IMG/VR virus record: IMGVR_UViG_3300043256_000348
Coordinates: 28,948-92,947 of that record
Source: a virus
Direction: 5' to 3' (one strand)
DNA: 64,000 nucleotides
The notes under the pieces were generated by a model, which was given only the letters and a program-made list of their open reading frames with translations, searched no databases and was not told where the DNA came from. Below, one piece after another: positions 1 through 64,000 of the stretch. Positions within the stretch are counted from its first letter, which is position 1; every line of letters begins with the position of its first letter. The translations under genes and the position numbers were made by a program.

Positions 1-2
1 TG

Positions 3-254
3 AGCACCAACGTAGGGATAGTGACAGCGTGGAAGCAGGCCCACGACCTGGAGCTGATCGCCAAGCCGTGCTGGAACGACAAGATGGCGAAGATCACACT
101 AGACGAGCTGGAGGCCAGAATCGTGTGGCTGCGGGACGACCCGGTGCGGCGGGAGAAGGTGAGCAACTGCCTACGAAACTCGGTGATCGAGAAGTACAAC
201 TGGGAGCGTCTTGCAGCCAAGTGGATCGGAGCGATGGTAGGGACGGCTAAATGA
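3..254 (+). CDS. Glycosyltransferase C-terminus (5'-truncated)
   Basis: Frame is open from the window edge (STNVGIV...) and ends 'EKYNWERLAAKW', typical of GT-B C-termini. Confidence 0.6.
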   Translation, partial: STNVGIVTAWKQAHDLELIAKPCWNDKMAKITLDELEARIVWLRDDPVRREKVSNCLRNSVIEKYNWERLAAKWIGAMVGTAK

Positions 255-778
255 ACCCGATAACCCAAAAAGCGTGGGATGTATTTCGAGCATCATTTCA
301 GGATGGCGAGAGCGTTGTGGCCGAAGACGATGTGGGCCGGTTCTTCTACGGTAAGTTGCAAGCCGAAGAGGAGGGTATAACGTTGGTACGGCCCAGCAAA
401 TCGACGTTTCTTGAGTGGGATGAAATCGAGTTTATCGCTCACGATGGATTTCCTGTACAGCCAATTATGGGTATGAGTGCTGAAGAGGCAGAACTCCGAG
501 CCAGCATGGAACCCACGGACATTGTAAGGGCAATGCTGGAGCAATCGATTGACAGGCCACGCGAACGGAAAGTAAAGACGAAGGCAGTGCATTTCGGCGG
601 CGGCTGCCCGTGGTTTGCCGGGCCGGTACGACTGTTAGCTATACATAACCGGCGAAACAGTGGCCCGAAGTTCTGGTGTTGGCCTTATGATTCATTAGGT
701 GAGGTGATGGTATTCGGCTCTGGTGATGGCGCGGTGATGCATAGTTACGACTCAGAACACCTTTTCCTGGAAGTATAA
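251..778 (+). CDS. Hypothetical protein
   Basis: 175 aa ORF abutting neighbouring genes. Confidence 0.6.
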   Translation: MNPITQKAWDVFRASFQDGESVVAEDDVGRFFYGKLQAEEEGITLVRPSKSTFLEWDEIEFIAHDGFPVQPIMGMSAEEAELRASMEPTDIVRAMLEQSIDRPRERKVKTKAVHFGGGCPWFAGPVRLLAIHNRRNSGPKFWCWPYDSLGEVMVFGSGDGAVMHSYDSEHLFLEV

Positions 779-781
779 CCA

Positions 782-1405
782 ATGAGTCTCGTAATCCCCG
801 ACGAATGCCGAGATTTGATGGCTCGGCAAGTTACACAGTACCCGGACGACCTGGACTCGCCGGAAAAACTGGCGCAGGCCGAGCGGGACCTGTACTATTG
901 CTGGCTGCCGGGGATGCCGAAGGCGGTACTCGACCTAGCGGGCGGACTCGGCCGGACGACGGTGTCGCTGCACAACTGGTACTGTTCGCCGCGAATCCAC
1001 TACCACTTGGTTGACGGCGACAAGGTGTGCGAGAATCTTGTCGGGGGCTGGGAGCCGGAGCAGCAAGAGTGGTGCAACGACTTCGGCCTGACATGGAAGT
1101 TCCTGCGGGCGAACGGCCTGAAGGCCGGGCAAGTGTTCACGCACGACCTGACCGGGCCGCACGACTGCTTTGCAGAGATCCCGCCGGTAGACCTAGTGAT
1201 TAGCACGCTTGCTGTCGGCTTCCACTGGCCGATCGAGCCGTGGCTGGAGCGGCTGCGGCCGGTGTGCCACGAAAACACGCGGCTGATCTTCGGCGTCCGC
1301 CACGGCAAGTACGGGCCTGAGAGCAGGTTCGATGGCTTTGAGTTCATGGGCTTCGCCGAGTCCGGATGGAAACAGGACTTCCTGGCGTTGAAGCTACGGC
1401 AATGA
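782..1405 (+). CDS. Class I SAM-dependent methyltransferase
   Basis: VLDLAGGLGR motif I; VDLVISTLAVGFHWP post-motif. Confidence 0.8.
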   Translation: MSLVIPDECRDLMARQVTQYPDDLDSPEKLAQAERDLYYCWLPGMPKAVLDLAGGLGRTTVSLHNWYCSPRIHYHLVDGDKVCENLVGGWEPEQQEWCNDFGLTWKFLRANGLKAGQVFTHDLTGPHDCFAEIPPVDLVISTLAVGFHWPIEPWLERLRPVCHENTRLIFGVRHGKYGPESRFDGFEFMGFAESGWKQDFLALKLRQ

Positions 1406-1758
1406 TTGCGATCCCAACGCAATTCGACGTGAAGAAAGACGACTGGTACGGGGAAAAACTCTTGCTACCGGATGGATCGCTCGTACTTTTACGTTTCCGC
1501 GGCTGGACTGTCGCAACTTCCTTTCCCGGCTGCCATTCATGCCTCGCATTGCAGTTGACCGGCCGGACCAACGCCTATCGCTACTGCGACGCAGGTGCCG
1601 AACACCTCCTATGTGTCAACGTGGCCCCCGGCGTCTGGCCCGCCCTGAAAATTAAATTCATAGAACGCAGCATGGGCTGGAATGCGTTCTGGACCTACGA
1701 TGGTTCGCCGTTTCGCGCTGAAGTATACGAGCGGATTGACTTCGGCCGCCTGCTATGA
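1402..1758 (+). CDS. Hypothetical protein
   Basis: ATGA coupling on both sides. Confidence 0.55.
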   Translation: MIAIPTQFDVKKDDWYGEKLLLPDGSLVLLRFRGWTVATSFPGCHSCLALQLTGRTNAYRYCDAGAEHLLCVNVAPGVWPALKIKFIERSMGWNAFWTYDGSPFRAEVYERIDFGRLL

Positions 1759-3002
1759 TATTTTTGTTTCATCCAAAGCCCTATCTGATCCAGCCCAACG
1801 CACAGGTGGGCCTCGGGCTGCTCTGCTTGGCGACCTACGCGAGGGAGCTTGGGGCCGAGGTCCGGGTGGTCAACGCGCAGGCGTGGACGATTGACCGGGC
1901 AGTGGAAGCGGTGCCGTCGGACGTGACTGTGTGCATGGGCGGCTGCCTGGTCGACCGGCCAATCATCGACGATCTCTCAGCGAAGCTGCGGGCGAAGGGA
2001 TGCTACGTCGTGGCCGGCGGGCCGGTGGCAGACGGCGAGGCCCTGGGGCCGAGGTGCGCGAGCCTGATCGTGCGGGGCGCAGGGGAGCCGTTCGTCCACC
2101 GGTACGTGCAGGAGGGCTGGCGGCCGAAGGGGCGGGTCAACTCACCCTACATCGTCGACTACGGGGCGTACCCGATCCCCGATCGTCGGCTGCTCGGCGG
2201 GCAGTTCGGCGGGAACATCTATCACCCGCGGTCGGGCAGGCAGACGCCGGTATCGACCACGCTCCTGACGGCGAGGGGCTGCCGGTACTCGTGCGCCTTC
2301 TGCCGGTCGGGCTCCCGCCGCGAGTTCTACGAGTACCCCCGGTCGCGGATTAGGGCCGAGCTGGAACAGATCGTGGAGCTTGGTATCCGCGACGTGCGGC
2401 TGGCGGACGACAACCTGGCATCCGGCCAGTCGAGATTCGCACGCCTGTGTGAGTTGCTGGGACAGCATGGCATCCACTGGCGGGCGAGCCTACGTACCTA
2501 TCCTAACGATGTGTCTCTGTACCGGACGATGGCCGAGAGCGGCTGCATAGAGGTGAGCCTCGGCGTCGAGAGCGCTGACCCCGCCGTGCTGAGGACGCTC
2601 CGGAAGGGCAGCCGCGTGGAATCGAACGAGCGGGCCGTGGCGAATGCTGTGGCCAGCGGAATCCCGCACGTCCGGGCCCTGATGATGATGAGCACGCCAG
2701 GGGAGACGGCCGAGACCCTCGACCTGAACAAGCGGTGGGCGGAAGCCCATCCCGAGGTGACGATCTGCCTAAGCGCCTTCGTGCCGTTCCCAGGCACGGC
2801 GATATTCCAATCGCCGGAGCGGTTCGGCTGCCGACTGGAAATGGACCTGGACAACCTGAACTTCTTCGCATTCCAGGGCGACGGGGCTTTGCCAGGGGCT
2901 CATGTGGGTATAATAAATGGTATGAGCCGTGATGAGCTGACGCGGCAGTTGCGGGCTTTCCGGGGATTTCTCGAAGAGCGGGGACAGATCAATGAAGGAT
3001 AA
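1755..3002 (+). CDS. Cobalamin-binding radical SAM protein
   Basis: GLGLLCLA...VVAGGP B12-binding N-domain; RGCRYSCAFC (CxxxCxxC); DDNL, GVES, PFPGT motifs. Confidence 0.9.
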   Translation: MIFLFHPKPYLIQPNAQVGLGLLCLATYARELGAEVRVVNAQAWTIDRAVEAVPSDVTVCMGGCLVDRPIIDDLSAKLRAKGCYVVAGGPVADGEALGPRCASLIVRGAGEPFVHRYVQEGWRPKGRVNSPYIVDYGAYPIPDRRLLGGQFGGNIYHPRSGRQTPVSTTLLTARGCRYSCAFCRSGSRREFYEYPRSRIRAELEQIVELGIRDVRLADDNLASGQSRFARLCELLGQHGIHWRASLRTYPNDVSLYRTMAESGCIEVSLGVESADPAVLRTLRKGSRVESNERAVANAVASGIPHVRALMMMSTPGETAETLDLNKRWAEAHPEVTICLSAFVPFPGTAIFQSPERFGCRLEMDLDNLNFFAFQGDGALPGAHVGIINGMSRDELTRQLRAFRGFLEERGQINEG

Positions 3003-3246
3003 CAGCGAGCAGCCGCCAGATCCTCTTGTGGACCGATTGGCTTGTGCCCTGAAACGTGAATTGAATGTGTGGACTGAAACCGACAGCCGTATCCTTGAGG
3101 TGACCAAGGGAACGTGGCTACGGGCTCGCGTCGAATGCCGATTGGCATTGGAAGACTTGCGGACGGCAATTCGCAACGAATATCAACGCACTGCTATCGT
3201 CCTGGGTAAATGGCTTCTGGCTTTGTGGCGACGAAAGAAACCGTGA
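2992..3246 (+). CDS. Hypothetical protein, paralog of 28604..28822
   Basis: Shared ALKREL.VW...TKGT..RARVE.RLA..DL...RNE.Q...GKW. Confidence 0.7.
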   Translation: MKDNSEQPPDPLVDRLACALKRELNVWTETDSRILEVTKGTWLRARVECRLALEDLRTAIRNEYQRTAIVLGKWLLALWRRKKP

Positions 3247-3280
3247 ATCCAGGCGTTCCTTGAAGAGAGAGGACAGATCA

Positions 3281-4012
3281 ATGTCGGATAGGGAGCCGAA
3301 GTTTCAGGTTGGGGACCTTGTGCGTCACCGGGCGAGCGGTACGCCGGTCGTGATCAGTCAGGTGCATACCGGATGCAAACTACATGGCTCCGGTACCGCC
3401 TCTTGTAGCGTAAACTGCGGGTCAGGCGCGTTCATTGGCTCCTATACGCTCCATAGGGAATTCGGTGATTCATTTTCGTGTGACGAACTGCTCTTAGAAT
3501 TAGCAGAGATAGACTCGCCGGAACCGTCCCCTAAACCAGAACCACCCAAGATAGAGGTTCTCAGGGAAGACCAGACGAGAGTGGAGGAGGCGGGCCCGCG
3601 TCAACACCTTCTTTCTGCGGACGATTGCCAGAGAATCCTAAATGAAGTCACCTGCACTATCGTGAGGCACGCCATTTCGGTAGAGCAGTTATTGCCATGG
3701 ATAAGACTGGCAGGAAACATGCAGGACAGAGGCATACACGCCCGTACTGCCAGCGGACTGTTAAACAACGTGATTTCCGGAAGCCCACGCCATCGGGCCA
3801 GGGAGATTAAGAGCGAGTATCCTAAACCGGAGCCGCCGGAGAATGATGTTCTCAGAGAGGACCAAACAAAGGTGGCGAAACCGGAACCCCCTCCCAACCG
3901 CGACACGACACAAGGTAAGGTGCCGGAGCCTCCGCCGAACCGCGAAACACGCGAGGGCGATGTGCCGCCACCGGCAGATTTCGACCCTTACAGAATCCCG
4001 AAAGGGAAATGA
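3281..4012 (+). CDS. Hypothetical protein with PEPP repeats
   Basis: N-terminal KFQVGDLV motif; repeated PEPP..(V)LREDQT-like units. Confidence 0.6.
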   Translation: MSDREPKFQVGDLVRHRASGTPVVISQVHTGCKLHGSGTASCSVNCGSGAFIGSYTLHREFGDSFSCDELLLELAEIDSPEPSPKPEPPKIEVLREDQTRVEEAGPRQHLLSADDCQRILNEVTCTIVRHAISVEQLLPWIRLAGNMQDRGIHARTASGLLNNVISGSPRHRAREIKSEYPKPEPPENDVLREDQTKVAKPEPPPNRDTTQGKVPEPPPNRETREGDVPPPADFDPYRIPKGK

Positions 4013-4036
4013 TGCACGAGACATAAGGAATCCAAG

Positions 4037-4300
4037 ATGACTCCCAAGCAAGTACACAACGAACTTGAGCTTATGCGCGGCGTTCGCAGTGAAGCCATCA
4101 CAATCTGCGGCGTTGACGCTACCTTATTGCCCAAAGAAACTTTAATCCTGGCCTTGCAGGTCCAGGAAGACTCGCACAGGCAGCGACTTGATATGATGAA
4201 GAAATCGGCCGGGGTAGGCGGCATGTTGCACGCCGCCGCCCAGTTCGCTAAAGACGGGAGGTTGCTTGATGCACGAGAACTGCAAGCTGATCTTCCTTGA
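4037..4300 (+). CDS. Hypothetical protein
   Basis: AAGGA SD, 87 aa ORF. Confidence 0.55.
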   Translation: MTPKQVHNELELMRGVRSEAITICGVDATLLPKETLILALQVQEDSHRQRLDMMKKSAGVGGMLHAAAQFAKDGRLLDARELQADLP

Positions 4301-4405
4301 CCGCTGCCTCGGCTGTTTCCTGCCGGGGATGTTTATGCTTGCCCCCGGCGACTGGCGGGGACCGGACACGGTGCATGTTGACTCCCTGCTGATTGCGAGG
4401 AAGCC

Positions 4406-4879
4406 ATGAGATTCGTCTTCGGTTGGTTGTCATGCCTGCTCGGTCTGCACCGGAAGGTCTACTGGTCGCCGGAAGACTGTGAACGTGAGCGAGCCATGGG
4501 CGGCATGTGTACGCCCTGGTCATGTTCACGTTGCGGCCACCAATCACAGATATTCCGTTATCCTCTGTGCCCGCCTCGGCCTGGACGGGAAGCCATGAGT
4601 GATTCAGTCGGTGACCGGATCGTTGAGGGGCTGCAAGACTTCACCGAAACTCTGAAGTGCTACAGAGGAGAATCGCTGGAGAAATTGTATTCCATTATCG
4701 CCATCCACCCATTGGCCGTCGGCATTCATACATATCCGCATGCCGACAAGAACAACCAACGTATCCACGCAGGTTGCGAAGAGCTTGAGCGGCAGGGCAG
4801 GATCTACCGCAAGACTGACGAGCCGAATCACTGCTTCTGGCTGCCGACAAAACAAGAGGACACTACCGATGGCGACTGA
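4406..4879 (+). CDS. Hypothetical protein (Cys-rich N-terminus)
   Basis: ORF with CLLGLH...CSRCG; overlaps the next gene start. Confidence 0.5.
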   Translation: MRFVFGWLSCLLGLHRKVYWSPEDCERERAMGGMCTPWSCSRCGHQSQIFRYPLCPPRPGREAMSDSVGDRIVEGLQDFTETLKCYRGESLEKLYSIIAIHPLAVGIHTYPHADKNNQRIHAGCEELERQGRIYRKTDEPNHCFWLPTKQEDTTDGD

Positions 4880-5831
4880 CATCCGACTCGCCTTCGTGTT
4901 CAACCCCGACAACCCGTACCTCTGCGGCAAGCGATACCAGGTGAACTTCCGCAAGTGGTTCCTGGAGGCGCTGCCACGTGCCGAGGGTCTGCGGGTGGAC
5001 TTCATCACCAACGCCCAGCGGCTGGACTTGCAGCCCGTGTCCAAGCTGTACGACGCCTGGCTCTTCTTCGACGCGATGGAGTGGGGCCTGCCGCCTGTGC
5101 TCACCGGGGTCGATAAGATCAAGGCCGTGAAGGTCTGCCACATCGGGGACGCGCACGGCGTCAACAAGCTATCGAAGGCGTTCGGCGGCACGAAGCTGGA
5201 CTGCTGCCAGCGGTTCGGCTTCGACTACTACTTCTTCCAGCACTCGCCGAGCTACTTTTACCGGCACTACCCGGCCGACTTCCGCTACTGGTGGATTCCG
5301 ATGGGGGTGGACGCGGAGCTGTACCGCGAGGTCAAGCCGTGGAGCGAGCGGCGGTTCGATAAGGTGCTGCTGACCGGCTGCCTTGGGTCGGAGTATTATC
5401 CACTGCGAACGCGGCTCGCCGATCACCCAATGGTCCGCTATGAGAAGCCCGGATCGTACAGCGGGTGGGACAGCTACGCACCGGGCAAGTGGGACGAGGA
5501 TCGGTACAAGCTGCTGCTGGAAGAGTGGGGGGCATCGATCGCGTCCGGCTATTCCGTGGTGAATAAGTATTTCGAGATACCGGCTGCGGGGTGTTTGACG
5601 TTCGCGCACATCGACGGGGACAACGGATGCGGCGTGATAGAATTCGATCCGGACGAAGTGGTGCTGGTCAACAACGCGACGGCCGACGCGAAGATTGCTG
5701 AGTTCTTGGAGAGGCCGGCTGATCCGAAGTGGAACGTCCGGGCCGCCCTCGGCCGAAACTACGTGATGGAAAACTTTTGCCACGACAAGACCGTGCAGAT
5801 GCTTGTCGAGAAACTGAGGGAGGCGTTATGA
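4869..5831 (+). CDS. Glycosyltransferase (CgeB / Glyco_trans_1_2-like)
   Basis: WIPMGVD..LY, LLTG...YPLR, KYFEIPAAG, GRNYVMENFCHD. Confidence 0.8.
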   Translation: MATDIRLAFVFNPDNPYLCGKRYQVNFRKWFLEALPRAEGLRVDFITNAQRLDLQPVSKLYDAWLFFDAMEWGLPPVLTGVDKIKAVKVCHIGDAHGVNKLSKAFGGTKLDCCQRFGFDYYFFQHSPSYFYRHYPADFRYWWIPMGVDAELYREVKPWSERRFDKVLLTGCLGSEYYPLRTRLADHPMVRYEKPGSYSGWDSYAPGKWDEDRYKLLLEEWGASIASGYSVVNKYFEIPAAGCLTFAHIDGDNGCGVIEFDPDEVVLVNNATADAKIAEFLERPADPKWNVRAALGRNYVMENFCHDKTVQMLVEKLREAL

Positions 5832-6844
5832 GAATCCTAGTCTTGTGCCCACAACCGCTTTGGGGCAGCCGATTATCCGCCAGTCGCCGGCACGACGTGA
5901 AGGCCCTGGAGCGACGGCCCGACGTGACGCTGAAGATGTCCGGCTACGGCTGGCCGGACTGGCAACAAAACGACACTGCCCTGGCGAACGTGCGGCGGAT
6001 CATGCGCGACGCGGACTGCGTGTACACCTATAAAATCGGAGGCAACCCCCGCAAGGGAGTGCCGGCGGCGAACGATCCCGGCAGTATAGCGGACGGCTAC
6101 CTCGTTGTCCAGAAATGGCAGGAAATGTGGTGGACCGGCACGGGGCCGAACGATCCGGAGCCGGCGTGGAAGCAGGCTGTCGCCGAGCGTGTCGGCTTGG
6201 CGATTCTATCCCACGCGAACGACGTGCCCCGGATGATGGAGGCTGCCAAGCGGGGCGTGCAGGTCGCGGTGATCCCCCACGCCGCCGAGCCCCAGGTGTT
6301 CGCCCAAGCAGCACAGGAATGGCCCGGCCGCAAGATCGACGTGCTGTTGACGGGGAGCATCGGCGAGAACCACTACCCCCTGCGGGGCCGCTGGCAGAAG
6401 CTCATGCAGGACGGCAGGCTGCCGGGGGCGTGCTACCAGCATCCGCACCCGGGCTACTGGTTCAACGGCGAGCAGCAGGCCGAGGCCCGGGTCCGCGACT
6501 ACGCACAGAACCTCGGCAAGTCGAAGATCGTGCTGGGCTGCACGAGCCGCCACAGGTATGAACTGGCCCGCTTCCCGGAGGCCGCGATGGCGGGGGCCAT
6601 CCACGTCTCGGACATGCCGGAGATTCCGCTGAAGGGATACGAGGATTTCATCGTGCCGGTCGAGGCTGACTGGTCGGACGAGCGACTGATCCAGACGGTG
6701 GCCGACCTTCTGGCGGACAAGCAAAAACTGAGCGTGATGAGCGAGCGGGCGCAGGCCACTGCCCGGCAGTCGTTCACTTGGGAAAAGTGGGCTGATCGAT
6801 TCGTGGACGCGGTGAAGCGAACACTAGGAGGACCCAATGGCTAA
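5828..6844 (+). CDS. Glycosyltransferase (CgeB / Glyco_trans_1_2-like)
   Basis: IPHAAEP..F, IDVLLTG...YPLR, SKIVL, RFPEAAMAG, FTWEKWADRF. Confidence 0.8.
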   Translation: MRILVLCPQPLWGSRLSASRRHDVKALERRPDVTLKMSGYGWPDWQQNDTALANVRRIMRDADCVYTYKIGGNPRKGVPAANDPGSIADGYLVVQKWQEMWWTGTGPNDPEPAWKQAVAERVGLAILSHANDVPRMMEAAKRGVQVAVIPHAAEPQVFAQAAQEWPGRKIDVLLTGSIGENHYPLRGRWQKLMQDGRLPGACYQHPHPGYWFNGEQQAEARVRDYAQNLGKSKIVLGCTSRHRYELARFPEAAMAGAIHVSDMPEIPLKGYEDFIVPVEADWSDERLIQTVADLLADKQKLSVMSERAQATARQSFTWEKWADRFVDAVKRTLGGPNG

Positions 6845-7196
6845 CCAGCTTAAAGACTGGAAAGACGACTACGATTGGAAGAATGCGTTTTCCATGGCCG
6901 TCGATGGGATAGAGTGCCCTTATGACGTTCGTGGTCCGATCGAAAACGTCCGGCGGGTTATTGCCTGTGATGAGGGGGAAAACGACGGCGCTGAGTGGAT
7001 TGCTGTTGTAGAATGGAGCGATGGCAAATTCGCCGTGATGGCCGCTGGCTGCGACTACACGGGATGGGACTGCCAGGCCGGGGGAACTATCGAGTTCTAC
7101 GATAGCGAGGAAGTCGCGTTGGTCGAACTAACGCCCGAACAAGCTGCTCGCTTAGGCGTGCCCCACGATGCCAATAAAGGAGGACCCGATGCCTGA
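6837..7196 (+). CDS. Hypothetical phage protein
   Basis: GGAGG SD; GENDG..W...AGCDYTGWDCQAGG motif. Confidence 0.65.
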   Translation: MANQLKDWKDDYDWKNAFSMAVDGIECPYDVRGPIENVRRVIACDEGENDGAEWIAVVEWSDGKFAVMAAGCDYTGWDCQAGGTIEFYDSEEVALVELTPEQAARLGVPHDANKGGPDA

Positions 7197-7596
7197 CCAA
7201 CTGCAAGCCGGCTCGGAGCTTGTGGCGCGCGTCGCGGTAGAGGTCATGGGCTATGAGTGGTGCCCACCTTACACGCCTCGCATCGGCGGGCAGAATCCGC
7301 CGTATCATCCTGGCGGTGCATGGAAGCTACCAGACGGGTCATATCGAATCAGCTTTCGGCCGGACCTGTACTGGTCGGCTGCGGGGGAAGTGCTGGAGAA
7401 ATTACGAGAGATGTGGACCGAGGCGACCAACGGCGCGAGTGGTTTTGATGACGACTTTCCAAAACCCTTCGATGATGGTGCGTTCTTCAATTCGCTGCAT
7501 CGGCACGCGGATCGGCGATGGCCGTGGGCGTTCTTGTACGCGACGCCCCTGGCAATCTGCCGGGCGGCCCTGGCTGCCGTGGAGGCAAAGCAATGA
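7189..7596 (+). CDS. Hypothetical (phage ABA-sandwich-like)
   Basis: VAVEVMG...AAGEVLEKL...TPLAICRAAL. Confidence 0.6.
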   Translation: MPDQLQAGSELVARVAVEVMGYEWCPPYTPRIGGQNPPYHPGGAWKLPDGSYRISFRPDLYWSAAGEVLEKLREMWTEATNGASGFDDDFPKPFDDGAFFNSLHRHADRRWPWAFLYATPLAICRAALAAVEAKQ

Positions 7597-8543
7597 GAAT
7601 CCTCTACCTCAGCAGCCAGCGATGGTATGAGCAGAAGATGGACCGCACTCGCGTTCTGAATGTCGAGGCCGTACGCAGGCAGCCGAGCGTCAACCTGCAC
7701 ATCTGGGGCAACGGCTGGCCAGATTACGTCGAGGGCGAACTACTGGAGCAAAACATCCGCCGCAGGGGCATTGAGTATCCCGACCTTGTGTGGTGCTTCA
7801 AGGCGAACGAGCACAAAGGCGTGGCTGAGTTCCCACGGCCGAAAGCCATCGAGCTAAACGACTGCTACGACGCCAAGATTGCTGACGAGGTACGGGCTGC
7901 CGCCCCGTCGCTTGTCGTCTACCACCACGAGAACGACTGGCAATCGGAGAACATGAGGGACGGAGCCCGACCGGGGTGTGATTTCATCCACGTTCCGCAC
8001 TGCGCAGACAAGGCCGTTTTCTACCGCGAGGGCGACTGGGACCGGCCGATCGACTGCCTCTTCGCCGGCGCGCTTCACGAGACGATCTACCCGCTCCGCT
8101 CGCGGTACGTGCAGCTCATCAAGGGCGGCGCGATTCCAGGCGAGGTCCGCCGCTTCCCAGGACACCGGACGCGAACTGCCGGTGAGGGGGAGGCCCAGCA
8201 CCACAGTTTCTCGAACCACCTGCGGCGGTCGAAGGTGGCCCTCTGCTGCTCCTCGACTTACAAGTACGCCCTAAGCAAGTACGTCGAGGCCATCGCGGCT
8301 GGATGCGTGGTGGTGGGCGATATGCCAGACGACCAGTTGTTCCGGGACACGCTAGGGCGGGCACTCGTTGAGGTGAACAACAGCATGGCAGACGACCAGA
8401 TCATGCGAATCGTGAAGGAAACACTGGCCGATCCGGCCGAGCTAGAACGGCGACGGGAGTTCGGATACGCCGAGTACCTAGCCGCCTACACTACGGAGCA
8501 CTGGGCTCGCCGGTTTCTGGAGGCTGCCAGTCGAGTCGTTTGA
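7593..8543 (+). CDS. Glycosyltransferase (CgeB / Glyco_trans_1_2-like)
   Basis: VPHCADKAVF, IDCLFAG...YPLR, SKVAL, KYVEAIAAG. Confidence 0.8.
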   Translation: MRILYLSSQRWYEQKMDRTRVLNVEAVRRQPSVNLHIWGNGWPDYVEGELLEQNIRRRGIEYPDLVWCFKANEHKGVAEFPRPKAIELNDCYDAKIADEVRAAAPSLVVYHHENDWQSENMRDGARPGCDFIHVPHCADKAVFYREGDWDRPIDCLFAGALHETIYPLRSRYVQLIKGGAIPGEVRRFPGHRTRTAGEGEAQHHSFSNHLRRSKVALCCSSTYKYALSKYVEAIAAGCVVVGDMPDDQLFRDTLGRALVEVNNSMADDQIMRIVKETLADPAELERRREFGYAEYLAAYTTEHWARRFLEAASRVV

Positions 8544-8766
8544 TGTGCTCGACCATCTTCGGCTCCCGCTTTACTATCGCGAGAACCTCCGGCCGGCTGA
8601 AGTGCCGCCCCATGATCCATAGCGGCTCGTCAACCAGCTCCTGCAATTCAGAGTCAGGCATTTCTGTCTTGAGAGTGCCGCACCGGGGGCACCAGAATAC
8701 GCGGCGTGCGTCCCCGGTCGGCACGCCGACGTTCTGTAAAGTATGGTCGCAAATCGAACAGGCCAT
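8491..8766 (-). CDS. Small zinc-ribbon protein
   Basis: CSIC...WCPRCG; AAGGAG SD. Confidence 0.55.
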   Translation of the reverse strand: MACSICDHTLQNVGVPTGDARRVFWCPRCGTLKTEMPDSELQELVDEPLWIMGRHFSRPEVLAIVKREPKMVEHIKRLDWQPPETGEPSAP

Positions 8767-9008
8767 GTCATTTCTCCTTCGCCTTGGTGGCTTGCTGATC
8801 TTTCCACGCGGCGGTCCGCTCAACACACTCGTCGCAGTAGTATCGCTGGAAGCATCCCCGGCTCTGGAGCCAGTGCGCAACGGCGGTCTTGCACCGGCTG
8901 CACATCGCAGTGCGGTGCTCGTAGCCGCGTCCGTAGCCCCCCCTGCTGAATGTCCGCACCAAAGGCCGGGCGAAGCGCTTCACAGGATTTGTTACTACGA
9001 GGGCCACG

Positions 9009-9476
9009 TCACTCCTCCGCCTTGACTGTTTCACTAGCTCGCCAGTCGCCGGGAGGGCGGTAGTCACGGACTTCGTCTGCGGTTAGTCCGCCATCCCTGG
9101 ACAATGCCGCGTCCAGTAGCTTCCACTCGTCATTGCCCATTTCTCCCTTCCATGAGTCCCACCAGCGAAACCACTTCCAGTAGTCCGGGCTCGCTCCACC
9201 CTTGTCGTCAATCGGTTCTTCCACCCCGAACCGCACGCATTGACGTACGGCTTGGTGCTGTTGCTCACGGGCCGTAACGATGGAGCTGTCTATGCCCGCG
9301 TGGTGCTCGGCGGGGATACGACCGTCCCCCATGTCGTGGTTCATTCGCCAGATGAATCCACCGATATAGTCAATCATCATGTAGAGTTCAATCTCCGGTC
9401 CGTTCATGATCTTCTCAGTAAAGTCGGGTTCCTTGAACATCGCAACCGCCTTTCTGTTTAGTTCAGGCCACTTCAC
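9009..9476 (-). CDS. Hypothetical protein
   Basis: Coupled 155 aa ORF in the minus-strand operon. Confidence 0.6.
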   Translation of the reverse strand: MKWPELNRKAVAMFKEPDFTEKIMNGPEIELYMMIDYIGGFIWRMNHDMGDGRIPAEHHAGIDSSIVTAREQQHQAVRQCVRFGVEEPIDDKGGASPDYWKWFRWWDSWKGEMGNDEWKLLDAALSRDGGLTADEVRDYRPPGDWRASETVKAEE

Positions 9477-9976
9477 TCTTCACTCAGCATGATCGCCCGG
9501 GTGGCCTTCTCGACGGCGCCGGACACCTGCGCCCCTAGTTGCTCCGTTGACACCACGCCTACGCGGAGCATGCCCTTGATCGCCCCCTTGCGGGGCACCG
9601 GCTTGGCGGGGCTTACCGCTGCGATCGCCATCTCGGCCTGGGCGTTGTACTTCTGGTCGACCTCCGGGACCGTGCCCGACGCCGTGTCCGCGCACGCCCG
9701 CAATTTGGCGAGTACCTGGGGCTTCTTCACTTCGTCGATCAGGTCCAGGGACAGCAGCCATGCGAGCAGGGCCTTGGCGGTCGGCGTCTGCCGCCGCGCG
9801 CTCTGGCCGTCTTCGCCGACGTCCACGGTGCCCTGCACCCGCAGCAGCAGGTCCACCGGCTGGCTGCTGCCCGGCTCCAGCCCGTCGCGTGCTAGGTCCG
9901 CGTGCCGCCCCAGCACCTTGACCGCCTGCCACTCGACGGGCGTGAGCTTACACTTGTTCTCTTCAATCACTGGCAT
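9473..9976 (-). CDS. Hypothetical protein
   Basis: GGAGG SD, coupled to recT. Confidence 0.6.
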   Translation of the reverse strand: MPVIEENKCKLTPVEWQAVKVLGRHADLARDGLEPGSSQPVDLLLRVQGTVDVGEDGQSARRQTPTAKALLAWLLSLDLIDEVKKPQVLAKLRACADTASGTVPEVDQKYNAQAEMAIAAVSPAKPVPRKGAIKGMLRVGVVSTEQLGAQVSGAVEKATRAIMLSEE

Positions 9977-10778
9977 CGGTACCACCCTCCGCTTCTTCGT
10001 CCATCGCCCCCAGGTTGATCGTCTTGTCGCCGGACGGCGGCGGCAACAGGTTCGCCCCCAAGTCCTGCGGCTCGCCAAGTTCCCCCTGCTCGTCTAGCCG
10101 GAGGGCCATGGAAAGCTCGGATGTGAGCCGCCAGTAGTTCGCCGCCGCCCGGACCGGCGTTTTGCGGACCATCGCGGGGTAGAACTCGCCCTTCCAGAGC
10201 GGGCCGCCCCGCTCTTCGATCTGGTTGATCTCCTGCCTCGACTGATACCGGTGGGCCACGCCACCGCTCACCGTCTCGTACAGGCAGTATGCCCCCACGA
10301 GCCGGTCCCTGACGGCCTTCGCCGACAGCACGCGGTCCGGCGGCACCTTGTGCTCGACCACCGGCCGCGACTCCCGTACGCCGACGAAGAACTCCTCGCC
10401 CTGCAACACTAGGTCCGCGTAGACCCACTTCAGGTACTCGTTGCGGGTAGCCAAGTTGATGTAGCCCTGGTACGAAATCTCCAGGTTGCACCGCGCCTTC
10501 GGGTCGGACCGTCGGAGCTTGCGGGGCACGAAGTAGGCCAGCTTCATCATCCGGCCGGGCACGATCCCGACCATCGCCGCGTGGGCGGCCGACACCAGCA
10601 CCGACTCCGGCGTGCACGAGCCTTCCTTCAGCTCGTTGCAGGCGACGATCACGGCGGCCGCGAACTGCTGCCGGTCGAGCGAACCCGTGTTGAGCAGAGG
10701 CACGATCCTGTGGATGTTCCCCGAGACGTACTTCGCCAGCTCGTTTTTCGCGGCCGGCAGTATCAGGTCGGTTCCCAT
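9963..10778 (-). CDS. recT: RecT-family single-strand annealing protein
   Basis: CTPESVL...AYFVP...ISYQGYINLA...AMVRKT; adjacent to the exonuclease. Confidence 0.88.
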   Translation of the reverse strand: MGTDLILPAAKNELAKYVSGNIHRIVPLLNTGSLDRQQFAAAVIVACNELKEGSCTPESVLVSAAHAAMVGIVPGRMMKLAYFVPRKLRRSDPKARCNLEISYQGYINLATRNEYLKWVYADLVLQGEEFFVGVRESRPVVEHKVPPDRVLSAKAVRDRLVGAYCLYETVSGGVAHRYQSRQEINQIEERGGPLWKGEFYPAMVRKTPVRAAANYWRLTSELSMALRLDEQGELGEPQDLGANLLPPPSGDKTINLGAMDEEAEGGTDASD

Positions 10779-10779
10779 A

Positions 10780-11751
10780 TCACGTCCCTTCATGTTCGGC
10801 TTGTTGCTTTGCCCACCAACTCAGCCCCCCGCGATGAATCGTTGGGTACCCTCCAGGCCAGAGGCCCGTGTCCAACGACGCCGCGTAGAGCGACAGCAGC
10901 TTCTGGTATTTCTTCCGGCCCGCCTCGATCGTCTCCACGTCCGCCTGCACGCAGTTCACGTCGAACGGCGGCCCGTCTTCCAGCACGACCCACACGAACT
11001 GCCGGTCGATCCCGTCAACGGTTTTCAGCCCGTCGACGTACAACGCGGCCTGCGTGTCGTAGTGCCACCTCTCGATCGACCGGGCGAACGCCGTGTCGGT
11101 GTGCTGGCCACGCTGCACCTTCTTTAGGTCTACCGCGCAGGGCGGGATCGTCTGCGGGTGCGATATGTCCTTGTCCGTCCGGCCCTTCATGCGGATGACC
11201 GCGTGCCGCTCCTGCCCCTGCACGAAGTACGTCACCGGCTGGTCCCAGACGAACGAGACCTCGACCCCGCCCTGCGCCTTGAGGAGCTTGACCGCCGGGT
11301 GTTGCTGGACCTCGACGACCAGCTCCTCGATCAGGGCGGCCTCCAGCGATGTGATCGTGCCGTCCGGCCGCTCGGCGCCGTCCGGTGCGTGGACGCCGCA
11401 GTACCACTGGCCGTCCCACTTCTCGGAGCCATTGTAGACGCAGACCTGCCCCTTGTTCTCGCCGCTGCTGAGCACCGCCTGGCACTGCCCGGCTACCGGG
11501 TGCCGCTCAGCGTACTTGTCCGGCTCCAGGAGCCGCGTGTGGATCGCCCTGCCGTAGTCCTTATCCTTCGAGGACGTGACCTCGATCTTGCCGTCGAGAA
11601 ACGCCTTGAGGTGTTTCATGCTCACCGTGCCGTCGTCAAGCAACGCCCGTCCGAGCAGGGAGTTGTCGACGTGCGGCCATGCCAGGTACTCGGGCATCGG
11701 CACGCCCGGGTAAATGCCCGGCTGCGGTTCGGCTGTCGGCGGATCAATCAT
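10780..11751 (-). CDS. RecE/ExoVIII-like PD-(D/E)XK exonuclease
   Basis: GRAIH..LLEP, EVSFVW, KGRTD, DLKK, YDTQAALY. Confidence 0.85.
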   Translation of the reverse strand: MIDPPTAEPQPGIYPGVPMPEYLAWPHVDNSLLGRALLDDGTVSMKHLKAFLDGKIEVTSSKDKDYGRAIHTRLLEPDKYAERHPVAGQCQAVLSSGENKGQVCVYNGSEKWDGQWYCGVHAPDGAERPDGTITSLEAALIEELVVEVQQHPAVKLLKAQGGVEVSFVWDQPVTYFVQGQERHAVIRMKGRTDKDISHPQTIPPCAVDLKKVQRGQHTDTAFARSIERWHYDTQAALYVDGLKTVDGIDRQFVWVVLEDGPPFDVNCVQADVETIEAGRKKYQKLLSLYAASLDTGLWPGGYPTIHRGGLSWWAKQQAEHEGT

Positions 11752-11832
11752 CGCGTCCCCTTATTCGCCCCCGCCGCGAGCCCCGGAGGGCAGTTCGGGG
11801 CCCTTGTCGTACGGCGGAGGCTTCAGCTTTCT

Positions 11833-11838
11833 ATTATA
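11833..11838 (-). promoter_or_regulatory. Putative -10 element (GGTATAAT) for the recE/recT operon
   Basis: Minus-strand gggTATAAT in the intergenic gap; the same octamer recurs at other operon heads. Confidence 0.45.
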
Positions 11839-11849
11839 CCCGAATGCCG

Positions 11850-12425
11850 CTAAAGCAGCCTCTCCCATCGCTGCTTCCGGGACTTGGTCTGTGGCGGGGC
11901 AGTTGCTCGTGTCTTGCGATTTACGTTACTAAACCGCTGGGGCCTTGCGTTGACGATCTCCCCACCGGGTTTCCATCCGGCGGCCTTGTATATCGTGCCT
12001 GAATGTACGTCAACAGCCAAGTAGCTTACCGCCCGATTAAGGAACGGCCATTTCCGCTTAACGAGTTTCGCCATCACGGCAAGCATCCGGGAAGCCGTGT
12101 TCTTCGGGGCATCATCGCAAATCGCCAACCGTCGCAACTCGATAGTCTTCCCATCGCACATCGCCCGGATAATCGGCTGGGACCATATCGCCACCGCGTA
12201 ATAGTTCCCGCCGTGCTCGGCTGCGTACGCCACGCTCGTGTGGCCACAAAGCAGATTGCCAAGATCGGTCTTCGGGAGCATGCTGTGCCACTTCATGTTC
12301 AGCTCGCGTGCCCGGCGCATACCGATTTCGACAATGTCAAACTGAAGCGGCGAGGTCGGAATCGAACCGCCCGTTTCCGCTTGGAAGAGCGGAAGTGCTG
12401 CCTCTACACTATCGCCGCGTACCAT
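11850..12425 (-). CDS. mom: Mom-like adenine-modification (GNAT-fold) protein
   Basis: IELRRLA..DDAPKNTASRML...VSY.....HSGTIYKAAGW. Confidence 0.78.
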   Translation of the reverse strand: MVRGDSVEAALPLFQAETGGSIPTSPLQFDIVEIGMRRARELNMKWHSMLPKTDLGNLLCGHTSVAYAAEHGGNYYAVAIWSQPIIRAMCDGKTIELRRLAICDDAPKNTASRMLAVMAKLVKRKWPFLNRAVSYLAVDVHSGTIYKAAGWKPGGEIVNARPQRFSNVNRKTRATAPPQTKSRKQRWERLL

Positions 12426-12436
12426 CGTAGCTCCAA

Positions 12437-13114
12437 TTATCCAATTAAGGACAATGCTTCCTCTACGATCTTCTCAAAGTCAGCCGTAACTTGCCACTCA
12501 ATACGGAAAGCAGCGAACATGACATGTGTTGGATAAAACCATTCCCGTTCGGTGCCATGAACTTTATATCTCGCCCACCTCGCATGTTCCGCCTTTTCTT
12601 CGGTACGTCCACCGCATCGTGTGCCGAATAGAAATGGTTGGTGCGCAATCTCTTTCGATTTAAGATATGTCCGTAAATCCTGTGTAGTATACCCGATCTT
12701 CACCAAACATCTGTGCCGCCGGGCATTGTGTCCCCAATAGGCGTACACCGTAGCCACAGGATTAGTTTCTTCGATGTCTGCGGTTTCTGGGAACAATGAT
12801 AACGTATCGTTGCTGTGCCGAATAGCCTCTCCATCCCGCAACGTCTCAAAGTTTTTTTTGCGAGCCTGTGAATACAAATCAAGAATGACCTCCATGCTAA
12901 GTGAACAGACCTCGCCATATCGCTCCATATATCTACGGGAGAGAAGCATGTGTAATTCATTCCTGCCCTCAGAATGGATCAGCATACGTTCTGAGCCATA
13001 GGTCCATCCGGCAACTGTCGTACGGGACAAGCTAAGATAAGACAACATGTCTTCGCAAACGCGACCCATTTGCCTAACATCAGCCTTACAGCGACTCATT
13101 GATTCGAGCACCAT
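12437..13114 (-). CDS. T5orf172 / GIY-YIG-like domain protein
   Basis: VYAY...VKIGYT...E...H...REWF; lower GC than flanks. Confidence 0.65.
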   Translation of the reverse strand: MVLESMSRCKADVRQMGRVCEDMLSYLSLSRTTVAGWTYGSERMLIHSEGRNELHMLLSRRYMERYGEVCSLSMEVILDLYSQARKKNFETLRDGEAIRHSNDTLSLFPETADIEETNPVATVYAYWGHNARRHRCLVKIGYTTQDLRTYLKSKEIAHQPFLFGTRCGGRTEEKAEHARWARYKVHGTEREWFYPTHVMFAAFRIEWQVTADFEKIVEEALSLIG

Positions 13115-13496
13115 ATGAATACATTCCTTCCCGGTACATCAACTGAAACCCGCCCGACCAGTGCCAGGAAACCCCCGGCGTGAACATGAGGATCGCTCGT
13201 TGCTTCTCCCAGTTCAGGTGAGTGTTGACCGGCCGGGCGGGCGTGTTCGCGTCAGCCCCCCTCTGTCTCCAGCACATCCAGTAGCCGCCTCAACTTGTCG
13301 CGATGCTGCCGGTACGGCTTGCCGAGCTTGTCCAGCATCGCCTTTCGCTGAGCATTGTAGCCTTCCTCCAGCTTGAATAGCTCGGCCTTGACCTGGTCGG
13401 CCGTCACGCCAGTTCGCTCTGTCAACGTCATAGCTCTCTCCTTTCGTTTGCCGCCGCGTCCGGCGCTAACGCCAAAACGCGAACTTAGTACCGCTT

Positions 13497-13757
13497 TCAT
13501 AGAGGCCGCAAGAGTGCCTCTTTTTCAGCATCGGTTAGCTTCGCCAGGGCGGATTCCCTTAGTACGTGTGGGGAAGTCCACTCACTGGCCTTCTCACACA
13601 TTTCGATCTCTTCAAGAGTAACAAGTACGGGGTAAGGTCTGTGGTTACATGCCAGCTTTGCTTCACTGGCTGCTGCCTCAGTCGTGAACCTAGCTGCCAA
13701 ATGGATACTCCCGTCGTTCGTTACCACCTCCAGCCTCCAGCAGTTAATCGTCTGCAT
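13497..13757 (-). CDS. Hypothetical protein
   Basis: Ends with the LRESALAKLTDAEKEALL motif common in phage small proteins. Confidence 0.5.
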   Translation of the reverse strand: MQTINCWRLEVVTNDGSIHLAARFTTEAAASEAKLACNHRPYPVLVTLEEIEMCEKASEWTSPHVLRESALAKLTDAEKEALLRPL

Positions 13758-13809
13758 TTGATTACCCTTTCCGGTAAGCCAGTAATGTGAATTGACACCG
13801 CGTCTGGCC

Positions 13810-15699
13810 CTAACGCCAAGCCAATACTTTGACCGCGTACATCTTACATTGTACCGCGAGATCATATCCGCCTCGCCTGAAAATCGCGCCTTCGTCCGTC
13901 CGCTCGGCCACCTCGTGGAACTTCGACTCGTGCGCCGTCTCATAGGGCAGCCAGTCCTGGCCCTCCCGGCGGATGCGGCATTCGACGCCCTTCGCTACCG
14001 TGTACTCCAGCTCCAGGTCGCCGAACCGGAACAGCCTGCCCCGCCGCTTCGCCATCGCCCGCCGCCTGCCATCCTCCGACTGGAAATTCCAGCCGCCCGG
14101 CCGCGTGGCGATGTGCGTCATCACGTCGGAAGCCTCGGCCAAGGTCATGCTCGGATCGAAGCCTCGCGCCTTCAGCATCCGAGCCTGCTTGTACGTTGAC
14201 AGCTTCCCGCGAGACCGCCTCGCAGCCTCGCCGATCAACTGCCGGGCCTGGTTGTACGTGAGCCCCTTGTCCGGAATGCCGATCTGCTTCAGCCTAGCCT
14301 TCTGCTCGTCGTCGGGCGGCAGGTTCTTCCACCAGCCGGGCGACTCCGACTCGCTGAGCCCCACGGCGTCGCCGAACACGCAGAACGGATCGACGGTCTT
14401 CCGCGTGGCCTTCGCCTCGGCTATGATCCTGGCCCGGTCGGCCGCCCGTATCTCGTCCGCCCTCGCCTGGCAGGCCAGTACCTCCTCCAGCACGTCGGCC
14501 GGCTTGTCCCCGGCGGCCTCGAATACGCGGGCCCGGCACTCGTCTCTCACTACAGAGTCGAGCTTGCCCCCGAGCAGGTCAGCCGTTGATTGCAGCTTGT
14601 GCTTCATCGACGATCCAACGAGGTCGATCACTAGGCAGTCGCTCTTGCCCTCCACCGGGGCGAGCGGCCCGCCGCGGAGGCCGCGACCGATCATCTGGGC
14701 GTGGAGCATCCGGCTGAGCGTCGGCCTCGCGATGACGATGCACGACACGGCCGGGAAGTCGGTGCCCTCAAGGTAGACGCCACAATTCACGGCCACCTGA
14801 AATTCTCGCCGCCGAAACGCCTCCGCGATTGCCCGCCGCTCGTCCTCCGGTGTTTTCGCCGAGACGCACTGCGCGCCGCCCTTGCAGTAGCGGGCCATGA
14901 CCTCGGCCACCATTTCGGCCACGCGAACGGATGGCGTGAAGATCAACGTCTGCCGGTCGCCGATCATCGGCGCGATAGGCGACACGATCTTGTGTATCGC
15001 CTCTTCCTGCCCGATCACCGCGTCCAGGTCCTCGGCCGACAGGTCGCCGCTCCCCGTCTTGCGAACGCTCGACCAGTCGAGATCGTCCACCCTGACGAAC
15101 TGCTGCTTGATGGGGGCAAGCCAGCCGTCCTGAATCGCGTCGATCAACTCGTAGTGGTAGGCCACGTCGTCGAAGAATTTCCCTAGCGGCACCTCGTCCG
15201 CCCTATCCGTGGTGGCGGTGGCGCCTAGAATTTTCGCCGGCTGGAAATAGTCGAGTACGGTCTGCCAGCTCTCGCAGATAACGTGATGCGCCTCGTCGAC
15301 GAAGATCATGCCGAAATCATCCGGTGAAAAGAACTCCCTTCGGTTCGGCCGCAGCATCGTCTGGATCGACGAGACCACTACGGAGCTGCCCATCAGCTTC
15401 GGGGACTTGACGATCGACCGCTCGCCCTTCTCCACCGCCACCGGCTCGCCCATCCAGTCCTCGCACGCCTCGGCGGCCTGGTCGATAAGCTCGTCCCGGT
15501 GTGCCAGCCAGAGCACGCGGGCCGGCAGCTTGTAGTTCGATGCGAGGTCGTGGTTGCACCAGGCGTCGGCAAGGTAGGCCCCGACGGCCGTCTTGCCCGA
15601 GCCGCAGGGCATAGAAATAAGTACGCGCGCGTGGCGGTGCCACTTCTGGCACACCTCGTACACCGCGTCGTTCTGGTACGGCCGGAGTTCAAGCGTCAT
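13810..15699 (-). CDS. SF2 DEAD/DEAH helicase
   Basis: LRPYQ, CGSGKT, DEAHH, TAT, EGTDFP, QMIGRGLR. Confidence 0.93.
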   Translation of the reverse strand: MTLELRPYQNDAVYEVCQKWHRHARVLISMPCGSGKTAVGAYLADAWCNHDLASNYKLPARVLWLAHRDELIDQAAEACEDWMGEPVAVEKGERSIVKSPKLMGSSVVVSSIQTMLRPNRREFFSPDDFGMIFVDEAHHVICESWQTVLDYFQPAKILGATATTDRADEVPLGKFFDDVAYHYELIDAIQDGWLAPIKQQFVRVDDLDWSSVRKTGSGDLSAEDLDAVIGQEEAIHKIVSPIAPMIGDRQTLIFTPSVRVAEMVAEVMARYCKGGAQCVSAKTPEDERRAIAEAFRRREFQVAVNCGVYLEGTDFPAVSCIVIARPTLSRMLHAQMIGRGLRGGPLAPVEGKSDCLVIDLVGSSMKHKLQSTADLLGGKLDSVVRDECRARVFEAAGDKPADVLEEVLACQARADEIRAADRARIIAEAKATRKTVDPFCVFGDAVGLSESESPGWWKNLPPDDEQKARLKQIGIPDKGLTYNQARQLIGEAARRSRGKLSTYKQARMLKARGFDPSMTLAEASDVMTHIATRPGGWNFQSEDGRRRAMAKRRGRLFRFGDLELEYTVAKGVECRIRREGQDWLPYETAHESKFHEVAERTDEGAIFRRGGYDLAVQCKMYAVKVLAWR

Positions 15700-15708
15700 C
15701 GGAACAGT

Positions 15709-16599
15709 TCATGCCAGGTAGTTCTTTTCATACTGAGGTTTCGTCAGCCAGCCCCCGCCCTTGCAACGGCTGCACGACGGCCGCAGCTTGCCCGCGTCTT
15801 TGCACTCCGGGCAGACGCAGTGAGGCATCTCGTCGCGGACGTGCTTGCGGATCTCGTTCAGCCAGCCGGCAATGGCCTTCGGCTCGATCCGCTTGCCGCC
15901 CTTCAGCTTCGCCAGTCGCTCGGCCGGGGCGATCACGTTAGCCGACAGTCCATTCCAGTAGTTGGCGATTTCCACCCGGTCGACGAACACTTCGCGGCAC
16001 CAGTCCGGCACCTCGTCATTCATGGCGTCAAAGACCGGGGCCCCGGGGGCCGCCTTCTTTTTCTTCTTCGGCCCTTTCTTTTTCTTGCGGCCGCCGCCCA
16101 CCGTGACGACCTTGCCTGATTTCGTGACACGCTCCGTCGGCGCGGGCTCGCCCGTCTCGCCCGCCAGCTTCGCCCGCGTGGTGACCACCAGCGTCGATCC
16201 CACCCCGCACTGCTCGGCGATGGTCGCGTCCACGTTCTTCGCGACCTCCGGATCGGCAAGGCAGTTGAGCACGGCCTGTTTTTTCTCCGCGTTGGTCAGG
16301 CGGACGCCGTGCTCCCGGTTGGCACCGCTGGCGTAGAACACCGCCTCGCTGCGGCTGCCCTTGCGGACATCGCAGACCGGCGAGTCCACGCCGATCCGCC
16401 TGAACGCGGCCAGCCGCCGACAGCCGTCTGCAAGCCAGTTCGCTTTGCTGTCGAAGAATACGACCGGCGGCTCCATGGCCTTCGGGTCCAACCGCAGGAT
16501 CGCCTCGTAGTCGTCAACCACCGAATCATCCTGCTTCACGCGAGGCAGCACGGCAGGGTCGATCTTGATCGACTTGATCGGTAGCGGCAGCTTTGGCAT
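15709..16599 (-). CDS. ParB-like N-domain protein with C-terminal Zn finger
   Basis: PPVVF....WLADG.RRL.A; N..HG.RLTNAEK; CPEC...CSRCKGGG. Confidence 0.75.
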   Translation of the reverse strand: MPKLPLPIKSIKIDPAVLPRVKQDDSVVDDYEAILRLDPKAMEPPVVFFDSKANWLADGCRRLAAFRRIGVDSPVCDVRKGSRSEAVFYASGANREHGVRLTNAEKKQAVLNCLADPEVAKNVDATIAEQCGVGSTLVVTTRAKLAGETGEPAPTERVTKSGKVVTVGGGRKKKKGPKKKKKAAPGAPVFDAMNDEVPDWCREVFVDRVEIANYWNGLSANVIAPAERLAKLKGGKRIEPKAIAGWLNEIRKHVRDEMPHCVCPECKDAGKLRPSCSRCKGGGWLTKPQYEKNYLA

Positions 16600-16626
16600 G
16601 GCTCACCTCCATGTTGAGTTTCCCTA

Positions 16627-16632
16627 ATTATA
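16627..16632 (-). promoter_or_regulatory. Putative -10 element (GGTATAAT) of the leftward operon
   Basis: Minus-strand gggTATAAT upstream of a GGAGG SD in the divergent intergenic region. Confidence 0.5.
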
Positions 16633-16651
16633 CCCGGCCGCGGGCCCAATC

Positions 16652-16725
16652 TAATAGGCGGATTTTTGCGCCGTAACCCTTTGCGGTGCAAACAGTTAAG
16701 TAGGGGGTATTTTAGAAATACCCCC
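16652..16725 (+). repeat. ~75 bp long-range inverted repeat, copy 1, with GGGGGTATTT-TAG-AAATACCCCC palindrome
   Basis: Aligns to the reverse complement of 44955..45031. Confidence 0.85.
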
Positions 16726-16783
16726 GGCCGATCCGGGTTTCCGGCGGTGTTTGCCCATTCGGGAGCTGTGGTAGAATACTGGT

Positions 16784-17374
16784 ATGGGCCGCGTGGAATT
16801 TACACTGCCGTACCCGCCGTCCGCGAATCGCCAGTGGCGAATGCGCGGGGGCGGCATCAAGTCGTCCACGGCCGTCAAGGTGTACCGGGAGAACGTCTAC
16901 GCGGCCGTGGTAGACCAGGGAATCAAGCCGATCCCCGGGCCCGTGTCAGTATATCTATTGGCGCACCCGCCGGACCAGCGACGGCGGGATCTGGACAACT
17001 GCCTCAAGGTTACGCTTGACTCGCTGCAATCGTCTGGTGTAGTGGAAGACGACTCGCAGGTGGTCGAGATTCACTCGGCTTGGGGTAGGCTCGACAGGCC
17101 CCACGGCCGCCTGACGCTTGCCCTGACGCGATTGGATGAGCAGCACGACAAAGCGTACGCGATGGAGGACCGCCGCCCCCTGGCCCTCCTGCTGCACGCT
17201 GCGGCCCGGCTGCAAGAGTCAGACAACGAACTGGGCCGCCGAACGTGCCCAGCCGAGCGGCGGGCCGAGATCCTGGAGGCCATGGCGACGCACCTGCACG
17301 ACCTGCGGTTCCAGGTCGGGGACCTCGCGGCGGAGGTGGCGACCGGATACCCCGAGCCGCTGGCCGATCCATAA
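16784..17374 (+). CDS. rusA: RusA Holliday junction resolvase with C-terminal extension
   Basis: LPYPPSAN, PPDQRRRDLDNCLK...DSL...DDSQV. Confidence 0.92.
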   Translation: MGRVEFTLPYPPSANRQWRMRGGGIKSSTAVKVYRENVYAAVVDQGIKPIPGPVSVYLLAHPPDQRRRDLDNCLKVTLDSLQSSGVVEDDSQVVEIHSAWGRLDRPHGRLTLALTRLDEQHDKAYAMEDRRPLALLLHAAARLQESDNELGRRTCPAERRAEILEAMATHLHDLRFQVGDLAAEVATGYPEPLADP

Positions 17375-17402
17375 TAGTATTGTGGACCGGACGGAATTGC
17401 GG

Positions 17403-17408
17403 TATAAT
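17403..17408 (+). promoter_or_regulatory. Putative -10 element (GGTATAAT)
   Basis: Intergenic, upstream of the exported-protein operon. Confidence 0.5.
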
Positions 17409-17464
17409 AAAATGACAAGTGCCTTTTCGCAGAAGGCTTTCAGTTTCCCTAAACGGAGGACGTG

Positions 17465-17914
17465 ATGAGCGAACTGTACGAAACGGTCAAGGCGGAGTTC
17501 CAGCAGATTACCGCTGCCCTAAAGTGGCGGCTGGACGACGGGTTCCAATTGAGCGACGTGCTGCCCACGATCCGGGATTTTGTCGGCGCGGCCACGGTGA
17601 TCGCCGAGACGCTGGACGTACCGGGCCCCGAGAAGAAGGCGTTGGTCGTCGAGGCGGCCGTTGCCTGGTGGCAGAAGGGCATGCGGCCGTGGCTGGAGCG
17701 AGTGGACGCAGAAGGGAAGCCAGTATTCAATCTGCCTGGCCCAGACTGGATGTACTGGAACATGGTGGGCATGATCCTGCCCACGCTGGTCGGCTTCATG
17801 GTGGACTGGATCGTCAAGGACCGCAACGGCGTGATCGGCGGCTGGCCGAGCGTCGGAGAGGCCCTGTCCCGTTTGGCTCCGCCAGAGCCCACACCTGGCT
17901 CGGAGACGGCCTAA
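17465..17914 (+). CDS. Hypothetical, possible membrane/holin-like protein
   Basis: GGAGG SD; G.EKK motif; hydrophobic C-terminal helix. Confidence 0.5.
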   Translation: MSELYETVKAEFQQITAALKWRLDDGFQLSDVLPTIRDFVGAATVIAETLDVPGPEKKALVVEAAVAWWQKGMRPWLERVDAEGKPVFNLPGPDWMYWNMVGMILPTLVGFMVDWIVKDRNGVIGGWPSVGEALSRLAPPEPTPGSETA

Positions 17915-17977
17915 GCAGAACCGAGCGGCGTCGTGCGATTTCAGTATTGTGCAACCCCATTTCACAGGAGACGTGTT

Positions 17978-18409
17978 ATGAAATTGCTTACTGCGAGACC
18001 TCTTGCCGTATGCCTGGTGTTTACGGTTCTGGTCGGATTGTTGACCAATGCCTTAACGGCCCCCAGTGCCGAACCGGAAAAGACGGCCGGCTGGCTGAGC
18101 CCCGCTGCCGTTGCGGTGTCTGCGCCCGCGGCAGAAGAGGAGAGAGTCGAACGCAGGCTCGGGTACCGCGAGCGCAGGGCCTTGGGCTTGACCTTCCGGA
18201 ACGTCCGCCGCGTATTGGATGAGATGGACCAGGATGGCGAACTGGAAGGCAAGAGCTCGTCGATGCTCGCCGTCGAAGTGTTCGACCATCTGGTGGATGA
18301 AAACCCACAGGAATTCAGCGCGGTGGCAGAGGTGGACTGGGATGCGATCCTGGATTTCCTGACGAAGCTGATCGAATTGATCCTCAAGTTGCTCATTCTA
18401 TTCAGCTAG
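17978..18409 (+). CDS. Predicted exported/membrane protein
   Basis: Signal-like N-terminus; amphipathic C-terminal DWDAILDFLTKLIELILKLLILF. Confidence 0.6.
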   Translation: MKLLTARPLAVCLVFTVLVGLLTNALTAPSAEPEKTAGWLSPAAVAVSAPAAEEERVERRLGYRERRALGLTFRNVRRVLDEMDQDGELEGKSSSMLAVEVFDHLVDENPQEFSAVAEVDWDAILDFLTKLIELILKLLILFS

Positions 18410-18442
18410 CCAACCCAACCCCAACCTTCGCGGAGGCGTGAC

Positions 18443-19117
18443 ATGTACAGATTGCTTTTTGCGGCTGTGGCCTGGTTGAGCCTGTCGGGGACGGGCGCGG
18501 TCGCAGGACTGGAGATCAGCCAACCGCCGGACGAGGTGGCACCAGGTGACGATGTTGAACTAATCGTCAGCGGGATCAACTACCAGCAGTTGCCCCAAGC
18601 TACGCTCCGCTACTTTCCACGCAATCAGGTACGAGTACGCGGGACTCTTTCATGGGGCCTTGAACCACGTATCGACTTCCGGGCACGGTTGCCAGGCGAA
18701 TATCTGGTGTTCGTATCGGCCACGATCGACGGCAAGAACGAGTATTCTGAAGTCATTATCGTTGTTGGCGACAAGCCCCCAGATCCACCCCCGCCTCCGC
18801 CTCCTCCGCCACCGTCAGACCTTTCAGCGTTCGTGGCAGACCTCATCGAAGAGCTTGACATCGAGACCGGGACCAGCGAAGTCGCGGGATTCTTTCAAGA
18901 CGCCGTGCCGAAAGTTGACAGTGACGAGCTGCGCGGCTCGAAGGCGATCGTCGAGGCGGTCACGAAACGCATTGCCGCGATGAACTCGACCAAGTGGAAA
19001 GCGTTCTCCAGCCTGCTCTACGGCCATCTGCTCAACGAGCTGCAACTCGTCAGCCAGAGTCAGTGGTCAGACGCCTACAAGGAAGTCGTGCTGGGACTGG
19101 GAGGAGTGAAGCCATGA
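18443..19117 (+). CDS. Predicted exported two-domain protein with poly-Pro linker
   Basis: Signal peptide, Ig-like beta-rich domain, poly-Pro linker. Confidence 0.65.
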   Translation: MYRLLFAAVAWLSLSGTGAVAGLEISQPPDEVAPGDDVELIVSGINYQQLPQATLRYFPRNQVRVRGTLSWGLEPRIDFRARLPGEYLVFVSATIDGKNEYSEVIIVVGDKPPDPPPPPPPPPPSDLSAFVADLIEELDIETGTSEVAGFFQDAVPKVDSDELRGSKAIVEAVTKRIAAMNSTKWKAFSSLLYGHLLNELQLVSQSQWSDAYKEVVLGLGGVKP

Positions 19118-19296
19118 CGAACCAACGTGACAAACCGACAATTGGGCGGCCCAATCCGTGGCCGGACGAAGACGTGATAACTCACGTTGACGGCGATGTG
19201 GGAGCGCCACTCCCGCCAGATTGCAAGCGGGAGTGGCCCGAGGCGTGCAAAACCGACACCCCGGAGCGAGTGGTAGTAGAGGGGGTAAAGCCATGA
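19114..19296 (+). CDS. Small hypothetical protein
   Basis: ATGA-coupled at both ends. Confidence 0.45.
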   Translation: MTNQRDKPTIGRPNPWPDEDVITHVDGDVGAPLPPDCKREWPEACKTDTPERVVVEGVKP

Positions 19297-20207
19297 AGAC
19301 AGATCGAGAAATTATCGAACTGCTTGAGTGGACGGGACACCTACAATACCCGTTTGGGAAATACGTAGGTACCATTACGGCAGATGACATTGGATTGCTT
19401 TCGTTAACCGATCCGGTCGTCAAGGAAGCAATTCGCAGCTACCAGGATCTCCTAGTTGTCAGTCTCGAACCACTCGCACTGCGTCATCACGGGCGGTCCG
19501 TGTGTTGCGACGGCGACTGCGGGATCGCGACCCGGGAGTTGTTTGAGCAACCCCGGTGTGGCTGTCCTGATTACGGCCCGCAGGTACAGCCGGCCGTCGG
19601 GACCGGCAGTTGGAAACGGTGCCACAGCATCGGCGACTTCCACGCGGCGACCGTGTACGTTCACGAATCCGGTATGGCGTCGTGGCTGAAGCCGAAGTTC
19701 GATGAGGTATGGAAGCTCACCGTGGCGGCCTACGAGGCGTTGGGCCTGCGGTGGATTCGGACCGACAACCGGAATGCCAACATCGACTTCTCGTTCGTGA
19801 CCGGATCGCGAGGCTGGATCGGCCTGGCCATCGTCGGCTCCGGGCAATCCTGCGGTAGCCAAATTTGGTGCAAGTACCTGGCGAGCTGGCGGCCGTCAAA
19901 CGTTGTGCGAGAATGGGCCATCCTGGTGATGCACGAGCTGGGCCACAATGCAGGCCTCTACCATACGCGCGGCGGGGTAATGAACGCAGGGATAATCTAC
20001 GGCTTACCCGCTAGTTGGGCGGGGGATCCGGCCGAAAGCATTCTCAAGAGATATTACGGCGGTCAACCGATCGAGCCGGAGCCGCCGGTACCTCCGCCTC
20101 CGCCTCCCCCGCCACCTGGCCCAGAAGACGAAGAGTACGGGAGCCTGAAGATGTTCAGGGAGGGTAAGTGGAAAGATTTTGATGTACTTGAACGGGCGAA
20201 AGTTTGA
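19293..20207 (+). CDS. Matrixin (M10/MMP-like) zinc metalloprotease with cysteine-switch prodomain
   Basis: PRCGCPD switch, HELGHNAGLYH zinc motif, VMN Met-turn. Confidence 0.88.
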   Translation: MKTDREIIELLEWTGHLQYPFGKYVGTITADDIGLLSLTDPVVKEAIRSYQDLLVVSLEPLALRHHGRSVCCDGDCGIATRELFEQPRCGCPDYGPQVQPAVGTGSWKRCHSIGDFHAATVYVHESGMASWLKPKFDEVWKLTVAAYEALGLRWIRTDNRNANIDFSFVTGSRGWIGLAIVGSGQSCGSQIWCKYLASWRPSNVVREWAILVMHELGHNAGLYHTRGGVMNAGIIYGLPASWAGDPAESILKRYYGGQPIEPEPPVPPPPPPPPPGPEDEEYGSLKMFREGKWKDFDVLERAKV

Positions 20208-20443
20208 AAGGTGGATGAATGAGCGAAGGTATATCGATGTCCGAAGGCCGCGATGATACTAACTTGCATTCTCTTGTCTGTCCACACTGCAAACAGACGA
20301 CTTCGATTCCGGAAGTGCAAGCATTTGAGAAACAGCAGCTAGTTTACGTGCGCTGCGGGCATTGTAATGCAGGTATCACCAAAGAGCAAATCGCCAATAC
20401 CTACCGGGAGTACAAGTAACCTTTTTCCAAAAGGAGAGTCATT

Positions 20444-21019
20444 ATGTGGAGTCTAATTCTCACCGCGTTGTTGACGGCGACCCCAGCCCCCGTCGCCGAC
20501 AGTCCAACCGTCTGGACCATCGCGGCGGACGGCTCGATGGTGGAGTTGTGGCCAGGGCCTGTAGAAGTCGTACCGGAAGAGGAAGAGGCGGACAAGAAGG
20601 TGAAGGAATCACCTCAGCAGCAGGACATCCGGGTAGTGGCCTTCACGGCGACATGGTGTGCCGCCTGCTCCGAAGTGAAGTCGATCGTGCGGGAGATGCA
20701 GGAGCGCAGCTACCCTATCGAACTGGCCGACGCGGACGAGCCGAAGAACAGGGCAACGTTGCGGAAGTACCGGATCGAACAGCTACCGGCGTACATCATC
20801 TATTACAGGGACAAGCCGGTGGAGTATTGCGAGGGACCGCGGTCGCGGGCGGCCCTGGTCGATTGGATCAGTGACGAGCAGATCAAGCGGGCCAAGAGTG
20901 GGCCGTTGACCAACCCTGAAGACGCGCGGTTCTTCCGCGAGAAACATTGGGTGTTGTCGCGGGGGACGTGCGGCATGTTGGGTTGTTCGATTCACGGCGG
21001 AGGCTGGGTGCTGCGGTGA
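20444..21019 (+). CDS. Exported thioredoxin-like protein
   Basis: Signal peptide; FTATWCAAC; cis-Pro region IEQLP. Confidence 0.8.
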   Translation: MWSLILTALLTATPAPVADSPTVWTIAADGSMVELWPGPVEVVPEEEEADKKVKESPQQQDIRVVAFTATWCAACSEVKSIVREMQERSYPIELADADEPKNRATLRKYRIEQLPAYIIYYRDKPVEYCEGPRSRAALVDWISDEQIKRAKSGPLTNPEDARFFREKHWVLSRGTCGMLGCSIHGGGWVLR

Positions 21020-21279
21020 CACCGAAGCAGGCTGCACATATCGCCGCGGCGATGCTGGAGTGCCAACCCAAGGAGTTGTCCGAGGGACTGATTGCCCACC
21101 TTGAAACGCTCGACCGCTTGATGCGGAAGAGTTGCAGGCCAAACGGTCTAGAAAGCGTGGATCTCATCGCCGAAGCGGTGATCCAGGATCAACTGGGCCT
21201 GGCTGCGGTCGTGACGGACATCAACGACCGGCTAATGGAATTGGAAACACAGATCAGAGATTTACGGGAGAAGGGATGA
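21016..21279 (+). CDS. Hypothetical coiled-coil protein
   Basis: GTGA/ATGA coupling. Confidence 0.45.
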   Translation: MTPKQAAHIAAAMLECQPKELSEGLIAHLETLDRLMRKSCRPNGLESVDLIAEAVIQDQLGLAAVVTDINDRLMELETQIRDLREKG

Positions 21280-21896
21280 TTTGGCTCTACGGAATCCTGA
21301 TCGTATTGGCAGTCCTGTATGTCGTCGGTGCCGTGATCCTTTTCGCGGTGATGGTCCGCCAGCATTGGCACGGCACCGGACGGGAAGCGGTGTTCATCTC
21401 GTTGAGGATGGCCTTGCGGTGGCCAGCCTATATGTGGTTTGCATTAAACCTTATGGGCATCCTGAAGGATTCGTACTTCGTGTTGCTGCTACCGTTCGCA
21501 GCGATGACCGCCGTACTGGCAGCAATGGGCCGGCCGTGGTGGTGCGGCTGTGGAGGCTGGGAGCTGTACATCGTTAGCTCGCCCCACTATAGTCAGCACC
21601 TCTTCGATTCCTGGTCGTTCAGTCACTTCGCCCAGGGCGGAGCCTATTACGCGGCTGTCCGCGGTTTTACGCTACAGCGTTCCCGCCTCTTCGCCTTGGT
21701 GGGTTCGCTAGTGCCGGGCATCGTCTGGGAATTTGCCGAGAACAGCCGTTGGATCATTGGGGCATACCGCGACAGTGGTGCCCGCTGGTACGACGGCGAC
21801 ACGATCGCAAACGCCAACGGCGATCTGCTGTCCTGCCTCCTCGGCGCGCTGGTGATGTGCCTGATCCTGAAGACTGCAAAGGGGAGCCGGGCATGA
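21276..21896 (+). CDS. DUF2585 (UPF0314)-like membrane protein
   Basis: MGRPWWC.CG, SQHLFD.WSFSH, WEFAENS.WII..YR, Y.GDTI.N..GD. Confidence 0.75.
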   Translation: MIWLYGILIVLAVLYVVGAVILFAVMVRQHWHGTGREAVFISLRMALRWPAYMWFALNLMGILKDSYFVLLLPFAAMTAVLAAMGRPWWCGCGGWELYIVSSPHYSQHLFDSWSFSHFAQGGAYYAAVRGFTLQRSRLFALVGSLVPGIVWEFAENSRWIIGAYRDSGARWYDGDTIANANGDLLSCLLGALVMCLILKTAKGSRA

Positions 21897-22162
21897 AGAA
21901 ACTCGGCCGATACGTGGTCAACGTCCTAATCAGCTTAGATCAGTTAGCCAATTCCATACTGCTCGGGGACCCCGACGAAACGATCTCCTCTCGCCTCGGC
22001 AGGATCAAGGTCAAGTGGGGTGGCGAGATTCCCTGGACCCGTCCAGTATCACGAGTTACAGACCGGCTGCTTGATTGGATTGACCCTAATCACAGCAGGG
22101 ATAGTATTGAGCATAACGAAGGAAATAACGGCCTGGTCGATAGGCCGCATAAACCATTCTAG
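21893..22162 (+). CDS. Conserved phage protein
   Basis: NVLISLDQLAN..L.GDPDETISSRLG...WIDPNH. Confidence 0.7.
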   Translation: MKKLGRYVVNVLISLDQLANSILLGDPDETISSRLGRIKVKWGGEIPWTRPVSRVTDRLLDWIDPNHSRDSIEHNEGNNGLVDRPHKPF

Positions 22163-22173
22163 AGGAAAACGAC

Positions 22174-22578
22174 GTGAACGACATTCCGAAAATGCATGCC
22201 GTTCCAAACACCACCATCGGCGTCGGCGGTCCGGCCACGAACAGCCGGCCCATCCTGGTCGGTTGCGTGCGACAGGAGCATCACGGAGAGAGGCATTGCG
22301 AAAAGGGCCTGCTATCGACCTACTCCGTACTGTATGCCGATGGCCTGTTTTTGACGCACCCGATGTTGACGGCGGGGTGGAAGACCAAACACGAGGCGGC
22401 GAGGGGCCAAACGAACGACATTGGTCGCGGTGCGGTCGAGGTCGATGATGAATCGGTCTTGCTCGCGTTGGCGAAGATATACCAGTCAACGCTGAAGCGA
22501 GTTGAAGATGGTTGTTTTGAGGGTGCTGTACATGGGCACCTGGATCTTCATAGTCACGAGACACTTAACAAGGAGTAA
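22174..22578 (+). CDS. Hypothetical protein
   Basis: 134 aa ORF with GAGG SD. Confidence 0.45.
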   Translation: MNDIPKMHAVPNTTIGVGGPATNSRPILVGCVRQEHHGERHCEKGLLSTYSVLYADGLFLTHPMLTAGWKTKHEAARGQTNDIGRGAVEVDDESVLLALAKIYQSTLKRVEDGCFEGAVHGHLDLHSHETLNKE

Positions 22579-22581
22579 ACC

Positions 22582-22848
22582 ATGAACGCTTTACTATTCG
22601 CCGTCCTGCTGGGCGGCATCCCCGGATGTGAGAGCTGCACCACGTCCGTCAGCGAGACCGAGGCCCTGGAGGCCCGCGTGTCGTGCCAGGTTACGGTAGG
22701 CCATTCGCACAGTACGGTCGTGGCCCACGCGCCTGCGCTGGTCTATCGTCCGCTGTTCCGGCGTCCGCTGTATCATTTCCAACATCGTCGGTTCGCCCCG
22801 CTGCGAAGGCTGTGGCTGGCTCGGCCGGGGCTGGTTTTCAGGCGATGA
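22582..22848 (+). CDS. Small exported protein with Arg-rich tail
   Basis: AAGGAG SD; signal-like N-terminus; RPLFRRPL..RRFAPLRR. Confidence 0.55.
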   Translation: MNALLFAVLLGGIPGCESCTTSVSETEALEARVSCQVTVGHSHSTVVAHAPALVYRPLFRRPLYHFQHRRFAPLRRLWLARPGLVFRR

Positions 22849-23010
22849 TGACGAATGAAATACCTATGTGCTTTTGCCCTTAGCTTGCTTTCCATTGGGT
22901 ATATCGGATTCTTGGCTGGCCAGTTGGTTGCTGACCATCAGGCCGATCAGCGAGCTAAGGAATTTTGGCAAAGGCCCGCCACAGAGGTCGCGGAAGAATA
23001 GCCGACCGAT

Positions 23011-23214
23011 ATGACTGAAAAAATCTACAGCCCGATTGAAGTTGCCGAACTGCTCGACGTCGGGGAGGTCACGGTTTGGCGATGGTGCCGTCGCCGTGGG
23101 CTCGGCCGGAAGGTACGCGGCCGCTGGGAGATCACGGCCGGCGAGCTGCGGATATTCCGGAAGAACCTGCCGAAACCGGGGAGGCCACCGGGGAAAACCG
23201 GAGGAAATCCCTAG
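23011..23214 (+). CDS. HTH DNA-binding protein (excisionase/MerR-like)
   Basis: YSPIEVAELLDVGEVTVWRWC...GRKV.GRWEI...GRPP. Confidence 0.8.
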   Translation: MTEKIYSPIEVAELLDVGEVTVWRWCRRRGLGRKVRGRWEITAGELRIFRKNLPKPGRPPGKTGGNP

Positions 23215-23996
23215 TGGACTGAGGCGAAATGTCATAACTGTAGGCCATGTAAACACTTAGGTACAGGAGGAAATTTCCGGAAATCCGCCCGATTGCTATT
23301 GTAAATCTGTCCGCTCCAGTGTACACTATAGGCTGAATCCTGGAGCGGGACGATGCGACCCACAAACCCAACCCGAACTCGACGAAGCCCCGGCGGCCGG
23401 TCCCGCTCCAGCAGGATACCGGTTGTCGGGGTTTTCGTTGGCTGAAGGGAAAAGGAAATGACAAGCCAAACCCAAATGCGAAAAACGGAGAATGGAAAGA
23501 TGAAAGCTGTAATCGAATCACGCTTGATGGATTTCTACGGGCAATTGCCAGCTACAAAACGCCAACCCTACGGCCGCATCATTAACGCCTACCGTGCTGG
23601 TCGTGTGGCCGAGGCCGTAGATGCCGCCCGATGTTGGTGGGACGAAGTTCGGCAGCAGTTCAAAGTTAAGGGAAACGATTTCTGGGCATCGGACTTCGGA
23701 GCTGCTGGATGCTTGTTGAATATCCTAACTGGAATTTCAATCAATTGAATCAAGAGAAATCCATGAGTGATCAAAATACAGAAAGACGCGGTCATTTGAT
23801 TGCAACATCTATATGGAATTTTCTGGAAAGGCAGAAGTCGGTCAAGCTGGTCCCTTGGGTAGCCGAGTTAACGTCTCCACGGTATGACCCTGAGAAAGTT
23901 GCTCATATGGCTGGATACAAGCAAGCCCTCGAAGACATCAGGCAGATTGTAATCGAGGAAACCGAACGACTGAAAACCTAATTGGAGAAGGATACC

Positions 23997-24281
23997 ATGG
24001 CGGACGCGACCCACCGCCGAAACACTGAGGCCCCGGACGCCGCGCCCATCGGGTCGCACTGCGGGCAGGCGTTCGGGGTCGTTTTTGCGGAGGGCGTGAT
24101 GGATCCAACGACACTGGCACGGCTGCTCGATCGGTACGGGCAGCAACTCAGCGGAATCCTGACGGTGCAGGCCGGCTTCGTCGACCTGCTTGACGAGCAG
24201 CGGGCCGAACTGGAGCGGCTCCGCGAGCGAGTCCGCAAGCTAGAAAGGTGGGTAGCCGATGGCGCTAGCAGTAATGACTAG
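23997..24281 (+). CDS. Hypothetical coiled-coil protein
   Basis: SD + ATG; ELERLRERV. Confidence 0.5.
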   Translation: MADATHRRNTEAPDAAPIGSHCGQAFGVVFAEGVMDPTTLARLLDRYGQQLSGILTVQAGFVDLLDEQRAELERLRERVRKLERWVADGASSND

Positions 24282-24753
24282 CCGACAGGTCCGCAACGGG
24301 CAGTTGCGGGCGATGGGCATCCCGGCCGACGCAAGCTACCACCGGCACGTTGGTCCGGGCGACGAGGTCGCGGTGTCCCAGGTACAGGAGCAGCCGTTCC
24401 GGGCCGAGCGGTTCCTGGCCCGGGTCACGAGCGTGGCCGAGCACGGCCACTACACGGTCGTCAGATACGATCGGTGCGAGGGCGACGGCACGGGCGTGGC
24501 CCGGCTGTTCGATTCTGGCCCGCCGGACTGGGGCGTGATCGAGTTCCGCGTGGTACGCAAGGTTCACCGCCCGCCCTCGTCCCGGCAGGAGCGTGGCGGC
24601 GGGATGCTGGCGTCGCCGGAGAACCCCTTGGTGCGGCTGCGCCGGCCGGAGCTGTGCCCGGCGTGCGGTGGGCTCTGCGGCTGGCGGCCGAAGCTCGGCT
24701 GGCCGTGCCTTGCCTGCCGGACGGACAACTCAGACGCCGAAGATGTTGAGTGA
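24259..24753 (+). CDS. Hypothetical protein with C-terminal Zn ribbon
   Basis: CPACG...CLAC. Confidence 0.5.
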   Translation: MALAVMTSRQVRNGQLRAMGIPADASYHRHVGPGDEVAVSQVQEQPFRAERFLARVTSVAEHGHYTVVRYDRCEGDGTGVARLFDSGPPDWGVIEFRVVRKVHRPPSSRQERGGGMLASPENPLVRLRRPELCPACGGLCGWRPKLGWPCLACRTDNSDAEDVE

Positions 24754-25492
24754 GTGAGGGGCAAACCAGCCTGGGCGACCGGGCGTAGGAAAAGGGGGAA
24801 AGCGATGCACATTCATTTTGATCATTTCGACTGTCGGTCTTCCGTTACCACGATTCCTGTAGATCAAGAGATCCGCCTGAATGTAGAGGGCGACAGCATT
24901 ATTGGTATTTCAATGAGCGTTGAGGAGGCACAGGAATTAACGGTTGCTTTACAAGGGGCAATCGAAGAAGGTGTAAAGTGGAAAACGACTTGAATCGCCG
25001 GCGACGGCGGGGAGGTGAGAGGATGAGCCTGCAAGGCATTAAACAATTTGCCAACCTACTACGTACCATGCAGACCGTGCGTAATGAATTGCTACGAATG
25101 GGATGCGCCGAGAAACGAACGGACAAGCAGGATATTCGGCTTGCCCGCCTGGTGTCCGACGCTGACGAATGCGTCAAGGGGCGATTTACAGCCGAAACGC
25201 TCAAAATCGAACACGACTAACCCCAGCCAGCCCAACGGGCAGGAGGATAAGGTGAGTGAGCATATGAGCGCGTACGTCGCAGCTACGCACTGCGAGACAC
25301 ACGCCCAGGCAGCCCGAGAGGGTCGCTATCTACAGAATGGCTGTATCATCTGCGAGGCAGCCAAACTGGAGCAGAGCCATGCCGACCTGCTGGCCGCGTG
25401 CGAGGCAACCCTCGCCTGCGTGGGGCCACGCTTCGACACTTACCGACAACTCACTGCCGCCATCGCCAAAGCCAAGAAACCGGAGGGCAAAG

Positions 25493-27052
25493 ATGCTGAT
25501 TGAGCAACTCAAACACGCACGCCGGGTGAGCGTGCCGCTCGTGGCGGTGCAGACGCCAGACCCGGCCGCGACGATGCGAGTGATCGCGTCGGGACTGAAC
25601 GGCAAGCCAGCACCTGTGGTGGCCTGGGACATCGTCCGGGGCTGCTGGCCGGTCAACGAGGCAGGCCAAGAGGTCGCGGCCCTCACAGGAAGCGGCGATG
25701 ACGACCAGACCATCAGGCAGCCGGTGGCTTACCTGGAGTACGCGGTCAAGTTCCCGCCACGCACGATAGCATTCGCGTGCAACGCGCAAGAGTATATGGA
25801 CGACCCCGCGTTCCGGCAAGGGATTTGGAACCTCCGGGACGAGTTCAAGCGGGACCGGCGGATGCTGATCCTGCTGGCCCCGTCGATCGACCTGCCCGCG
25901 TCACTGAAGGACGACGTGGTGATGCTCGACGAATCCCTGCCGGACGGCGAGGTGCTACAGAAGATCGTCTGCGAGCAAGACGCGGCTGCCAATGCCTGCC
26001 AGGCGTGTGGCGGGGGCGGCACCGATGCCGGACTGGAGTGCGAGGACTGCCACGGGAGCGGCCAGAGCAATCGGAAGTCCGCCGACGAAGAGACTGTCGA
26101 CCAGGCGGTGGCAGCGACGCAGGGGCTCTCGGCCTTCGCCGCCGAGCAGGCCGTGGCGATGTCGCTGCGTCCCGAGGGGATCGACCTGGACCACCTCTGG
26201 GAGTCGAAGCGGCGGCAGATCGAGCAGACGCCGGGGCTGTCGGTCTGGCGGGGCGGTGAGACATTCGCCAGTGTCGGCGGGTTGGCTCATATCAAGGAAT
26301 TCATCGGGCGGGTGCTGACCGGCAAGCGGAAGCCTACTGCTATCGTGATCGTCGATGAGTTGGAAAAAATGATTGCCGGAGCCGAAGGGCAAATGAGCGA
26401 TTCGTCCGGCGTATCGCAAGGTATCTTGCAGGCGTTACTGACGCACATGCAAGATCACGAATCCCGCGGGCTGATTTTAGTAGGCCCCCCAGGTACAGGG
26501 AAGAGTCTTGTCGCAAAGGCCACCGGCGGAGAAGCGGGCATACCGACGATTTCCTGGGATAGCAACGCGATGAAAGGATCGCTAGTCGGAGAATCGGAGG
26601 GGAATGTTCGGACAGGTCTGAAGGTTATCTCTGCGGTCAGTGGCGACCATACGTTATGGGTTGCAACGTGCAACTCAGTTCGCGGAATCCCAACGGCACT
26701 GCGTCGCAGGTTTTCATATGGGACTTACTACGTCGATCTTCCGGATAGCACAGAGAAGACTGCTATCTGGAAATACTACCTTGCCGACTACGGAATCAAG
26801 TCACGCAAGTGTCCCGATGATGCGGGCTGGACGGGTGCGGAAATCAAAACGTGCTGTGAACTTTCGGATGATCTAGGCTGTACATTAAAAGAGGCGGCTG
26901 GCTACTTCGTCCCCGTGGCGAAGGCCATGCCGGACGAGATCGAGAAGCTACAGGCAGAGGCGGACGGCAAGTACATGTCGGCCAGCCACCCGTCGGTGTA
27001 TCGCCGCGACGTTCGCGACGACGGTGGGCGGGGCCGGAAAATCCAGGTATAA
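25493..27052 (+). CDS. Ycf46-like AAA+ ATPase with permuted motif order and Zn-finger insertion
   Basis: Ycf46-type N-domain, VGGL..IK, IVIVDELEK, GPPGTGKS, LVGESE, VATCN, GWTGAEI. Confidence 0.85.
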   Translation: MLIEQLKHARRVSVPLVAVQTPDPAATMRVIASGLNGKPAPVVAWDIVRGCWPVNEAGQEVAALTGSGDDDQTIRQPVAYLEYAVKFPPRTIAFACNAQEYMDDPAFRQGIWNLRDEFKRDRRMLILLAPSIDLPASLKDDVVMLDESLPDGEVLQKIVCEQDAAANACQACGGGGTDAGLECEDCHGSGQSNRKSADEETVDQAVAATQGLSAFAAEQAVAMSLRPEGIDLDHLWESKRRQIEQTPGLSVWRGGETFASVGGLAHIKEFIGRVLTGKRKPTAIVIVDELEKMIAGAEGQMSDSSGVSQGILQALLTHMQDHESRGLILVGPPGTGKSLVAKATGGEAGIPTISWDSNAMKGSLVGESEGNVRTGLKVISAVSGDHTLWVATCNSVRGIPTALRRRFSYGTYYVDLPDSTEKTAIWKYYLADYGIKSRKCPDDAGWTGAEIKTCCELSDDLGCTLKEAAGYFVPVAKAMPDEIEKLQAEADGKYMSASHPSVYRRDVRDDGGRGRKIQV

Positions 27053-27067
27053 TGAAAGGGATCATCA

Positions 27068-27349
27068 ATGGTCGTCTGGAAGTTTGTAATTCCCATGCGC
27101 GATGTATTGTCTATTCCGATGCCAATCGGTGCGGTAATCCTGCACGTAGACTGCCAGGGAGTGAAGCCGCTGCTTTGGGCACTTGTTGATCCAGAGTCGC
27201 CTGATGAACGTCGCGACTTTTGTTTCGTGAGAACGGGGCATCCTATCGAACCTCCCTCGCCGGGGCGGCAACTGGTGCATAGGGGCAGCATGCTGATGAG
27301 TCAAGGAGCATTGGTTTGCCACTTGTTTGAATATGCGAAAAGAGACTGA
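27068..27349 (+). CDS. Conserved phage hypothetical protein
   Basis: VWKF...MP.GA.IL.V..Q...LWALVDP...TGH. Confidence 0.65.
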   Translation: MVVWKFVIPMRDVLSIPMPIGAVILHVDCQGVKPLLWALVDPESPDERRDFCFVRTGHPIEPPSPGRQLVHRGSMLMSQGALVCHLFEYAKRD

Positions 27350-27710
27350 ACCGACAAGGCATGCGGATGCCGTTTAACACTTCCTGAAACCGCGTTATAA
27401 TGGAGGGTGCTATGCGACTCACACTAGACATCCTCGTGCTGGCGACGGCGACGCTCGTAGCGACGCTGACGTTGCTGGCCGGACTGCACTAACCAGGGGC
27501 CGCTGTGGCCCCGCAAACCGGAGGGCAAAGGATGAGCGCGTATACTGCAATTTTCTGTTTAATTGGTGCCACCTTATCTGTGGGGTATGGCGTTGCCGGA
27601 ATTCTCGCATTAGCCAGGGCAAAATACGACAAGGCCGCTGCTTTCCTCGCCGCGGCTTGCTTATTCGAGATCATAGTAAGTCGATGGCTTTGAAAGGAGG
27701 GCAATCGACG

Positions 27711-28604
27711 ATGGCTGACCAAGCACAAGCACTCCAAAACGGAACGCTTATCCTGGAGGTGATCTTCCACAAGCCGGGGATCACGCGTCGCGGCGACCTT
27801 GGCAAGGTCGAGACCGCCGCCGATAAGAAGCAGCTCGGCCTGTCGAAGAAGATCATCGACTCGCCCCAGTACAGGGCGGTGCTGCACGTCGCGAACGCCT
27901 GCCGCGAGTACCTCAAAAGCCTGGAGTTGGAGGCCCCGTTCAAGACCGGGCGGCACCTGCTGCCGCTGAAGCTGCTGGAGCGTGCGTACACCCGCGTGGA
28001 GGAAGCCGAGGTCGCGTACCACGAGGCGGCGGACGCATTCATTGCCGCGTACCCGGCGCAGGTCCAGGCCGCCAGGCAGTCGCTAGCCGACCAGTTCGAC
28101 GACGGCGACTACCCCGGCCTGGAGACTCTGCGAGAGCAATTCTGGGTCGAGCGCCGGGTCACGAGCTGGGACACGCCCGGCGAGGCGAAGATCGGCGAGT
28201 ACCTGTACGAGAAGGAAAAGAGCCGCGTGGCCGAGGAGCTGTCAAGCGTGGCCGAGGACGCGAAGTTGGCCCTCCGCGAGGGACTGCGAATCCTCACCGG
28301 CAAGCTGGCCGAAAGTTTGGGGCCGAAGCCGGACGGCAAGCGGCGGCGGCTGAGCGAGTCCACCGTAAAGAAGGTCACCGACTGGCTGGCATCATTCGAC
28401 GCCCGCAACGTGCTGGGCGACGCGGACCTGGGGGCCGTGGTGACCGACCTCAAGAGCGTGCTGAACAATCGCGGCGTGAAGGAACTCCGGACGAACGAAG
28501 GGATGCGAGCCGCCGTCAAGACCGAGCTGGAGCAGACAGGCAAGGCGCTGGAGGCCCTGCTTGTGGACGTGCCCGCACGGGCGATCAGCTTGGGGGACGA
28601 GTGA
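27711..28604 (+). CDS. DUF3150-like helical protein
   Basis: LSKKIID, F..G..LLP, F...DYP....LR..F; AAGGAGG SD; module context. Confidence 0.7.
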   Translation: MADQAQALQNGTLILEVIFHKPGITRRGDLGKVETAADKKQLGLSKKIIDSPQYRAVLHVANACREYLKSLELEAPFKTGRHLLPLKLLERAYTRVEEAEVAYHEAADAFIAAYPAQVQAARQSLADQFDDGDYPGLETLREQFWVERRVTSWDTPGEAKIGEYLYEKEKSRVAEELSSVAEDAKLALREGLRILTGKLAESLGPKPDGKRRRLSESTVKKVTDWLASFDARNVLGDADLGAVVTDLKSVLNNRGVKELRTNEGMRAAVKTELEQTGKALEALLVDVPARAISLGDE

Positions 28605-28822
28605 TGGAGCAGGATGAGATCAACAAAGCCCGGCTGGTACTGGCCCTTAAACGCGAGCTTGACGTGTGGGAGTGTGATGACGAACAGGTGCTCGCAGCTA
28701 CAAAGGGGACGTTTTTTAGGGCGCGAGTAGAGGTGCGGCTAGCTGTAGGCGATCTGTGCCGCGTACTCCGAAACGAGCTTCAGAACATCCTCATTGCAAT
28801 CGGTAAATGGTTTCGGCAATGA
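28604..28822 (+). CDS. Hypothetical protein, paralog of 2992..3246
   Basis: Direct sequence similarity. Confidence 0.65.
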   Translation: MEQDEINKARLVLALKRELDVWECDDEQVLAATKGTFFRARVEVRLAVGDLCRVLRNELQNILIAIGKWFRQ

Positions 28823-29003
28823 CCAGATTCCTATTCAGCCCGATAACCGTAGGCGTCGGCCGTCCTCAGCGGCAATGTCGGGTGGGGCGAGTTGCCCCTG
28901 ACATCGCCGATCAGCCGATGGGTAACGGCCGTGAAATCGACCGTCGGCTCCTTACTTCAACGACACGAGGCTGGGCGACCGGCCGCAACCGGAGGGCGTA
29001 ACC

Positions 29004-29456
29004 ATCTCGCACGTAGCTCTACTCGACCTGACTATTGACTCGCTCGACACGCTCGCTAAGGCGTGCGAGGCGATGGGCTTCACGTTCGATCGTGAAGGGA
29101 CCAACTGGAAATGGTACGGGCGCTGGGTTGGAGATTACAACGTCAAAGACGCCGCGTACAATCAGGGCATCGCGGTAGAGCGGTACGGCACGTCCGACGC
29201 GGGCGTGATCCGTGTCCCTGGTGCCGCGTATGAAGTCGGCGTCTACAAGTCGCCGAACGAGCCGGGCAAGTACCGGCTGGTCTACGATAACTTCTCGGCG
29301 GGCAAGGGACTGCACGACAGGTGCGGCCCCGGGCTCGGCCTGCTGAAGCAGCGCTATGCCGCCGAGCGAAGCAAGAAAGAAATGAAAAAGGCTGGCTGGC
29401 GTGTCCGCGAACAGAAACAAGACGACGGGCAACTGCGGCTCGTCTGCACAAGGTAA
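29004..29456 (+). CDS. DUF1257 (Ycf35-like) protein, apparent ATC start
   Basis: (M)SHV...I.SLD.L..AC..MG; YEVGV; YRLVYD.F; L.QRYA; DGQLRLV. Confidence 0.75.
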   Translation: MSHVALLDLTIDSLDTLAKACEAMGFTFDREGTNWKWYGRWVGDYNVKDAAYNQGIAVERYGTSDAGVIRVPGAAYEVGVYKSPNEPGKYRLVYDNFSAGKGLHDRCGPGLGLLKQRYAAERSKKEMKKAGWRVREQKQDDGQLRLVCTR

Positions 29457-29460
29457 AATC

Positions 29461-29766
29461 ATGGACCGCAACACCTTACGCAGAGCACTGGCCCGCGTGC
29501 CATACTATATGCGGCAAGGCGTGCTGGACTACCTGTATCAGGGCTGCCCGCCCGGCGACTTCCTGCGGGCCGTGTTAGAAAACGATCTTCACTTGGCCGG
29601 CTTGCAGGCGGACAACGAAAACCAAAGGGCTCTCATTGATTGGGTTGCCGTACTGGACGCATTGCCATTGACGATCTGGGGCAGCCGAAAGAAGGTCGAC
29701 GCCCATCTGGCCAGCCACATCCTTCGTAAACAACGAGAGGAGCAAGAAGCGTCATGCAAAAGGTAA
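29461..29766 (+). CDS. Conserved phage hypothetical protein
   Basis: G.PPGDFLRAVLENDL....AD.EN...WGS. Confidence 0.7.
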   Translation: MDRNTLRRALARVPYYMRQGVLDYLYQGCPPGDFLRAVLENDLHLAGLQADNENQRALIDWVAVLDALPLTIWGSRKKVDAHLASHILRKQREEQEASCKR

Positions 29767-29933
29767 CCATCACCATCGACACGTCAGGCAGCCCCAAGAT
29801 CGAGGTCGAGGGCGTCGCCGGGCCGGAGTGCAATACCGCGACCGAGGCCCTGGAGAAGGCCCTTGGCGAGGTCCGCTCGGACAAGTTGACGGCCGACTTC
29901 CATCGACGGGAGCGTGCCCGTGTCAAGCATTGA
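29754..29933 (+). CDS. DUF2997-family small protein (below the ORF-track cutoff)
   Basis: MQKVTITIDTSGSPKIEVEGVAGPECNTATEALEKALGEVRSDKLTADFH. Confidence 0.85.
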   Translation: MQKVTITIDTSGSPKIEVEGVAGPECNTATEALEKALGEVRSDKLTADFHRRERARVKH

Positions 29934-30168
29934 GCTGACGATCGACACGGACGGTCTGGTGTCGGCGATATGGGACGATGCCCTGGCCGATCTGGTACAA
30001 TTAGGCGAGTGCCGCGTCGAGCGGGCTTCATTGGTCGAGTGGGACGGCACGGGCTGGTCAGCAGACCTTTCGCCGGTAGACGGGCCCGTACTTGAAAGTG
30101 TTCCCCGCCGCGAGGATGCTCTGGCGGCCGAGAAGGATTGGCTCAAACGAAACTGGAGGGCGCAATGA
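29914..30168 (+). CDS. Small protein of the AAA-DUF1257-DUF2997 module
   Basis: LTIDTDG.V..IWDD...LG...V.RAS.VE...W.ADLSPV.GPVL...R.DAL.AE..WL. Confidence 0.75.
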   Translation: MPVSSIELTIDTDGLVSAIWDDALADLVQLGECRVERASLVEWDGTGWSADLSPVDGPVLESVPRREDALAAEKDWLKRNWRAQ

Positions 30169-30620
30169 ACCTGATTCAACAGGCTCGCGAGATAGTCGCG
30201 GGCAAGTCGCTGTACCTGGCAGAGGTCGGTCACCTCCGGGCCCTGCTGGACGAGATCGACAGGCTTTCGAGGCCGGGCGACAAGCGGCTCGTGCGTTGCC
30301 AGGAGTGCGGCAATGAGATCCTCCTGGACAAAGGCGACTCGGAATGCTACTACTGCCACAAGCCGCTGCCAAAGCCGTGCCCCTTGTCGGAGCCGGACCG
30401 CACAAGGTTCGCCGCTTTCGCTGGGGCGGCGGCAGTGAGCATCCAACTGCACCTCGATAGAGGGGTGTCGCCGAACCGAGCCACAATGGAATCACTCGGT
30501 GAAGCGATCTTGCGGATGGCGGAGCTTGTAGGAATTTCAACTTCCGAGGCTGCGGGCTACGGCCGGCAGTTCCACGCATCCCACGACCCAAAGCGATGGC
30601 TGGAAGAAATGACAAACTGA
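30165..30620 (+). CDS. Hypothetical Zn-ribbon protein
   Basis: CQECG...CYYC; coupled start. Confidence 0.55.
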   Translation: MNLIQQAREIVAGKSLYLAEVGHLRALLDEIDRLSRPGDKRLVRCQECGNEILLDKGDSECYYCHKPLPKPCPLSEPDRTRFAAFAGAAAVSIQLHLDRGVSPNRATMESLGEAILRMAELVGISTSEAAGYGRQFHASHDPKRWLEEMTN

Positions 30621-31015
30621 CGGACGGCCGAGGCGTTCGCTTCTGCGATTACGGGTTGTCGTTGCCTACGCGAACCGCCGACTGGCCGCCGGCCGGGATT
30701 GTGCGGAGCCCGCGAACCGTACAGTCTTGCCGTTTCAACTGGCTCAAGTGTCAGATATGCGGCAGGTCGCTGCCGTTGACAGAAGATGGGCAGGTGCATC
30801 ACATCATCGGAGGCGCTGGCAGGAGCGATGAGGAGACAAATCTGTTGCGCCTCGGGGGACCCTTTGAGTGCGGCTGCCACGACGAGAGCTGGAGCGTGAT
30901 GCTACCGCTGTCGCTGTGGGCGAAGTGGAAGACGGACCGTGAGAACCTTGACTGGGCCCGGCTGGCCGTGCTGCTTGGGCACCACCTGCCGGAGCCGAAA
31001 CCGCCGGGGAGGTGA
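30596..31015 (+). CDS. HNH-like protein (start uncertain)
   Basis: CQICG...VHHIIGG...NLLRL...CGCH. Confidence 0.55.
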   Translation: MAGRNDKLTDGRGVRFCDYGLSLPTRTADWPPAGIVRSPRTVQSCRFNWLKCQICGRSLPLTEDGQVHHIIGGAGRSDEETNLLRLGGPFECGCHDESWSVMLPLSLWAKWKTDRENLDWARLAVLLGHHLPEPKPPGR

Positions 31016-31018
31016 GCT

Positions 31019-31444
31019 ATGTCGTTGACTAAGATCGCACTCAAGGCAGAACTTGCGTCTTTCAAGGAAGCCTTGCAACGATCTAAGGGCAACGCCGAGC
31101 GGCTGGCACGCGAGGTGGATCGGTTGCAAGGAATGGTGGACGAGGTTCAAAACGAAGCCAGCGCTTGCCGTTCCGAGGCAGTGGACAACAAGCTCAAGCT
31201 ACTTGAACTACAAGCCATCGTGGACAAGCTACCGAAGACGGCGGACGGCGTGCCGGTTGTTCCGGGAATGTCCCTTTACGTTGATGGCCCATGGGAAGTG
31301 CAAACCGCCTTAATGCTGAAGGGCGGAAGTCAACCAAGTCGTGGAGACACATGGTTGCGATTGTCTACGGGAAATTACTACAGCACTCGCGAAGCCGCCG
31401 AAGCAGCAGCCAAGGAACGCGAAGGAAATGCTTTACAATCCTGA
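31019..31444 (+). CDS. Hypothetical coiled-coil protein
   Basis: GGAGG SD; LPKTADGVPVVPG...YSTREAAEAA. Confidence 0.65.
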   Translation: MSLTKIALKAELASFKEALQRSKGNAERLAREVDRLQGMVDEVQNEASACRSEAVDNKLKLLELQAIVDKLPKTADGVPVVPGMSLYVDGPWEVQTALMLKGGSQPSRGDTWLRLSTGNYYSTREAAEAAAKEREGNALQS

Positions 31445-31909
31445 CGATTTACCCGACCAGCGAATCGACCCGCCGCGGGAGGAAGAGCTAACCGATGAGG
31501 AGCGGCAGGACGAACGGGAGACTGCCGGAGACGCGGACTACCATTTCTGGAGGGAGCAATGATTGGCGTGATAATCTTGACGATGCTGGTGGCTGTAAGC
31601 ATCGAACTAGGCATGCGGCTGGAGGCGATGCGGTGGAGCTGAGCCTGACGCCGAAGATCGCCCTGGACTTGGCAACCGGCAAGCCCGCCGGCAACTTCGG
31701 CCCGTTCGCATACTGGGGGACGGCCAGCGCGGCGATCCGCAACGCTGGGGCCCCTCACGACGTGGTCGACCTGGTCGACGGCCGGTACTTTGCTTGGTGG
31801 CGGGGCCGGCTGGTGGCCATGTACGATTCGGCGACGAGCGGGCTGCGGGTGGACTTCCCGGCGGTGGCGTCCAGGGCAGAAGAGCTGTTAGTTCACCATG
31901 AGGTCAAGA

Positions 31910-32221
31910 ATGACGTACAACGATTTCAGTGAGCGGATCTGCAATGCCGGGCTCCGGGCCCGCCGGTGCAGTGAATTCCACTGGCAGATTTCCGGGGGCG
32001 ACCGGATCGTCAACTGCTGGCCGAACTCAAAGCGGGGCTTCGTGTTCCAGTCGGATCTGGGGGGCAAGGCCAAGCTCGGCAGCCTAGACGAGGCCATACA
32101 GGCTTCCGGTGGGCCCGGGCTGTCGCGAGATGCCCCGTTCGACGCCGACCCTAAGAAACTACCCTCGCCGGAAAGCCGGCCACCGGGCGTAATCAGGCGG
32201 TTCTGGCGGTGGTTCTGGTGA
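31910..32221 (+). CDS. Hypothetical protein
   Basis: HWQI.GG..VNCWP motif. Confidence 0.55.
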   Translation: MTYNDFSERICNAGLRARRCSEFHWQISGGDRIVNCWPNSKRGFVFQSDLGGKAKLGSLDEAIQASGGPGLSRDAPFDADPKKLPSPESRPPGVIRRFWRWFW

Positions 32222-32246
32222 ACATGAGCTGGCCGAGAATCTGCTA

Positions 32247-32275
32247 TTTACGGCTCCCGGGAAAGACGGTATAAT
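32247..32275 (+). promoter_or_regulatory. Sigma70-like promoter TTTACG-17-TATAAT
   Basis: Near-consensus boxes with a 17 bp spacer at the head of a long non-coding region. Confidence 0.6.
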
Positions 32276-32715
32276 CGGCAGCATGACATCCACATGAGAC
32301 AAAAAGACGGGCCCGACCTGACGGCCGAGCCCTGAGTGGCCGGCGGCGGAACGAACGCCGGGCGGCCAGCCACGAAAGCAGGATGGGTGCAACCGTGACT
32401 CTAACAGTCAGTATACCAGAAATCCCCTTGGCAGCAAGGCCCATTCGGGCGGGTACTTTTCAGACGACTCCCCCGATCTTCGGACCGGGTTGGGCCGGCC
32501 TATATGACCGGCTCTTTTTTTACTCCACGGATACAGTCGTTCCCGCTGGGCCGTCCCCGATCTATTCGGCGGTGGCCCTTTTCTATGCGCCCGGGGCCGG
32601 AACAGCGTACACGGGGGGTCGCGTCCCCGCCGGCCCTCTCGGCGGTTGGCAACAGCGGCAAGAGACCCGCCCGCGACGGACGCGGCCAGCCGCCCTGACC
32701 TTCCTGTTGTGGATG

Positions 32716-32857
32716 TGCGGCGGCGGCGTGGCAGCGCCGGGTAAGGGGTTGTCTTTAGTGACAGCCTGTGGAGGGAAGATTGAAAGCGATACGCCTACTG
32801 CCAAAGTCACTAAGAGTATCGCACCATGGAGCCGGGTGGGGAATCCGGCCCGCCGTG
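32716..32857 (+). repeat. tRNA-like structured repeat, copy 1
   Basis: tgcggcgg/ccgccgtg closing stem; GCCGG-loop-CCGGC arm. Confidence 0.65.
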
Positions 32858-33294
32858 CACTTTTCACCCCGCCAGCGTACAGCAGGACTCGCGACCTGCC
32901 GGGGTGCTTGCCGGCTCTGCGTGGAGAACCCACGATCGTTGCCGAAGACATAGCCCCGAATACATGGGCAAGGGAATGGTATCCCGACGCGGCTCACGAC
33001 TCAGTGGCCCGGAAGCATCTTAGGTAGGCGTAAGCCAGACGGATGCAATACTGAGACAGTTCGCAGTTTGGCGGCTTCGATCAGGTCGCATCCGCTGCGG
33101 AGGTCGAACGGCAGGCCGCAACGCTGGGACAGCGCAGCGAATCGCCTGGGTCGGCACACTGGAGGTGACCTTGGCATGGAGATTTTCTGCTTTGCCCTGC
33201 CGGAAGACGGAGTAAAATGGATGGCCGGGCGGCACGTCGAAAGGCTAGCGATGGTGCGACGTAAAATCCAGTCCGGCATCGGGGATTCTGTGCG

Positions 33295-33329
33295 TGCTAC
33301 CGCGTCGCCCGTAGGGTGACGCGGTAGCA
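33295..33329. other. 16-bp hairpin tgctaccgcgtcgccc-gta-gggtgacgcggtagca
   Basis: Near-perfect inverted repeat (one G-T pair). Confidence 0.8.
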
Positions 33330-33373
33330 GGTACAGAATACAACAGTTCTTCAGTTGTCAGGACGAACGAACC

Positions 33374-33568
33374 ATGAGCGTATCGAAACGGCGATACTAC
33401 GAGTCTACGATCCGCAGCACGGGATTCGTGACTGAGCGGCTGGTGGAAGAGACCGGGATGGCTCCCGAAGCACTTGACGAGGTAATCAGCGGCTACTTCG
33501 CTGAGGTAACTGCCGGGGCGGAGCGTGAACCTGGACTGCCGCCGGCCGCCTTCGGGTCGGACGTGTAG
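33374..33568 (+). CDS. Hypothetical protein
   Basis: AGGA SD + ATG. Confidence 0.5.
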   Translation: MSVSKRRYYESTIRSTGFVTERLVEETGMAPEALDEVISGYFAEVTAGAEREPGLPPAAFGSDV

Positions 33569-33592
33569 CTTGACCTATTCCAAGAGGGCAGC

Positions 33593-33821
33593 GATGGACG
33601 ATGACCAGCCGGGTGCGCAGGCGACCTTAGAGGAAAAACTGTGCTGGATCGACCGGCACCGGCCACCGCCGTACAAGCCGCCGCACTCCGGATCGTGCGA
33701 CTTGCAGGACGTGGTGATGTCGAGCCGGGAGAAGGGCGGCAAGCCGGACCCGAACGGGAAGTGGATTCGCCGGAGCTGCCGGCTGTGCGGGCGGTTCCAC
33801 AGCTACCGGAGGCGGGCATGA
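33593..33821 (+). CDS. Small Zn-binding protein
   Basis: H..C...CRLCGRF; coupled to the primase. Confidence 0.5.
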
Positions 33822-34732
33822 CGAACACCGCGTGGGTACGGGTATCGAAGGCCGAGCCTTGCGTCATTTGTGAGCGACCAGATTGGTGTCGCGTCTCAGC
33901 TTGTGGAGGGACGGCCCATTGTATGAGGCGGGAAAGTGACAGGAAGTGGCCAGGCCCGGCTGGCGGTTTTCTTCACCGGCTGAATGGTGAGCAGGTAAGG
34001 GCTGTGCAGAGAACGCCAGCGAAGGCGACAAAACCGAAAAAGCCCGTCGCCTACTGGACCGCGGTAGCGAAGCGGTGCTACGAGCACCCTGAGGCGACCG
34101 GCATGCGCGAGTACGTCGCGGAGGTTCTCGGGTTGTCGGTCGACGTGGTGAAGCGGTTCCGTGTCGGCTGGGGCGACGACAGGTACCGCGGCCTGGACTA
34201 CTCGACGTGGCCGTCGCGGGACGCCGCGGGGAGGATCGTCGGGATCACGCGGCGGTACAGGGACGGGGCGAAGCTGACGGCCGAGGGCGGGACACCAGGA
34301 CTGTTCTACTGTTATGGCTGGCACAGGCTGTCCGGGACGATCCTACTGCCGGAGGGGGCTTCTGACACGGCAACCCTGGTACAATTAGGATTGTCGGCGG
34401 TCGGTCGGCCGAGCAACGTGTCGGCGCCGTGGCTACCTGAGTTGCTGGGGCCGTACCGGGAACGGGAGATTATTGTGCTAGGCGAGCACGACAGAAAAGA
34501 ACCGGGCGTGCGACCGGGGTGCCGTGTGGACTGCCGGGGCTGCTCGGCGTGCTGGCCAGGTCGTTTCGGGGCGGAGGCGGTCGCCCGGCTGTTGGCGGAA
34601 CAGTTGAAACGCTCTGTCACTTGGTGGATCCTGTCGGTGAAAGATGTGCGCGTGTGGCTCGCCGAGAACGACGGAGCAGTGGACGTGAGGCTGGAGGACT
34701 TCGAGCCGGCGATGGTCGGTACAGTTCGGTAG
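33818..34732 (+). CDS. Primase-like protein (Zn-binding + TOPRIM)
   Basis: PCVICERPDWC...CMR; RDAAGRIVGI.RR; LPEGASD; AVGRPS; GEHD; KDVR. Confidence 0.8.
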   Translation: MTNTAWVRVSKAEPCVICERPDWCRVSACGGTAHCMRRESDRKWPGPAGGFLHRLNGEQVRAVQRTPAKATKPKKPVAYWTAVAKRCYEHPEATGMREYVAEVLGLSVDVVKRFRVGWGDDRYRGLDYSTWPSRDAAGRIVGITRRYRDGAKLTAEGGTPGLFYCYGWHRLSGTILLPEGASDTATLVQLGLSAVGRPSNVSAPWLPELLGPYREREIIVLGEHDRKEPGVRPGCRVDCRGCSACWPGRFGAEAVARLLAEQLKRSVTWWILSVKDVRVWLAENDGAVDVRLEDFEPAMVGTVR

Positions 34733-34737
34733 ACAAG

Positions 34738-34813
34738 CACGGCGGCGGCCTGGCGAACCAGGACGTTAAATGGCCCCGCGCCATAGAAGCCGGGGGAGAA
34801 CCGGCCCGCCGTG
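34738..34813 (+). ncRNA. 76-nt cloverleaf tRNA-like element (repeat copy 2)
   Basis: CACGGCGG/CCGCCGTG stem; CCTGG/CCAGG, ATGGC/GCCAT and GCCGG/CCGGC arms. Confidence 0.6.
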
Positions 34814-34837
34814 TTTTTCAGAAAGGAAAACGAGAAG

Positions 34838-34954
34838 GTGTCAAACAGCAAAGGCAGTAAGGAAAGGTGCTCAGTCTGTGGGTTACGCAAGCGCGGGTCG
34901 AATCATAATAACGGGCAACATCACAAAAAGGCCCTAATGAAACAGAAAGGATAG
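34838..34954 (+). CDS. 38-aa C2H2-like micro-protein
   Basis: GTG start; CSVC.....H....HH; lies exactly between repeat copies 2 and 3. Confidence 0.5.
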   Translation: MSNSKGSKERCSVCGLRKRGSNHNNGQHHKKALMKQKG

Positions 34955-34958
34955 ACAG

Positions 34959-35074
34959 CACGGCGGCGGCGTGGCAGCGTCGGGCGACTGGTCACACGTA
35001 TCCGAGAACTGGCTGACCAACAGCGGAGAAGGTGACTTTTAGTGGAGCCGGTGTGGGGAATCCGGCCCGCCGTG
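34959..35074 (+). repeat. tRNA-like structured repeat, copy 3
   Basis: cacggcggcggcgtggcagcg...tggagccggtgtggggaatccggcccgccgtg. Confidence 0.7.
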
Positions 35075-35094
35075 TTTTTACAGAAGGAGAGAAC

Positions 35095-35292
35095 ATGCGT
35101 TGCGAGCAACCAGACAAAGATGTGCCCGAGATCGTTTGCGGACATCCATTGCCGTGTCCTTGGCATACAGTGAAGATCGACACCACCTGTTCGCCACCGG
35201 TCATTCATATACCAGTAACAAACCCCCGGGCACTGCGACCGAAGATTCTCGGACCACTCAAAGAAATCGCGGCTTGCATTGAGGAACTATAG
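35095..35292 (+). CDS. Small Cys/His protein
   Basis: AAGGAG SD; C...CGHPLPCPWH. Confidence 0.55.
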   Translation: MRCEQPDKDVPEIVCGHPLPCPWHTVKIDTTCSPPVIHIPVTNPRALRPKILGPLKEIAACIEEL

Positions 35293-35295
35293 CAG

Positions 35296-35338
35296 CACGG
35301 TAGCGGCGTGGTACTGCCCCGCGAGCACGCCCGCCGTG
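35296..35338 (+). repeat. Truncated repeat, copy 4
   Basis: cacggtagcggcgtgg...cacgcccgccgtg followed by ttttcagaaaggga. Confidence 0.6.
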
Positions 35339-35357
35339 TTTTCAGAAAGGGAAAGTC

Positions 35358-35459
35358 ATGCCTGACAATGTGTACAAGTACGACGAGGACGATGAAGCTG
35401 CCGACGACTGGGATGATGAAGAAGACGACGGCTGGCCGGACGATGGCGATGATGAATAA
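35358..35459 (+). CDS. 33-aa highly acidic peptide
   Basis: MPDNVYKYDEDDEAADDWDDEEDDGWPDDGDDE after the repeat-borne SD. Confidence 0.45.
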   Translation: MPDNVYKYDEDDEAADDWDDEEDDGWPDDGDDE

Positions 35460-35490
35460 CTAACTGCCCACGGGGCAAGGGAGGTGAGTG

Positions 35491-36153
35491 ATGAACTTAG
35501 TGAAACCTTCATTTGTGATTTTACAGTGCTCGTCAGCTCCATTGACGTTGATAGAGAGGGCGGGCAGAACGTGCTACAAGTCGGAGGAAAAGATGACTCC
35601 GGCTTCTTCGGAAAAGTTCGTGGAAAGGATAATCGAACGAGGGCACTTGTCAGTCATCGAACACGCATCTGCAACGGTCAAGTTTGTGGTTGATCGTGGA
35701 GTGAGTCACGAGTTAGTCAGGCACAGGCTTTGTTCTTTCAGCCAGGAGTCGACTCGCTATTGTGATTACAGCGGAAGCGTTACGTTCGTGATTCCGCCTT
35801 GGTGCACTTCGCTAACAGAGGGTGAAATAGAAACCAGCAATGTTCTACCTATACGGAGCGCCTTTCTGCATGGTGGAGCGGCCGATCATTGGCTGTTGGC
35901 TATGGCTAAAGCGGAACTATCTTACAGAGAATTGAGGAATCATCAGAACTGGTCGCCACAACAGGCTAGGTCTGTTCTGCCGAACTCCCTCAAGACGGAA
36001 ATAGTTGTGACAGCCAATTTTCGCGAGTGGCTGCATATCTTTCAATTAAGAACCGCCCCTGCTGCCCACCCACAAATGAGAGAGATCATGATTCCCGTTT
36101 GTGAAGAATTCCAGAGGCGCTTTCCCATTGTATTTGACAGGAAAGAAGAGTAA
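35491..36153 (+). CDS. thyX: FAD-dependent thymidylate synthase
   Basis: GHLSVIEH, HELVRHRLCSFSQESTRY, ARSVLPN, N.REW.H...LR...AHPQMR. Confidence 0.96.
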   Translation: MNLVKPSFVILQCSSAPLTLIERAGRTCYKSEEKMTPASSEKFVERIIERGHLSVIEHASATVKFVVDRGVSHELVRHRLCSFSQESTRYCDYSGSVTFVIPPWCTSLTEGEIETSNVLPIRSAFLHGGAADHWLLAMAKAELSYRELRNHQNWSPQQARSVLPNSLKTEIVVTANFREWLHIFQLRTAPAAHPQMREIMIPVCEEFQRRFPIVFDRKEE

Positions 36154-36201
36154 CCCCGCCCCGTCGAGTGCCGGCGGGGGTGAAAGCGAGCGAGGTGAGT
36201 A

Positions 36202-38541
36202 ATGGGTACTGAGAAGGTGGAAGAGAGCAAGAACCGTCCCTTGAGTTGTCCGTGGTGTGGCAGCACAAATACTGAACCTCTCTCTGGTGAGGTAGGTGAA
36301 TGCTACCGTCGCTGCGCCCAATGTAGAAACTTTGTGCCGGTAGATACCCAGAAGCGATTGGAGGCCGAGATCGAGCGGCTACGGAGCAAACTCGCTGCAA
36401 TCGAGGCTGCTAGGATTCGCACAGATAAAGAAGATGCGTTGGAACGATAGCCGCCAAGCCGGGAGGTGAGTGATGGCCGAAACTAATGTTCTCAAACCTG
36501 CCCTGTCGTGCCACTACTGCGGACACGTCATCACTGATCCTGATGAGCAGGCCGATCCGTACCGCAACCCTGATACCGATGAGGCGATGTGCAGCGAGTG
36601 CTACCGTGAGCACTTCGAGTTTAGTTGTTGTTGGTGTAAAGAGAGCGACAACGTGGACGTACAGCACAAGATGCTGGTGATTGAGGACGCATACGACGAG
36701 ATGCCGGAGTGGCGGAAGGGCGTGTACCAGATTGGGCGCCGACCGTACTATGCCGATGGCATGATTGAAATGCACTTAATACAATCGGCCCTCACATGGA
36801 TTGGCAGCGTGCCGGAAACACTGCATATCGAGTATTACCCGTGCGGCCACTTATGCAGCGAGTGCCAAAACAAGATCACAGAAACCGCCAAGGCGGGAGG
36901 TGATGATGACTGAAATACCTGAAGATTTACGGACCATAGCGACGTGTGCAGTTACGGATGGGTGCCCAACTGAGGCCGCCATGCTCGAAAGGGCGGCACA
37001 CGAGATCGAGCGGCTGCGGGAAGCTGCCCTGGCTGGCTTGGCTATCGCAACGATTCACGTTCGTGACGAAGACACGTCCGTAGAGCAAATGCAAGCGGCC
37101 TTGGCGTTACTGAACCGGAATTCTTGGTTAGGCCGGGATGAATCTAAGCCACTCCGTTTTATCCTGGACCGCGTTTGGCCTGATTGGTTGAGACAGCAGA
37201 CACAAGCCTCTGACGCCAAGGCGGGAGGGGATGATGAATGTTGACGAAGCGAAAGCGATAGTCCAGGCGGATATGCCTGATCGTGCTGTAGCTTACAGCG
37301 ATGTTGTTCGGCCTGTAGAAGCTGGTCGTGTACTGATGGCCGAGGTCGAGCGGCTGCGACGGGAACGCGACGTGGCAATTCACGAGGGTGGCCATACGCC
37401 ATCACGAATTGCTTATGGTTATGATGCCGACCGAGACGAAAAGGGATATTTCGTTGATAACGTCTGGGCAGGCAAAGAGTACCTAGACGCGGTTAAGATG
37501 ATTGCCGCCTGTGCGGCGATAGACGCGAAGCCAAGGAAATGGCGACGATGGCCCGCAAAATGAAGGCGCGAGGTTATCACAAGACTGCCCAAGAGGCGGG
37601 AGGTGAGTGATGGCAAATAGAAACTTTAATTTCAACCGGAACCAAGATCAAACCCGCCACCAGATCACGCCACTAGGTGCAGCTATCGTGGAGGCCCTAC
37701 CTAACCGGAAGAAAGTTGCGCAGCTCAAACGAGACTTCAAGCGAAGAGGGGTATGTCCAAGTTCGGCCCTTTTTACTGCGGAAGTCGCAGCTACATGGGC
37801 CGCAAAGGCGGGAGGTGAGTGATTATGTCACAAAAAGAGTTGGAAATAGTCCTTACGGCTACGGGTCCCTTGTTGGCTAAAGGTCCTGTGGAGTGCAGGG
37901 GCTGGGGAGACGGCGGTCAAGATTTGTGTGTCTCAGGCCCCATTGCCAATATCCTGGTTTCACGCAATGGGCAGTCTGAATTCAGCTTGCGTATTCTGGG
38001 CGATGGTCGGTTGATTTTCACGAACTATCGGGGTTTGTACGAGACTACTGTTACACCGAACTTGATGCTGAGGCCAGATCGGCCTTGGGAAACCGCCAAC
38101 GCAGAGGTAAGTGATGTTACGCCGACAGGAGCGTGATGAAATCGTGCGGCGATCACCAGGCCAATGTGCTGGCGGACGTGGCTGTACGTGCTGTCAGCCT
38201 GATTGTGACTGCGGCTGCCGTGACGATTGCCAAGTCTTTCGGCTACAGACTCTACGCCGGCCGGAATGGGTCCGCAAGGCTACAGAGGCAAGAGGTGAAT
38301 GATGAAATGGCAAGAATCGTTGTCGCTCGGTTGTGCTGATTCTACGGAGCAACGGGAGGCATGGGCTGAGATCGAGCAGCTGCAAGGCATCGTGAACGAA
38401 CTGCGAGGCGGCATTGCTGATCTACAGCGACACGTCAAAGCTCGCTCCGAGGATGAGCCCCCGATGTTCATCCCAGCGTCGATGTGTGCCGTCATCGGTG
38501 CCATGCACAAGGTCACTGAAGCCGCCCAGAAAGCTCACTGA
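36202..38541 (+). other. Array of eight small ORFs (starts ~36202, 36473, 36906, 37234, 37610, 37825, 38114, 38302) joined by a conserved SD/start junction
   Basis: Repeated gccaaggcGGGAGGTGAGTGATG junction; shared EIERLR segment. Confidence 0.75.
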
Positions 38542-38554
38542 ACGGACGCGAGGG

Positions 38555-38915
38555 ATGCGAAAGCTCACAGTCGGCAGCCTGTTCGCTGGCATCGGTGGAA
38601 TTAGATCAGGGGAAGACAATGAGTAAATATGATGCATCCCGGATGCGGGATTACGAGGCAGAGTCGTTGTTCGCGGACTGCGACATTATGGGGAGGCCGA
38701 CGCAGCTTCGCCGTAAGATCACTTGCCCGTTTTGCGGCACGAAGGTCGTTGCCTACGTTTGGTCGTTGTCGGGCAGCGGGAAAAAGTGCCCCGGTTGCCT
38801 CGCGCTACATTGCAGTTTCACCACAATACCGCTTTGTAAAGATGCCTCGGGAACGCCGTAGTGCCTGCCGGTGGCCCAGTGGACAGGACAGCGGATTTTG
38901 GAAGCTGAAAAGTGA
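38555..38915 (+). pseudogene. C5-methyltransferase shell (only 5' and 3' ends remain) enclosing ORF 38619..38861
   Basis: [16 protein letters not shown] at 38555 and [23 protein letters not shown] at 38840-38915. Confidence 0.8.
38619..38861 (+). CDS. Zn-ribbon protein
   Basis: CPFCG...SL.GSGKKCPGC. Confidence 0.6.
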   Translation: MSKYDASRMRDYEAESLFADCDIMGRPTQLRRKITCPFCGTKVVAYVWSLSGSGKKCPGCLALHCSFTTIPLCKDASGTP

Positions 38916-38936
38916 ACAGACGCGAGGGACGAAGTG

Positions 38937-39278
38937 ATGGACATCAAGCCAATTAAGACTGACGCCGACTATCGTGCTGCGCTGGGCCGGATACGAGCAC
39001 TGATGGCACTCGACGAGGAACTCGAAGTGCTCTCCGTCTTGGTGCAGGATTACGAGGCCCGACACTGTGCGATTTCCGCTCCTGACCCGATCGCGGCCAT
39101 CAAGTTCCGTATGGAACAGCAAGGGCTCAAGCAGGCGGATTTGGTGCCATATTTTGGCAGTCGCAGCAAGGTTTCAGAAGTGCTCTCCGGCAAGCGGCGA
39201 CTCACACTTTCGGTGATCCGACGCCTCGTTGCTGGCCTGGGAATACCGGCAGCGAGTTTGCTCGGCAAGGAATCTTGA
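38937..39278 (+). CDS. higA: HigA-type antitoxin / XRE HTH regulator (orphan)
   Basis: IKPIKT.ADY..AL.RI; PDPI.AIKFRMEQ.GL.Q.DL....GS.S.VSEVL.GKR.LTL. Confidence 0.88.
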   Translation: MDIKPIKTDADYRAALGRIRALMALDEELEVLSVLVQDYEARHCAISAPDPIAAIKFRMEQQGLKQADLVPYFGSRSKVSEVLSGKRRLTLSVIRRLVAGLGIPAASLLGKES

Positions 39279-39295
39279 TTGAACGGACGCGAGGC

Positions 39296-40348
39296 ATGCG
39301 AAAGCTCACAGTCGGCAGTTTGTTCGCCGGGATAGGCGGAATCGAGCTCGGCTTGGAAATGACCGGCGGCTTCGAGACCGTCTGGCAGGTGGAGAATGAT
39401 AGCTACGCGACGAGAGTTCTTGAAAAGCATTGGCCTGCTGTCAGGCGGTGGGGAGACGTTGCCACGTTTCCTCCCGACGCCGACAAGCAAACAGAATCAG
39501 CACTGCCCGAGCATGATGAGTCGAGGATCGGGATGTCGCCACTATCGCAAGGTACTTCTGCATGGCGCGCCGATCTCATCTGCGGTGGCTTCCCCTGCCA
39601 GCCTGTCTCTTCTGCCGGAAAACGACGGGGCGAAGATGATGAGCGTTGGCTGTGGGACGAAATGCGTCGAGTTTGCGCGATACTCCGACCAACATGGGTG
39701 CTGGCTGAAAACGTCCCAGGGCTACTCTCAGCAAGAGATGTTCGCGGGGCCAGAGGAGCCCTCTTCGGAAGAGTGGTGCGAGACTTGGCCTCGCTCGGGT
39801 ATCGTGTCCGATGGGATTGCATACCGGCTGCCGCCCTTGGTGCCCCGCATATCAGGGACAGGGTGTTCATTGTGGCCAACGCCAGTTCACAAGCCGGGAG
39901 GGGGGTCAGTGATGGATGGTGGGAGCAACAGCAGAAAGGCGGCAAAGGCACGCGGGATGTTTCCGACCCCCTACGGTCTGAGTGCGAATCAGGGGCAGGG
40001 GGACGGGGAGTTCGGCAAGGCGATTCGGAGGTGGCCGACGCCCTGCAAGAGCGATGCGATGGGAGGGGCGGCGTATACCAAGCCACCAGGGCGTCAAGGT
40101 GCTTTTCTGCTAAAGGAAGTCATTCGTGGGGCACTCAATGCAGACTGGGTATCCATCCTCATGGGCTTTCCAGCGGATTGGACGGATGTGGAGGATGGGA
40201 GTGTGGAATCCCAAGAACAGTGAAGGGGCAGAAGAATCGGGTGGACAGACTTAGATGCTTAGGTAATGCGGTGGTTCCTTTCGTAGCACAATACATCGGA
40301 GAAAGGATACTGAAATGGCACTTAGCCCACACACACGGACACGATTGA
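39296..40348 (+). CDS. DNA (cytosine-5) methyltransferase, large chain
   Basis: [30 protein letters not shown]. Confidence 0.92.
39396..40223 (+). CDS. Overlapping +1-frame polypeptide carrying MTase motif IX (small-subunit-like; true start probably internal)
   Basis: WPRSG, repeated (W/F)[20 protein letters not shown]. Confidence 0.65.
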   Translation: MIATRREFLKSIGLLSGGGETLPRFLPTPTSKQNQHCPSMMSRGSGCRHYRKVLLHGAPISSAVASPASLSLLPENDGAKMMSVGCGTKCVEFARYSDQHGCWLKTSQGYSQQEMFAGPEEPSSEEWCETWPRSGIVSDGIAYRLPPLVPRISGTGCSLWPTPVHKPGGGSVMDGGSNSRKAAKARGMFPTPYGLSANQGQGDGEFGKAIRRWPTPCKSDAMGGAAYTKPPGRQGAFLLKEVIRGALNADWVSILMGFPADWTDVEDGSVESQEQ

Positions 40349-40665
40349 TACATCGGAACGGGAAAAAGGTGCGTGCCCATCGGTGGATTATGGAGCAACA
40401 TCTCGGCCGCTTGCTCAGATCAGACGAGCATGTTCACCACAAGAACGGAGACCCGCTCGACAATCGTCTGGAGAATCTTGAGGTATTGACATGCAATCGC
40501 CACATGCGGCTGCACAAGCAGGTGTACCCAGATGTCAAGGCATGTGCGAATTGCGGACGGGTATTCACTGTCAACCCGCGAAAGCGCAAGCGACACAAAT
40601 GCTGCTCGCCTAAATGTGCGCTGGCGATGCGAATTGCTGGCCGCCAGCGACAGGCCGCAGCGTAG
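40315..40665 (+). CDS. HNH homing endonuclease
   Basis: AHRWIME..LGR.L...[16 protein letters not shown]; C-terminal CANC...CCS..C. Confidence 0.88.
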
Positions 40666-40718
40666 TGCCCCAAGTGGCACAGTGGATCGGGCAACGGATA
40701 CTGGAAGCTGAAAAGTGA
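40662..40718 (+). pseudogene. Displaced original MTase 3' end
   Basis: Translates [18 protein letters not shown]. Confidence 0.75.
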
Positions 40719-40838
40719 ACGGACGCGAGGGACGAATGTATTGCAGCCACCGGTCACTTCGGCTATACTGGACGCGGGAGGACTGAGCCGTGATACCGCG
40801 GCCGAGGGGGCATCTGGAACACGCATAGGGAATCGGAA

Positions 40839-41483
40839 ATGGCCGACGAGTGGAAGCATAAGCGATCGGTAGCGAGTGCCCAGCGGCAGAAGGACATTGC
40901 CGAGGTGGCGGAGTTGCATCGGCAGGGCCTGACCTTCCGAGAGATAGCTGCCCGACGCGGCCGGGCCGTGCAGTGGGCGTGGCGTCGATACCACGAGGCA
41001 CTCGCGCAGTGGCGGGAGGACTCGACGCAGGCGGTCGCCGACCTGACGGCAGAGATCAACTCGCAGCTCAAGCTGGTGCAGAGGGAAGCGTACGCGGCAT
41101 GGGAGCGGTCGAAGGTGGACCAGGAGCGGAGGCGGGCGAAGAAGCGGGCGGGCCCGCCGACGATCGGCGAGGACGGCAACCCGATCAAGGGCAAGTTGAT
41201 CGACACCGTGGAGGAGACTGAGGTCCGGAAGCGGGACGGCGACCCCCGACACCTTGACGTGGCGCTGAGGGCCGTCGAGAAGCGGATGCGGCTGTTCGGG
41301 CTGGATAAGCAGACGCACGAGGTCGGCGGGAAGGACGGCCAGCCGATCAACCTATTCCAACTGTTGCTGCAAGCCCCATCCGAGCCCGCGACGGTGGTCG
41401 GCGAGGACGGCGAGGAGCACGTGATCGAGGTCAAGTCACTGCCGGCCCCGGGTGGGAACGGCGACGGTTTCGAGGACCTGTAG
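40839..41483 (+). CDS. terS: Terminase small subunit (HTH)
   Basis: HTH GLTFREIA; GDPR.L...R..LFGLD; EVGGKDGQPI; upstream of TerL. Confidence 0.72.
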   Translation: MADEWKHKRSVASAQRQKDIAEVAELHRQGLTFREIAARRGRAVQWAWRRYHEALAQWREDSTQAVADLTAEINSQLKLVQREAYAAWERSKVDQERRRAKKRAGPPTIGEDGNPIKGKLIDTVEETEVRKRDGDPRHLDVALRAVEKRMRLFGLDKQTHEVGGKDGQPINLFQLLLQAPSEPATVVGEDGEEHVIEVKSLPAPGGNGDGFEDL

Positions 41484-41497
41484 AAAGGGGACGCGAG

Positions 41498-41884
41498 ATG
41501 AACAGACTCTATTTATTACTGGCGGTCGTGTGGGTGGTTGCCATTGCGGGCATCTTCGGGACAGGCTTTGCTGTTGGCAGGGCAACAACGACGCGGCCGT
41601 TCGTCTGGCAGTGGGACTCGCATGGGCCGGGGATCGAGCTGGTGCCGTATTCCGCGGTTGAGCAAGATGAGCGAGGCTGGTCGGCGCAGCCTCCCATCGC
41701 GACCAAGGACATCGAGGACGTGGAACTCATGCTGGTCACTGCTCGCCGCTGGGACATTCGCTGGCGGGACACGGACGAGGGCGAGGGCTTCATGCTGTGG
41801 GATGGCACCACCTTACAGTACGACGGCGATCCCCACGACCTGTGGTTTAGGCTTGTCGAGTACCATCCACCGGAGGTTAAGTGA
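41498..41884 (+). CDS. Membrane-anchored hypothetical protein
   Basis: N-terminal TM helix. Confidence 0.55.
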   Translation: MNRLYLLLAVVWVVAIAGIFGTGFAVGRATTTRPFVWQWDSHGPGIELVPYSAVEQDERGWSAQPPIATKDIEDVELMLVTARRWDIRWRDTDEGEGFMLWDGTTLQYDGDPHDLWFRLVEYHPPEVK

Positions 41885-42261
41885 TGGGTCGCAACGGATG
41901 GGAATGGTATCTGAGACCTGCACTGGGGGCACCTCAGGTTTATACGGCAGAAGTGCCGGCGAGGTTTCAGCCCCCGAAAACATCGCCCCCGCCAGCCCCT
42001 CCGCCACCACCGCCCCCGCCGCCAAAAATGTCTAAGGTCGGTGCAGCGATGGGGAAATTCGCCGGTGCCATGGGGAAGTGCGGCGTTTCCACAGCGGAAG
42101 CGGCGGCACTGTTTCAGCAGATCGCGGCGGCCGCTCCATCATTGGAGTCCATGATGGCCGAACCAGTTGACGAGACACCCGAAGTAGAGCAACCCCAGCC
42201 GGAGAAGCACGCCGACTTCCTGAACACCAAGCGCAGCATCCGGGTGGACGATGGCGACTGA
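41884..42261 (+). CDS. Pro-rich hypothetical protein
   Basis: Poly-Pro run; overlaps the TerL start. Confidence 0.5.
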   Translation: MGRNGWEWYLRPALGAPQVYTAEVPARFQPPKTSPPPAPPPPPPPPPKMSKVGAAMGKFAGAMGKCGVSTAEAAALFQQIAAAAPSLESMMAEPVDETPEVEQPQPEKHADFLNTKRSIRVDDGD

Positions 42262-44062
42262 AGGCGTGCAGCAGCTCGCGGCGGCTCTCTCTTCATTCCG
42301 CGACAAGCCCGTCGAGTTCATGCGGCGGCTCTGGCCCGGGGTCAAGCTCTGGAAGAAGCAGCAGGAGATAGCCGAGTCGGTCGCCGGGAACTACGGGACG
42401 ATCGTGCATTCGGCGATCGAGACGGGCAAGGGCTTCATCGCGGCGCGGCTGATCCTGTGGTTCTACGCCACGCGGTTCCCCTGCAAGGTCGTGGCCACGT
42501 CGATCACGGCCCCGCAGCTACGGGACTCATTGTGGGGTGAGATCGACTCGGCACTTCGGCAACAGGCGGCCGGAGCGGACGGGGAGAAGATCACGCGGCC
42601 GGACGGCGAGCCCGTCACGGTCAAGGAACTGTTGGGCATCGACGTAATTCACATGGAGCTTCGGCGGCTCGACGAGAAGGGGCAGCCCCACGGCAACGAC
42701 TGGGTACGGCTTCGCGTAGCGAAAGACGTAGAGGGGATGCACGGGATACACCTTCCGCCCCTACCGGACGGCGGGCCGACAGTGTTTATCCTACTGGACG
42801 AGTGCTCCGGTATTTCCGACAAGTTCATCGACGCCCTGAAGGGGCAGGCCCACGTGATACTGGTACTCGGCAACCCGTTGAACTTGGCCGGGCAGTTCGC
42901 CCGGATGATCCGGGCGGGCAGTCAGTGCGACCCCTTGCATCCCGGTCGGTGGCGGTGGTACGTGATCCACATCGATGGCATCCGAACGCCGAACGTGGCC
43001 ACAGGGATGAAGTGGGATCGGCTGGGACGGAAGGGCCCGCTGCCGTCGCCGCCGATACCGGGGATCATGTCCTATCCGTCCTGGCTGGCATACAACGACG
43101 AGTGGGACGACTACAACATCACGACGCGGCTGCGGGGGCGGCTGCCGGAGGGTGACGAGACGCGGGTGGTGGTGCCGCGGGTCTGGCTTGACCGGTCGTT
43201 CCTGGCGTGGGACGAGATCGACCCGAAGTGGCGGCGGGAGAACTTGGCCCGGTGGATGGGCGTCGACGCCTCGCACGGCCGCGGCGATCTAGCCGTGTGG
43301 TGGGTGATCGACGCCCTGGGGACGGTGGACGTGCGGGCGATGGACCCGGAGGCTGCCAAGGACAAGGAATACGGCCAGCCGGATACGGTGAAGATGCTGG
43401 AACTGACGCAGGATTTAATGCAGGAGCACGGCATTTCGCCCGGCCGGGTGGCGGTGGACGCGGGCGGGGGCGGGCAGGACGCGATCGGCGACCCGCTGAG
43501 GCGGGAGGGCAAGGTCGTGCAGCTTGTGGACTTCGGGGCGGCCCCGTCGAAGAGCAGGAGGCGGCAGTACACCAAACGCCGATCGGAGCTGTACGGGCTG
43601 CTGGCCGAGGCGTGCAACCCGACGAAGTGGCGGCGGCTTGAAGGCGACGACGGGAAGCCCGGCCGCTGGGAGGTGTGCTTCGCCATGCCGGCGACGGGGC
43701 CGGTGGGGGAGCAGTGCCAGGCTCTGGCCGACGAGCTGCCGATGATCCCCAAGCTGTACGACCGCGAGGGGAAGATGTACCTGCCGCCGAAGTCCAAGCG
43801 GGCGCCGGAGTCGAAGGAGCAGACTTTGCGGGAGATCCTGGGGCACTCGCCGGACCGGTCGGACGCGGCCGCCCTGGCAGTCTGGGCGATGCGCGGCGGT
43901 ACTGGGACGCCCACCGTATCGCGGTCGCTGGTTCTAACAGAGGAGGAGCCCGGCGGCGATGAGCCGGAGCGGTCGGACCTTGTCGAGCGGATATTCGGAC
44001 CGGCGACGGAACCAGGCAGGGGCGACCGGCCGTGGACGCAGGACGACTTCTGGGGCGAGTGA
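42251..44062 (+). CDS. terL: Terminase large subunit
   Basis: Q..I; SAIETGK Walker A; LLDE; LGNP; MGVD; VDAGGGG; SPDRSDA. Confidence 0.9.
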   Translation: MATEGVQQLAAALSSFRDKPVEFMRRLWPGVKLWKKQQEIAESVAGNYGTIVHSAIETGKGFIAARLILWFYATRFPCKVVATSITAPQLRDSLWGEIDSALRQQAAGADGEKITRPDGEPVTVKELLGIDVIHMELRRLDEKGQPHGNDWVRLRVAKDVEGMHGIHLPPLPDGGPTVFILLDECSGISDKFIDALKGQAHVILVLGNPLNLAGQFARMIRAGSQCDPLHPGRWRWYVIHIDGIRTPNVATGMKWDRLGRKGPLPSPPIPGIMSYPSWLAYNDEWDDYNITTRLRGRLPEGDETRVVVPRVWLDRSFLAWDEIDPKWRRENLARWMGVDASHGRGDLAVWWVIDALGTVDVRAMDPEAAKDKEYGQPDTVKMLELTQDLMQEHGISPGRVAVDAGGGGQDAIGDPLRREGKVVQLVDFGAAPSKSRRRQYTKRRSELYGLLAEACNPTKWRRLEGDDGKPGRWEVCFAMPATGPVGEQCQALADELPMIPKLYDREGKMYLPPKSKRAPESKEQTLREILGHSPDRSDAAALAVWAMRGGTGTPTVSRSLVLTEEEPGGDEPERSDLVERIFGPATEPGRGDRPWTQDDFWGE

Positions 44063-44153
44063 GCACTTAATGAATTATTACGTTGTGTCGGAAGTTATTG
44101 CTGCGGCGGTACTTGCGGCATGGTTTCCCGGGGTGCACGAAAGGAGATTACGA

Positions 44154-44942
44154 ATGTATGAGCGATTTACTGATGAAGCGAGGGCTGTCATGCAGTCAGC
44201 TAAGAAGGAAGCACAGCGGTTCAATCATGAGTTCATCGGGACTGAGCACATCCTGCTGGGACTGATTACGGATAGCGACGGTCAGGCGGGCCAGGTGCTG
44301 AAAACCCTTGGGGTCGATCTACGAACAATCCGGCTGGAGACGGAGAAGCTGATACCGGCAGGCCCCTCTGTGATCCGCCTGCCAGAGCATGTACCGCTCA
44401 CGCCGCGGGCGAAGTCTGTCATCGCTATAGCAGGGGCAGCCTGTGACCATAATCGCCATCGCGTGAAAGCAGGGCATCTCTTAATAGGGCTGCTCGCCGA
44501 AACGGAGGGCGTGGCCGCCCAAGTGCTGATGAACCTGGGGCTGAAGCTCGAAGAGGTCCGCGAGGAAGTTTGGGCGATGGCTGACGTGCACGAAGGTACG
44601 GAGACAAATACATGGAACAAAGCTGAGGCATTAGTCGTTAGCAATTGCCAAGCAGCACGCCAGCGAGCCGAGCTAGGGGTTGTTCTCCACGATCGATGGC
44701 AGACAAGGGCAGGCTGGCCGTATGCGAACGCGGAGTCGAACTGTCTAGGGGCCATCGAACCAGGCGGGGTGGACGGTTTGGACCACTCTGGTTTCGTCGT
44801 GCTCGGCGCACTTCGGGCCCTGACGGTGAGCGAGGGCGGGGCCACGCTGGGTGAGTTGGCCGAGGTATTGGGGTACTTGCCCTTAGCGGTAAGGGGTGAA
44901 CTCCACTGCCTGGAACATCGCGGCTGGGTTGAACGAGCCTGA
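44154..44942 (+). CDS. Clp N-terminal repeat domain protein fused to a wHTH-like tail
   Basis: MYERFTD.AR.VM..A..EAQRFNHEFIGTEHILLGL...TPRAK...HLLIGLL.E.EGVAAQVL.NLG; no ATPase domain. Confidence 0.85.
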   Translation: MYERFTDEARAVMQSAKKEAQRFNHEFIGTEHILLGLITDSDGQAGQVLKTLGVDLRTIRLETEKLIPAGPSVIRLPEHVPLTPRAKSVIAIAGAACDHNRHRVKAGHLLIGLLAETEGVAAQVLMNLGLKLEEVREEVWAMADVHEGTETNTWNKAEALVVSNCQAARQRAELGVVLHDRWQTRAGWPYANAESNCLGAIEPGGVDGLDHSGFVVLGALRALTVSEGGATLGELAEVLGYLPLAVRGELHCLEHRGWVERA

Positions 44943-44954
44943 CTGCGACGCGGA

Positions 44955-45031
44955 GGGGGGGTATTTCTAAAATACCCCCCAGTCAAGTCGTTGCACCGCA
45001 TGGGGTTGCGTCGCTAAATTCCCTCTAATTA
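44955..45031 (-). repeat. ~75 bp long-range inverted repeat, copy 2
   Basis: Reverse complement aligns to 16652..16725. Confidence 0.85.
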
Positions 45032-45112
45032 AACCCACCTGTTTCGGCCCTCACTGGCCCGCCCGCCCAGTTCGTCTTGCCTCAGCTTGGACGCGGGGCT
45101 ACATTATATCTT

Positions 45113-45406
45113 ATGTGGCGGGTACTGGAACCGATGCTGCGGTGGCTGAACCGGTACCGGGCCTCGTCCGGGGAGCGGCGTCTGGCCCGGCAGGTTGCCC
45201 GGCTGGAGTCTGCCCTGGACGAGGCGCGGGCCGAGGCGGAGGCACGGGCGAGGGCCGCCGAAGGGAGGGCCACGCTGGCGGAGCAGGCGGCGGACGCCAA
45301 GCAGGAGGAGCTGAAGGTGCTGACGGCCTCGAACGAGCGAATCCGCGCCCTGTACGAAGCAGACACCGCGGAGGCGGCTAGGCGGATCGCCGGGAAAGGG
45401 GACTAA
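45113..45406 (+). CDS. Coiled-coil hypothetical protein
   Basis: Ala/Glu/Arg-rich heptads. Confidence 0.55.
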   Translation: MWRVLEPMLRWLNRYRASSGERRLARQVARLESALDEARAEAEARARAAEGRATLAEQAADAKQEELKVLTASNERIRALYEADTAEAARRIAGKGD

Positions 45407-45430
45407 CAACGTACATAGGAGGACGAGGTG

Positions 45431-45625
45431 ATGCTCGAAGAAGTGGTTCCTGAACTGGGGAAGGTTTTGGACAGACTGGCAAACACAGATGAGGGTCTGG
45501 CACTAACAGACGACTTGGCGACCTTGCTCGCGAGACTTTATCAGTCGCTCGTAGGGAAAGGCATTCTTGCCGAACACGCTGCCATGATGGTGTCGGGCTT
45601 CGCACGTAGTACCAGTGGGAAGTGA
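45431..45625 (+). CDS. Small hypothetical protein
   Basis: GGAGG/GAGG SD. Confidence 0.5.
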   Translation: MLEEVVPELGKVLDRLANTDEGLALTDDLATLLARLYQSLVGKGILAEHAAMMVSGFARSTSGK

Positions 45626-45629
45626 GCCC

Positions 45630-47903
45630 GTGAGTGCAATAGCCGAGATGGCGATGGCGAGTCGGGAGCGGACCGAGGCGCTGGTCTCCCGGTACCGGGC
45701 GGCCGACCCGTCAAGGCAGTCGATGCTGGCCGGCGGCGGCGTGGTGCTCGGCGAGTCCCAGCTCTCGACTGGGCTGTTCGGCGAGGGGGCTGCCGATCGG
45801 GAGATGTACTCTCACTACCGCGGCTGGACCTACGCGGCGATCCGCCCGATAGCCCAGACGATCGCCGGGCAACCGGTGAGGGTTGGGCGGGAACTGGGCC
45901 CGGCGGAGAAGCCGCGGTCGGGCAGGCTGGCCACGAAGGGGTTGCTGCCGAGCTGGCTGAAGCAGACCGAGGTCGAGCAGTACGAGACGCACCCGCTGCT
46001 TGACGCGATTGCGCGCCCGAACCCGGTGATGACCTCGTGGCACCTGCTGTACATCCTGGCCGCGTCGCTGGAGATTGCCGGCGAGCACTTGTGGTGGGTA
46101 GTGGCCGGAAAAGAGGGTCCGGTGATCTGGCCGGTGCCGTCGCCGTGGTTCGAGCCTATTCACAGGGACGGCCAGCCGTTCGCGGCGTGGTCGATCACTC
46201 CCGGCGGGCAGGGCGAGCCGGAAGAGATTCCGAACAACGAAGTCGTCTACTTCCACTATCCTGACCTTGCGGACCCGCTCGGGTGCACCTCGCCGGCCAT
46301 GACGCAGTCGAGGGCGATGTCGGCGGATGAGGCGATGCAGGACGCGCAGGCCAACACGTTCCGCAACGCGCCGTTCCCGAAGCATGCCCTGGTCGTCGGC
46401 GACGTGACGGAGGACGGCGAGAACATGGGCCGCCCTATGCTGGAGCATTGGCAGCGGCAGCAGCTCTACACCGAATTCAAGAAGATGTATTCCCAGACGG
46501 CCCAGCACGGGCTGCCGCTCATCCTCGACAGGCTGATCCAGAACGTCATCCCGCTGTCGAACAAGCCGAACGAGATGGACTTCACCGGGAGCGGCAAGGT
46601 CACGAAGGCGCGCATCTTCCAGGGGCACGGCACGAACCCGGTGATCGCGGGCGAGGTCGAGGGGGTGAACCGGGCATCGAGCTACGTGGCCCGAAGGCAC
46701 TTCGCGGACCAAACGGTAAATCCGAAGATCGAGCTGATCAGCGAGGTGCTGACCCGGGGACTGGCCCCGATCGTGGCCGGCGAGGGCGAGCGGCTAAAGG
46801 TGTGGATCGAGTCGTACCAGCCTGACGACCGGGACGAGCGGAGGAGGGACCTCGACCTGGCGGCGAAGTACGGCTCGGTGACGAAGGATGAGGTCCGCTC
46901 GACCCTGACACATCTGGGGCTCGATCCGATGAACGGCGGGGATGAGGTGGCTGCCCCGCCTACTCTGATTCCGATGCTGTCGACGGGCCCGGCGGCCAAA
47001 CGGATCGAGGGGCTCCCGGACATCGCCGAAGTTCTCGACCGCGACGAGCGGGTGAAGGCGTGGCTAAAGGCGCACGGCCGGCACGAGGACCGGCTGCTGG
47101 ACGCGGTACATGCACTGTTCTTAGAGCAGCGGGACGCGGTGACGGCGAAGCTATACGAGGTGCTCGGCGAATTGGATAAGGCAGTACGGTCGCCGGAGGG
47201 GCTGAGCGAGCTGATCTTCAACCCGGACGAGTGGGAGGAGAAGTTGATCGACGCGAGCCGGCCGTACCTACAGCGGTCCGCTTACTTCGCCGCCGTGAGA
47301 ACGCTAAACGAGATCAAGAGCCGCAAGCAGGGGCCGGAGGAACTGATAGCACAGTTGACGCCGGCGGTTCGCGGGGCGATCGACGCCGAGTTGAACACGC
47401 TGCTGTCACGGCCCTACTGGCCCGACGTGCAGCAGACGACGCGGGCGGCGTTGTCTTCCACGCTATCGGAGGGCATGGCGAACGGCGAGTCGCTGCACCA
47501 CTTGGCGGCAAGGATAGGCGACGCCCCGACAGTGCCGGTGGTCGACCTGGGGGTGTTCCCGCCGGGCACGAAGTTCGGCAGCAACGCGGTGCTGGGGAGC
47601 GACGCGAGCCGGGCGAGGGCGCTGCTGATCGCAAGAACAGAAACAACTGGTGCCTTCGGGGCGGGTACGCAGGCTCAGTTGGAGGAGTTGCGGGCCGATG
47701 GGGTGGTAGGGGAGAAGGAACTGCTGGTGATAAACGACCAGTACCTCCGCGACACCCACCGAGCCGTGGCAGACGTGGGGCCGATCCCGATCAACGAGGA
47801 TTACGACTTCGGCGGCTACAAGGCACCCTACCCGGGGCACCACTCGCTGCCGGCGAAGGAAAGAGCCCACTGCCGGTGCGATTCGGTCGCCGTAGTGGAG
47901 TAA
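45630..47903 (+). CDS. HK97-type portal fused to a Mu gpF-like minor head domain
   Basis: YAAIRPIAQTIA, HPLL....PNP, SP, FRN..P, EMDF, T.DEVR; C-terminal RALLIARTET...R.TH...HCRC. Confidence 0.9.
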   Translation: MSAIAEMAMASRERTEALVSRYRAADPSRQSMLAGGGVVLGESQLSTGLFGEGAADREMYSHYRGWTYAAIRPIAQTIAGQPVRVGRELGPAEKPRSGRLATKGLLPSWLKQTEVEQYETHPLLDAIARPNPVMTSWHLLYILAASLEIAGEHLWWVVAGKEGPVIWPVPSPWFEPIHRDGQPFAAWSITPGGQGEPEEIPNNEVVYFHYPDLADPLGCTSPAMTQSRAMSADEAMQDAQANTFRNAPFPKHALVVGDVTEDGENMGRPMLEHWQRQQLYTEFKKMYSQTAQHGLPLILDRLIQNVIPLSNKPNEMDFTGSGKVTKARIFQGHGTNPVIAGEVEGVNRASSYVARRHFADQTVNPKIELISEVLTRGLAPIVAGEGERLKVWIESYQPDDRDERRRDLDLAAKYGSVTKDEVRSTLTHLGLDPMNGGDEVAAPPTLIPMLSTGPAAKRIEGLPDIAEVLDRDERVKAWLKAHGRHEDRLLDAVHALFLEQRDAVTAKLYEVLGELDKAVRSPEGLSELIFNPDEWEEKLIDASRPYLQRSAYFAAVRTLNEIKSRKQGPEELIAQLTPAVRGAIDAELNTLLSRPYWPDVQQTTRAALSSTLSEGMANGESLHHLAARIGDAPTVPVVDLGVFPPGTKFGSNAVLGSDASRARALLIARTETTGAFGAGTQAQLEELRADGVVGEKELLVINDQYLRDTHRAVADVGPIPINEDYDFGGYKAPYPGHHSLPAKERAHCRCDSVAVVE

Positions 47904-47905
47904 TT

Positions 47906-48181
47906 ATGGCCAACTGGATGAGAGCGGTGGACGGATCGATCGTGAATCTCGATCAAGCGTCATGGATCGAGGCCACTGGGGAAGCATACAACCGTGAGAC
48001 GGACGAGCCTCAGCCGGGCGTGGTGGCAAAATACATGGGCGGCAACGCCTATTCGTGCACAATGTACCTGTGCGACACGATTGAGGAGGCCCAGCAGATA
48101 CGTGACAAGCACTTCGGGCACTTAGTTGACGAGTCGCGCTGGCCGAAAGTCGCTGTTGACAGCCCCCGCCCGGGGGTGTAG
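47906..48181 (+). CDS. Hypothetical protein
   Basis: GGAG SD; DGSIVNLD. Confidence 0.55.
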   Translation: MANWMRAVDGSIVNLDQASWIEATGEAYNRETDEPQPGVVAKYMGGNAYSCTMYLCDTIEEAQQIRDKHFGHLVDESRWPKVAVDSPRPGV

Positions 48182-48185
48182 ACTA

Positions 48186-48383
48186 ATGATCGACCTGGGG
48201 CCGCCGAAGAACAGGCTGCTTGACGAGACGGAGTTCCGGGCAGGCCGGGCGGTGGCGAACCTGAGGGACCAGATACAGCGGATCGCTGGGCGGGACTTCT
48301 TCGGCCGGTCGGTGGTCGAGGTGCTCTGGGAGGCTGGGCAGATCACACTGGTGAGGGAGAAGGTGGAGAGGACGGAAAGATGA
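48186..48383 (+). CDS. Small hypothetical protein
   Basis: Coupled ORF in the head cluster. Confidence 0.5.
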   Translation: MIDLGPPKNRLLDETEFRAGRAVANLRDQIQRIAGRDFFGRSVVEVLWEAGQITLVREKVERTER

Positions 48384-48646
48384 AGCGACGGGGCTTTCTC
48401 CGAACTATGGTCGGCTTGGCGGCTGTGGTATTCTCGCCGTTGCCGCTCGGAATCGCTAGCGGCGGAGGTGCCGGTGGGTACGTGGTGCCCGTCGCGCTTG
48501 ACGAGTTGGTCAACGCACCCATCCTGCACGGCGAGCTGATACCGCTAGTCCGTTTTGTCGGCATGCACTACGGCTGGACACCACAGCAAGTCAGCGAGAT
48601 GACGGTGCAACAACTCCAATTATTAGGAGCACGGGAGCTAAGCTGA
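48380..48646 (+). CDS. Small protein with twin-arginine-like signal
   Basis: MKRRGFLRTMVGLAAV. Confidence 0.5.
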   Translation: MKRRGFLRTMVGLAAVVFSPLPLGIASGGGAGGYVVPVALDELVNAPILHGELIPLVRFVGMHYGWTPQQVSEMTVQQLQLLGARELS

Positions 48647-48719
48647 AGCCGGCGGGAAGGCGTAGTCGCCTCCTCAGTTTCATACGCTGGGAATTCAGGT
48701 GCAATTCCTGAGCCGGCCA
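48647..48719 (+). tRNA. Degenerate tRNA, anticodon CAT (Met-like)
   Basis: Acceptor gccggc/gccggc with 1:72 mismatch; anticodon loop TTCATAC; T-arm tcagg-TGCAATT-cctga; no CCA. Confidence 0.55.
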
Positions 48720-48750
48720 CTTGAATCACAATCGGGTATCGGAACAACCG

Positions 48751-48787
48751 GGCCCGCGACCTTTCGAGGTTGCGGGCCTTTTTCTTT
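48751..48787 (+). terminator. Intrinsic terminator / attenuator upstream of the protease gene
   Basis: ggcccgcgacct-ttcg-aggttgcgggcc followed by TTTTTCTTT. Confidence 0.75.
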
Positions 48788-48801
48788 GCCGGGAGCGAGA
48801 C

Positions 48802-51800
48802 ATGGCGACAGTCGAAACGGTGGACGCGGCTGCCCCGATCCTGGACAGCCTACGGAGCCGGAGGCCGGACGGGCGGTGGGGTATCGGCACGGCGAAGAGC
48901 TACCTTGATGCGACGCCACCGAACCTGTTCGACGTTTCACTCGATGAGTGGCAGGCGGTCATGGAGAAGGCCGCCGACACCCTCACTTACTGCGAGCGGG
49001 AAGCGACTATCGAGGCGCTGTCGTGGAGTGTGCTAGGGGAGGAGGGCCGCGACCGGCTCGGCCGGAATATGCCGTTGCTGCCGGTCAAGCGTGCGAAGAA
49101 GCCGGCGAACATCGAGGGGTTCGTCCTCGCGTTCGACTACACGCTGACGACGATTGACGAGGACCGGGACTTCGACGTGCTGGAGCCGAAGGGGGCGACG
49201 GTCGATATGCTCGGGCCGTTGCTGTTCAACCACGTCACGTTGCAGCCGATCGGCAAGCCGCTGAAGATCCTCAAGCAGAACAGCAAGCGGCTCGCAGAGC
49301 AGTCGGCCATTATGGACTTCCCCTTCGGCCGGGACGTGGCCCAGATGATCGAGTTCCAGGTGCTCCGGCGAATGTCGCACGGCTTCCTGCCGACGAAGTA
49401 CGAAGAGCGCACGCCGAAGAAGGCCGACGACGAAGACGAGGCCGTGGGCTGGCACATCATGGAGTACGAGATCATGGAGCGGTCCGTGGTGTCGGTGGCC
49501 AGCAACCGCGGTGCGATCATCGAGGCGTGGAACCTGCTGGGGGAGAAGGGCTTCCACGACGACAGAGTGAAGGGCTGGCTGAAGAGCGTCTATGAGGCGA
49601 GGCCCGTGATCGGCAGAGGCTTCGCACCCGACCGTTGCCTGATCTGTCACAACACTTCGGCCAGGCAGGCTCCGCACCATCAATGCAACTGCTGCGACTC
49701 TCCCGCCCCCGACCCGTCCGATTGCGACCAGACGCCGCCCGCGTTTCGGTGGCCAGCAACCGCGGTGCGATCATCTGATGTGGTTGACCCGGCGAAAGAA
49801 GCAGAGCCTCAGTCACTTCAGTATCCGGCAGGCAAGTCAAGTAAGAGGCTGACTGAAGACGGCGTGGAGACGTGCGAACTGTGCGATGCCCCGGCAGTGA
49901 CAACCACAAACATGCGTCACCAGTGGTGCGAAGACCATACGCCGGAAGTATGCAAAAGAAAAACCGCATTGATCCCCTTCAATAAATCAGCCGGCTCGAC
50001 GTTTGACGTTTGGCGGGAGCACCTGGAGCCGGCCAAGCTGGAGTACGACTGGGCGAGCCGCTACATCGGCTGCCAGGTCAAGCACCTGTTCTGGGTGCAC
50101 ACCAAGGTTCCGAAGGCGCGGATCGGCTCGTGGCTGACGGGGCTGCGTGAGGTGCTGGCCGACTACAGCGTCGAGGACACCCGCCACATTTCAAGCGGCG
50201 GCGAGGAGCTGCCGCCGAAGTATGAGATCATCCAGCTCACCCCAGACAAGGCCGATGACTTCCTGGTTCAAGGCTTGCAGTTCCGCTGCGGGCCGGACCG
50301 CAAGTTCGTACTCGGCTTCGAGCCGTACTACGGCATGCTGGAGGTGATATTCTACACGTCCGACAACGAGGCGGCCAAGCAGTTCGCACGCGAGGTGATC
50401 GGCAAGACGTGGGAGTGGTCGCGGGTGAACAACTTTCTCAAGGGGCAGGCGTTCAGCTTGACAGGTGGCTTCCTACCGAAGACCGGCGAGCGATGGGACG
50501 GGCTGTTCCTTCCCGATCGTAACAAGCGGCCGGTCATGCGCGCCGTGGAGGCGGTCAACGAGAAGCGGGCGGCCGCGTCCAACCGCGGCATGATCCTGAT
50601 GGGCCCGCCGGGAACCGGCAAGACGCTGTCGGCTCGCATCGTCCGGAACCTCGCCGACGCGACGTTCATCTGGGTGGCGGCGAGGGACTTCTGGAACGTT
50701 GGGGCGTTCGGAGCCTTCACTCACTCGTTCGATCTGGCCCGGGAGCTGGCCCCCTCGGTCATCTGCTTCGAGGATGTGGACAACTGGATCAATGGGGGCG
50801 GGACGGAGGAGTTGCTGAAGAGCGAGATGGACGGCATGAACCGGTCATCGGGCGTGCTCACGCTGCTAACGACGAACTACCCGGAGCTGATCCCGGACGC
50901 GCTGATCGACCGCCCCGGGCGGTTCCACGACGTGTTGCTGTTCGACCTGCCGGACGGGAAAGTCAGGGGCGAGATGCTCGCCGCGTGGCTGCCGGAAGCG
51001 CCGGGGAAGGATCGGAAGAGGGCGGTTGGGAAGACGGACGGCTACAGCGGGGCCCACATCTTCGAGCTGGCCGAGTACGCCAAGACGCTGCGAGACGAGG
51101 ACTCGCTTTCGATCGGCGAGGCGTTGCTGAAAGCCATCGACAAGATCGAAGAGCAACGGGAGCTAATCACGGGCGTGCAGCTTGAGGGCAGCCGCTACAA
51201 GCCGAACCGCTCAGGTTTCCCGGGGCAATTCGGCGCGTTGATACCGGCCAAGGTGTTCGCTTTCGGAAACAAGACAGAGAAGACGGTCCCCGGCAACCCG
51301 TCCGGCGGATCGGGCGACGGCACCGAGGGCACGTGGAGCAAGCTGAAGCTGAGCGACTTCACCGACAAAGACTGGGGCGACCTGTCGGCGGCCGAGAAGG
51401 GCAATATTAAGAAATACTTTGCCTGGCACCCGGGCACCGTCGAGACGTTCGCCGACCTGAAGCTGGGGCACCACTTTGCGTCCGGTGACGACGCGGGCAA
51501 GGCGAGCCTGAACGGGGTGCGGAACGCGCTGGCCAGGGCGAACCAGGTGGACGGGATCGGCGACGAACTGGAACGGGTGATGACGCATCTACGGGCACAC
51601 CTGCCGGAGCGGTCGGTCGTTATTGCTCATCTAGCTGTCGGTCTCGACGACGATGCGAAGCGGTGGCTCGCTGCAATAGAAAAGCTCGAAGAGGCGTGGG
51701 CTCAAGCGACGGGTAAGCGAAGCGGGGACGAAAAGGAAACACTATGCAAGCAAACGCTCGCATGGCTGGCGGCTGCGGCGACGGAGGAGGAGTTGAGGCA

Positions 51801-51876
51801 GGCCAAGGCAGTGATCGACGCGAGGTTGCGGGAGAAACGCAACCGGAAGCTGAGGAAGCTGTTTCGCCTGAGATGA
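48802..51876 (+). CDS. HK97-type prohead protease fused to an AAA+ ATPase and an extra C-terminal domain
   Basis: DRDFDVL.PKG, LLFNH...PIGK, MSHGF, ERSVVSVASN..A; then GPPGTGKT, ICFEDVD, TTN.PE...ALIDRPGRF, GYSGA. Confidence 0.85.
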   Translation: MATVETVDAAAPILDSLRSRRPDGRWGIGTAKSYLDATPPNLFDVSLDEWQAVMEKAADTLTYCEREATIEALSWSVLGEEGRDRLGRNMPLLPVKRAKKPANIEGFVLAFDYTLTTIDEDRDFDVLEPKGATVDMLGPLLFNHVTLQPIGKPLKILKQNSKRLAEQSAIMDFPFGRDVAQMIEFQVLRRMSHGFLPTKYEERTPKKADDEDEAVGWHIMEYEIMERSVVSVASNRGAIIEAWNLLGEKGFHDDRVKGWLKSVYEARPVIGRGFAPDRCLICHNTSARQAPHHQCNCCDSPAPDPSDCDQTPPAFRWPATAVRSSDVVDPAKEAEPQSLQYPAGKSSKRLTEDGVETCELCDAPAVTTTNMRHQWCEDHTPEVCKRKTALIPFNKSAGSTFDVWREHLEPAKLEYDWASRYIGCQVKHLFWVHTKVPKARIGSWLTGLREVLADYSVEDTRHISSGGEELPPKYEIIQLTPDKADDFLVQGLQFRCGPDRKFVLGFEPYYGMLEVIFYTSDNEAAKQFAREVIGKTWEWSRVNNFLKGQAFSLTGGFLPKTGERWDGLFLPDRNKRPVMRAVEAVNEKRAAASNRGMILMGPPGTGKTLSARIVRNLADATFIWVAARDFWNVGAFGAFTHSFDLARELAPSVICFEDVDNWINGGGTEELLKSEMDGMNRSSGVLTLLTTNYPELIPDALIDRPGRFHDVLLFDLPDGKVRGEMLAAWLPEAPGKDRKRAVGKTDGYSGAHIFELAEYAKTLRDEDSLSIGEALLKAIDKIEEQRELITGVQLEGSRYKPNRSGFPGQFGALIPAKVFAFGNKTEKTVPGNPSGGSGDGTEGTWSKLKLSDFTDKDWGDLSAAEKGNIKKYFAWHPGTVETFADLKLGHHFASGDDAGKASLNGVRNALARANQVDGIGDELERVMTHLRAHLPERSVVIAHLAVGLDDDAKRWLAAIEKLEEAWAQATGKRSGDEKETLCKQTLAWLAAAATEEELRQAKAVIDARLREKRNRKLRKLFRLR

Positions 51877-51924
51877 GTCGGAGGCGACTCCGGCAGTGAT
51901 ACTTTTTCACAAAGGAGTTCCGAA

Positions 51925-53640
51925 ATGGAACTGACAGATGCGTTAAAGAAGTGGGCCGTCGAGAACCTCGACATGGCCGCCGACGCCTCCGATGACGAGT
52001 ACAAGGCGGCCATCACTGGGGCGATCTCCGCCGGCACGCTGACGGCCAGGAAGTACGCCGAGCTGATGGCGGAGGACCCGGACGTGAAAGAGGAGCTGGG
52101 CAAGCTGTTGGCTCAGGCCAATGCCCCGGTGATCGCGGGGCTGGGCAAGGTGGCCGACGCGGTCGGCAGCCTGGCTGAGAAGATCCAGGCAGGACCGCCG
52201 AAGACGACCCTGGAATCGACCGTCGAGACGAGTATGGCGAGCGCCGGCGAAGGTGCCGACGACATCGACGGCAAGATCGAGCGGCAAGTCGAGAAGATGC
52301 TTGCCGAGAAAAACCAGAACGGCAACGGCGAGCGGGCCGACTTCGCGGCCGCGTTCATGGCCAAGGCCGCGATGGGCGGAAGCAACCCGCGGGTGAAGGC
52401 CGAGGTCGATAAGTACTCGACCCAGCGCAAGTCGCTGGTCTGCCCGGAGTTCATCGGTGCGGGCAAAAGGCACCCGCTGGCGGGCGAGCCGGCCGTGCGG
52501 TTCAACCACGCGATGGAGGCCCCGAGCGAGGCGGACTTCGCGATCTGCGGGGCGTTCGCCAAGTTCCAGTTGCTGCGCGGCACCGTCGGCCCCACGGCCT
52601 GCGAGGCCCTGCTGACGGAGCACGAGCGGAAGCTGGTCCTCCACGCGCTGCACGAGATGAGGTGGACCGGCGTGGTCGGGGTGATGGGCGGGCAGGAGGC
52701 CCGGATCGACCTGAGCGGTACGGAGGTCGACGACCGGAAGCTGACTCCGCCGGAACGCAAGGCGATCCTCGACGACACGACCAGCGGCGGCACCTACGCG
52801 GTGCCCCGCGTGTTCGACGAGGCGATCTCGGCCGCCCCGATCCTCTTCGGCGAGCTGGCCCCGCTGGTCGACATGCAGAACCTCGTGAGGGGTGCCGTGG
52901 TCGACGGCAGCACGTGGACCGACCCGAGCTTCATCTCCCAGACCGAGGGCTCGGCGTTCAGCCTGGTCAGCACGGCCAGCCTGATCGGAAACCTCGACAC
53001 GTCGATCTTCAACACCGTGGCCGGGATCGAGCTGGGCCTGGACTGGGAGAGCGACACGCCGATCAACTTCGGCACGTACATCGTGCAGAGGCTCGGCATG
53101 AAGCTGAAGGAGTGGCTGGACGAGCAGATCGCCATCGGCGACGGCACGACGGAGCCGACCGGGATCTTCACGGCTTCCGGCGTCAACACGTCCAACTCCA
53201 GCAACAGCACCGGCGGCCCGTTTACGCTCGGCGACTTCGAGAAGCTGGCGTTCGGCCTGACAAAGGCGATGCGTGCCAGCAACCCGAGGTCGAACGTCTA
53301 CGTGACGTCGGACTACATGTACAGGCAGGCCCGAGGCGTGCCTGTACATACGACCGACGCCCGGCGGCTGCTTGGCATGGACCACTCGGCGTACACGATC
53401 CTGGAGCACCCGTGCAAGATCCAGGACTCGATCGCCAATGGGTCCATCGCGTTCGCGAACCTGGCCTACTACCGGATGTACCGCCGGCTGGGCATCCAGA
53501 TCCGCAACGTGATCGAGGGCCAGACCCTCGCGCTGAAAAACACGCGGCTAATCATCGTCCGCGCGCGGTACGGTGGCCAGCCGACGCTGGGAGTCTCGAT
53601 CAACAAAATGACCGACGGCCCGACCAGCTACGGGAATTAG
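51925..53640 (+). CDS. Major capsid protein (HK97 fold) with N-terminal scaffold region
   Basis: SGGTYAVP...I; EG; LDEQIAIGDGTTEPTGI; strong codon bias; AAGGAG SD. Confidence 0.92.
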   Translation: MELTDALKKWAVENLDMAADASDDEYKAAITGAISAGTLTARKYAELMAEDPDVKEELGKLLAQANAPVIAGLGKVADAVGSLAEKIQAGPPKTTLESTVETSMASAGEGADDIDGKIERQVEKMLAEKNQNGNGERADFAAAFMAKAAMGGSNPRVKAEVDKYSTQRKSLVCPEFIGAGKRHPLAGEPAVRFNHAMEAPSEADFAICGAFAKFQLLRGTVGPTACEALLTEHERKLVLHALHEMRWTGVVGVMGGQEARIDLSGTEVDDRKLTPPERKAILDDTTSGGTYAVPRVFDEAISAAPILFGELAPLVDMQNLVRGAVVDGSTWTDPSFISQTEGSAFSLVSTASLIGNLDTSIFNTVAGIELGLDWESDTPINFGTYIVQRLGMKLKEWLDEQIAIGDGTTEPTGIFTASGVNTSNSSNSTGGPFTLGDFEKLAFGLTKAMRASNPRSNVYVTSDYMYRQARGVPVHTTDARRLLGMDHSAYTILEHPCKIQDSIANGSIAFANLAYYRMYRRLGIQIRNVIEGQTLALKNTRLIIVRARYGGQPTLGVSINKMTDGPTSYGN

Positions 53641-53648
53641 CGTCCCCC

Positions 53649-53699
53649 GGCGGTCCGGGTGCCCACACGCTGGGCGCCCGGCCGCCACTTTTCCTTTTC
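53649..53699 (+). terminator. Intrinsic terminator after the capsid gene
   Basis: GC-rich hairpin ggcggtccgggtgccca...tgggcgcccggccgcc + T tracts. Confidence 0.65.
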
Positions 53700-53740
53700 C
53701 ACTTTAGGTGCTGCGGCAAGCACGAACGGAGGTAGGAGTC

Positions 53741-54301
53741 ATGTCGAAATCCAAACCGATGTCCGGCGAGATCGTGATCGAGCTGGACGACGGGCACAAC
53801 AGCCGACTGGAGTTCCCGCCGCTGATGGACTGGTTCCGCGGCCGGTGGACGCCGGCCGGCCTGGTGGCGCAGAGCGCCTCGCGCGGGAGCGCGGTCTGCC
53901 AACTGGAGATGCCGGGCCAGTGCATCGCGCTGGACGTGGCGAGGAGGCGTGGCCGCGTGTTCGACCCGCTGGAGGAGCCGGAGAACAAACCGGCCCTGGA
54001 GCAGTTCGACTCGATACTGAGGACCAAGGACGCTCTGCACCGCGGGAGCCGGGCCTGCCCCGAGCAGGTGCACGAAGACTTGTCCGAAGAGCAGGTGGCG
54101 AGCTGGTGGCACTGGATGCGCGAGCTGGCGGAGATACGGAAGACGGCCAAGCTGGTCGCCGGCCAGTTCAGCAAGCAGCCCGAGGGCGACCCGCGGATCG
54201 ACTACTACAGCATGGACCCGCACGTCCCGAGGACGTTGTCTGAGATGAACAGGTGGCGGGCCGGCAAGTGGCGGCCGGGCGCCGAGGAAGACGCCGCGTG
54301 A
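53741..54301 (+). CDS. Hypothetical head-associated protein
   Basis: AGGAG SD; follows MCP; high GC3. Confidence 0.6.
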   Translation: MSKSKPMSGEIVIELDDGHNSRLEFPPLMDWFRGRWTPAGLVAQSASRGSAVCQLEMPGQCIALDVARRRGRVFDPLEEPENKPALEQFDSILRTKDALHRGSRACPEQVHEDLSEEQVASWWHWMRELAEIRKTAKLVAGQFSKQPEGDPRIDYYSMDPHVPRTLSEMNRWRAGKWRPGAEEDAA

Positions 54302-54313
54302 CGGAGGCTCACC

Positions 54314-55324
54314 GTGCGAATAGCGATCGCCTACCCGCCGCGACCGGCGTGGCCGAAGATGGAGTGGGTTTCCAAGGCATTTTCAGCCATCGGGCACGAT
54401 GTCTGCCAGGCCCACAGCATTAACGAGCTGGCCGAGGCAGACGAGGACTGCGATCTGGTTGTCTTCGAGCAGCGGTGCGCTGGGCTGAACTACGCCGACG
54501 TTGCCGAGGTGGCGTCAGGCAGGCGTACGACCTGGGTGCAGTGGGTATTTGATTTGATGGCCACCGAGCCCGGCTTGCAGCTTGGCGAGCAGCCGAACCT
54601 CGGCCACCGGACCACCTCGGCCACCTGGGAGGCGACCGACACGCTCCGGATGATGCGGCTGATGGACCTGGTGTTCGTCAAGGAGCGGGGGCTGCTGGCC
54701 GAGTACGCCAATCTCGGAGTAGAGGCTCGGTGGCTCGATCAGGCTTGTCCCTCGTGGATGGGCGAGTGCCGGCACAGCTCATCGCCCGAGTTCGACGTGT
54801 GCCTCTTCGCCAACTTCACGACAGCGGCCAGGCAGAGGCGGGTGGACGTGCAGAGTCTTCTCCGATGCCGCCGCAGCATCGTGTGGGCCGGGCACCCGGG
54901 CGGCGACGCGCCGCCTGGGGTCCGGGCCATTGGGTTCGTGCCCGTGGAGCGACTGCCGGAGCTGGCGTCCCGGGCGGCGGTGACGCTCTGCGTCGACCAG
55001 CGCCATGATCTCGATGGATATGTGAGCGACCGACTCTGGCTCGCCCTCGGCATGGGGGCGTGCGTGGTTCGCCGGGCGTCGCCCGGGCTGCCGGGTTCCC
55101 CTGGCGAGTATTACGGCGTCTACGATGACGGCGATTGCCTGAGTGACGTAGTCGGTGCCCTCTTGGCCTGTGTAGACCACCGGCAATTGGTTGGGCGAGG
55201 TGCCCGCCAGTACGTTATGGCCAATCACACCTACGAGCACCGCTGCCAAGAGCTACTACGGGAGGTTGAGAAATGCAGACACCAGACAAGCGGAAGTGCC
55301 GCCGCTGCCACGGCAGGGGCATGA
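54314..55324 (+). CDS. Glycosyltransferase (CgeB-like) in the structural cluster
   Basis: WLDQAC, FDVCLF, YVSDRLWLALGMG, ARQYVMANHTYEHRCQELL. Confidence 0.82.
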   Translation: MRIAIAYPPRPAWPKMEWVSKAFSAIGHDVCQAHSINELAEADEDCDLVVFEQRCAGLNYADVAEVASGRRTTWVQWVFDLMATEPGLQLGEQPNLGHRTTSATWEATDTLRMMRLMDLVFVKERGLLAEYANLGVEARWLDQACPSWMGECRHSSSPEFDVCLFANFTTAARQRRVDVQSLLRCRRSIVWAGHPGGDAPPGVRAIGFVPVERLPELASRAAVTLCVDQRHDLDGYVSDRLWLALGMGACVVRRASPGLPGSPGEYYGVYDDGDCLSDVVGALLACVDHRQLVGRGARQYVMANHTYEHRCQELLREVEKCRHQTSGSAAAATAGA

Positions 55325-55407
55325 TCAACGTCAAGCGTCGCGGGGGCTTCGTGAAGCGGCCCTGCCCCGCCTGCAATGGAAACGGTTCGGGTTACGCCAC
55401 GAAATAA
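55273..55407 (+). CDS. 44-aa DnaJ-type Zn-finger micro-protein
   Basis: GGAGG SD; CRRCHGRG...CPACNGNG. Confidence 0.6.
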   Translation: MQTPDKRKCRRCHGRGMINVKRRGGFVKRPCPACNGNGSGYATK

Positions 55408-55419
55408 AAGGAGACTGCC

Positions 55420-55866
55420 GTGGCGGATGCAGATCAAGGACACGAGAATCCGGACCGAGAGCGCCGGCTATACCACTCCATCGCCAAGATCGAGAGCGAT
55501 GTCGCCGAGATTAAGAGTAACTGCAAACCGTGCCGCGAAGAGGTCGGTAACCACGGCCTGATCCTTTCCGGCCGGCCGGGAAACTCCAGTAGTGTCGGCA
55601 TGGTCACACGGGTGTCCCTGCTAGAGAGCAACCAGAAAGTCTTCTCTGAGATGAGGGAAGAGGCCCGGAAAGACAGTGAGCAAGCCCGGAAGGACAGGGA
55701 GCGAAACATTAAGTGGTTCCGCGTCCAGCTCGCCTCGGTGATAGGGGCATTGGTCCTCATGCTCGGCGTACAGGGATACGACGTCTGCACTCATAAAGAC
55801 TCCAATCCGGGACACAATCCGGGTCACTCGGAGCGGCCCTTGGATGGAGACGGGAAACAGAAGTAA
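55420..55866 (+). CDS. Coiled-coil + TM protein (hemolysin/holin-like architecture)
   Basis: G...GMVTRVSLLE then C-terminal TM helix. Confidence 0.6.
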   Translation: MADADQGHENPDRERRLYHSIAKIESDVAEIKSNCKPCREEVGNHGLILSGRPGNSSSVGMVTRVSLLESNQKVFSEMREEARKDSEQARKDRERNIKWFRVQLASVIGALVLMLGVQGYDVCTHKDSNPGHNPGHSERPLDGDGKQK

Positions 55867-55891
55867 CCACCGAAGTATAGGAGATGATACG

Positions 55892-56278
55892 ATGAAGCGA
55901 TCACTATGGTCGATGGCCGCCGGTGTCTTGTTCGGGATCGTGCTTGCGGAGATGTTTTCCGCCAGCATTGAACTGCACGGTGCGGCCGACTCGACGAACC
56001 AGCCAGCCCCCCCGTTCCCTCGCGGCTACCAGCAAATCACGTCCCTCTCGGCGGCGACGAGCCTGACGATTCCGGCTAACAGCCACGCGGCGCTAATCCA
56101 GGCGGAGGACCAGAACCTCCGGCTGAGCGACGATCCGGACGGGACGGCCCCGACTGCTACGACCGGCCTTGTGATCGCGGCGGGCGACACGCTGATGTAT
56201 GACGGTGACCTCCGGAAGGTGCAGTTAATCCAGGAGACTGCGACCGCGAAGGCGAATATCCTTTACTACGGCTACTGA
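55892..56278 (+). CDS. Beta-sandwich phage protein with signal-like N-terminus
   Basis: YQQITSLSAATSLTIP...IQAE.QNLR..DD.GTAPTATTG. Confidence 0.65.
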   Translation: MKRSLWSMAAGVLFGIVLAEMFSASIELHGAADSTNQPAPPFPRGYQQITSLSAATSLTIPANSHAALIQAEDQNLRLSDDPDGTAPTATTGLVIAAGDTLMYDGDLRKVQLIQETATAKANILYYGY

Positions 56279-56359
56279 GCGACGGTATCGCACGAACCCG
56301 CTTGGCCGCTGCCTGCCAGCTCACCGCAACTGGTGGCGAAAACATCACAATAGGGAGGG

Positions 56360-56641
56360 ATGGATCGCATGACGCCCGAATAATCGAAACAGCTCAAGGA
56401 AACCCATGAGGCCGTAATAGAAATGCAGGCTCAGTGGGCACCTCTTCAAGCCGAGGTCCACCGGCACCGCTTGCTGCTAAACGGGTCTGATGACGGTAAG
56501 GGCAAAGGCTTGAGGTCCCGAGTCGAGGTACTTGAAAGCACAACGCCGGGCAATGTATGGATGCGCCGGCAGATGGGCGTGATGATTACGGCATTATTGG
56601 CCTTTCTATCCATGGCCGGGGCATACTTTTTTGCGTCTTGA
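56360..56641 (+). pseudogene. Paralog of 55420..55866 with an in-frame TAA near the 5' end
   Basis: GGAGG-ATG...MTPE*SKQLKETHEAVIEMQ...GLRSRVEVLE + TM. Confidence 0.5.
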
Positions 56642-56655
56642 ACAAGGAGTGACCG

Positions 56656-57933
56656 ATGAAACGTCTAGTTCAAGTCTTGTCCACCATTTTACTGCTGTGC
56701 ACCTGCATGGCACCGGGGCCAATATACGTCTGCCCAGGTGATGACCTCCAGGCTGCGGTTGATGAGGCCGAGTCGCATGGATACTACGCCCCGGAGGTTG
56801 TAGTAAGGACGGGACGGCACAGGATCAGCTCTCCGCTTTTGATTGGCTGGGAAAACGGCAAGCCGCAGGGGAATAATGGCTGCATGATAAGGGGCGAGGG
56901 ACGGGCTGTTATCAGTTGGTCGGGGCCAGCACCAGCCAAACAGGAGTATCTGATACGGCACGAAGTAAATTCGAATGGGTTAATAATGGGAATCGAGAAC
57001 CTGGAGCTGATGGGCATGGGGAAAGTCGGTGGGCTGCTGATTGACTCTCAACGAGGTATTAACGTGCGTGATCTGCTGATTTGGGAAGCTTCGGGAGTCG
57101 GCCTTGATTCTATTGATTGTTATTTTGGGAGATTTAAACGGGTCATGATTCAGGCTGGCACAGGCACGGCAATCCGGGCAATTCGGACTAACGCGGCCTC
57201 GTTTCGCGACATTGCTATTAGTTGGTACAGTAGCGACGGCGGAACTCTTGTCGACATTAACGGTTCAGTCACGCGCATTGAGCAATGGAATATCGAGGAC
57301 AACGCCGGCTATGATGATTTGGTGCGATTGAGTGGCGGGAACATCGTCGCCACTCAATTGAGGTTCGAGGCCAAGAAGAAGTCGTCTGCTCACCGCAAGC
57401 AAGCTAAGACGTATATCAACGTGGATGGCTGCAATGGCGCGGTAATTGAAAACGTGCAGGCCTCTTCAGTGCCTTACCCATGCCGAATGAAATGGTGTAA
57501 GGCAGAAGGGCGAATCGTCACGTTGAGGGCGGAGTTCGAGGACAGACTATTGGTGGGCGATGTGGTCCGAGTCAAAGGCCCTGGCGACTATCTGGGTGGT
57601 GAATATCGCATCGTACAGATTGACGACGACGTGAATCAGATCGAGTTAGACCGGCAACCTGATCCTGGCGTAGGGCTTTGGGTGGAGGCTCCTGATTTGG
57701 CTGATCGGGACGCGCCAACAACGTGCATCCGATTGCGGAACAGCAAAAACGTAACGGTCAGAAACATAGCAACCCTGGGATTCCGCGAGGCGGTGGTCGA
57801 TGTTGGACCGGGGTGCAGTGGATTTCGGCATGAGAATGTCAGGGACACTTCGACGGACGAGGATCTAGACGACAAAGACTGGTTCTGGGTGCCTCATCCG
57901 GAGTTGATTCGGTACTCTACGGAGACAAACTAA
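56656..57933 (+). CDS. Right-handed beta-helix (pectin-lyase-like) protein with signal-like N-terminus
   Basis: GDDLQAAVD, IRGEG, IENLEL.G, parallel beta repeats. Confidence 0.65.
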   Translation: MKRLVQVLSTILLLCTCMAPGPIYVCPGDDLQAAVDEAESHGYYAPEVVVRTGRHRISSPLLIGWENGKPQGNNGCMIRGEGRAVISWSGPAPAKQEYLIRHEVNSNGLIMGIENLELMGMGKVGGLLIDSQRGINVRDLLIWEASGVGLDSIDCYFGRFKRVMIQAGTGTAIRAIRTNAASFRDIAISWYSSDGGTLVDINGSVTRIEQWNIEDNAGYDDLVRLSGGNIVATQLRFEAKKKSSAHRKQAKTYINVDGCNGAVIENVQASSVPYPCRMKWCKAEGRIVTLRAEFEDRLLVGDVVRVKGPGDYLGGEYRIVQIDDDVNQIELDRQPDPGVGLWVEAPDLADRDAPTTCIRLRNSKNVTVRNIATLGFREAVVDVGPGCSGFRHENVRDTSTDEDLDDKDWFWVPHPELIRYSTETN

Positions 57934-59522
57934 TGCGACGTATTATGCTGACCGTGCTGCTCTCTTTGTGGTGCTTCGTCTGCATGGCAGCGAACATCAC
58001 CTGGGAGGGCGATGATTCCGCAGACTGGAACACCGGTACCAACTGGGCTGGCGATGCCAAACCCGGCGGCAGTGATGTTGCAGTGTTCGATGGTGCGACG
58101 GCGAGCACCAACTGCCTGCTGGACAGCGACGAGAGTATCGCGGGCATAAGCGTCGAGGCTGACTATGAAGGTACGATTGATCTCGGCGATACCACGCAGA
58201 CGCTTACGATAGGTTCTAGTGGGGCAGTGATTGCCGGTCATGCAAACAGCACATTCGACTTGGGCGACTCCACGGTTGCGGTCGCGGGCGGTCAATGGAC
58301 TACAGTAAACCATGCTGGGACGTGGACCCGTGACACTTCGACCGTGACGTTCAGCGGCACTAGCACAATCGACACGGGGGTCACCAATAACTTTCAGCAC
58401 CTTTCGGTCACCGGCGGGACGGCGACTTCAACGAACAGTACCGAGACGAATGGCACAGTGACGCTCGACGGCACGCTGCTTGTTGATAGCGACAAGCTGT
58501 TCTTCGTAAGTGGGGTAAGCACTTTGATAATTAACGCTGCCGGCCGGCTGGGCGGCGATGGTATGCTTATTCTCCCTTTCCTCGCAAGCGGCGAAGGCAT
58601 AACGACGTTCCACGGTGATGGCACATTCGACATCGCAATGTGCAGGATACAGAACCCAAGTCCCGGTGCCGTTTTGGCGCCCGGCGATTATCAGTCTGCC
58701 GTTAAGATCGATTCAACCGGGGCAAGCGCTAGGGTCCTGGAACTCTCTTCTGCCGGTGTGTATCAGTTTGCTTCGCTGGAGCTTGAGACGACAGGCGCCG
58801 GTACGCTCACCTTAGCTAACGATGTCAACGGCCCTACCAGCATCACCGTCAACGGGAACTTGGTTTTCGACAAGGACTCGACGGGAGAGATCATAGTCGA
58901 TGGTTCCGGCAAGGGAACGAACTGGGTCATCACCGGCGACGTGGTGGATGAGGGAGCGGCTACTTGGACGAAAGGTACAGGCACGATCACCGCTTCTGGC
59001 GGCGGCGCGCAGAACTGGGACTGGGGTAACGTCACGGGTACGCTGGAGGGCATTGTTGTCAACTCGTCCGGCGGCACCCTCACGCTGGCCGACGACTTTA
59101 CGTGCGAGTCTTGGACTCATTCGGATGGCACGGTCGACTACAACAGCAAGACCCTGACCACCACGGGTGCGTTCACACTCTCTGCTGGCGCCGATGGGCT
59201 GGCTGCCAATCTGCCGAATGCCGAATTTCTAGTCGGCGGTGCGTTTTCTGCCACGGGGACGGATGCCGGAAACAAGCTTGACATGGCTGCGGCGAGTGGC
59301 TGGACGTTGACGGTGACTGGCACCGGCAGCGCGAGCTTCGTGGACGCGGCGTATTCGGATGCGTCTGCCGGATCGGCGATCTGGGCAATAGACTCGACCG
59401 ACTCCGGGAACAATCAGAAGTGGAACTTCCCTGCCGGCAACAACCCGAACGCGGTCAAGGTGGACATGCGACGCAAGAGGCCCGGACCCCGATTCGTGAG
59501 CCCCCTTGGAATGGGCCTCTGA
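57933..59522 (+). CDS. Gly/Thr-rich beta-solenoid protein (adhesin/passenger-like) with signal peptide
   Basis: TWEG....WNT.TNW....PG..D.AVFDG; DSGNN..WNF. Confidence 0.7.
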   Translation: MRRIMLTVLLSLWCFVCMAANITWEGDDSADWNTGTNWAGDAKPGGSDVAVFDGATASTNCLLDSDESIAGISVEADYEGTIDLGDTTQTLTIGSSGAVIAGHANSTFDLGDSTVAVAGGQWTTVNHAGTWTRDTSTVTFSGTSTIDTGVTNNFQHLSVTGGTATSTNSTETNGTVTLDGTLLVDSDKLFFVSGVSTLIINAAGRLGGDGMLILPFLASGEGITTFHGDGTFDIAMCRIQNPSPGAVLAPGDYQSAVKIDSTGASARVLELSSAGVYQFASLELETTGAGTLTLANDVNGPTSITVNGNLVFDKDSTGEIIVDGSGKGTNWVITGDVVDEGAATWTKGTGTITASGGGAQNWDWGNVTGTLEGIVVNSSGGTLTLADDFTCESWTHSDGTVDYNSKTLTTTGAFTLSAGADGLAANLPNAEFLVGGAFSATGTDAGNKLDMAAASGWTLTVTGTGSASFVDAAYSDASAGSAIWAIDSTDSGNNQKWNFPAGNNPNAVKVDMRRKRPGPRFVSPLGMGL

Positions 59523-59624
59523 GGAAACCCCATGGCGATTATGGCCCGGGTGAATACTGGTTGCAGTTGACAGCCGCTCGAAAGCAAGTGGCTGAGGGGC
59601 TGGAGAAATTGCAGGAGCAGCTTG

Positions 59625-61100
59625 ATGCCAATAGCAACGTCCTACCAACCGTTTATTGAGCCCCAAAAGTCGGCCTTCGGTGAAGCCGAGGTTGCCGAGC
59701 CTACGCCGGTTGTACAGCTTCAGTTCCCGTACAACATCAACACCAGGCTGGTCAACACCAACGCCAACGGGGGCTCCGTGACGTTCTCCGCCAACAAGGC
59801 GAGGATCTCGACAGGCTCCGGGACGAACCAGTCGGCGCAGCTCCTGTCGCGGCGGGAGGTCAAGTACAATCCCGGGCAGGGAGCCCTCATCCGCTTCACG
59901 GCTGTCTTCACTGCCGGGGCCGCGAATTCCACGCAGTACGCGGGCATCGGGGACGCGGCGGACGGGTTATTCTTCGGATATAACGGGACCGCCTTCGGGG
60001 TGATGAGACGGCAGGGCGGGTCGGTCGAGATCCAGACGCTCACCATCACCACGGCGTCTTCGACTTCCGAGGACATAACGATCACACTGAACGGAAACGC
60101 CAAGGCCGATGTGACTGTGACGGACAGCGGAGTGAAGGAGACGACGGCCAGGGAGATAGCAGTCGAGGATTATTCGGCCGTAGGTGGCGGATGGAATGCT
60201 GAGGCCGTGGGGGATACGGTCATATTCATCTCATTTGGTTCTGGGGACAAGGCGGGTGCCTTTACCCTGTCAGCGCCGGGCACGGCTGTCGGAGCCTTCG
60301 CGGAAACCGTTGCCGGGGTCTCCCCAACGGAGACTGTGGTCGCTCAGACGAGTTGGAGCGAGGACAAGGCGGCCGGGGCGGAGACGCTGCCGAGCCTGAC
60401 GTTCACCAACGGCAACGTATTTCAGATCCGCTACCAGTGGCTGGGATTCGGGGCCATAGAGTTCTCCATCGAGAACCCCTCGACGGGGAGGTTCGTCCTG
60501 GTCCACAGGATAGAATACGCCAACTCCGCTACTATACCGTCCATTGACAATCCTACGCTTCCCCTGTGCGTTTTCGCGGGGAACACGTCCAACGCGAGCG
60601 ACATCGTGGTGGAGACCTCCTCCATGGCAGGATTCGTGGAGGGCAAGGACGTGGACCTGGGATTCCTCAATTCCGCGGAGGGTGGCATCACGAACCTGGG
60701 GAACACCGAGCTTCCGATATTGAGCATACGCAACAAGCGGGTGTTCCAGGGAAAACTCAACAGGGCGAGGATCGCACCTCTCTTCGTTGCCTTGGCCACG
60801 CTGTCAACGAAGCCTGTTATTTTCAGAGTCCGAGTAGACACCGCATTGACGGGCTCCCCGTCGTTCTCGGACGTGGCCGCGAGTACGTCCATGGTGGCCA
60901 CCGACACCTCTGCGTCAGGCGTGTCGGGCGGGAATGTGATACTCACCACGGTCCTGGGCAAGGAGAACGCAGAGATCGTCGATCTCACCTCCTTGCGGGC
61001 GAGGCTTCTCCCTGGGGAACTTTTCACCGTGACGGGCCAGGCCGCCAGCGGCACGAACCAGGAAGTCAACGTTTCGCTTACGTGGGACGAGTTGTTATAA
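59625..61100 (+). CDS. Virion structural protein (beta-rich)
   Basis: AFGE..VAE.TP..Q..F; Y.PGQG..RFT; IRYQWLG.G; PILSIR. Confidence 0.65.
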   Translation: MPIATSYQPFIEPQKSAFGEAEVAEPTPVVQLQFPYNINTRLVNTNANGGSVTFSANKARISTGSGTNQSAQLLSRREVKYNPGQGALIRFTAVFTAGAANSTQYAGIGDAADGLFFGYNGTAFGVMRRQGGSVEIQTLTITTASSTSEDITITLNGNAKADVTVTDSGVKETTAREIAVEDYSAVGGGWNAEAVGDTVIFISFGSGDKAGAFTLSAPGTAVGAFAETVAGVSPTETVVAQTSWSEDKAAGAETLPSLTFTNGNVFQIRYQWLGFGAIEFSIENPSTGRFVLVHRIEYANSATIPSIDNPTLPLCVFAGNTSNASDIVVETSSMAGFVEGKDVDLGFLNSAEGGITNLGNTELPILSIRNKRVFQGKLNRARIAPLFVALATLSTKPVIFRVRVDTALTGSPSFSDVAASTSMVATDTSASGVSGGNVILTTVLGKENAEIVDLTSLRARLLPGELFTVTGQAASGTNQEVNVSLTWDELL

Positions 61101-61140
61101 GAGACGACGAATTGCTGGACTAGAGAACTGAACCGGACTA

Positions 61141-63690
61141 ATGGCGAACGAACTCACCTACCACAGCGCAGCGAACAGCGGCGATACGCTCTACGCCCAG
61201 CTTGAAAACACCGTGGGCCAATTGTGGAACGGCTCGGCGTTCGAGGCTCCCGTGTCTGGCAGTTGGACCAACTACGACATCGCCATGACCGAGCAGGCCA
61301 CCTCCACGGGCATCTTCCGGGCCAGTATGCCAGCGGCTGCGGCTGGAGGATACACGTTCGTGGTCCGCAAGCAGGCAGGGGGCAGCCCGGCGGTGGGTGA
61401 CATCGTATTGGGGAGTAGCCAGTTGTTTTATTGGGATGGGTCGGCGGTGGTGAACTTGGACAGCCGGCTGCCCGCCGCTGGAGCCGTGACAAACCTTAAC
61501 ACGCTCTACGACGGCGTGGAGGGATTCGCCCCGGCCTACGCGGGCCCGCGGGGTCCTGGCGTCTATTACAACGACGCAGCGGGGAATACGAACACGGTAG
61601 ACGGCACAGACGGCACCTTGAACAATCCCGTCAGCACCATTGCCGCTGTGAAGACGATTGCGGACAGCTTCAGTTTCGACCGCGTCTACCTAGTCAACAA
61701 TTCGTCTGCGACCCTGGGCGCTGCGATGCCGGACTATGAGTTCGTCGGCATCGGGGAGATGATGGCGAATACAATTGACCTTGGTACGCAAGACGTAGAC
61801 AACAGCCATTTTTACAATGTGTTGATTACGGGTGCCCAAGGCGGTACGGGTAGGTTCCAAGCCGAAGGCTGTGTTCTCTCCGCAATCACCGGAATGGAGA
61901 TAACTGCTTGCAGGTGTCTCCTTGCCGCTGGTACTTTGACACTGCGCAATGATTGTGCATTTGATAACTGGTGGTCTGCGGTTGCCGGCAGCGGCACACC
62001 CATTGTGGACATCAACAGTGTTGCAGACGTAAACTTGTACATGCGGCACGGTTCGGGGGGCATCCAGATCAACAACGCCGTTGCTACGACCGTTATGTCC
62101 CTTGAGACGAATGGCCAGCTCGTCGTGGATGCGTCCTGCACGGGCCTGACCGTAGTTCCGCGGGGGAATCTGTCGTGGACTGATAACGGGACAAGCACGG
62201 ATATTAAACCGGACGCAGCGATCAACCTTGCGAGCATCGCCCAGATTCAGCATGGAACAAAGGGCACAGTATGGTTCGTGGCTACAGATGGCCTTGCGGC
62301 TAACGATGGCCTCTCGCCTAGGGCGGCTAAGCTCTCGCCCAAGACGGTTATCGAGGCGGCCGGCGCAAACGACGTGGTGATCTTGGGACCAGGGACGTTT
62401 GCGTTGGGCGACAATGAGATAGCTGTGCCAGCAGGCGTGATAGTGATTGGTGCTGGGATTGATGTAACTGTAATCACTTCGACAGCTACATCTGGGGGCG
62501 GCAAGGGCGCAATCGTTGCTCCTGGCAGCAACTCATTGGTTGAGGACCTTACGATTAAAGGGATCGCTGCCGCTGGCGAATATCAATTTCCGTACGGCGC
62601 ACACGAAGGGAACGGTGATGCTGCCTTTACGGACGCAGTATTGCGACGGGTTAAGCTGAAGGCCGAAACAGATGGATACTATATTAAGCACGCGAGTGCT
62701 TGTACGGGAATTGCTGAGGACGTCATCATAGAAACCGAGTTTGATTCGGTAGTACTGCAAACAGGTGATCATGTTGTGTGGTTGATTCGACCAAAGCTGT
62801 TGGGCTTGGGGCCGAGTGCCGCTGATGCCCGGTTTGTCAATGGTATAAAGGTGCTTCAAGGTACGGTCTATGCCGTTGAACCGACGATTCATGTTTCTGG
62901 GGCCACTCTTAAGCAACAGGGAATTTACGCTTCTGGTGCCAGTTCGACCTGTATCGCGTGGAATCCATGTATCTATGTAGGAACTGAAGGGACTAATAAC
63001 TATGCACTCGCTCAAGGATCGGGTGGGACAGTGATTGTTTCTGGCGGTGAATACGACCGCAGCAAGACCAGCGGGATAATGACCGAAGTGTCGGGCCTTG
63101 ATTCAGCAATGGCCGCCAGTCCCACAGCCAACAGCCTGATGCAGCGGATCCAGGCCATCGACGTGCTGACCGAAGCAAGCGGCGGCGGGGATCTGGCGGC
63201 GAACCTGACGAACACGAATCGCCTAACGGCCGTGCGGGCAGCAGTGCTCACCGATTGGATTGATGCTGGGCGTCTTGATGCGATCCTGGATACGATCAAC
63301 ACGAACGCAGCCCGGCTTACTGCCGTTCGTGCGGCCATACTGACGGACTGGATTGACGGCGGGCGGTTGGATGCACTGCTGGACGCCGTAAAGGCCAAAA
63401 CGGATAACCTGCCATCTGCCGTAGCGAAGAACGTGGCCCTGGCGAACTTCTCATTATTGATGGTGGACAGCGACGATCACTTTTCGCCGATTACGGGATT
63501 GACCGTAACGGCCCAAATCTCCAAGGATGGCGGGGCGTTTGCGGGTGCTACCAACAGCGTGTCGGAGATAGCCAACGGCGTCTACAAGATTAGCTTCACA
63601 CAGGCGGAGATGAACGCCGACGTGTTGGTTTGGACGTTCACCGCGACGGGAGCTGACCAAAGGACAATAACAGTTCTGACGGATACTTAA
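61141..63690 (+). CDS. Large mosaic virion protein (fibre/spike-like) with beta-helix segments
   Basis: Two 'N..DG..P..T' beta-helix starts; helical repeats; C-terminal TGLTVT..ISKDGGAF......EI.NGVYK domain. Confidence 0.7.
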   Translation: MANELTYHSAANSGDTLYAQLENTVGQLWNGSAFEAPVSGSWTNYDIAMTEQATSTGIFRASMPAAAAGGYTFVVRKQAGGSPAVGDIVLGSSQLFYWDGSAVVNLDSRLPAAGAVTNLNTLYDGVEGFAPAYAGPRGPGVYYNDAAGNTNTVDGTDGTLNNPVSTIAAVKTIADSFSFDRVYLVNNSSATLGAAMPDYEFVGIGEMMANTIDLGTQDVDNSHFYNVLITGAQGGTGRFQAEGCVLSAITGMEITACRCLLAAGTLTLRNDCAFDNWWSAVAGSGTPIVDINSVADVNLYMRHGSGGIQINNAVATTVMSLETNGQLVVDASCTGLTVVPRGNLSWTDNGTSTDIKPDAAINLASIAQIQHGTKGTVWFVATDGLAANDGLSPRAAKLSPKTVIEAAGANDVVILGPGTFALGDNEIAVPAGVIVIGAGIDVTVITSTATSGGGKGAIVAPGSNSLVEDLTIKGIAAAGEYQFPYGAHEGNGDAAFTDAVLRRVKLKAETDGYYIKHASACTGIAEDVIIETEFDSVVLQTGDHVVWLIRPKLLGLGPSAADARFVNGIKVLQGTVYAVEPTIHVSGATLKQQGIYASGASSTCIAWNPCIYVGTEGTNNYALAQGSGGTVIVSGGEYDRSKTSGIMTEVSGLDSAMAASPTANSLMQRIQAIDVLTEASGGGDLAANLTNTNRLTAVRAAVLTDWIDAGRLDAILDTINTNAARLTAVRAAILTDWIDGGRLDALLDAVKAKTDNLPSAVAKNVALANFSLLMVDSDDHFSPITGLTVTAQISKDGGAFAGATNSVSEIANGVYKISFTQAEMNADVLVWTFTATGADQRTITVLTDT

Positions 63691-63693
63691 TCG

Positions 63694-63990
63694 ATGCTCT
63701 TCGACTGGACGACAAACGTATTCGATGTGATCGGGGCCGACGTGATAGTCGGGCTATCTGGCGAGGCGCCGACAACGGCCGTGCCGAAGTTCCCCGGCGA
63801 CACAGACTGGAGTCAGGCGGGGATCGGTAAGGCAGAAGTAGCTGCGAAGTTGGACGAGCCGGGCGGTAGCAACTGGAGTCAGGCGGGGGTCGGCAACGTG
63901 GCGGTAGCCGCGAAGTCAGGCGAGCCGGGCGAGAGCGAGTGGAGCCAAGCGGGCGTGGGGGCGGTGAGCGTGGCAGCGAGGGAATCTTGA
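63694..63990 (+). CDS. Small protein with three 22-aa repeats
   Basis: PG...WSQAG(I/V)G...VAA(K/R) x3. Confidence 0.6.
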   Translation: MLFDWTTNVFDVIGADVIVGLSGEAPTTAVPKFPGDTDWSQAGIGKAEVAAKLDEPGGSNWSQAGVGNVAVAAKSGEPGESEWSQAGVGAVSVAARES

Positions 63991-64000
63991 AATGAGTTTC

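Follow-up and report, generated by a model that had tools for sequence, protein, structure and literature searches.

A phage gene for a probable matrix metalloproteinase-like zymogen with a conserved cysteine switch and no signal peptide, and its possible role in exit from the host

Why would a phage encode a protein that resembles the precursor of a matrix metalloproteinase (MMP), and where might such a protein act? The question is raised by a gene, P0001, within a 64,000-nucleotide stretch of viral DNA (the window; positions 28,948 to 92,947 of IMG/VR record IMGVR_UViG_3300043256_000348). P0001 lies at 19293..20207 on the + strand, from an ATG at 19293 to a stop codon at 20205-20207, and encodes a 304 aa protein with the features of a pro-MMP-like zinc endopeptidase. 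It had been singled out by the original prediction on the strength of several quoted motifs, and all of these are present in the translation, among them VKEAIRSYQ and DGDCGIATRELFEQPRCGCPD, the latter containing PRCGCPD. The ATG-equivalent start position is common to all homologues in our alignment, and an alternative TTG start at 19221 would add only a hydrophilic extension.

The AF2 model of P0001 (pLDDT 85.9) begins with a helical N-terminal prodomain (residues about 1-95; 19293..19577, +) that appears to resemble MMP prodomains at the level of the fold, with helices at residues 4-13, 30-35, 41-53, 55-66 and 78-84. The cysteine-switch motif PRCGCPD (residues 87-93; 19551..19571, +) includes Cys89, encoded at 19557-19559, and is followed by a metzincin catalytic domain of MMP topology with five strands and three helices (residues 104-258; 19602..20066, +). 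Within this domain, sequence and alignment identify the zinc-binding consensus HELGHNAGLYH (HExxHxxGxxH; residues 214-224; 19932..19964, +) and the Met-turn residue Met230 (19980..19982, +), which sits in a conserved RGGVMN. A Pro-rich linker (residues 259-275) and a small, variable C-terminal beta-hairpin module (residues 276-304), together at 20067..20204 (+), complete the protein, the AF2 model placing the hairpin strands at residues 282-289 and 292-299.

We compared P0001 with known proteases by sequence, profile and structure. Using phmmer and a family profile, the first matches were the pro-forms of MMP-1, -3, -9 and -10, with alignments covering both the switch and the zinc motif. The family profile matched 1su3 at E 1.5e-5 and aligned prodomain helix 3 and the switch to proMMP-1, -3 and -10, with PRCGCPD opposite their PRCGVPD. 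The best Foldseek matches were all proMMPs, spanning about 270 alignment columns but with an rmsd of about 12 Å, and VIA-align superposed the catalytic domain on solved MMPs with Z 14.4-15.3 and rmsd 2.3-2.9 Å over 136-144 residues in nearly all rows, the best 50 entries all being MMPs, karilysin included. A structure search of the ESM Atlas additionally gave TM 0.60-0.67 over residues 1-259 against whole proMMP clusters (PF01471 plus PF00413).

When evaluating conservation across the family, we observed that C89, D93, H214, E215, H218, G227, G228, H224 and M230 are invariant in a 26-sequence alignment, R88 being nearly so, and that 230 of 233 full-length homologues having the zinc motif carry a CxxxD switch motif. 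Given this invariance and near-universal occurrence, the motif is not there by chance. Within the same set of 233, an Arg precedes the Cys in 220, a Pro precedes the Asp in 185 and a Tyr or Phe follows the Asp in 196, and the switch persists even in a subfamily with altered, HExxxH spacing. The sequence, profile and fold matches, together with this conservation, bear out the prediction of a phage-encoded MMP-like zymogen with a cysteine-switch motif, here found to be conserved, and we are highly confident that P0001 is an MMP-fold cysteine-switch zymogen. Separately, we considered a switch disulfide formed through the second Cys of CGC and rejected it, as that position is Cys in just 108 of 230 members and does not track with thioredoxin neighbours.

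MMP prodomains had also been related to peptidoglycan-binding domains, a kinship that for P0001 may hold at the level of the fold, through the structural likeness over residues 1-259 and the aligned helix 3 and switch, but not at the level of the profile, P0001 having no match to the PG_binding_1 HMM at E <= 10. Across 23 related phage records the same HMM (PF01471) had no match at E <= 0.1, and five planctomycete genomes yielded no PG_binding_1 domains at E <= 1e-6. The string DGDCGIAT in P0001 is DGxxGxxT-like and bears only a resemblance to a PG-binding repeat; searched alone by sequence against the PDB, the prodomain returned nothing but spurious succinyl-CoA synthetase matches.

The Peptidase_M10 HMM, proposed as a further check, likewise scored P0001 below threshold (PF00413, 14.1 bits, E 0.044, against a cut-off of 24); the best Pfam match was the generic Reprolysin_3 (28.4 bits; cut-off 22.4), and neither PHROGs nor NCBIfam returned a family for it. 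P0001 has the HExxHxxGxxH and downstream Met-turn that define the metzincin clan, the five-stranded sheet and three helices of the M10A fold, superposing on solved MMPs, and, judged by sequence, the PRCGxPD that M10A proteins carry about 10-20 residues before the catalytic domain. It has neither the secretion signal nor the membrane anchor of M10A, and does not belong to M10A in the strict sense.

Comparison with known systems sharpens both the likeness and the differences. Animal and plant proMMPs (M10A; 1su3 proMMP-1, 1slm proMMP-3, 8k5w proMMP-9 and 9csx proMMP-10) share with P0001 a helical prodomain ending in PRCGxPD, a catalytic domain of five strands and three helices, an HExxHxxGxxH followed by S/T, and a Met-turn. 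In contrast to them, P0001 is phage-encoded, is made without the signal peptide of classical MMPs, lacks a hemopexin domain and has its Met-turn two residues closer to the third His. It also appears to lack the His/Asp ligands of the structural zinc and calcium sites in the S-loop, since in alignments to proMMP-1 and proMMP-10 this segment is shorter and contains no His, and no His between residues 160 and 200 is conserved across the aligned family. Nearest by language-model features (0.93 and 0.91) are two ESM Atlas clusters of phage "Matrixin / PG_binding_1" proteins from Uroviricota (146 and 51 members), which resemble P0001 in size (~300 aa) and phage origin but, unlike its family, are recognised by PF00413 and PF01471; our literature search found no experimental work on these proteins. 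MMPs of insect dsDNA viruses (granulovirus, ascovirus, entomopoxvirus and nudivirus) are likewise virus-encoded and share the MMP fold (BFVD matches 4e-8 to 1e-3), but they serve viruses of eukaryotic hosts, and for most of them the match is limited to the catalytic domain. Animals are the most likely source of these insect-virus enzymes. Karilysin of Tannerella forsythia, the sole bacterial MMP among the structural matches, shares the MMP catalytic fold (Z 14.6-14.8) in a prokaryotic setting but is secreted and has a 14-residue pro-segment with an aspartate switch instead of PRCGxPD (PMC6949598). Mirolysin (pappalysin family) and promyroilysin (astacin family) are bacterial metzincin zymogens blocked, as proposed here, by a pro-segment Cys, but they are secreted, have short extended pro-segments and belong to other metzincin families (PMC6949598).

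The P0001 family is large, unnamed and phage-borne, comprising at least 453 clusters at 50% identity. A tblastn search of 50,697 GenBank phages gave no match, so that no cultured-phage relative is known at E <= 1e-3. Cellular matches came from three Planctomycetota genomes only: among 185,579 species genomes they were limited to Planctomicrobium and Thalassoglobus, and one further Planctomycetota genome was found separately. In Thalassoglobus neptunius KOR42 the related gene is on a contig of 35 kb. The idea of a host gene or auxiliary metabolic gene (AMG) was dropped because the gene is carried by just 2 of 401 sampled Planctomycetota genomes. The phage host is probably a planctomycete, a group whose envelopes are protein-dominated yet contain peptidoglycan (PMC12673574, PMC4432640). 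A 2025 review of Planctomycetota mentions phages a single time.

P0001 has no signal peptide and no N-terminal hydrophobic segment, and such a segment is present in 1 of 226 family members. Its surroundings differ: ORFs with hydrophobic segments account for 51% of those within 1.5 kb of the MMP gene versus 13% at 1.5-4.5 kb (Fisher p 3e-8, 16 loci). The cassette is headed by two small hydrophobic-segment proteins (150 aa and 143-158 aa; 17462..18409, +), holin candidates without a family match, and just 4 of 16 loci have small proteins with two or more hydrophobic segments close to the MMP gene. The next gene (18443..19117, +) encodes a partner protein in which a signal peptide is followed by a small beta domain, a Pro-rich linker and a C-terminal domain of five helices that contains an invariant Trp. 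In 14 of 16 loci a gene of this architecture immediately precedes the MMP gene, its stop codon often overlapping the MMP start codon, and it was recognised through architecture and multiple alignment rather than BLAST-level synteny, by which almost no neighbours are conserved among related loci. Neither the missing signal peptide nor this conserved secreted partner had been remarked upon in the original prediction.

The partner model has pLDDT above 90 for residues 125-220 but gave no Foldseek match at E <= 1e-3 and no family match. Csm2-like five-helix bundles, the best VIA-align result at Z 7.3, are generic and were set aside as uninformative; the ESM Atlas offered solely an Ig-like N-terminal domain with low scores, and a profile search returned 5 matches, swamped by low-complexity words. 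Between the partner and P0001 lies a 60-aa micro-ORF (19115..19297, +) whose stop overlaps the MMP gene start (ATGA); it has no counterpart in related loci, where the partner and MMP genes abut.

Downstream, P0001 is followed by a 66-aa protein with weak zinc-ribbon Pfam matches (20219..20419, +), a thioredoxin-fold protein with a WCAAC motif and an N-terminal signal-peptide-like segment (20444..21019, +; PF00085, 1.6e-12; NCBIfam thioredoxin/PDI-type) and a DUF2585 membrane protein (21279..21896, +; PF10755, 5.8e-19), the covering ORF having three hydrophobic segments. The exported thioredoxin had been put forward as a possible activator of the protease. Its adjacency is real: in all four records with a thioredoxin domain, the gene follows the MMP gene at a distance of 0.4-0.9 kb, shares its strand and encodes a signal-peptide-like segment, the other three records being G005, G007 and G008. 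The arrangement is not general, however, as it is confined to these 4 of 23 records. A second exported partner family occurs downstream in 6 loci, and a promoter and terminator scan found nothing above shuffled sequences.

No canonical endolysin had been visible in the window, and this absence now extends to the whole 92.9-kb complete genome. A scan for 14 Pfam lysin families found none there and none in four other near-complete relatives, each of the five genomes being at least 98% complete. Endolysin, holin and spanin PHROGs were likewise absent from this genome among the matches listed, outside of which lay 8 weak families (E above 2e-5) in one run. The absence of known lysin families leaves room for a novel lysin elsewhere in these genomes. 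We know of no metzincin that serves as an endolysin, and our literature search found no paper linking Peptidase_M10 to phage lysis.

Because no ordinary cell-wall lysin was found, we considered P0001 as a possible exit route. Our leading reading, which we hold tentatively and rate somewhat short of an even chance, is that P0001 is a pro-MMP-like protease made in latent form in the cytoplasm and activated in the envelope to bring about lysis or egress. The helical prodomain ends in the PRCGxPD loop, whose Cys89 thiolate would be expected to cap the zinc held by HExxHxxGxxH. Since there is no signal peptide, the inactive zymogen is expected to build up inside the infected cell, which is probably a planctomycete, in a cytoplasm whose reducing conditions would favour the Cys-Zn bond; latency would thereby protect host and phage proteins. 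Late in infection, the protein may reach the envelope through membrane permeabilisation, like a canonical holin-dependent endolysin. There the switch might open by thiol oxidation or exchange, in keeping with the redox activation and lysis role first suggested, or by displacement of the prodomain, and progeny would be released as the opened protease cleaves envelope proteins, peptidoglycan peptides or both. The family-wide lack of a signal peptide, the cassette of exported and membrane proteins and the missing lysins speak for this reading; the scarcity near the gene of small proteins with two or more hydrophobic segments, the restriction of the thioredoxin to 4 of 23 records and the lack of a PG_binding_1 match speak against it. 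The phage P1 SAR endolysin Lyz is a thiol-gated lysis enzyme, held inactive by a Cys until it reaches the periplasm. By analogy, P0001 may share this concept of Cys-held latency until the periplasm. Lyz differs in having an unrelated lysozyme fold, signal-anchor-release export and a disulfide isomerisation mechanism.

If this function holds, P0001 would be the first lysis enzyme of the protease class to carry its own redox or compartment gate, and would explain how phages leave hosts of a little-studied phylum whose envelope is unusual and dominated by protein. A broader version, doubtful as a whole, is that Planctomycetota phages lyse their protein-rich hosts with a proteolytic rather than muralytic "endolysin", a signal-peptide-free pro-MMP zymogen whose PRCGxPD would sense the compartment, staying closed under the reducing conditions of the cytoplasm and opening in the envelope; in some phages an exported thioredoxin-fold protein from the same genome would assist. 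It would follow that the full MMP zymogen architecture of prodomain, switch and catalytic domain, old and abundant, was invented by phages or bacteria and not by animals. Function aside, a canonical PRCGxPD cysteine-switch zymogen is present in hundreds of phage lineages. Phage zymogens are relevant to the debate over how MMPs arose and were transferred horizontally (PMC12587646), and members of the family, small, single-chain and free of a signal peptide, could serve as proMMP models in studies of switch opening.

A role in remodelling the envelope or cell surface, rather than in lysis, is unlikely on balance but the best of the alternatives. Here the protease would act in the periplasm or after release from lysed cells, trimming proteins on the host surface (receptors, pili, holdfast or S-layer-like proteins, for example), which could prevent superinfection, release virions from debris or prime neighbouring cells. 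The exported and membrane cassette fits this role equally well, one family member has collagen-like C-terminal repeats, and MMPs are broad proteases of extracellular proteins (PMC6949598). Remodelling does not, however, explain how a protein without a signal peptide would leave the cell before lysis, nor does it account for the missing recognisable lysins in five near-complete genomes.

The exported neighbours around a non-exported protease could also mean that the protease never leaves the cytoplasm. In that case a signal would activate the zymogen, whose targets would be host or defence proteins, or phage proteins in need of processing; we regard this as improbable. The family-wide absence of a signal peptide suits such a role, as do the adjacent recombination genes (RusA, ParB-like and helicase) in place of structural genes and the apparent precedent of CapP, reported as a cytoplasmic bacterial metallopeptidase with a cysteine switch (PMC13228613). 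Against it stand the strong enrichment, across 16 loci, of exported and membrane proteins near the gene, the secreted and tightly coupled upstream partner, the export of the neighbouring thioredoxins and a fold that is that of extracellular MMPs.

Envelope-degrading enzymes are common in phage virions, and latency would shield virion proteins from a protease packaged or ejected to digest a proteinaceous envelope on entry; the collagen-like repeats of the one homologue are, moreover, typical of fibres. Nevertheless, P0001 sits in a non-structural region, separated by more than 20 kb from the portal, head and tail genes, and no structural-protein neighbours were seen across the 16 loci, leaving a virion-associated enzyme very improbable.

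Least credible is that P0001 is not a zymogen at all, its PRCGxPD likeness being confined to sequence and its Cys being structural (in a disulfide or second metal site) or the protein a non-catalytic binder: the conserved C110 and C187, together with the missing structural-zinc histidines, do indicate metal or disulfide chemistry different from that of MMPs, and one subfamily has the HExxxH spacing, but the Arg, Cys, Pro and Asp of the switch are all kept at a proMMP-like spacing from the catalytic domain, the catalytic Glu, three His and Met-turn are invariant, and whole-protein models superpose on proMMPs.

We found that the open reading frame at 19293-20207 on the plus strand translates without interruption into P0001, a 304-residue pro-MMP-like zinc endopeptidase, and that every string cited for it in the original prediction is present: the switch PRCGCPD at residues 87-93 (19551-19571, +), the zinc motif HELGHNAGLYH at residues 214-224 (19932-19964, +) and the Met-turn residue Met230, six residues past the third histidine of the zinc motif (19980-19982, +). 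An alternative TTG start lies 24 codons upstream and would add a hydrophilic stretch; the starts of the homologues all correspond to the P0001 ATG rather than to this TTG. The source record is a 92,947-bp IMG/VR virus with direct terminal repeats and a CheckV completeness of 100%, so the gene was correctly placed in a phage.

Against Pfam, P0001 scored 28.4 bits with Reprolysin_3, barely over its cut-off, while the anticipated Peptidase_M10 match reached 14.1 bits, under the curated cut-off of 24, and neither PHROGs nor NCBIfam held a family for it. The top PDB matches of both the P0001 sequence and the family profile were the pro-forms of MMP-10, -1, -3 and -9 (profile against proMMP-1, E 1.5e-5), with alignments covering the last prodomain helix, PRCGxPD and the first strands and then, separately, the zinc helix. 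The AF2 model (mean pLDDT 85.9) has five N-terminal helices and a catalytic part whose predicted strand-helix-four-strands-two-helices arrangement is the MMP order. Foldseek ranked proMMP-9, -1, -10, -3 and -7 highest for this model over about 270 columns; VIA-align superposed about 140 of 157 catalytic-domain residues (Z 14.4-15.3, rmsd about 2.5 A), its top 50 entries being MMPs without exception, bacterial karilysin among them; and in the ESM Atlas residues 1-259 fell on whole proMMP clusters at TM 0.60-0.67, including matrilysin, plant 5-MMP and membrane-type MMPs. We therefore take the zymogen architecture as established: judging from sequence and modeled fold, P0001 very probably comprises a prodomain, a cysteine switch and a catalytic domain arranged as in MMP zymogens, with Cys89 predicted to sit on the zinc.

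A word-indexed search returned 144 relatives, none of them named, whose contigs measure at most 93 kb. An exhaustive profile search brought in 453 clusters (50% identity) at E <= 1e-3, 204 of them at E <= 1e-30. When aligning 26 sequences, we observed that C89, D93, H214, E215, H218, H224 and M230 are invariant and that R88 and Y94 are nearly so. The switch is present in 230 of 233 full-length members having the zinc motif, with the consensus P-R-C-G-(C/V/H)-P-D-(Y/F), which together with the proMMP matches bears out the proposed MMP-like zymogen with a cysteine switch. This pattern indicates that the combination of switch, zinc motif and Met-turn is under selection and is no chance match. An HExxxH subfamily (P0229, P0233, P0238 and others; loci L021-L024, protease copies at about 8001-8900) has one additional zinc-helix residue, between the catalytic glutamate and the second histidine, yet retains PRCxxPD and a Met-turn, HTRGGIMNPS; such spacing is uncommon among zincins. 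Another homologue, P0230, carries collagen triple-helix repeats C-terminal to its protease domain.

The closest characterized relatives are eukaryotic proMMPs and karilysin, the latter having a 14-residue pro-segment and relying on an aspartate switch, in contrast to the PRCGxPD cysteine switch of P0001. Unlike classical MMPs, P0001 has no signal peptide, and among 226 family members a hydrophobic segment at the N-terminus occurs in just one. Its S-loop appears shorter and free of histidine, whereas that of MMPs bears structural zinc and calcium ligands, and it is another two residues, the cysteines C110 and C187, that the family alignment shows as conserved. The distance between the Met-turn and the third histidine is smaller than in MMPs, and the catalytic domain is followed by nothing more than a proline-rich linker and a small variable module. 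The PG_binding_1 HMM, which recognizes MMP prodomains, matched neither P0001 nor 23 related phage records, leaving peptidoglycan binding unsupported, and the prodomain alone had no match in the PDB by sequence. Owing to these differences in signal peptide, S-loop, Met-turn, prodomain HMM and C-terminus, we do not assign P0001 to strict M10A; sequence and model comparisons argue for a sister family of M10A that is predicted to function like a proMMP. Among uncharacterized proteins, the closest relatives form clusters of phage proteins, about 300 residues long, auto-named "Matrixin / PG_binding_1" in the ESM Atlas, and phage MMP-like proteins are therefore already in databases. Our literature search found no paper on phage proteins of that name, and a 2025 phylogenetic study describing bacterial MMPs as widely diverse nowhere mentions phage, prodomain or cysteine switch. 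New in the P0001 family are the missing signal peptide and structural-zinc site, the conserved exported partners and the link to planctomycete phages.

A narrow-pattern scan of 185,579 prokaryotic species (one genome each) detected the family in no more than two, the cultured Thalassoglobus neptunius KOR42 and a MAG of Planctomicrobium. When 401 Planctomycetota genomes were searched with a profile, two carried the gene. The protease gene is thus carried by phages, seldom occurs in cells and is linked to Planctomycetota. At E <= 1e-6 the PG_binding_1 HMM had no match in five Planctomycetota genomes (G023, G024, G356, G026 and G032) and was positive in 7 of 14 control genomes, and Planctomycetota may rarely encode this domain.

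To search for a conventional lysis cassette we used six-frame HMMs of 14 families (Phage_lysozyme, Amidase_2, Amidase_3, SLT, GH19, GH25, GH108, M15_3, M15_4, M23, NlpC/P60, Hydrolase_2, Muramidase and CHAP), none of which exceeded threshold in the five genomes at least 98% complete (the window's own genome, G000, plus G001, G005, G006 and G008). Amidase_2, Phage_lysozyme, SLT and GH19 were searched in all 23 records and four further families in 13; the GH19, GH108 and Muramidase HMMs were silent in control genomes, so these three negatives are weaker. A PHROG scan of 124 ORFs from the whole genome recovered tail, head, portal, DNA-metabolism and glycan genes, with no endolysin, holin or spanin among the matches listed. 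The lack of a canonical endolysin, originally noted for the window, therefore extends to the whole genome for known families.

In the window, a helicase, a ParB-like gene and RusA precede the protease gene, which lies within a plus-strand series of small proteins having hydrophobic segments, among them a DUF2585 membrane protein and a thioredoxin whose N-terminus resembles a signal peptide. Across 23 IMG/VR loci and 2 genome loci, hardly any neighbors are conserved at BLAST level. In 16 loci, 51% of the ORFs less than 1.5 kb from the protease gene encode a protein with a hydrophobic segment, versus 13% at 1.5-4.5 kb (p 3e-8). An upstream partner of shared architecture (18443-19117 in the window) adjoins the protease gene in 14 of 16 well-called loci, its stop frequently overlapping the protease start; it consists of a signal peptide, a small beta domain, a Pro/Asp-rich linker and a helical domain of about 100 residues with an invariant tryptophan, which is confidently modeled and matches no known fold or family. 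The suggested thioredoxin link holds in part: 19 of the 23 records have no thioredoxin domain, but in all four that do the gene lies 0.4-0.9 kb downstream of the protease on the same strand and encodes a signal-peptide-like segment (active sites WCAAC, CGPC, WCPGC and CPPC). A second exported family fills the downstream slot in six loci (L005:5568-6287, L006:8918-10075, L007:8834-9445, L010:8872-9540, L012:7854-8585 and L028:3801-4736) and is fused to thioredoxin in L006; its members combine a hydrophobic segment with a His-rich 'HL..xH...W..H..HxG' motif and a C-terminal CPxGxC ahead of a basic tail, and match nothing in Pfam or NCBIfam. Just downstream of another protease, L009:9009-10061 (+) encodes a protein in which a signal peptide is combined with SAM-methyltransferase and thioredoxin (CGPC) domains, and the 717-residue homologue P0152 is a protease fused to this methyltransferase type. 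Both the second exported family and the P0152 fusion are consistent with a module. An exported SAM-dependent methyltransferase would itself be odd.

Canonical endolysins have no signal peptide and are held in the cytoplasm until a holin acts. The P0001 protease is likewise made without an export signal, is encoded amid exported and membrane proteins, and comes from a phage with a planctomycete host link and no second recognizable envelope hydrolase; alignments and models establish its predicted MMP fold, intact active site and conserved switch motif. The catalytic zinc of proMMPs is capped by the cysteine of PRCGxPD, and these zymogens become active when the thiol is modified or the prodomain is removed (PMC6949598). 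The planctomycete envelope is mostly protein, with peptidoglycan present (PMC12673574, PMC4432640). We tentatively propose a chain from latent cytoplasmic protease through envelope access and switch opening to envelope cleavage. Latency would be necessary for a broad endopeptidase building up in the cytoplasm, where the thiolate-zinc bond would be favored; membrane permeabilization would then give the protease access to the envelope, and oxidation or thiol exchange would open the switch, possibly with catalysis by an exported thioredoxin-fold protein in those phages that encode it. The opened protease might cut envelope proteins, peptidoglycan peptides or both. That the protease instead remodels the surface or destroys receptors is rather unlikely, and a regulated cytoplasmic enzyme is more doubtful still. 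We consider a virion enzyme improbable, and that P0001 is not a zymogen at all is the least credible alternative.

Three further ORFs were noted in the window. A 1051-residue ORF (48721-51876) stands directly ahead of the major head protein gene, and PHROG head, portal and morphogenesis families match this region. An 88-residue protein at the cassette end (21896-22162) has a match (7e-14) to phrog_3342, a family widespread among phages. Between the partner and protease genes sits a 60-residue ORF (19115-19297) that overlaps the partner stop with its start and the protease ATG with its TGA, and each of these junctions reads ...AAGCCATGA; since the two genes abut in related loci, this ORF looks like an inserted micro-gene.

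What the first reader, a model, noticed from the sequence alone, without database searches (positions are those of the whole stretch)
25493..27052. Internally permuted AAA+ ATPase: the Walker B segment precedes Walker A
Seen: the order is VGGL..IK-P, then IVIVDELEK..DSSGVSQ..LLTHMQD (26342-), then GLILVGPPGTGKS (26483-), LVGESE, and WVATCN sensor-1 (26657-). Known: classical AAA/Ycf46 proteins run Walker A > VGESE > Walker B (DEIEK..DSGVS..LLTWMQ) > sensor-1. Here the Walker B strand plus helix has been moved in front of the P-loop with every catalytic motif intact. A CxxCxGxG zinc finger is also inserted between the N-domain and the ATPase (~25996-26060). The ATPase stretch (~26270-26890) looks less GC3-rich than its flanks. 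Inference: a rewired but functional P-loop topology.
Basis: partly seen in the sequence, partly recalled or inferred. Interest (0 to 1): 0.85.

Follow-up and report, generated by a model that had tools for sequence, protein, structure and literature searches.

The report
Phage AAA ATPase with swapped core
A large family of phage AAA-type ATPases has the Walker B strand-and-helix block placed ahead of the Walker A (P-loop) block, with every catalytic residue conserved. The engine's core appears to tolerate rewiring of its chain order, and I found no published description of this for AAA+ proteins.

Summary
The gene at 25493-27052 (+) encodes a 519-aa protein ordered VGGL helix, Walker B strand plus DSSGVSQ/MQD helix (aa 283-323), Walker A to VGESE helix (aa 324-385), sensor-1 (N394), RRRF.

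A profile of canonical-order phage relatives (phrog_8638 type) hits it in four out-of-order pieces. Swapping the two blocks back in silico gives one colinear hit.

It is not a misassembly. All ~450 relatives examined keep this order, including an isolated phage (Tunturiibacter phage Tunturi_3) and 80 IMG/VR contigs. E289, K337 and N394 are invariant in 452/452, and R406 in 451/452.

AlphaFold2 (pLDDT 94.7) predicts exactly five strands in the ATPase domain. About 200 residues superpose on p97-D2/Vps4 at 2.5-2.9 Å, roughly everything except the moved block. No coordinates were available, so the strand order is inferred.

The N-terminal half is a degenerate AAA-like domain. The CxxCxGxG finger sits in its helical lid and occurs only in close relatives. 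The GC3 dip is real (0.57 against 0.85) and looks like a local mosaic patch.

Permuted and canonical forms sit in the same DUF1257/DUF2997 gene module. Function is untested. Literature searches found no prior description.

The scan noted this same stretch before, in another window of this genome.

The parts
25493..27052 (+). Gene for the permuted AAA ATPase (519 aa, P0001). The start at 25493 agrees with the N-termini of homologs.
25493..26242 (+). N-terminal degenerate AAA-like (D1-like) domain, aa 1-250. It has no P-loop (QTPDPAAT in its place) and includes a helical lid.
   Evidence: The whole model aligns to p97/Cdc48 D1+D2 (Z 18-19, 395-400 residues). It matches the N-domain of canonical phage relatives (hmm 21-273).
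25991..26086 (+). Insert with two CxxCxGxG units (aa 167-198), a probable zinc ribbon, located inside the lid of the N-terminal domain.
   Evidence: Among the sequences aligned it is present only in P0001, P0002 and P0005.
26258..26323 (+). Helix a0 with the VGGL motif (aa 256-277), the normal entry into an AAA domain.
26339..26461 (+). Moved block X (aa 283-323): Walker B strand (IVIVDELEK, D288/E289), the DSSGVSQ loop (pore-loop-2 position) and helix a3 (LLTHMQD).
   Evidence: Matches hmm 353-392 of the canonical profile. Predicted strand 283-287 and helix 307-321. E289 is invariant in 452/452.
26462..26647 (+). Block Y (aa 324-385): strand b1, the Walker A P-loop (GPPGTGKS, K337), helix a1, strand b2, the SLVGESE loop and helix a2.
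   Evidence: Matches hmm 292-351 of the canonical profile. K337 is invariant in 452/452.
26648..26737 (+). Strand b4 with sensor-1 (ATCN, N394), the arginine-finger helix (RRRF, R405/R406) and strand b5.
26738..27007 (+). Helical lid of the ATPase domain (aa 416-505), with the conserved WTGAEI motif.
27068..27349 (+). DUF7352 gene (93 aa) with low GC3 (0.56). It is not a conserved member of the module and is probably an inserted gene.
27657..28604 (+). Gene for a 315-aa DUF3150-like protein, a conserved neighbour of the permuted ATPase.
   Evidence: Homologs are found in 77 of 81 loci. 17 of 55 members hit PF11348.
29073..29456 (+). DUF1257 (Ycf35-like) gene, a conserved neighbour.
29754..29933 (+). 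DUF2997-like small gene, a conserved neighbour.
   Evidence: It was found with a profile seeded from Tunturi_3 gp101 and L338C_053, which are Pfam DUF2997 hits.

Best explanation
The gene encodes a working classical-type AAA ATPase whose catalytic domain is a natural, non-circular permutation. The b3(Walker B)-loop-a3 block, about 40 residues, has changed places with the b1(Walker A)-a1-b2-loop-a2 block, about 60 residues.

The chain therefore runs a0, b3, a3, b1, a1, b2, a2, b4, a4, b5, lid. The folded domain most likely keeps the usual five-stranded parallel sheet (order 2-3-4-1-5).

Only three helix-to-strand connections change. All three lie on the edge of the sheet opposite the nucleotide site. 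The P-loop, the Walker B acids, sensor-1 and the arginine fingers can therefore meet as in ordinary AAA proteins.

The arrangement arose once, in a lineage of Ycf46-like phage ATPases (canonical relatives: phrog_8638). The likely route is tandem duplication of the two blocks followed by loss of the outer halves.

The arrangement is now fixed in a large family of tailed-phage proteins that have a degenerate N-terminal AAA-like domain. The family works in a conserved module with DUF1257, DUF2997 and DUF3150 proteins. By analogy it probably acts as a ring-forming remodelling or unfolding ATPase. Its substrate is unknown.

What is shown: the sequence order, the family-wide conservation, the shared module and the predicted secondary structure. 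What is inferred: the strand order in space, hydrolysis, ring formation and the evolutionary route.
For: 1. Clean block swap. The canonical profile hits aa 5-271, then 283-323 (hmm 353-392), then 324-383 (hmm 292-351), then 388-434. Swapping the blocks back in silico gives one colinear hit, hmm 21-443, of 148 bits.

2. Family-wide order.
- The 120 best homologs at 46-76% identity all keep it.
- So do 120 Tunturi_3-like proteins and 150 representatives of 50%-identity clusters, the representatives matching full-length at E <= 1e-166.
- All 80 IMG/VR loci fetched keep it, out of 190 contigs that encode relatives.
- The isolated phage Tunturi_3 gp103 keeps it.

3. Purifying selection on both blocks, in 452 sequences: E289 452, K337 452, N394 452, R406 451, D288 447 D plus 5 E.

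4. Inteins sit in the P-loop and in sensor-1 of five members.

5. AF2 model: pLDDT 94.7, pTM 0.87. The ATPase domain has exactly five strands (283-287, 325-330, 352-355, 387-393, 411-413) with no strand between a2 and sensor-1.

6. Superposition: aa ~245-503 aligns to p97 D2, Vps4 and spastin at Z 16-17, rmsd 2.5-2.9 Å, over 199-215 of ~254 residues. That is roughly everything except the 41-residue moved block.

7. Same module. DUF1257 and DUF2997 genes follow both the permuted form (window, Tunturi_3) and the canonical form (L338C). In 74-77 of 81 permuted loci the three partner genes lie within 5 kb on the same strand.

8. Tree of swapped-back ATPase domains: the 65 permuted rows form one side of a branch (SH-like 93), with one change of state.

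9. Weak coevolution signal places the Walker B strand next to b4 and b2: D288-T392 z 4.9, V285-D356 z 3.4.
Against: - I could not read model coordinates, so the position of strand 283-287 between b2 and b4 is inferred from the strand count and the superposition statistics. It was not seen directly.
- AF2 may lean on its knowledge of the AAA fold.
- The coevolution analysis is noisy (Meff about 268). Its positive control, b1-b4, gave no signal.
- There is no biochemical datum for any member.
- The pore-loop-1 position has Leu instead of the usual aromatic residue, and E369 of VGESE is only 61% conserved, so protein threading is not assured.
- No duplication intermediate (Y-X-Y-X or X-Y-X) was found among about 500 sequences, so the evolutionary route is conjecture.
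- The canonical sample in the tree is narrow.
Confidence: 0.8

Rival explanations
1. The permuted protein is a pseudo-enzyme. It keeps an AAA-like shape and may bind nucleotide, but the rewiring abolished hydrolysis, and it serves as a scaffold or nucleotide sensor in the module.
For: There are no activity data. The pore-loop-1 aromatic residue is absent and E369 is variable. The N-terminal domain of the same protein is already a degenerate AAA domain.
Against: Residues needed only for hydrolysis are invariant or nearly so across 452 diverged sequences: E289, N394 and R406. Inteins target the P-loop and sensor-1. The canonical sister family shares the Leu pore loop, so that feature is not a consequence of the permutation.
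Confidence: 0.08
2. The Walker B block does not fill the canonical b3 slot of its own domain. It is either swapped into the neighbouring subunit of the ring or it packs elsewhere, which would give a truly different sheet topology.
For: I had no coordinates. Sequential structure aligners cannot show where the moved block sits. The helix-to-strand linkers are short, about 3 residues at a3-b1 and a2-b4, which could favour swapping.
Against: The monomer model is confident across 283-330 (pLDDT 85-97 by block) and DSSP a strand, so it is hydrogen-bonded in a sheet. The strand is uniformly hydrophobic, as buried central strands are. The strongest strand couplings of this block go to b4 and b2.
Confidence: 0.08
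3. The order is an assembly or annotation artefact of this contig.
For: None was found.
Against: The same order occurs in hundreds of proteins from independent metagenomes and in an isolated phage genome. The reading frame is open and colinear with all of them. The record is a complete 92,947-bp genome with terminal repeats.
Confidence: 0.01

Closest known systems
phrog_8638: 'Ycf46-like' AAA ATPases of ~80-110 kb tailed phages (Rhizobium phage vB_RleS_L338C gp050, Rhodobacter phage RcMenchie gp62, Aeromonas phage HJ05 gp65)
   Same: - Length about 520-570 aa.
- A homologous N-terminal domain.
- The same motifs: VGGL, GPPGTGKS, SLVGxSE, DExxK..DSGVSQ..MQE, sensor-1.
- At least L338C has the same downstream DUF1257 and DUF2997 genes.

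   Different: These proteins have the canonical order Walker A > VGxSE > Walker B > sensor-1 and match the PHROG as one full-length stretch. The window protein matches it in four out-of-order stretches at ~22% identity. No PHROG, Pfam or NCBIfam model covers the permuted family as such.
Classical AAA clade: p97/Cdc48 (D1-D2), Vps4, spastin, FIGNL1
   Same: The best sequence and structure matches fall here. The Walker A, Walker B, sensor-1 and arginine-finger motifs are of classical type. The whole model superposes on D1+D2 (Z 18-19) and the ATPase domain on D2/Vps4 (Z 16-17, rmsd 2.5-2.9 Å).
   Different: The chain order of the core elements differs. About 40-55 residues cannot be aligned sequentially. 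The first domain has no nucleotide motifs, and pore loop 1 has no aromatic residue.
Circularly permuted P-loop GTPases (YlqF/YjeQ type), recalled from my own knowledge and not tested here
   Same: They are a precedent showing that P-loop NTPase motifs can be reordered along the chain while the fold and activity are kept.
   Different: Those are GTPases, with a circular permutation of the whole G domain. Here two internal adjacent blocks of an AAA+ (ASCE) core are exchanged, while both ends of the domain stay in place.
Cyanobacterial and plastid Ycf46 (AAA) and the DUF2997-Ycf35(DUF1257)-Fed7 gene cluster
   Same: The best viral structure matches are phage proteins named 'ycf46' (TMq 0.60-0.71). 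DUF2997 and DUF1257 are neighbours in cyanobacteria too (PMC4284462).
   Different: No function is established for either. The phage module adds DUF3150 and lacks the ferredoxin. The gene order of the cyanobacterial Ycf46 was not examined here.

Membership tests
Classical AAA ATPase (Pfam PF00004) | Walker A P-loop GxxGxGK[ST] | tested here: met
   GPPGTGKS at aa 331-338. K337 is invariant in 452/452 and S/T338 in 452/452.
Classical AAA ATPase (Pfam PF00004) | Walker B: hydrophobic strand ending in DE | tested here: met
   IVIVDE at aa 284-289. E289 is invariant in 452/452 and D288 is 447 D plus 5 E. It aligns to the Walker B of Cdc48 D2.
Classical AAA ATPase (Pfam PF00004) | Sensor-1 polar residue and second region of homology with arginine fingers | tested here: met
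   ATCN with N394 in 452/452. RRRF with R406 in 451/452 and R405 in 421/452.
Classical AAA ATPase (Pfam PF00004) | Linear order Walker A, then Walker B, then sensor-1 (colinear match to the family profile) | tested here: not met
   The Pfam AAA score of 58.8 bits passes the cut-off, but as two partial stretches, the best covering only profile 1-53 of 131. PDB and canonical-profile alignments are out of order.
Classical AAA ATPase (Pfam PF00004) | Five-stranded parallel sheet of order 5-1-4-3-2 with the nucleotide at the strand C-termini | tested here: inconclusive
   Five strands are predicted, and ~200 residues superpose on p97 D2/Vps4 at 2.5-2.9 Å.
Classical AAA ATPase (Pfam PF00004) | ATP hydrolysis and ring assembly | not testable with these tools
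   This needs purified protein.
phrog_8638 (phage Ycf46-like AAA) | Full-length colinear match to the family profile | tested here: not met
   P0001 scores 2e-45 in 4 stretches, and Tunturi_3 gp103 scores 7.8e-40 with only the N-domain aligned. L338C, HJ05 and RcMenchie match in one stretch over nearly the full profile at 1e-112 to 9e-224.
phrog_8638 (phage Ycf46-like AAA) | Shared N-terminal domain and shared DUF1257/DUF2997 neighbourhood | tested here: met
   hmm 21-273 aligns to aa 5-271. The neighbours are shown.
DnaJ-type CxxCxGxG zinc finger (PF00684) | Repeated CxxCxGxG units reaching the Pfam threshold | tested here: inconclusive
   Two units are present in the sequence (C169/C172, C183/C186). 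The score is 14.4 bits against a cut-off of 32.7. The model shows short hairpins at this position.
Tandem (type II) AAA architecture | Two AAA-fold domains in one chain | tested here: met
   Foldseek gives E about 1e-12 over ~610 columns to p97, Rix7 and Drg1. VIA-align gives Z 18-19 with 395-400 aligned residues spanning D1+D2. The first domain lacks all nucleotide motifs.

The most novel reading that the evidence does not exclude
This would be the first recognised natural AAA+ family in which the catalytic ASCE core is non-circularly permuted, with the Walker B strand and helix placed ahead of the P-loop, while remaining an active ring ATPase.

The family is fixed across at least 150 clusters at 50% identity, and possibly a few thousand, of phage proteins.

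It would show that the order in which the core strands leave the ribosome is not essential for folding or catalysis of this fold. It also offers a matched natural pair, phrog_8638 against this family in the same gene module, for studying how such rewiring evolves.
Probability: 0.7. Interest if true: 0.8.

Novelty: new variant of a known kind. Interest (0 to 1): 0.72.

Why it matters
AAA+ proteins are among the best-studied molecular machines, and their motif order (Walker A, Walker B, sensor-1) is treated as a constant in classification, in profile models and in annotation.

- **Fold tolerance.** A large, conserved phage family with the order changed shows that the fold tolerates rewiring of three connections on the side away from the active site.
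- **Annotation gap.** It explains why current profiles see only half a domain in these proteins, so they are under-annotated.
- **Natural experiment.** The permuted family and its canonical sister, in the same gene module, can be used to study folding order, domain evolution by duplication and deletion, and design of permuted ATPases.
- **Unstudied module.** It flags a widespread phage module of unknown function (AAA + DUF3150 + DUF1257 + DUF2997). The isolated Tunturiibacter phage Tunturi_3 carries the ATPase with DUF1257 and DUF2997, although no DUF3150 gene was identified there.

Tried and rejected
- **Read-level check.** Family-wide conservation made the check unnecessary.
- **Model coordinates.** They are not exposed to the script box, so the strand order could not be read directly.
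- **Mean-field DCA.** I ran it on 383 and then 452 family sequences.
  - The top pairs are dominated by gap or subfamily blocks, such as aa 280-282 with 346-349.
  - The strand-level signal for b3-b4 and b3-b2 is present, but the b1-b4 control fails.
  - I count this only as weak support.
- **IQ-TREE.** The quick search did not finish in the time limit, so I used FastTree instead.
- **Literature.** Searches for a permuted AAA+ or Walker order, and for DUF1257, DUF2997 or DUF3150 in phages, found nothing relevant.
- **DUF3150-like neighbour.** It folds confidently (pLDDT 92.5). Foldseek against PDB gave no match at E <= 0.001, and VIA-align wide gave only generic helical bundles at Z <= 9.6. 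No function could be derived.
- **Rfam.** No match anywhere in the window.
- **'A second DE after Walker A serves as Walker B'.** Rejected. There is no strand and no conserved acidic pair between a2 and sensor-1.
- **'The Walker B block is a remnant of the degenerate first domain'.** Rejected. It lies after the first domain's lid and after helix a0 of the second domain.

Full report
**What is there**

The window is part of a complete 92,947-bp IMG/VR virus record with direct terminal repeats. It carries a portal, a capsid, a prohead protease, a helicase and other phage genes.

The ORF at 25493-27052 (+) encodes a 519-aa protein, P0001. The start at 25493, rather than the upstream in-frame ATG at 25337, agrees with the N-termini of homologs.

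Read directly, the motifs appear in this order:
- VGGL (aa 261-264)
- IVIVDELEK (284-292)
- DSSGVSQ (303-309)
- LLTHMQD (315-321)
- GLILVGPPGTGKS (326-338)
- LVGESE (364-369)
- WVATCN (389-394)
- RRRF (404-407)

Three independent alignments show that this is out-of-order homology and not chance resemblance:
- Against Cdc48 D2, aa 323-374 align to residues 520-571, while the earlier aa 281-329 align to the later residues 581-629.
- Pfam AAA matches in two partial stretches.
- A profile I built from 120 canonical-order relatives hits P0001 in four pieces: hmm 21-273 to aa 5-271, hmm 353-392 to aa 283-323, hmm 292-351 to aa 324-383, and hmm 396-443 to aa 388-434.

Exchanging aa 283-323 and 324-385 in a script turns this into one colinear hit (hmm 21-443, 148 bits). 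The event is therefore a clean exchange of two adjacent blocks. Block X is the Walker B strand, its loop and helix a3, about 40 residues. Block Y runs from Walker A through helix a2, about 60 residues. The breakpoints fall in loops.

**It is a family trait, not an artefact**
- The 120 best homologs (46-76% identity, 97-100% coverage in one local alignment) all have the same order.
- A profile search of 1.84 billion cluster representatives gave 3,174 hits at E < 1e-30. The best 150 are separate 50%-identity clusters, and all match full-length at E <= 1e-166. How many of the 3,174 are permuted is unknown.
- Tunturiibacter phage Tunturi_3 gp103 is from an isolated phage, 36% identical, and permuted. 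Its 120 nearest relatives are permuted too.
- In IMG/VR, 190 contigs encode relatives. All 80 fetched, from many different metagenomes, are permuted.
- ESM Atlas neighbours are 57-100% viral.

It is no longer needed to exclude misassembly.

**Selection on both blocks**

In a 452-sequence alignment, E289, K337 and N394 are invariant. R406 is present in 451 sequences, G331 and G334 in 451 each, and D288 is D in 447 and E in 5.

After Walker A, the only conserved acidic columns are D356 (end of b2) and E369 (in VGESE). D356 and the VGxSE motif are also seen in canonical relatives that keep their own Walker B. Positions 385-386, before the sensor-1 strand, are variable. No second DE motif therefore takes the Walker B place.

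Five members carry inteins, inserted exactly in the P-loop (GPPG|C.., GTGK|C..) or in sensor-1 (IAT|C..HN|CNS). Inteins typically sit in conserved, functionally critical sites of active enzymes.

**Predicted structure**

AlphaFold2 with a 120-sequence alignment gives pLDDT 94.7 and pTM 0.87.

The ATPase domain has helices 265-276 (a0), 307-321 (a3), 337-348 (a1), 365-383 (a2) and 401-406 (a4). It has exactly five strands: 283-287, 325-330, 352-355, 387-393 and 411-413. That is the number in a canonical AAA core, and only strand 283-287 is available to act as b3.

VIA-align superposes aa ~245-503 on p97 D2, Vps4, spastin and FIGNL1 at Z 16-17 and rmsd 2.5-2.9 Å, over 199-215 residues out of ~254. 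This is about everything except the 41-residue moved block, which a sequential aligner cannot place.

From the known AAA topology, all three changed connections (a0 to b3, a3 to b1, a2 to b4) are helix-to-strand loops on the sheet edge opposite the nucleotide site. Both pore-loop contexts (b2-loop-a2 and b3-loop-a3) stay intact. This gives a simple reason why the rewiring is tolerated.

I could not access the coordinates, so the spatial strand order remains an inference. A coevolution analysis gives only weak support. D288-T392, I286-T392, V285-D356 and I286-S354 are among the top strand-strand couplings, but the b1-b4 control is silent and Meff is only ~268.

**Architecture**

The whole model aligns with tandem AAA proteins. 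Foldseek matches p97, Rix7 and Drg1 at E ~1e-12. VIA-align gives Z 18-19 with 395-400 aligned residues across D1+D2.

Residues 1-250 are therefore a degenerate AAA-like domain without nucleotide motifs.

The two CxxCxGxG units (aa 169-190) are inserted in the helical part of that domain. They occur only in the closest relatives aligned (P0002, and P0005 with a longer version) and are below the Pfam threshold.

The best viral structure matches are phage proteins named 'ycf46' (TMq 0.60-0.71).

**Closest relatives and origin**

The canonical-order sister family is phrog_8638. Its members L338C gp050, RcMenchie gp62 and HJ05 gp65 match that PHROG in one stretch over nearly the full profile. P0001 and Tunturi_3 gp103 match it only in fragments.

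Both kinds are followed by DUF1257 and DUF2997 genes.

Among the 81 permuted loci, the partner genes lie within 5 kb on the same strand as follows:
- DUF1257-like genes in 75 loci
- DUF2997-like genes in 74 loci
- homologs of the 315-aa neighbour in 77 loci (17 of 55 aligned members hit DUF3150)

In cyanobacteria DUF2997 and Ycf35 (DUF1257) are also neighbours (PMC4284462).

On a FastTree of swapped-back ATPase domains, the 65 permuted rows fall on one side of a branch (SH-like 93), which requires one change of state. This is consistent with a single origin, although the canonical sample is narrow.

A tandem duplication of the Y-X unit followed by loss of the first Y and the last X would give exactly this product. 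No intermediate was seen, so the route is conjecture.

**The GC3 dip**

The dip is real. GC3 is 0.85 for aa 1-259, 0.57 for aa 260-466 and 0.85 for the C-terminus. Most other genes run 0.77-0.92, while the adjacent DUF7352 gene has 0.56.

The closest relatives are less similar to P0001 in the usually best-conserved ATPase domain (0.69-0.75) than in the preceding lid (0.91). This suggests a recent recombinational patch from a lower-GC relative that was itself permuted. It is a local mosaic feature and is not connected with the origin of the permutation.

**Function**

None is established for any member or for the partner families. The DUF3150-like protein folds confidently but has no informative structural match.

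My best reading is an active, ring-forming classical AAA remodeller serving this phage module. The substrate is unknown.

**Novelty**

No Pfam, NCBIfam or PHROG model represents this order. Seven full-text searches found no description of an AAA+ protein with Walker B ahead of Walker A.

Permuted P-loop GTPases are a known precedent in a different class; this is from my own knowledge and was not tested here.

I rate the finding as a new variant of a known kind. Interest is high for protein evolution, AAA+ classification and annotation.

The scan had already noted this same stretch in another window of the same genome (e1-5966974) and the surrounding module (e1-5966980).

Noticed in passing
window 48721-51876 (+): A 1,051-aa ORF lies between the portal gene (45615-47903) and the capsid gene (51925-53640). 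It combines a Caudovirus prohead protease domain (Peptidase_S78, aa 130-268) with a canonical-order AAA domain (aa 624-742). This is an unusual fusion for a head-maturation gene.
   Followed up: partly
window 26270-26890, 27068-27349, 24754-24993: There are low-GC3 patches (0.57, 0.56, 0.49) in a genome whose other genes run 0.77-0.92. One patch covers only the ATPase domain of the AAA gene, which suggests recent mosaic recombination inside the gene.
   Followed up: partly
family members P0244, P0344, P0358, P0321, P0371 (not in the window): Inteins, some with LAGLIDADG or HNH homing endonucleases, are inserted at three distinct points of the permuted ATPase: two in the P-loop and one in the sensor-1 motif.
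   Followed up: yes
window 27657-28604 (+) and homologs in L008-L082: The conserved 315-aa neighbour is a diverged DUF3150 protein. Its confident model (long helical hairpins plus a small sheet) has no informative match in the PDB.
   Followed up: partly
window 30596-31015 (+) and 1755-3002 (+): A weak HNH endonuclease match (E 0.004) lies just downstream of the module. A radical SAM protein is encoded near the start of the window.
   Followed up: no

Follow-up and report, generated by a model that had tools for sequence, protein, structure and literature searches.

For fifty years, tRNA-shaped RNAs whose use is unknown have been recognized in phages, among them rnaC (species 1) and rnaD (species 2), two stable RNAs encoded in the tRNA gene cluster of T4. 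T4 rnaC is an RNA of about 140 nt in which a canonical T arm (CCGGG-UUCGAAU-CCCGG) is stacked on the closing stem and the interior is unlike that of a tRNA. In plant mitochondria, t-elements are structures with a tRNA-like acceptor and T arm that adjoin mRNAs, and RNase P and RNase Z use them to generate the 5′ and 3′ ends of mRNAs (Forner et al., 2007, PMC1920247). T4-like phages carry PeSLs, composite promoter-terminator motifs that form short conserved intergenic repeats with a stem-loop; they lie on either side of variable small ORFs in hyperplastic regions and are points of genetic exchange (PMC2839356, PMC4122927). YrlA-type Y RNAs are non-coding RNAs with a tRNA-like module of T and D parts; some of them are RNase P/CCA-adding substrates, and some are phage-borne (Chen et al., 2014, PMC4201824).

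Here, we analyzed a window of 64,000 nt (the whole stretch studied, positions 28,948 to 92,947 of the IMG/VR virus record IMGVR_UViG_3300043256_000348), in which an initial annotation had placed four tRNA-like repeats around very small ORFs. It is well supported that these elements, named c1–c4, are real anticodon-less tRNA-shaped RNA elements belonging to a large, undescribed phage family. This family spans dozens of uncultured phages but has no entry in Rfam and no member among cultured phages, and it divides the labor between a top half conserved as in tRNA and a middle that is free to vary. The copies of the studied phage lie between protein genes and not in a tRNA array.

Structure and Setting of the Four Elements

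The four related elements were found where the initial annotation had put them (Table 1), and a regular-expression search over the whole phage genome (92,947 bp) returned none elsewhere. Summarized over all copies, the frame is a GC-rich closing helix with a D-arm-like hairpin, then a U-tract, and the interiors are unrelated. The closing stem described earlier is present, although its length in the folds is 9–10 bp and not 8, and in c1 it is kept through U-G and G-U wobble pairs, in agreement with the G-U variants already noted for that copy. The T-arm-like hairpin (GCCGG-loop-CCGGC) that had been reported before the 3′ strand in three copies is stacked straight onto that strand in the folds of c1–c3, and the cloverleaf drawn for the second copy also agrees with its fold. 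A 6-bp hairpin (CGGCGU-GGCA-GCGYCG) is shared by c1 and c3 and has a counterpart in c2 (CCUGG-CGAA-CCAGG). The scaffold is common to c1 and c3, with unrelated interiors and branched middle arms; the middle arm of c2 has a 5-nt loop, and c4 has none. In folding, c4 is a single imperfect 12-bp hairpin (GGCGUG with CACGCC), then TTTT, which keeps both conserved ends and has neither T arm nor D arm. The 3′ core CCGGCCCGCCGTG has three exact occurrences, all inside the studied region, with two mismatches in c4, and allowing up to two mismatches gave 23 matches in the window against 6.7 expected.

Table 1. Positions of the elements, their parts and the neighboring genes, numbered from the first nucleotide of the window.
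Feature	Position	Strand	Remarks
c1 (type A)	32714..32865	+	from folding; R2 97.8 bits
c1 closing helix	32714-32723 with 32850-32859	+	
c1 D-like hairpin	32724-32739	+	middle variable, branched
c1 T-like arm	32831-32835 with 32845-32849	+	GCCGG, loop GTGGGGAAT, CCGGC
c1 TTTT	32861-32864	+	onset 1 nt past the 10-bp helix
primase-like gene (phrog_239)	33818..34732	+	conserved core gene; bait for relatives; stop codon adjoins c2
c2	34737..34818	+	76-nt cloverleaf, fold z -3.8
c2 P1	34737-34745 with 34806-34814	+	
c2 D-like arm	34746-34765	+	CCUGG-CGAA-CCAGG
c2 middle hairpin	34770-34784	+	5-nt loop
c2 T-like arm	34789-34805	+	7-nt loop GGGAGAA
c2 TTTTT	34814-34818	+	
micro-ORF 1	34838..34954	+	between c2 and c3; 38 aa, Cys/His-rich, GTG start
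c3	34958..35079	+	from folding; R1 86.9 bits
c3 P1	34958-34966 with 35067-35075	+	
c3 D-like hairpin	34967-34982	+	middle arm variable
c3 T-like arm	35047-35066	+	
c3 TTTTT	35075-35079	+	
micro-ORF 2	35095..35292	+	between c3 and c4; 65 aa, Cys/His
c4 (minimal form)	35295..35342	+	from folding; 39 bits
micro-ORF 3	35358..35459	+	between c4 and thyX; 33 aa, hyper-acidic

The setting of c1 is a 1.1-kb non-coding region 5′ of the primase module. As had been proposed, c2–c4 begin close behind a TAG (3–5 nt past it, with c2 5 nt past that of the primase), and their 3′ end, TTTT(T)(A)CAGAA(A)GG, supplies the Shine-Dalgarno sequence for the small ORF that follows. Micro-ORFs 1–3 matched no Pfam or PHROG family and had no relative in any related locus fetched; conservation among relatives is seen for the core genes (pre1, pre2 and primase) and not for the micro-ORFs. 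An element-bounded block lies 5′ of the primase in a related phage (G001) and 3′ of it in the studied phage. Relatives were retrieved with an alignment-based primase pattern, whereas a single-sequence protein pattern matched none of them. The locus resembles PeSLs in that the micro-ORFs between the elements also differ among relatives, but a PeSL combines an early promoter with a simple hairpin, whereas the phage elements are 43–150 nt long and built on a tRNA frame, and a scan for sigma-70-type promoters found no promoter-like site at 34700-35500. The phage RNA polymerase family PF00940 had no match in the phage, and the control search was likewise silent. Further junction repeats were observed in the same phage genome.

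Relatives and Covariation

The family was searched with two covariance models, R1 and R2, and pattern scans. The type A stem (CACGGCGG/CCGCCGTG), as in c1–c4, was found in about 8 phages of IMG/VR; of 39 metagenome contigs that matched the scan, about 25 look like true members. The type B stem (GGATCGG/CCGATCC) was found by scans in at least 35 IMG/VR contigs. R1, trained on type A copies alone, retrieves type B copies, and R2 covers 57 copies at 39 loci. There are often 2–4 copies per phage, and the stem is common to all paralogues of one phage. The 17- and 13-nt ends are near-invariant even between phages that share only about 60% identity in their primases, so that the ends are conserved in sequence and not in structure alone. 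The interior of one 153-nt paralogue is kept in four phages; within the subfamily of the window, the same scaffold carries unrelated interiors. No match was obtained by blastn of type A and type B queries against 50,697 GenBank phages. Among 185,579 bacterial and archaeal species genomes there were only 4 matches, in three small MAG contigs (2.8–5 kb) and one 648-kb Thermoleophilia contig, and the family is therefore not a host tRNA gene. An exact 18-mer scan of IMG/VR gave chance matches in coding DNA only; loose two-gap patterns returned GC-rich coding noise among the matches listed, and several stricter matches were also due to chance.

Covariation in homologues, which the initial annotation had named as a check, is present. 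Pairing holds in 97% of 705 cells, against 28–48% with the partners slid, in large alignments that were fitted to the model, and the seed alignment A7, which was not model-fitted, pairs in 100% of cells, with 6 pairs changing on both sides. Between types A and B, two-sided changes affect 5 of the 8 closing-helix pairs and one T-stem pair, a comparison that represents few independent events. Pair 9 of the type A helix also covaries (G-C 14, U-A 5, C-G 1, G-U 3). In 40 of 57 copies, the sense strand gave the more stable fold, and G-U cells (14) against A-C cells (7) place the wobble pairs on the sense strand. All copies checked were co-oriented with their genes; among the 19 copies checked for position, the start lay 0–7 nt from a same-strand stop codon in 11 and 0–13 nt in 13, and the next ORF candidate followed within about 40 nt in 15. 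A U-tract, with 4 or more U no farther than 8 nt from the helix, was present in 12 of 15 type A copies; it is missing from about 20% of the copies of type A and from about half of those of type B.

Likeness to tRNA and to Known Phage RNAs

The designation "tRNA-like" is upheld by the relatives, which include canonical T-loops, 7-bp acceptors, D/T subfamilies and members of tRNA arrays. The canonical T-loop (TTCGAAT) occurs in 23 of 57 copies and, as UUCGAAU, co-occurs in relatives with the D-region GGUGGGAA; one copy (L011) has a tRNA-Leu-like D arm. Some relatives lie within tRNA gene arrays, 2–9 nt from tRNA-Met, and at one locus (L366) a tRNA starts 9 nt past the U-tract. In type B relatives, the acceptor is 7 bp long, the discriminator (U or A) is unpaired or variable, and the T-loops are canonical. 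The T-loops of the window, GGGAGAA and (U)GUGGGGAAU, are non-canonical, with T stem and stacking present in c1–c3, and the odd loop GUGGGGAAU is itself conserved in at least four phages.

Neither c1–c4 nor their relatives are tRNAs, because the anticodon arm (5-bp stem, 7-nt loop) is absent from the folds of c1–c4, ARAGORN found no tRNA at any of the four sites, and the Rfam tRNA model had no match in the window even at E up to 10. A 7-bp acceptor with an unpaired discriminator was not found in c1–c4 either, where the helix is 9–10 bp long and pair 9 covaries. Since no copy has an anticodon-type loop, the suggestion that the elements are decoys for anticodon nucleases is unlikely to hold.

Several other identities were considered and rejected. 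The tRNA-Sec model (RF01852) reached at best 18.2 bits against 47 needed, for one relative only (L007), and did not match the window. An ARAGORN "tRNA-Pyl (CUA)" inside another relative (L030) used a different acceptor register and was regarded as spurious. An antisense RNA of the C4/CI type was dismissed, as the interiors had no complementary phage targets above shuffled controls, and the Rfam match to c4-a1b1 at E 4.7 was noise. Y RNAs have a permuted topology, in which Ro60 binds at the 5′/3′ stem and an internal hairpin takes the place of the acceptor stem; they usually adjoin the Ro60 gene, whereas a search of the phage genome found no TROVE (Ro60) gene, and the elements had no match in Rfam.

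The architecture of T4 rnaC is similar, but there is no similarity in sequence or to the model, R2 giving only a 7.3-bit local T-arm match to it. Like type B relatives, rnaC sits in a tRNA array. However, rnaC and rnaD are present in one copy each, whereas the studied family is dispersed and multi-copy, and neither T4 RNA is placed between protein genes, has a conserved U-tract or shows a middle that is hypervariable across paralogues.

Possible Functions

We favor, with about an even chance of being right, a role in cis in which tRNA top-half mimics punctuate the sense transcript, either because tRNA enzymes process them or because they terminate weakly and protect 3′ ends, or both. The mimics keep the top half of a tRNA, namely a closing helix resembling the acceptor, the D arm's 5′ strand (GCGUGG) and a T-like arm stacked on the helix, with the anticodon domain exchanged for an unconstrained, hypervariable arm. 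Transcribed within the sense polycistronic RNA, this frame could offer sites to host RNase P on the 5′ side and to RNase Z or RNase E at the U-rich trailer, and in type A the GC-rich helix of 9–10 bp with its U-tract might be a leaky terminator or a 3′-protective stem. By either route, each small accessory gene would become a separate RNA segment. As a side effect, the near-identical ends of 15–30 nt may provide homology for swapping accessory micro-genes.

Processing of the RNase P/Z type would be the most plausible cis role. The tRNA-like acceptor and T-arm fold directly flanks mRNAs on the sense strand, and the mechanism would be that of t-elements and of mitochondrial tRNA punctuation (Forner et al., 2007, PMC1920247); t-elements are organellar and not homologous, their processing was mapped experimentally, whereas that of the phage elements is deduced, and the window copies differ from them in their longer helix and U-tract. 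Such processing fits type B better than the type A of the window, because the helix is 9–10 bp long in type A and c4 has no T arm. Moreover, positions -1/73 and -2/74 of type A are paired, which disfavors canonical cutting by RNase P and RNase Z there. The non-canonical T-loops of the window and the lack of T and D arms in c4 also speak against the punctuation model. If tRNA enzymes do cut the elements, they would represent a case of mitochondrial "tRNA punctuation" in bacterial viruses and a ready-made route by which tiny accessory genes are expressed and exchanged.

One alternative is that the elements are plain, if branched, intrinsic terminators, with a GC-rich helix and U-tract that end or attenuate transcription and a tRNA likeness due to ancestry only. 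The U-tract of most type A copies, the covarying helix of 9–10 bp that reaches it and the position just past stop codons all fit this; in c2–c4 the helix runs directly into TTTT(T), and c4, which keeps hairpin and U-tract only, has the classic compact shape. It is the only copy to do so, as c1–c3 enclose 60–125 nt with two or three extra arms, and multi-branched interiors of 40–140 nt would close slowly. A terminator consensus scan placed no site on the closing helix, its sole match within the elements being a short hairpin (5 bp) in the region of the c3 T arm. Serial terminators would, moreover, stand ahead of needed genes, with 3–4 copies before primase in G001 and thyX in the studied phage, and the gaps of 4–40 nt leave no space for promoters, none of which was detected. 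The four serial copies directly 5′ of the G001 primase, again with no space for promoters, and the tRNA past the U-tract of L366 argue against efficient termination and therefore for punctuation. The U-tract is also lacking from many copies, particularly of type B, and the conserved D strand and T-arm subfamily loops would be needless for a terminator. Termination as the whole explanation is unlikely. We also regard it as improbable that the elements are genes for stable, trans-acting tRNA mimics like T4 rnaC and rnaD, excised to serve, for example, as decoys or substrates for readers of the acceptor end or elbow. Enzymes or defence toxins would be possible readers, and the intergenic placement would be incidental. 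The array membership, 7-bp acceptor, discriminator and T-loops of type B are as expected of such genes, as are the acceptor sequence constant among the paralogues of a phage, the conserved interior of the 153-nt paralogue and the confinement of the family to phages. The unrelated interiors on one scaffold in the window subfamily oppose it, together with a c4 devoid of tRNA-like parts, the length of the type A helices, which exceeds that of an acceptor stem, the lack of antisense targets in the phage above chance, and the absence of Ro60 and of a CCA-adding enzyme from the phage genome searched.

Selection at the DNA level for shuffling of micro-genes, with the elements as cassette boundaries (attC-like recombination sites or PeSL-like repeated homology), would account for conserved ends around variable middles directly behind co-oriented small ORFs, for ORFs that differ wholly among related phages, for a block that has moved relative to the primase and for the other junction repeats of the genome. 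It is nevertheless very unlikely. The complete phage genome has no tyrosine recombinase (PF00589, which a control search found in 14 of 14 genomes), neither target duplications nor attC-type core sites were seen, and no promoter half of the PeSL type was found. Wobble pairs and folding energy favor the sense strand, copies checked are co-oriented with genes, and the T-loop, the D/T subfamily conservation and the tRNA-array membership are features of an RNA. Of the initial interpretation, the tRNA-like part is upheld, and attC-like sites and anticodon-nuclease decoys are not supported. Least credible of all is that the elements are tRNA pseudogenes in decay that no longer serve any function, as the degenerate T-loops of the window, the missing anticodon arm and the resemblance of c4 to a deletion remnant might suggest; the ends are near-invariant despite the divergence of the primases, helices are preserved by compensatory and wobble changes, the odd T-loop is itself conserved, and the genome is compact.

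Returning to punctuation, the sequence-conserved ends and the stem common to the paralogues of one phage point to a sequence-specific reader, which lies outside that model. A doubtful conjecture is that these are phage-wide "tRNA-scaffold" RNAs, in which a constant acceptor/D/T frame would be read by one lineage-specific partner, the middle arm would be freely exchangeable, and the RNA, once excised and given a CCA end, would act in trans. One such action might be that of a decoy, titrating defence toxins directed against the acceptor end or elbow of tRNA; another, given that some members have a D arm like that of tRNA-Leu, might be that of a chargeable carrier needing no anticodon. A single lineage-specific partner would account for the stem being the same in all paralogues of a phage, and the lineage-wide switch in stem sequence points to a putative reader worth finding.

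Structure and placement of the elements

Repeat and pattern searches returned exactly the four tRNA-shaped copies described in the initial annotation (c1 to c4), and the pattern search found no fifth copy in the whole genome, which is complete (92,947 bp, with direct terminal repeats) and belongs to an uncultured phage; the window spans its bases 28948-92947. Folding of c1 to c4 gave a GC-rich closing helix of 9–10 bp, after which stand four or five U. The hairpin CGGCGU-GGCA-GCGYCG directly follows the 5' strand of this helix in c1 and c3, and in c1 to c3 a variable middle leads to GCCGG-loop-CCGGC, stacked on the 3' strand; c4 is a single hairpin that retains both conserved ends. A usable anticodon arm is missing from these copies and from all their relatives, and neither ARAGORN nor Rfam gave a match at the four sites.

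The region is part of a replication and nucleotide-metabolism operon. On the + strand, a 1.1-kb non-coding stretch with c1 is followed by two small conserved genes (pre1 and pre2) and a primase-like gene, and then by c2, a 38-aa ORF, c3, a 65-aa ORF, c4, a 33-aa acidic ORF and thyX. As had been claimed, a TAG precedes the start of c2, c3 and c4 by 3–5 nt, and the bases past their U-tract provide the following ORF with its ribosome-binding site. The phage host is probably a planctomycete, because homologues of the primase-like protein carry names from Planctomycetes (Schlesneria, Planctomycetaceae).

Features of this phage (window positions) and of related contigs (own positions)
Feature	Source	Position	Strand	Remark
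Gene-poor stretch	this phage	32222-33373		upstream of primase module; no convincing gene; contains c1
Classic terminator	this phage	~32490-32521		GGCCGG...CCGGC + T7; in gene-poor stretch
c1	this phage	32714-32865	+
Near-perfect 26-bp hairpin	this phage	33285-33339		in gene-poor stretch
pre1	this phage	33374-33568
pre2	this phage	33594-33821		overlaps primase start
Primase-like gene	this phage	33818-34732	+	phrog_239
c2	this phage	34737-34818	+
c3	this phage	34958-35079	+
c4	this phage	35295-35342	+
33-aa acidic ORF	this phage	35358-35459
Second repeat family	this phage	31003-31021, 35475-35493, 36186-36204, 36457-36475
"tRNA-Met"	this phage	48647-48720	+
Odd tRNA-like gene	this phage	12346-12418	-
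153-156 nt type B paralogue	L042	1467-1619
153-156 nt type B paralogue	L366	11035-11188	-
153-156 nt type B paralogue	L393	4751-4903
153-156 nt type B paralogue	L397	9386-9541	-
81-nt tRNA-shaped RNA	L321	7925-8005	-
81-nt tRNA-shaped RNA	L324	12033-12113	-
Three tandem tRNA-like pieces	L245	2960-3330	-
"tRNA-Pyl (CUA)"	L030	5875-5947

A phage-borne family with two stem types

Through alignment of primase homologues, 65 viral loci were fetched. Contig G001 (locus L007; 62% primase identity) carries four copies with the same ends as c1 to c4. All four are flanked by small ORFs but stand upstream of the primase gene, and the T arm of one is perfect (GCCGG-TTCGATT-CCGGC). R1, a covariance model built only from copies with the closing-helix sequence of c1 to c4 (type A), gave weaker full-length matches in the distant primase relatives L018, L030 and L042, where the outer five helix pairs are all changed (AGGAUCGG/CCGAUCCU), the following eleven bases (CGGCGGCGUGG) are identical to type A and the T arm is GCAGG-UUCGAAU-CCUGC. 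For type B, whose stem is GGATCGG/CCGATCC, 15-mer scans filtered by a second model (R2) gave 47 copies on about 35 IMG/VR contigs. A strict pattern for type A had matches on 39 metagenome contigs, of which about 25 are true members, and in further IMG/VR phages. Queries of both types had no match among 50,697 GenBank phages, and the type B pattern matched only 4 contigs in 185,579 species genomes. These searches show a real family that is carried by phages and has not been studied before.

The elements had been read as structured RNA, and covariation in the homologues bears this out. When nine copies were aligned with MAFFT, pairing was complete in the helix and T stem (117 of 117 cells), and both partners had changed in six pairs; in an alignment of 57 copies made with the model, and leaning towards it, 97% of cells pair, against 28–48% with the partners slid. 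The D-like arm is compensated as well (CCUGG/CCAGG in c2 vs CGUGG/CCACG in L042). The ninth helix pair, compared over 33 distinct copies of type A, is G-C (14), U-A (5), G-U (3), C-G (1) or A-U (1), and the type A helix therefore truly exceeds the length of a tRNA acceptor stem.

A limit on this covariation is that the stem difference between types A and B is essentially one or a few evolutionary events. All copies within any single phage have one stem in common, and so lineage-wide a switch may reflect either concerted evolution or a reader specific for the sequence. Subfamilies defined by D and T loops span the A/B divide, as with GGACAGUG and UGCAAUU in type A L441 and type B L412. The scaffold of the c1/c3 subfamily, with its odd T-loop GUGGGGAAU, is the same throughout five copies drawn from four phages, and the middle arm shows no kinship in sequence or length. 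Interiors are hypervariable in other subfamilies, but a 153–156 nt type B paralogue has a ~90-nt interior that is almost the same in L042 as in L366; the forms in L393 and L397 share its length and scaffold, and Rfam gave no match to it.

Some MAG contigs also bear type B copies (L444–L447, with assignments to Caulobacteraceae, Crocinitomicaceae, Thermoleophilia and Pirellula), which may mean that the hosts are not confined to one phylum or that phage contigs were binned wrongly; the Thermoleophilia contig is 648 kb and possibly a prophage.

tRNA ancestry

The term "tRNA-like" proved apt, given the acceptor and T-loop features and the membership of tRNA arrays in relatives. The type B acceptor has 7 bp and a discriminator U or A, and a loop of the form T[TG]C[GA]ANN is present in 23 of the 57 copies. 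The D region GGUGGGAA goes with the loop UUCRAAU and other D variants with other loops, as expected if the loops touch, as in the tRNA elbow. The L011 D arm is close to that of bacterial tRNA-Leu, with E. coli tRNA-Leu used for comparison.

Elements lie within tRNA arrays in L366 (element, 9 nt, tRNA-Met, 2 nt, element) and L321. An 81-nt tRNA-shaped RNA in L321 and L324 combines a normal D arm with an acceptor and a T arm of type B, and a GGCA tetraloop takes the place of its anticodon loop; the L321 copy adjoins tRNA-Met and a type B element. The middle one of three different tandem pieces in L245 is a type A copy, preceded by a piece of ~140 nt (T arm GCCAG-TTCAAAT-CTGGC) and followed by a 51-nt mini form consisting of acceptor, CGC-UUGGCA-GCG hairpin and T arm; ARAGORN called none of the three. 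The tRNA-Pyl that ARAGORN called within a type B element of L030 uses a middle-hairpin loop (CUCUAAC) and another acceptor register, and is probably spurious.

Possible roles of the elements

The sense fold is more stable than the antisense fold in 40 of 57 copies (c1, -61.9 vs -52.0 kcal/mol; c3, -51.5 vs -40.1 kcal/mol), wobble pairs exceed A-C cells (14 vs 7), and 11 of 19 copies start 0–7 nt past a same-strand stop codon (13 within 0–13 nt). In 15 of the 19 copies, the next ORF candidate lies within ~40 nt downstream. Together these points argue for elements made as RNA within the mRNA.

An attC-like recombination site had also been suggested. The ORFs do vary among relatives: pre1, pre2 and the primase gene are conserved in G001 and the related locus L008 and the three micro-ORFs are not, with no relative of the latter in ~480 fetched loci, and the block bounded by the elements follows the primase gene in this phage but separates pre2 from the primase gene in G001. 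However, the phage genome has no tyrosine recombinase, and the attC reading is not supported; in our view, recombination at the repeats would be a by-product, not the function under selection. The block behaves like the PeSL-flanked hyperplastic regions of T4-like phages (PMC4122927), but PeSL has a promoter half, and a sigma-70-type scan found none at 34700-35500. T4 rnaC has the same architecture (canonical T arm on the closing stem, large interior, tRNA cluster), but no model similarity to the family. Identity with Y RNA was rejected, as the phage lacks a Ro60 gene and the topology differs, as was an antisense RNA of the P1 C4/P4 CI type, for which no targets were found in the phage.

Two cis roles fit the elements, namely processing, and termination or 3' protection. 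Both RNase P and RNase Z recognise their substrates by an acceptor stem and T arm stacked into one helix, and the elements may be substrates of this kind. At least the type B copies would have to pass through the tRNA-processing pathway, because they sit in tRNA arrays. The copies encode no CCA, and their U-rich trailers are free of those C residues that are inhibitory to RNase Z (PMC7479834). Plant mitochondrial t-elements, where such processing makes mRNA ends, offer a precedent (PMC1920247). In type A, the extended GC-rich helix meets the U-tract in 12 of 15 copies, and c4 retains only that part, which would end transcription or protect the 3' end. Efficient termination is unlikely, since three or four copies stand in series with no room for promoters (before thyX here and before the primase gene in G001) and, in L366, a tRNA comes after the U-tract. 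We therefore favour, with moderate confidence, leaky termination and/or cleavage, which would split the operon into separately stable segments.

Other features of the region

The second repeat family, GC(A/G)xGGGAGGTGAGTxATG, lies at gene starts (ribosome-binding site and start codon) and recurs across the small-ORF array after thyX. The 33-aa acidic peptide (16 Asp/Glu; one Lys as the sole basic residue) has no family match and is a possible DNA or nucleic-acid mimic. Two further tRNA-like genes are odd: the "tRNA-Met" begins right behind a TGA stop codon, with GTGCAAT as its T-loop, and ARAGORN labelled the other tRNA-???, giving it an "anticodon" of two bases.
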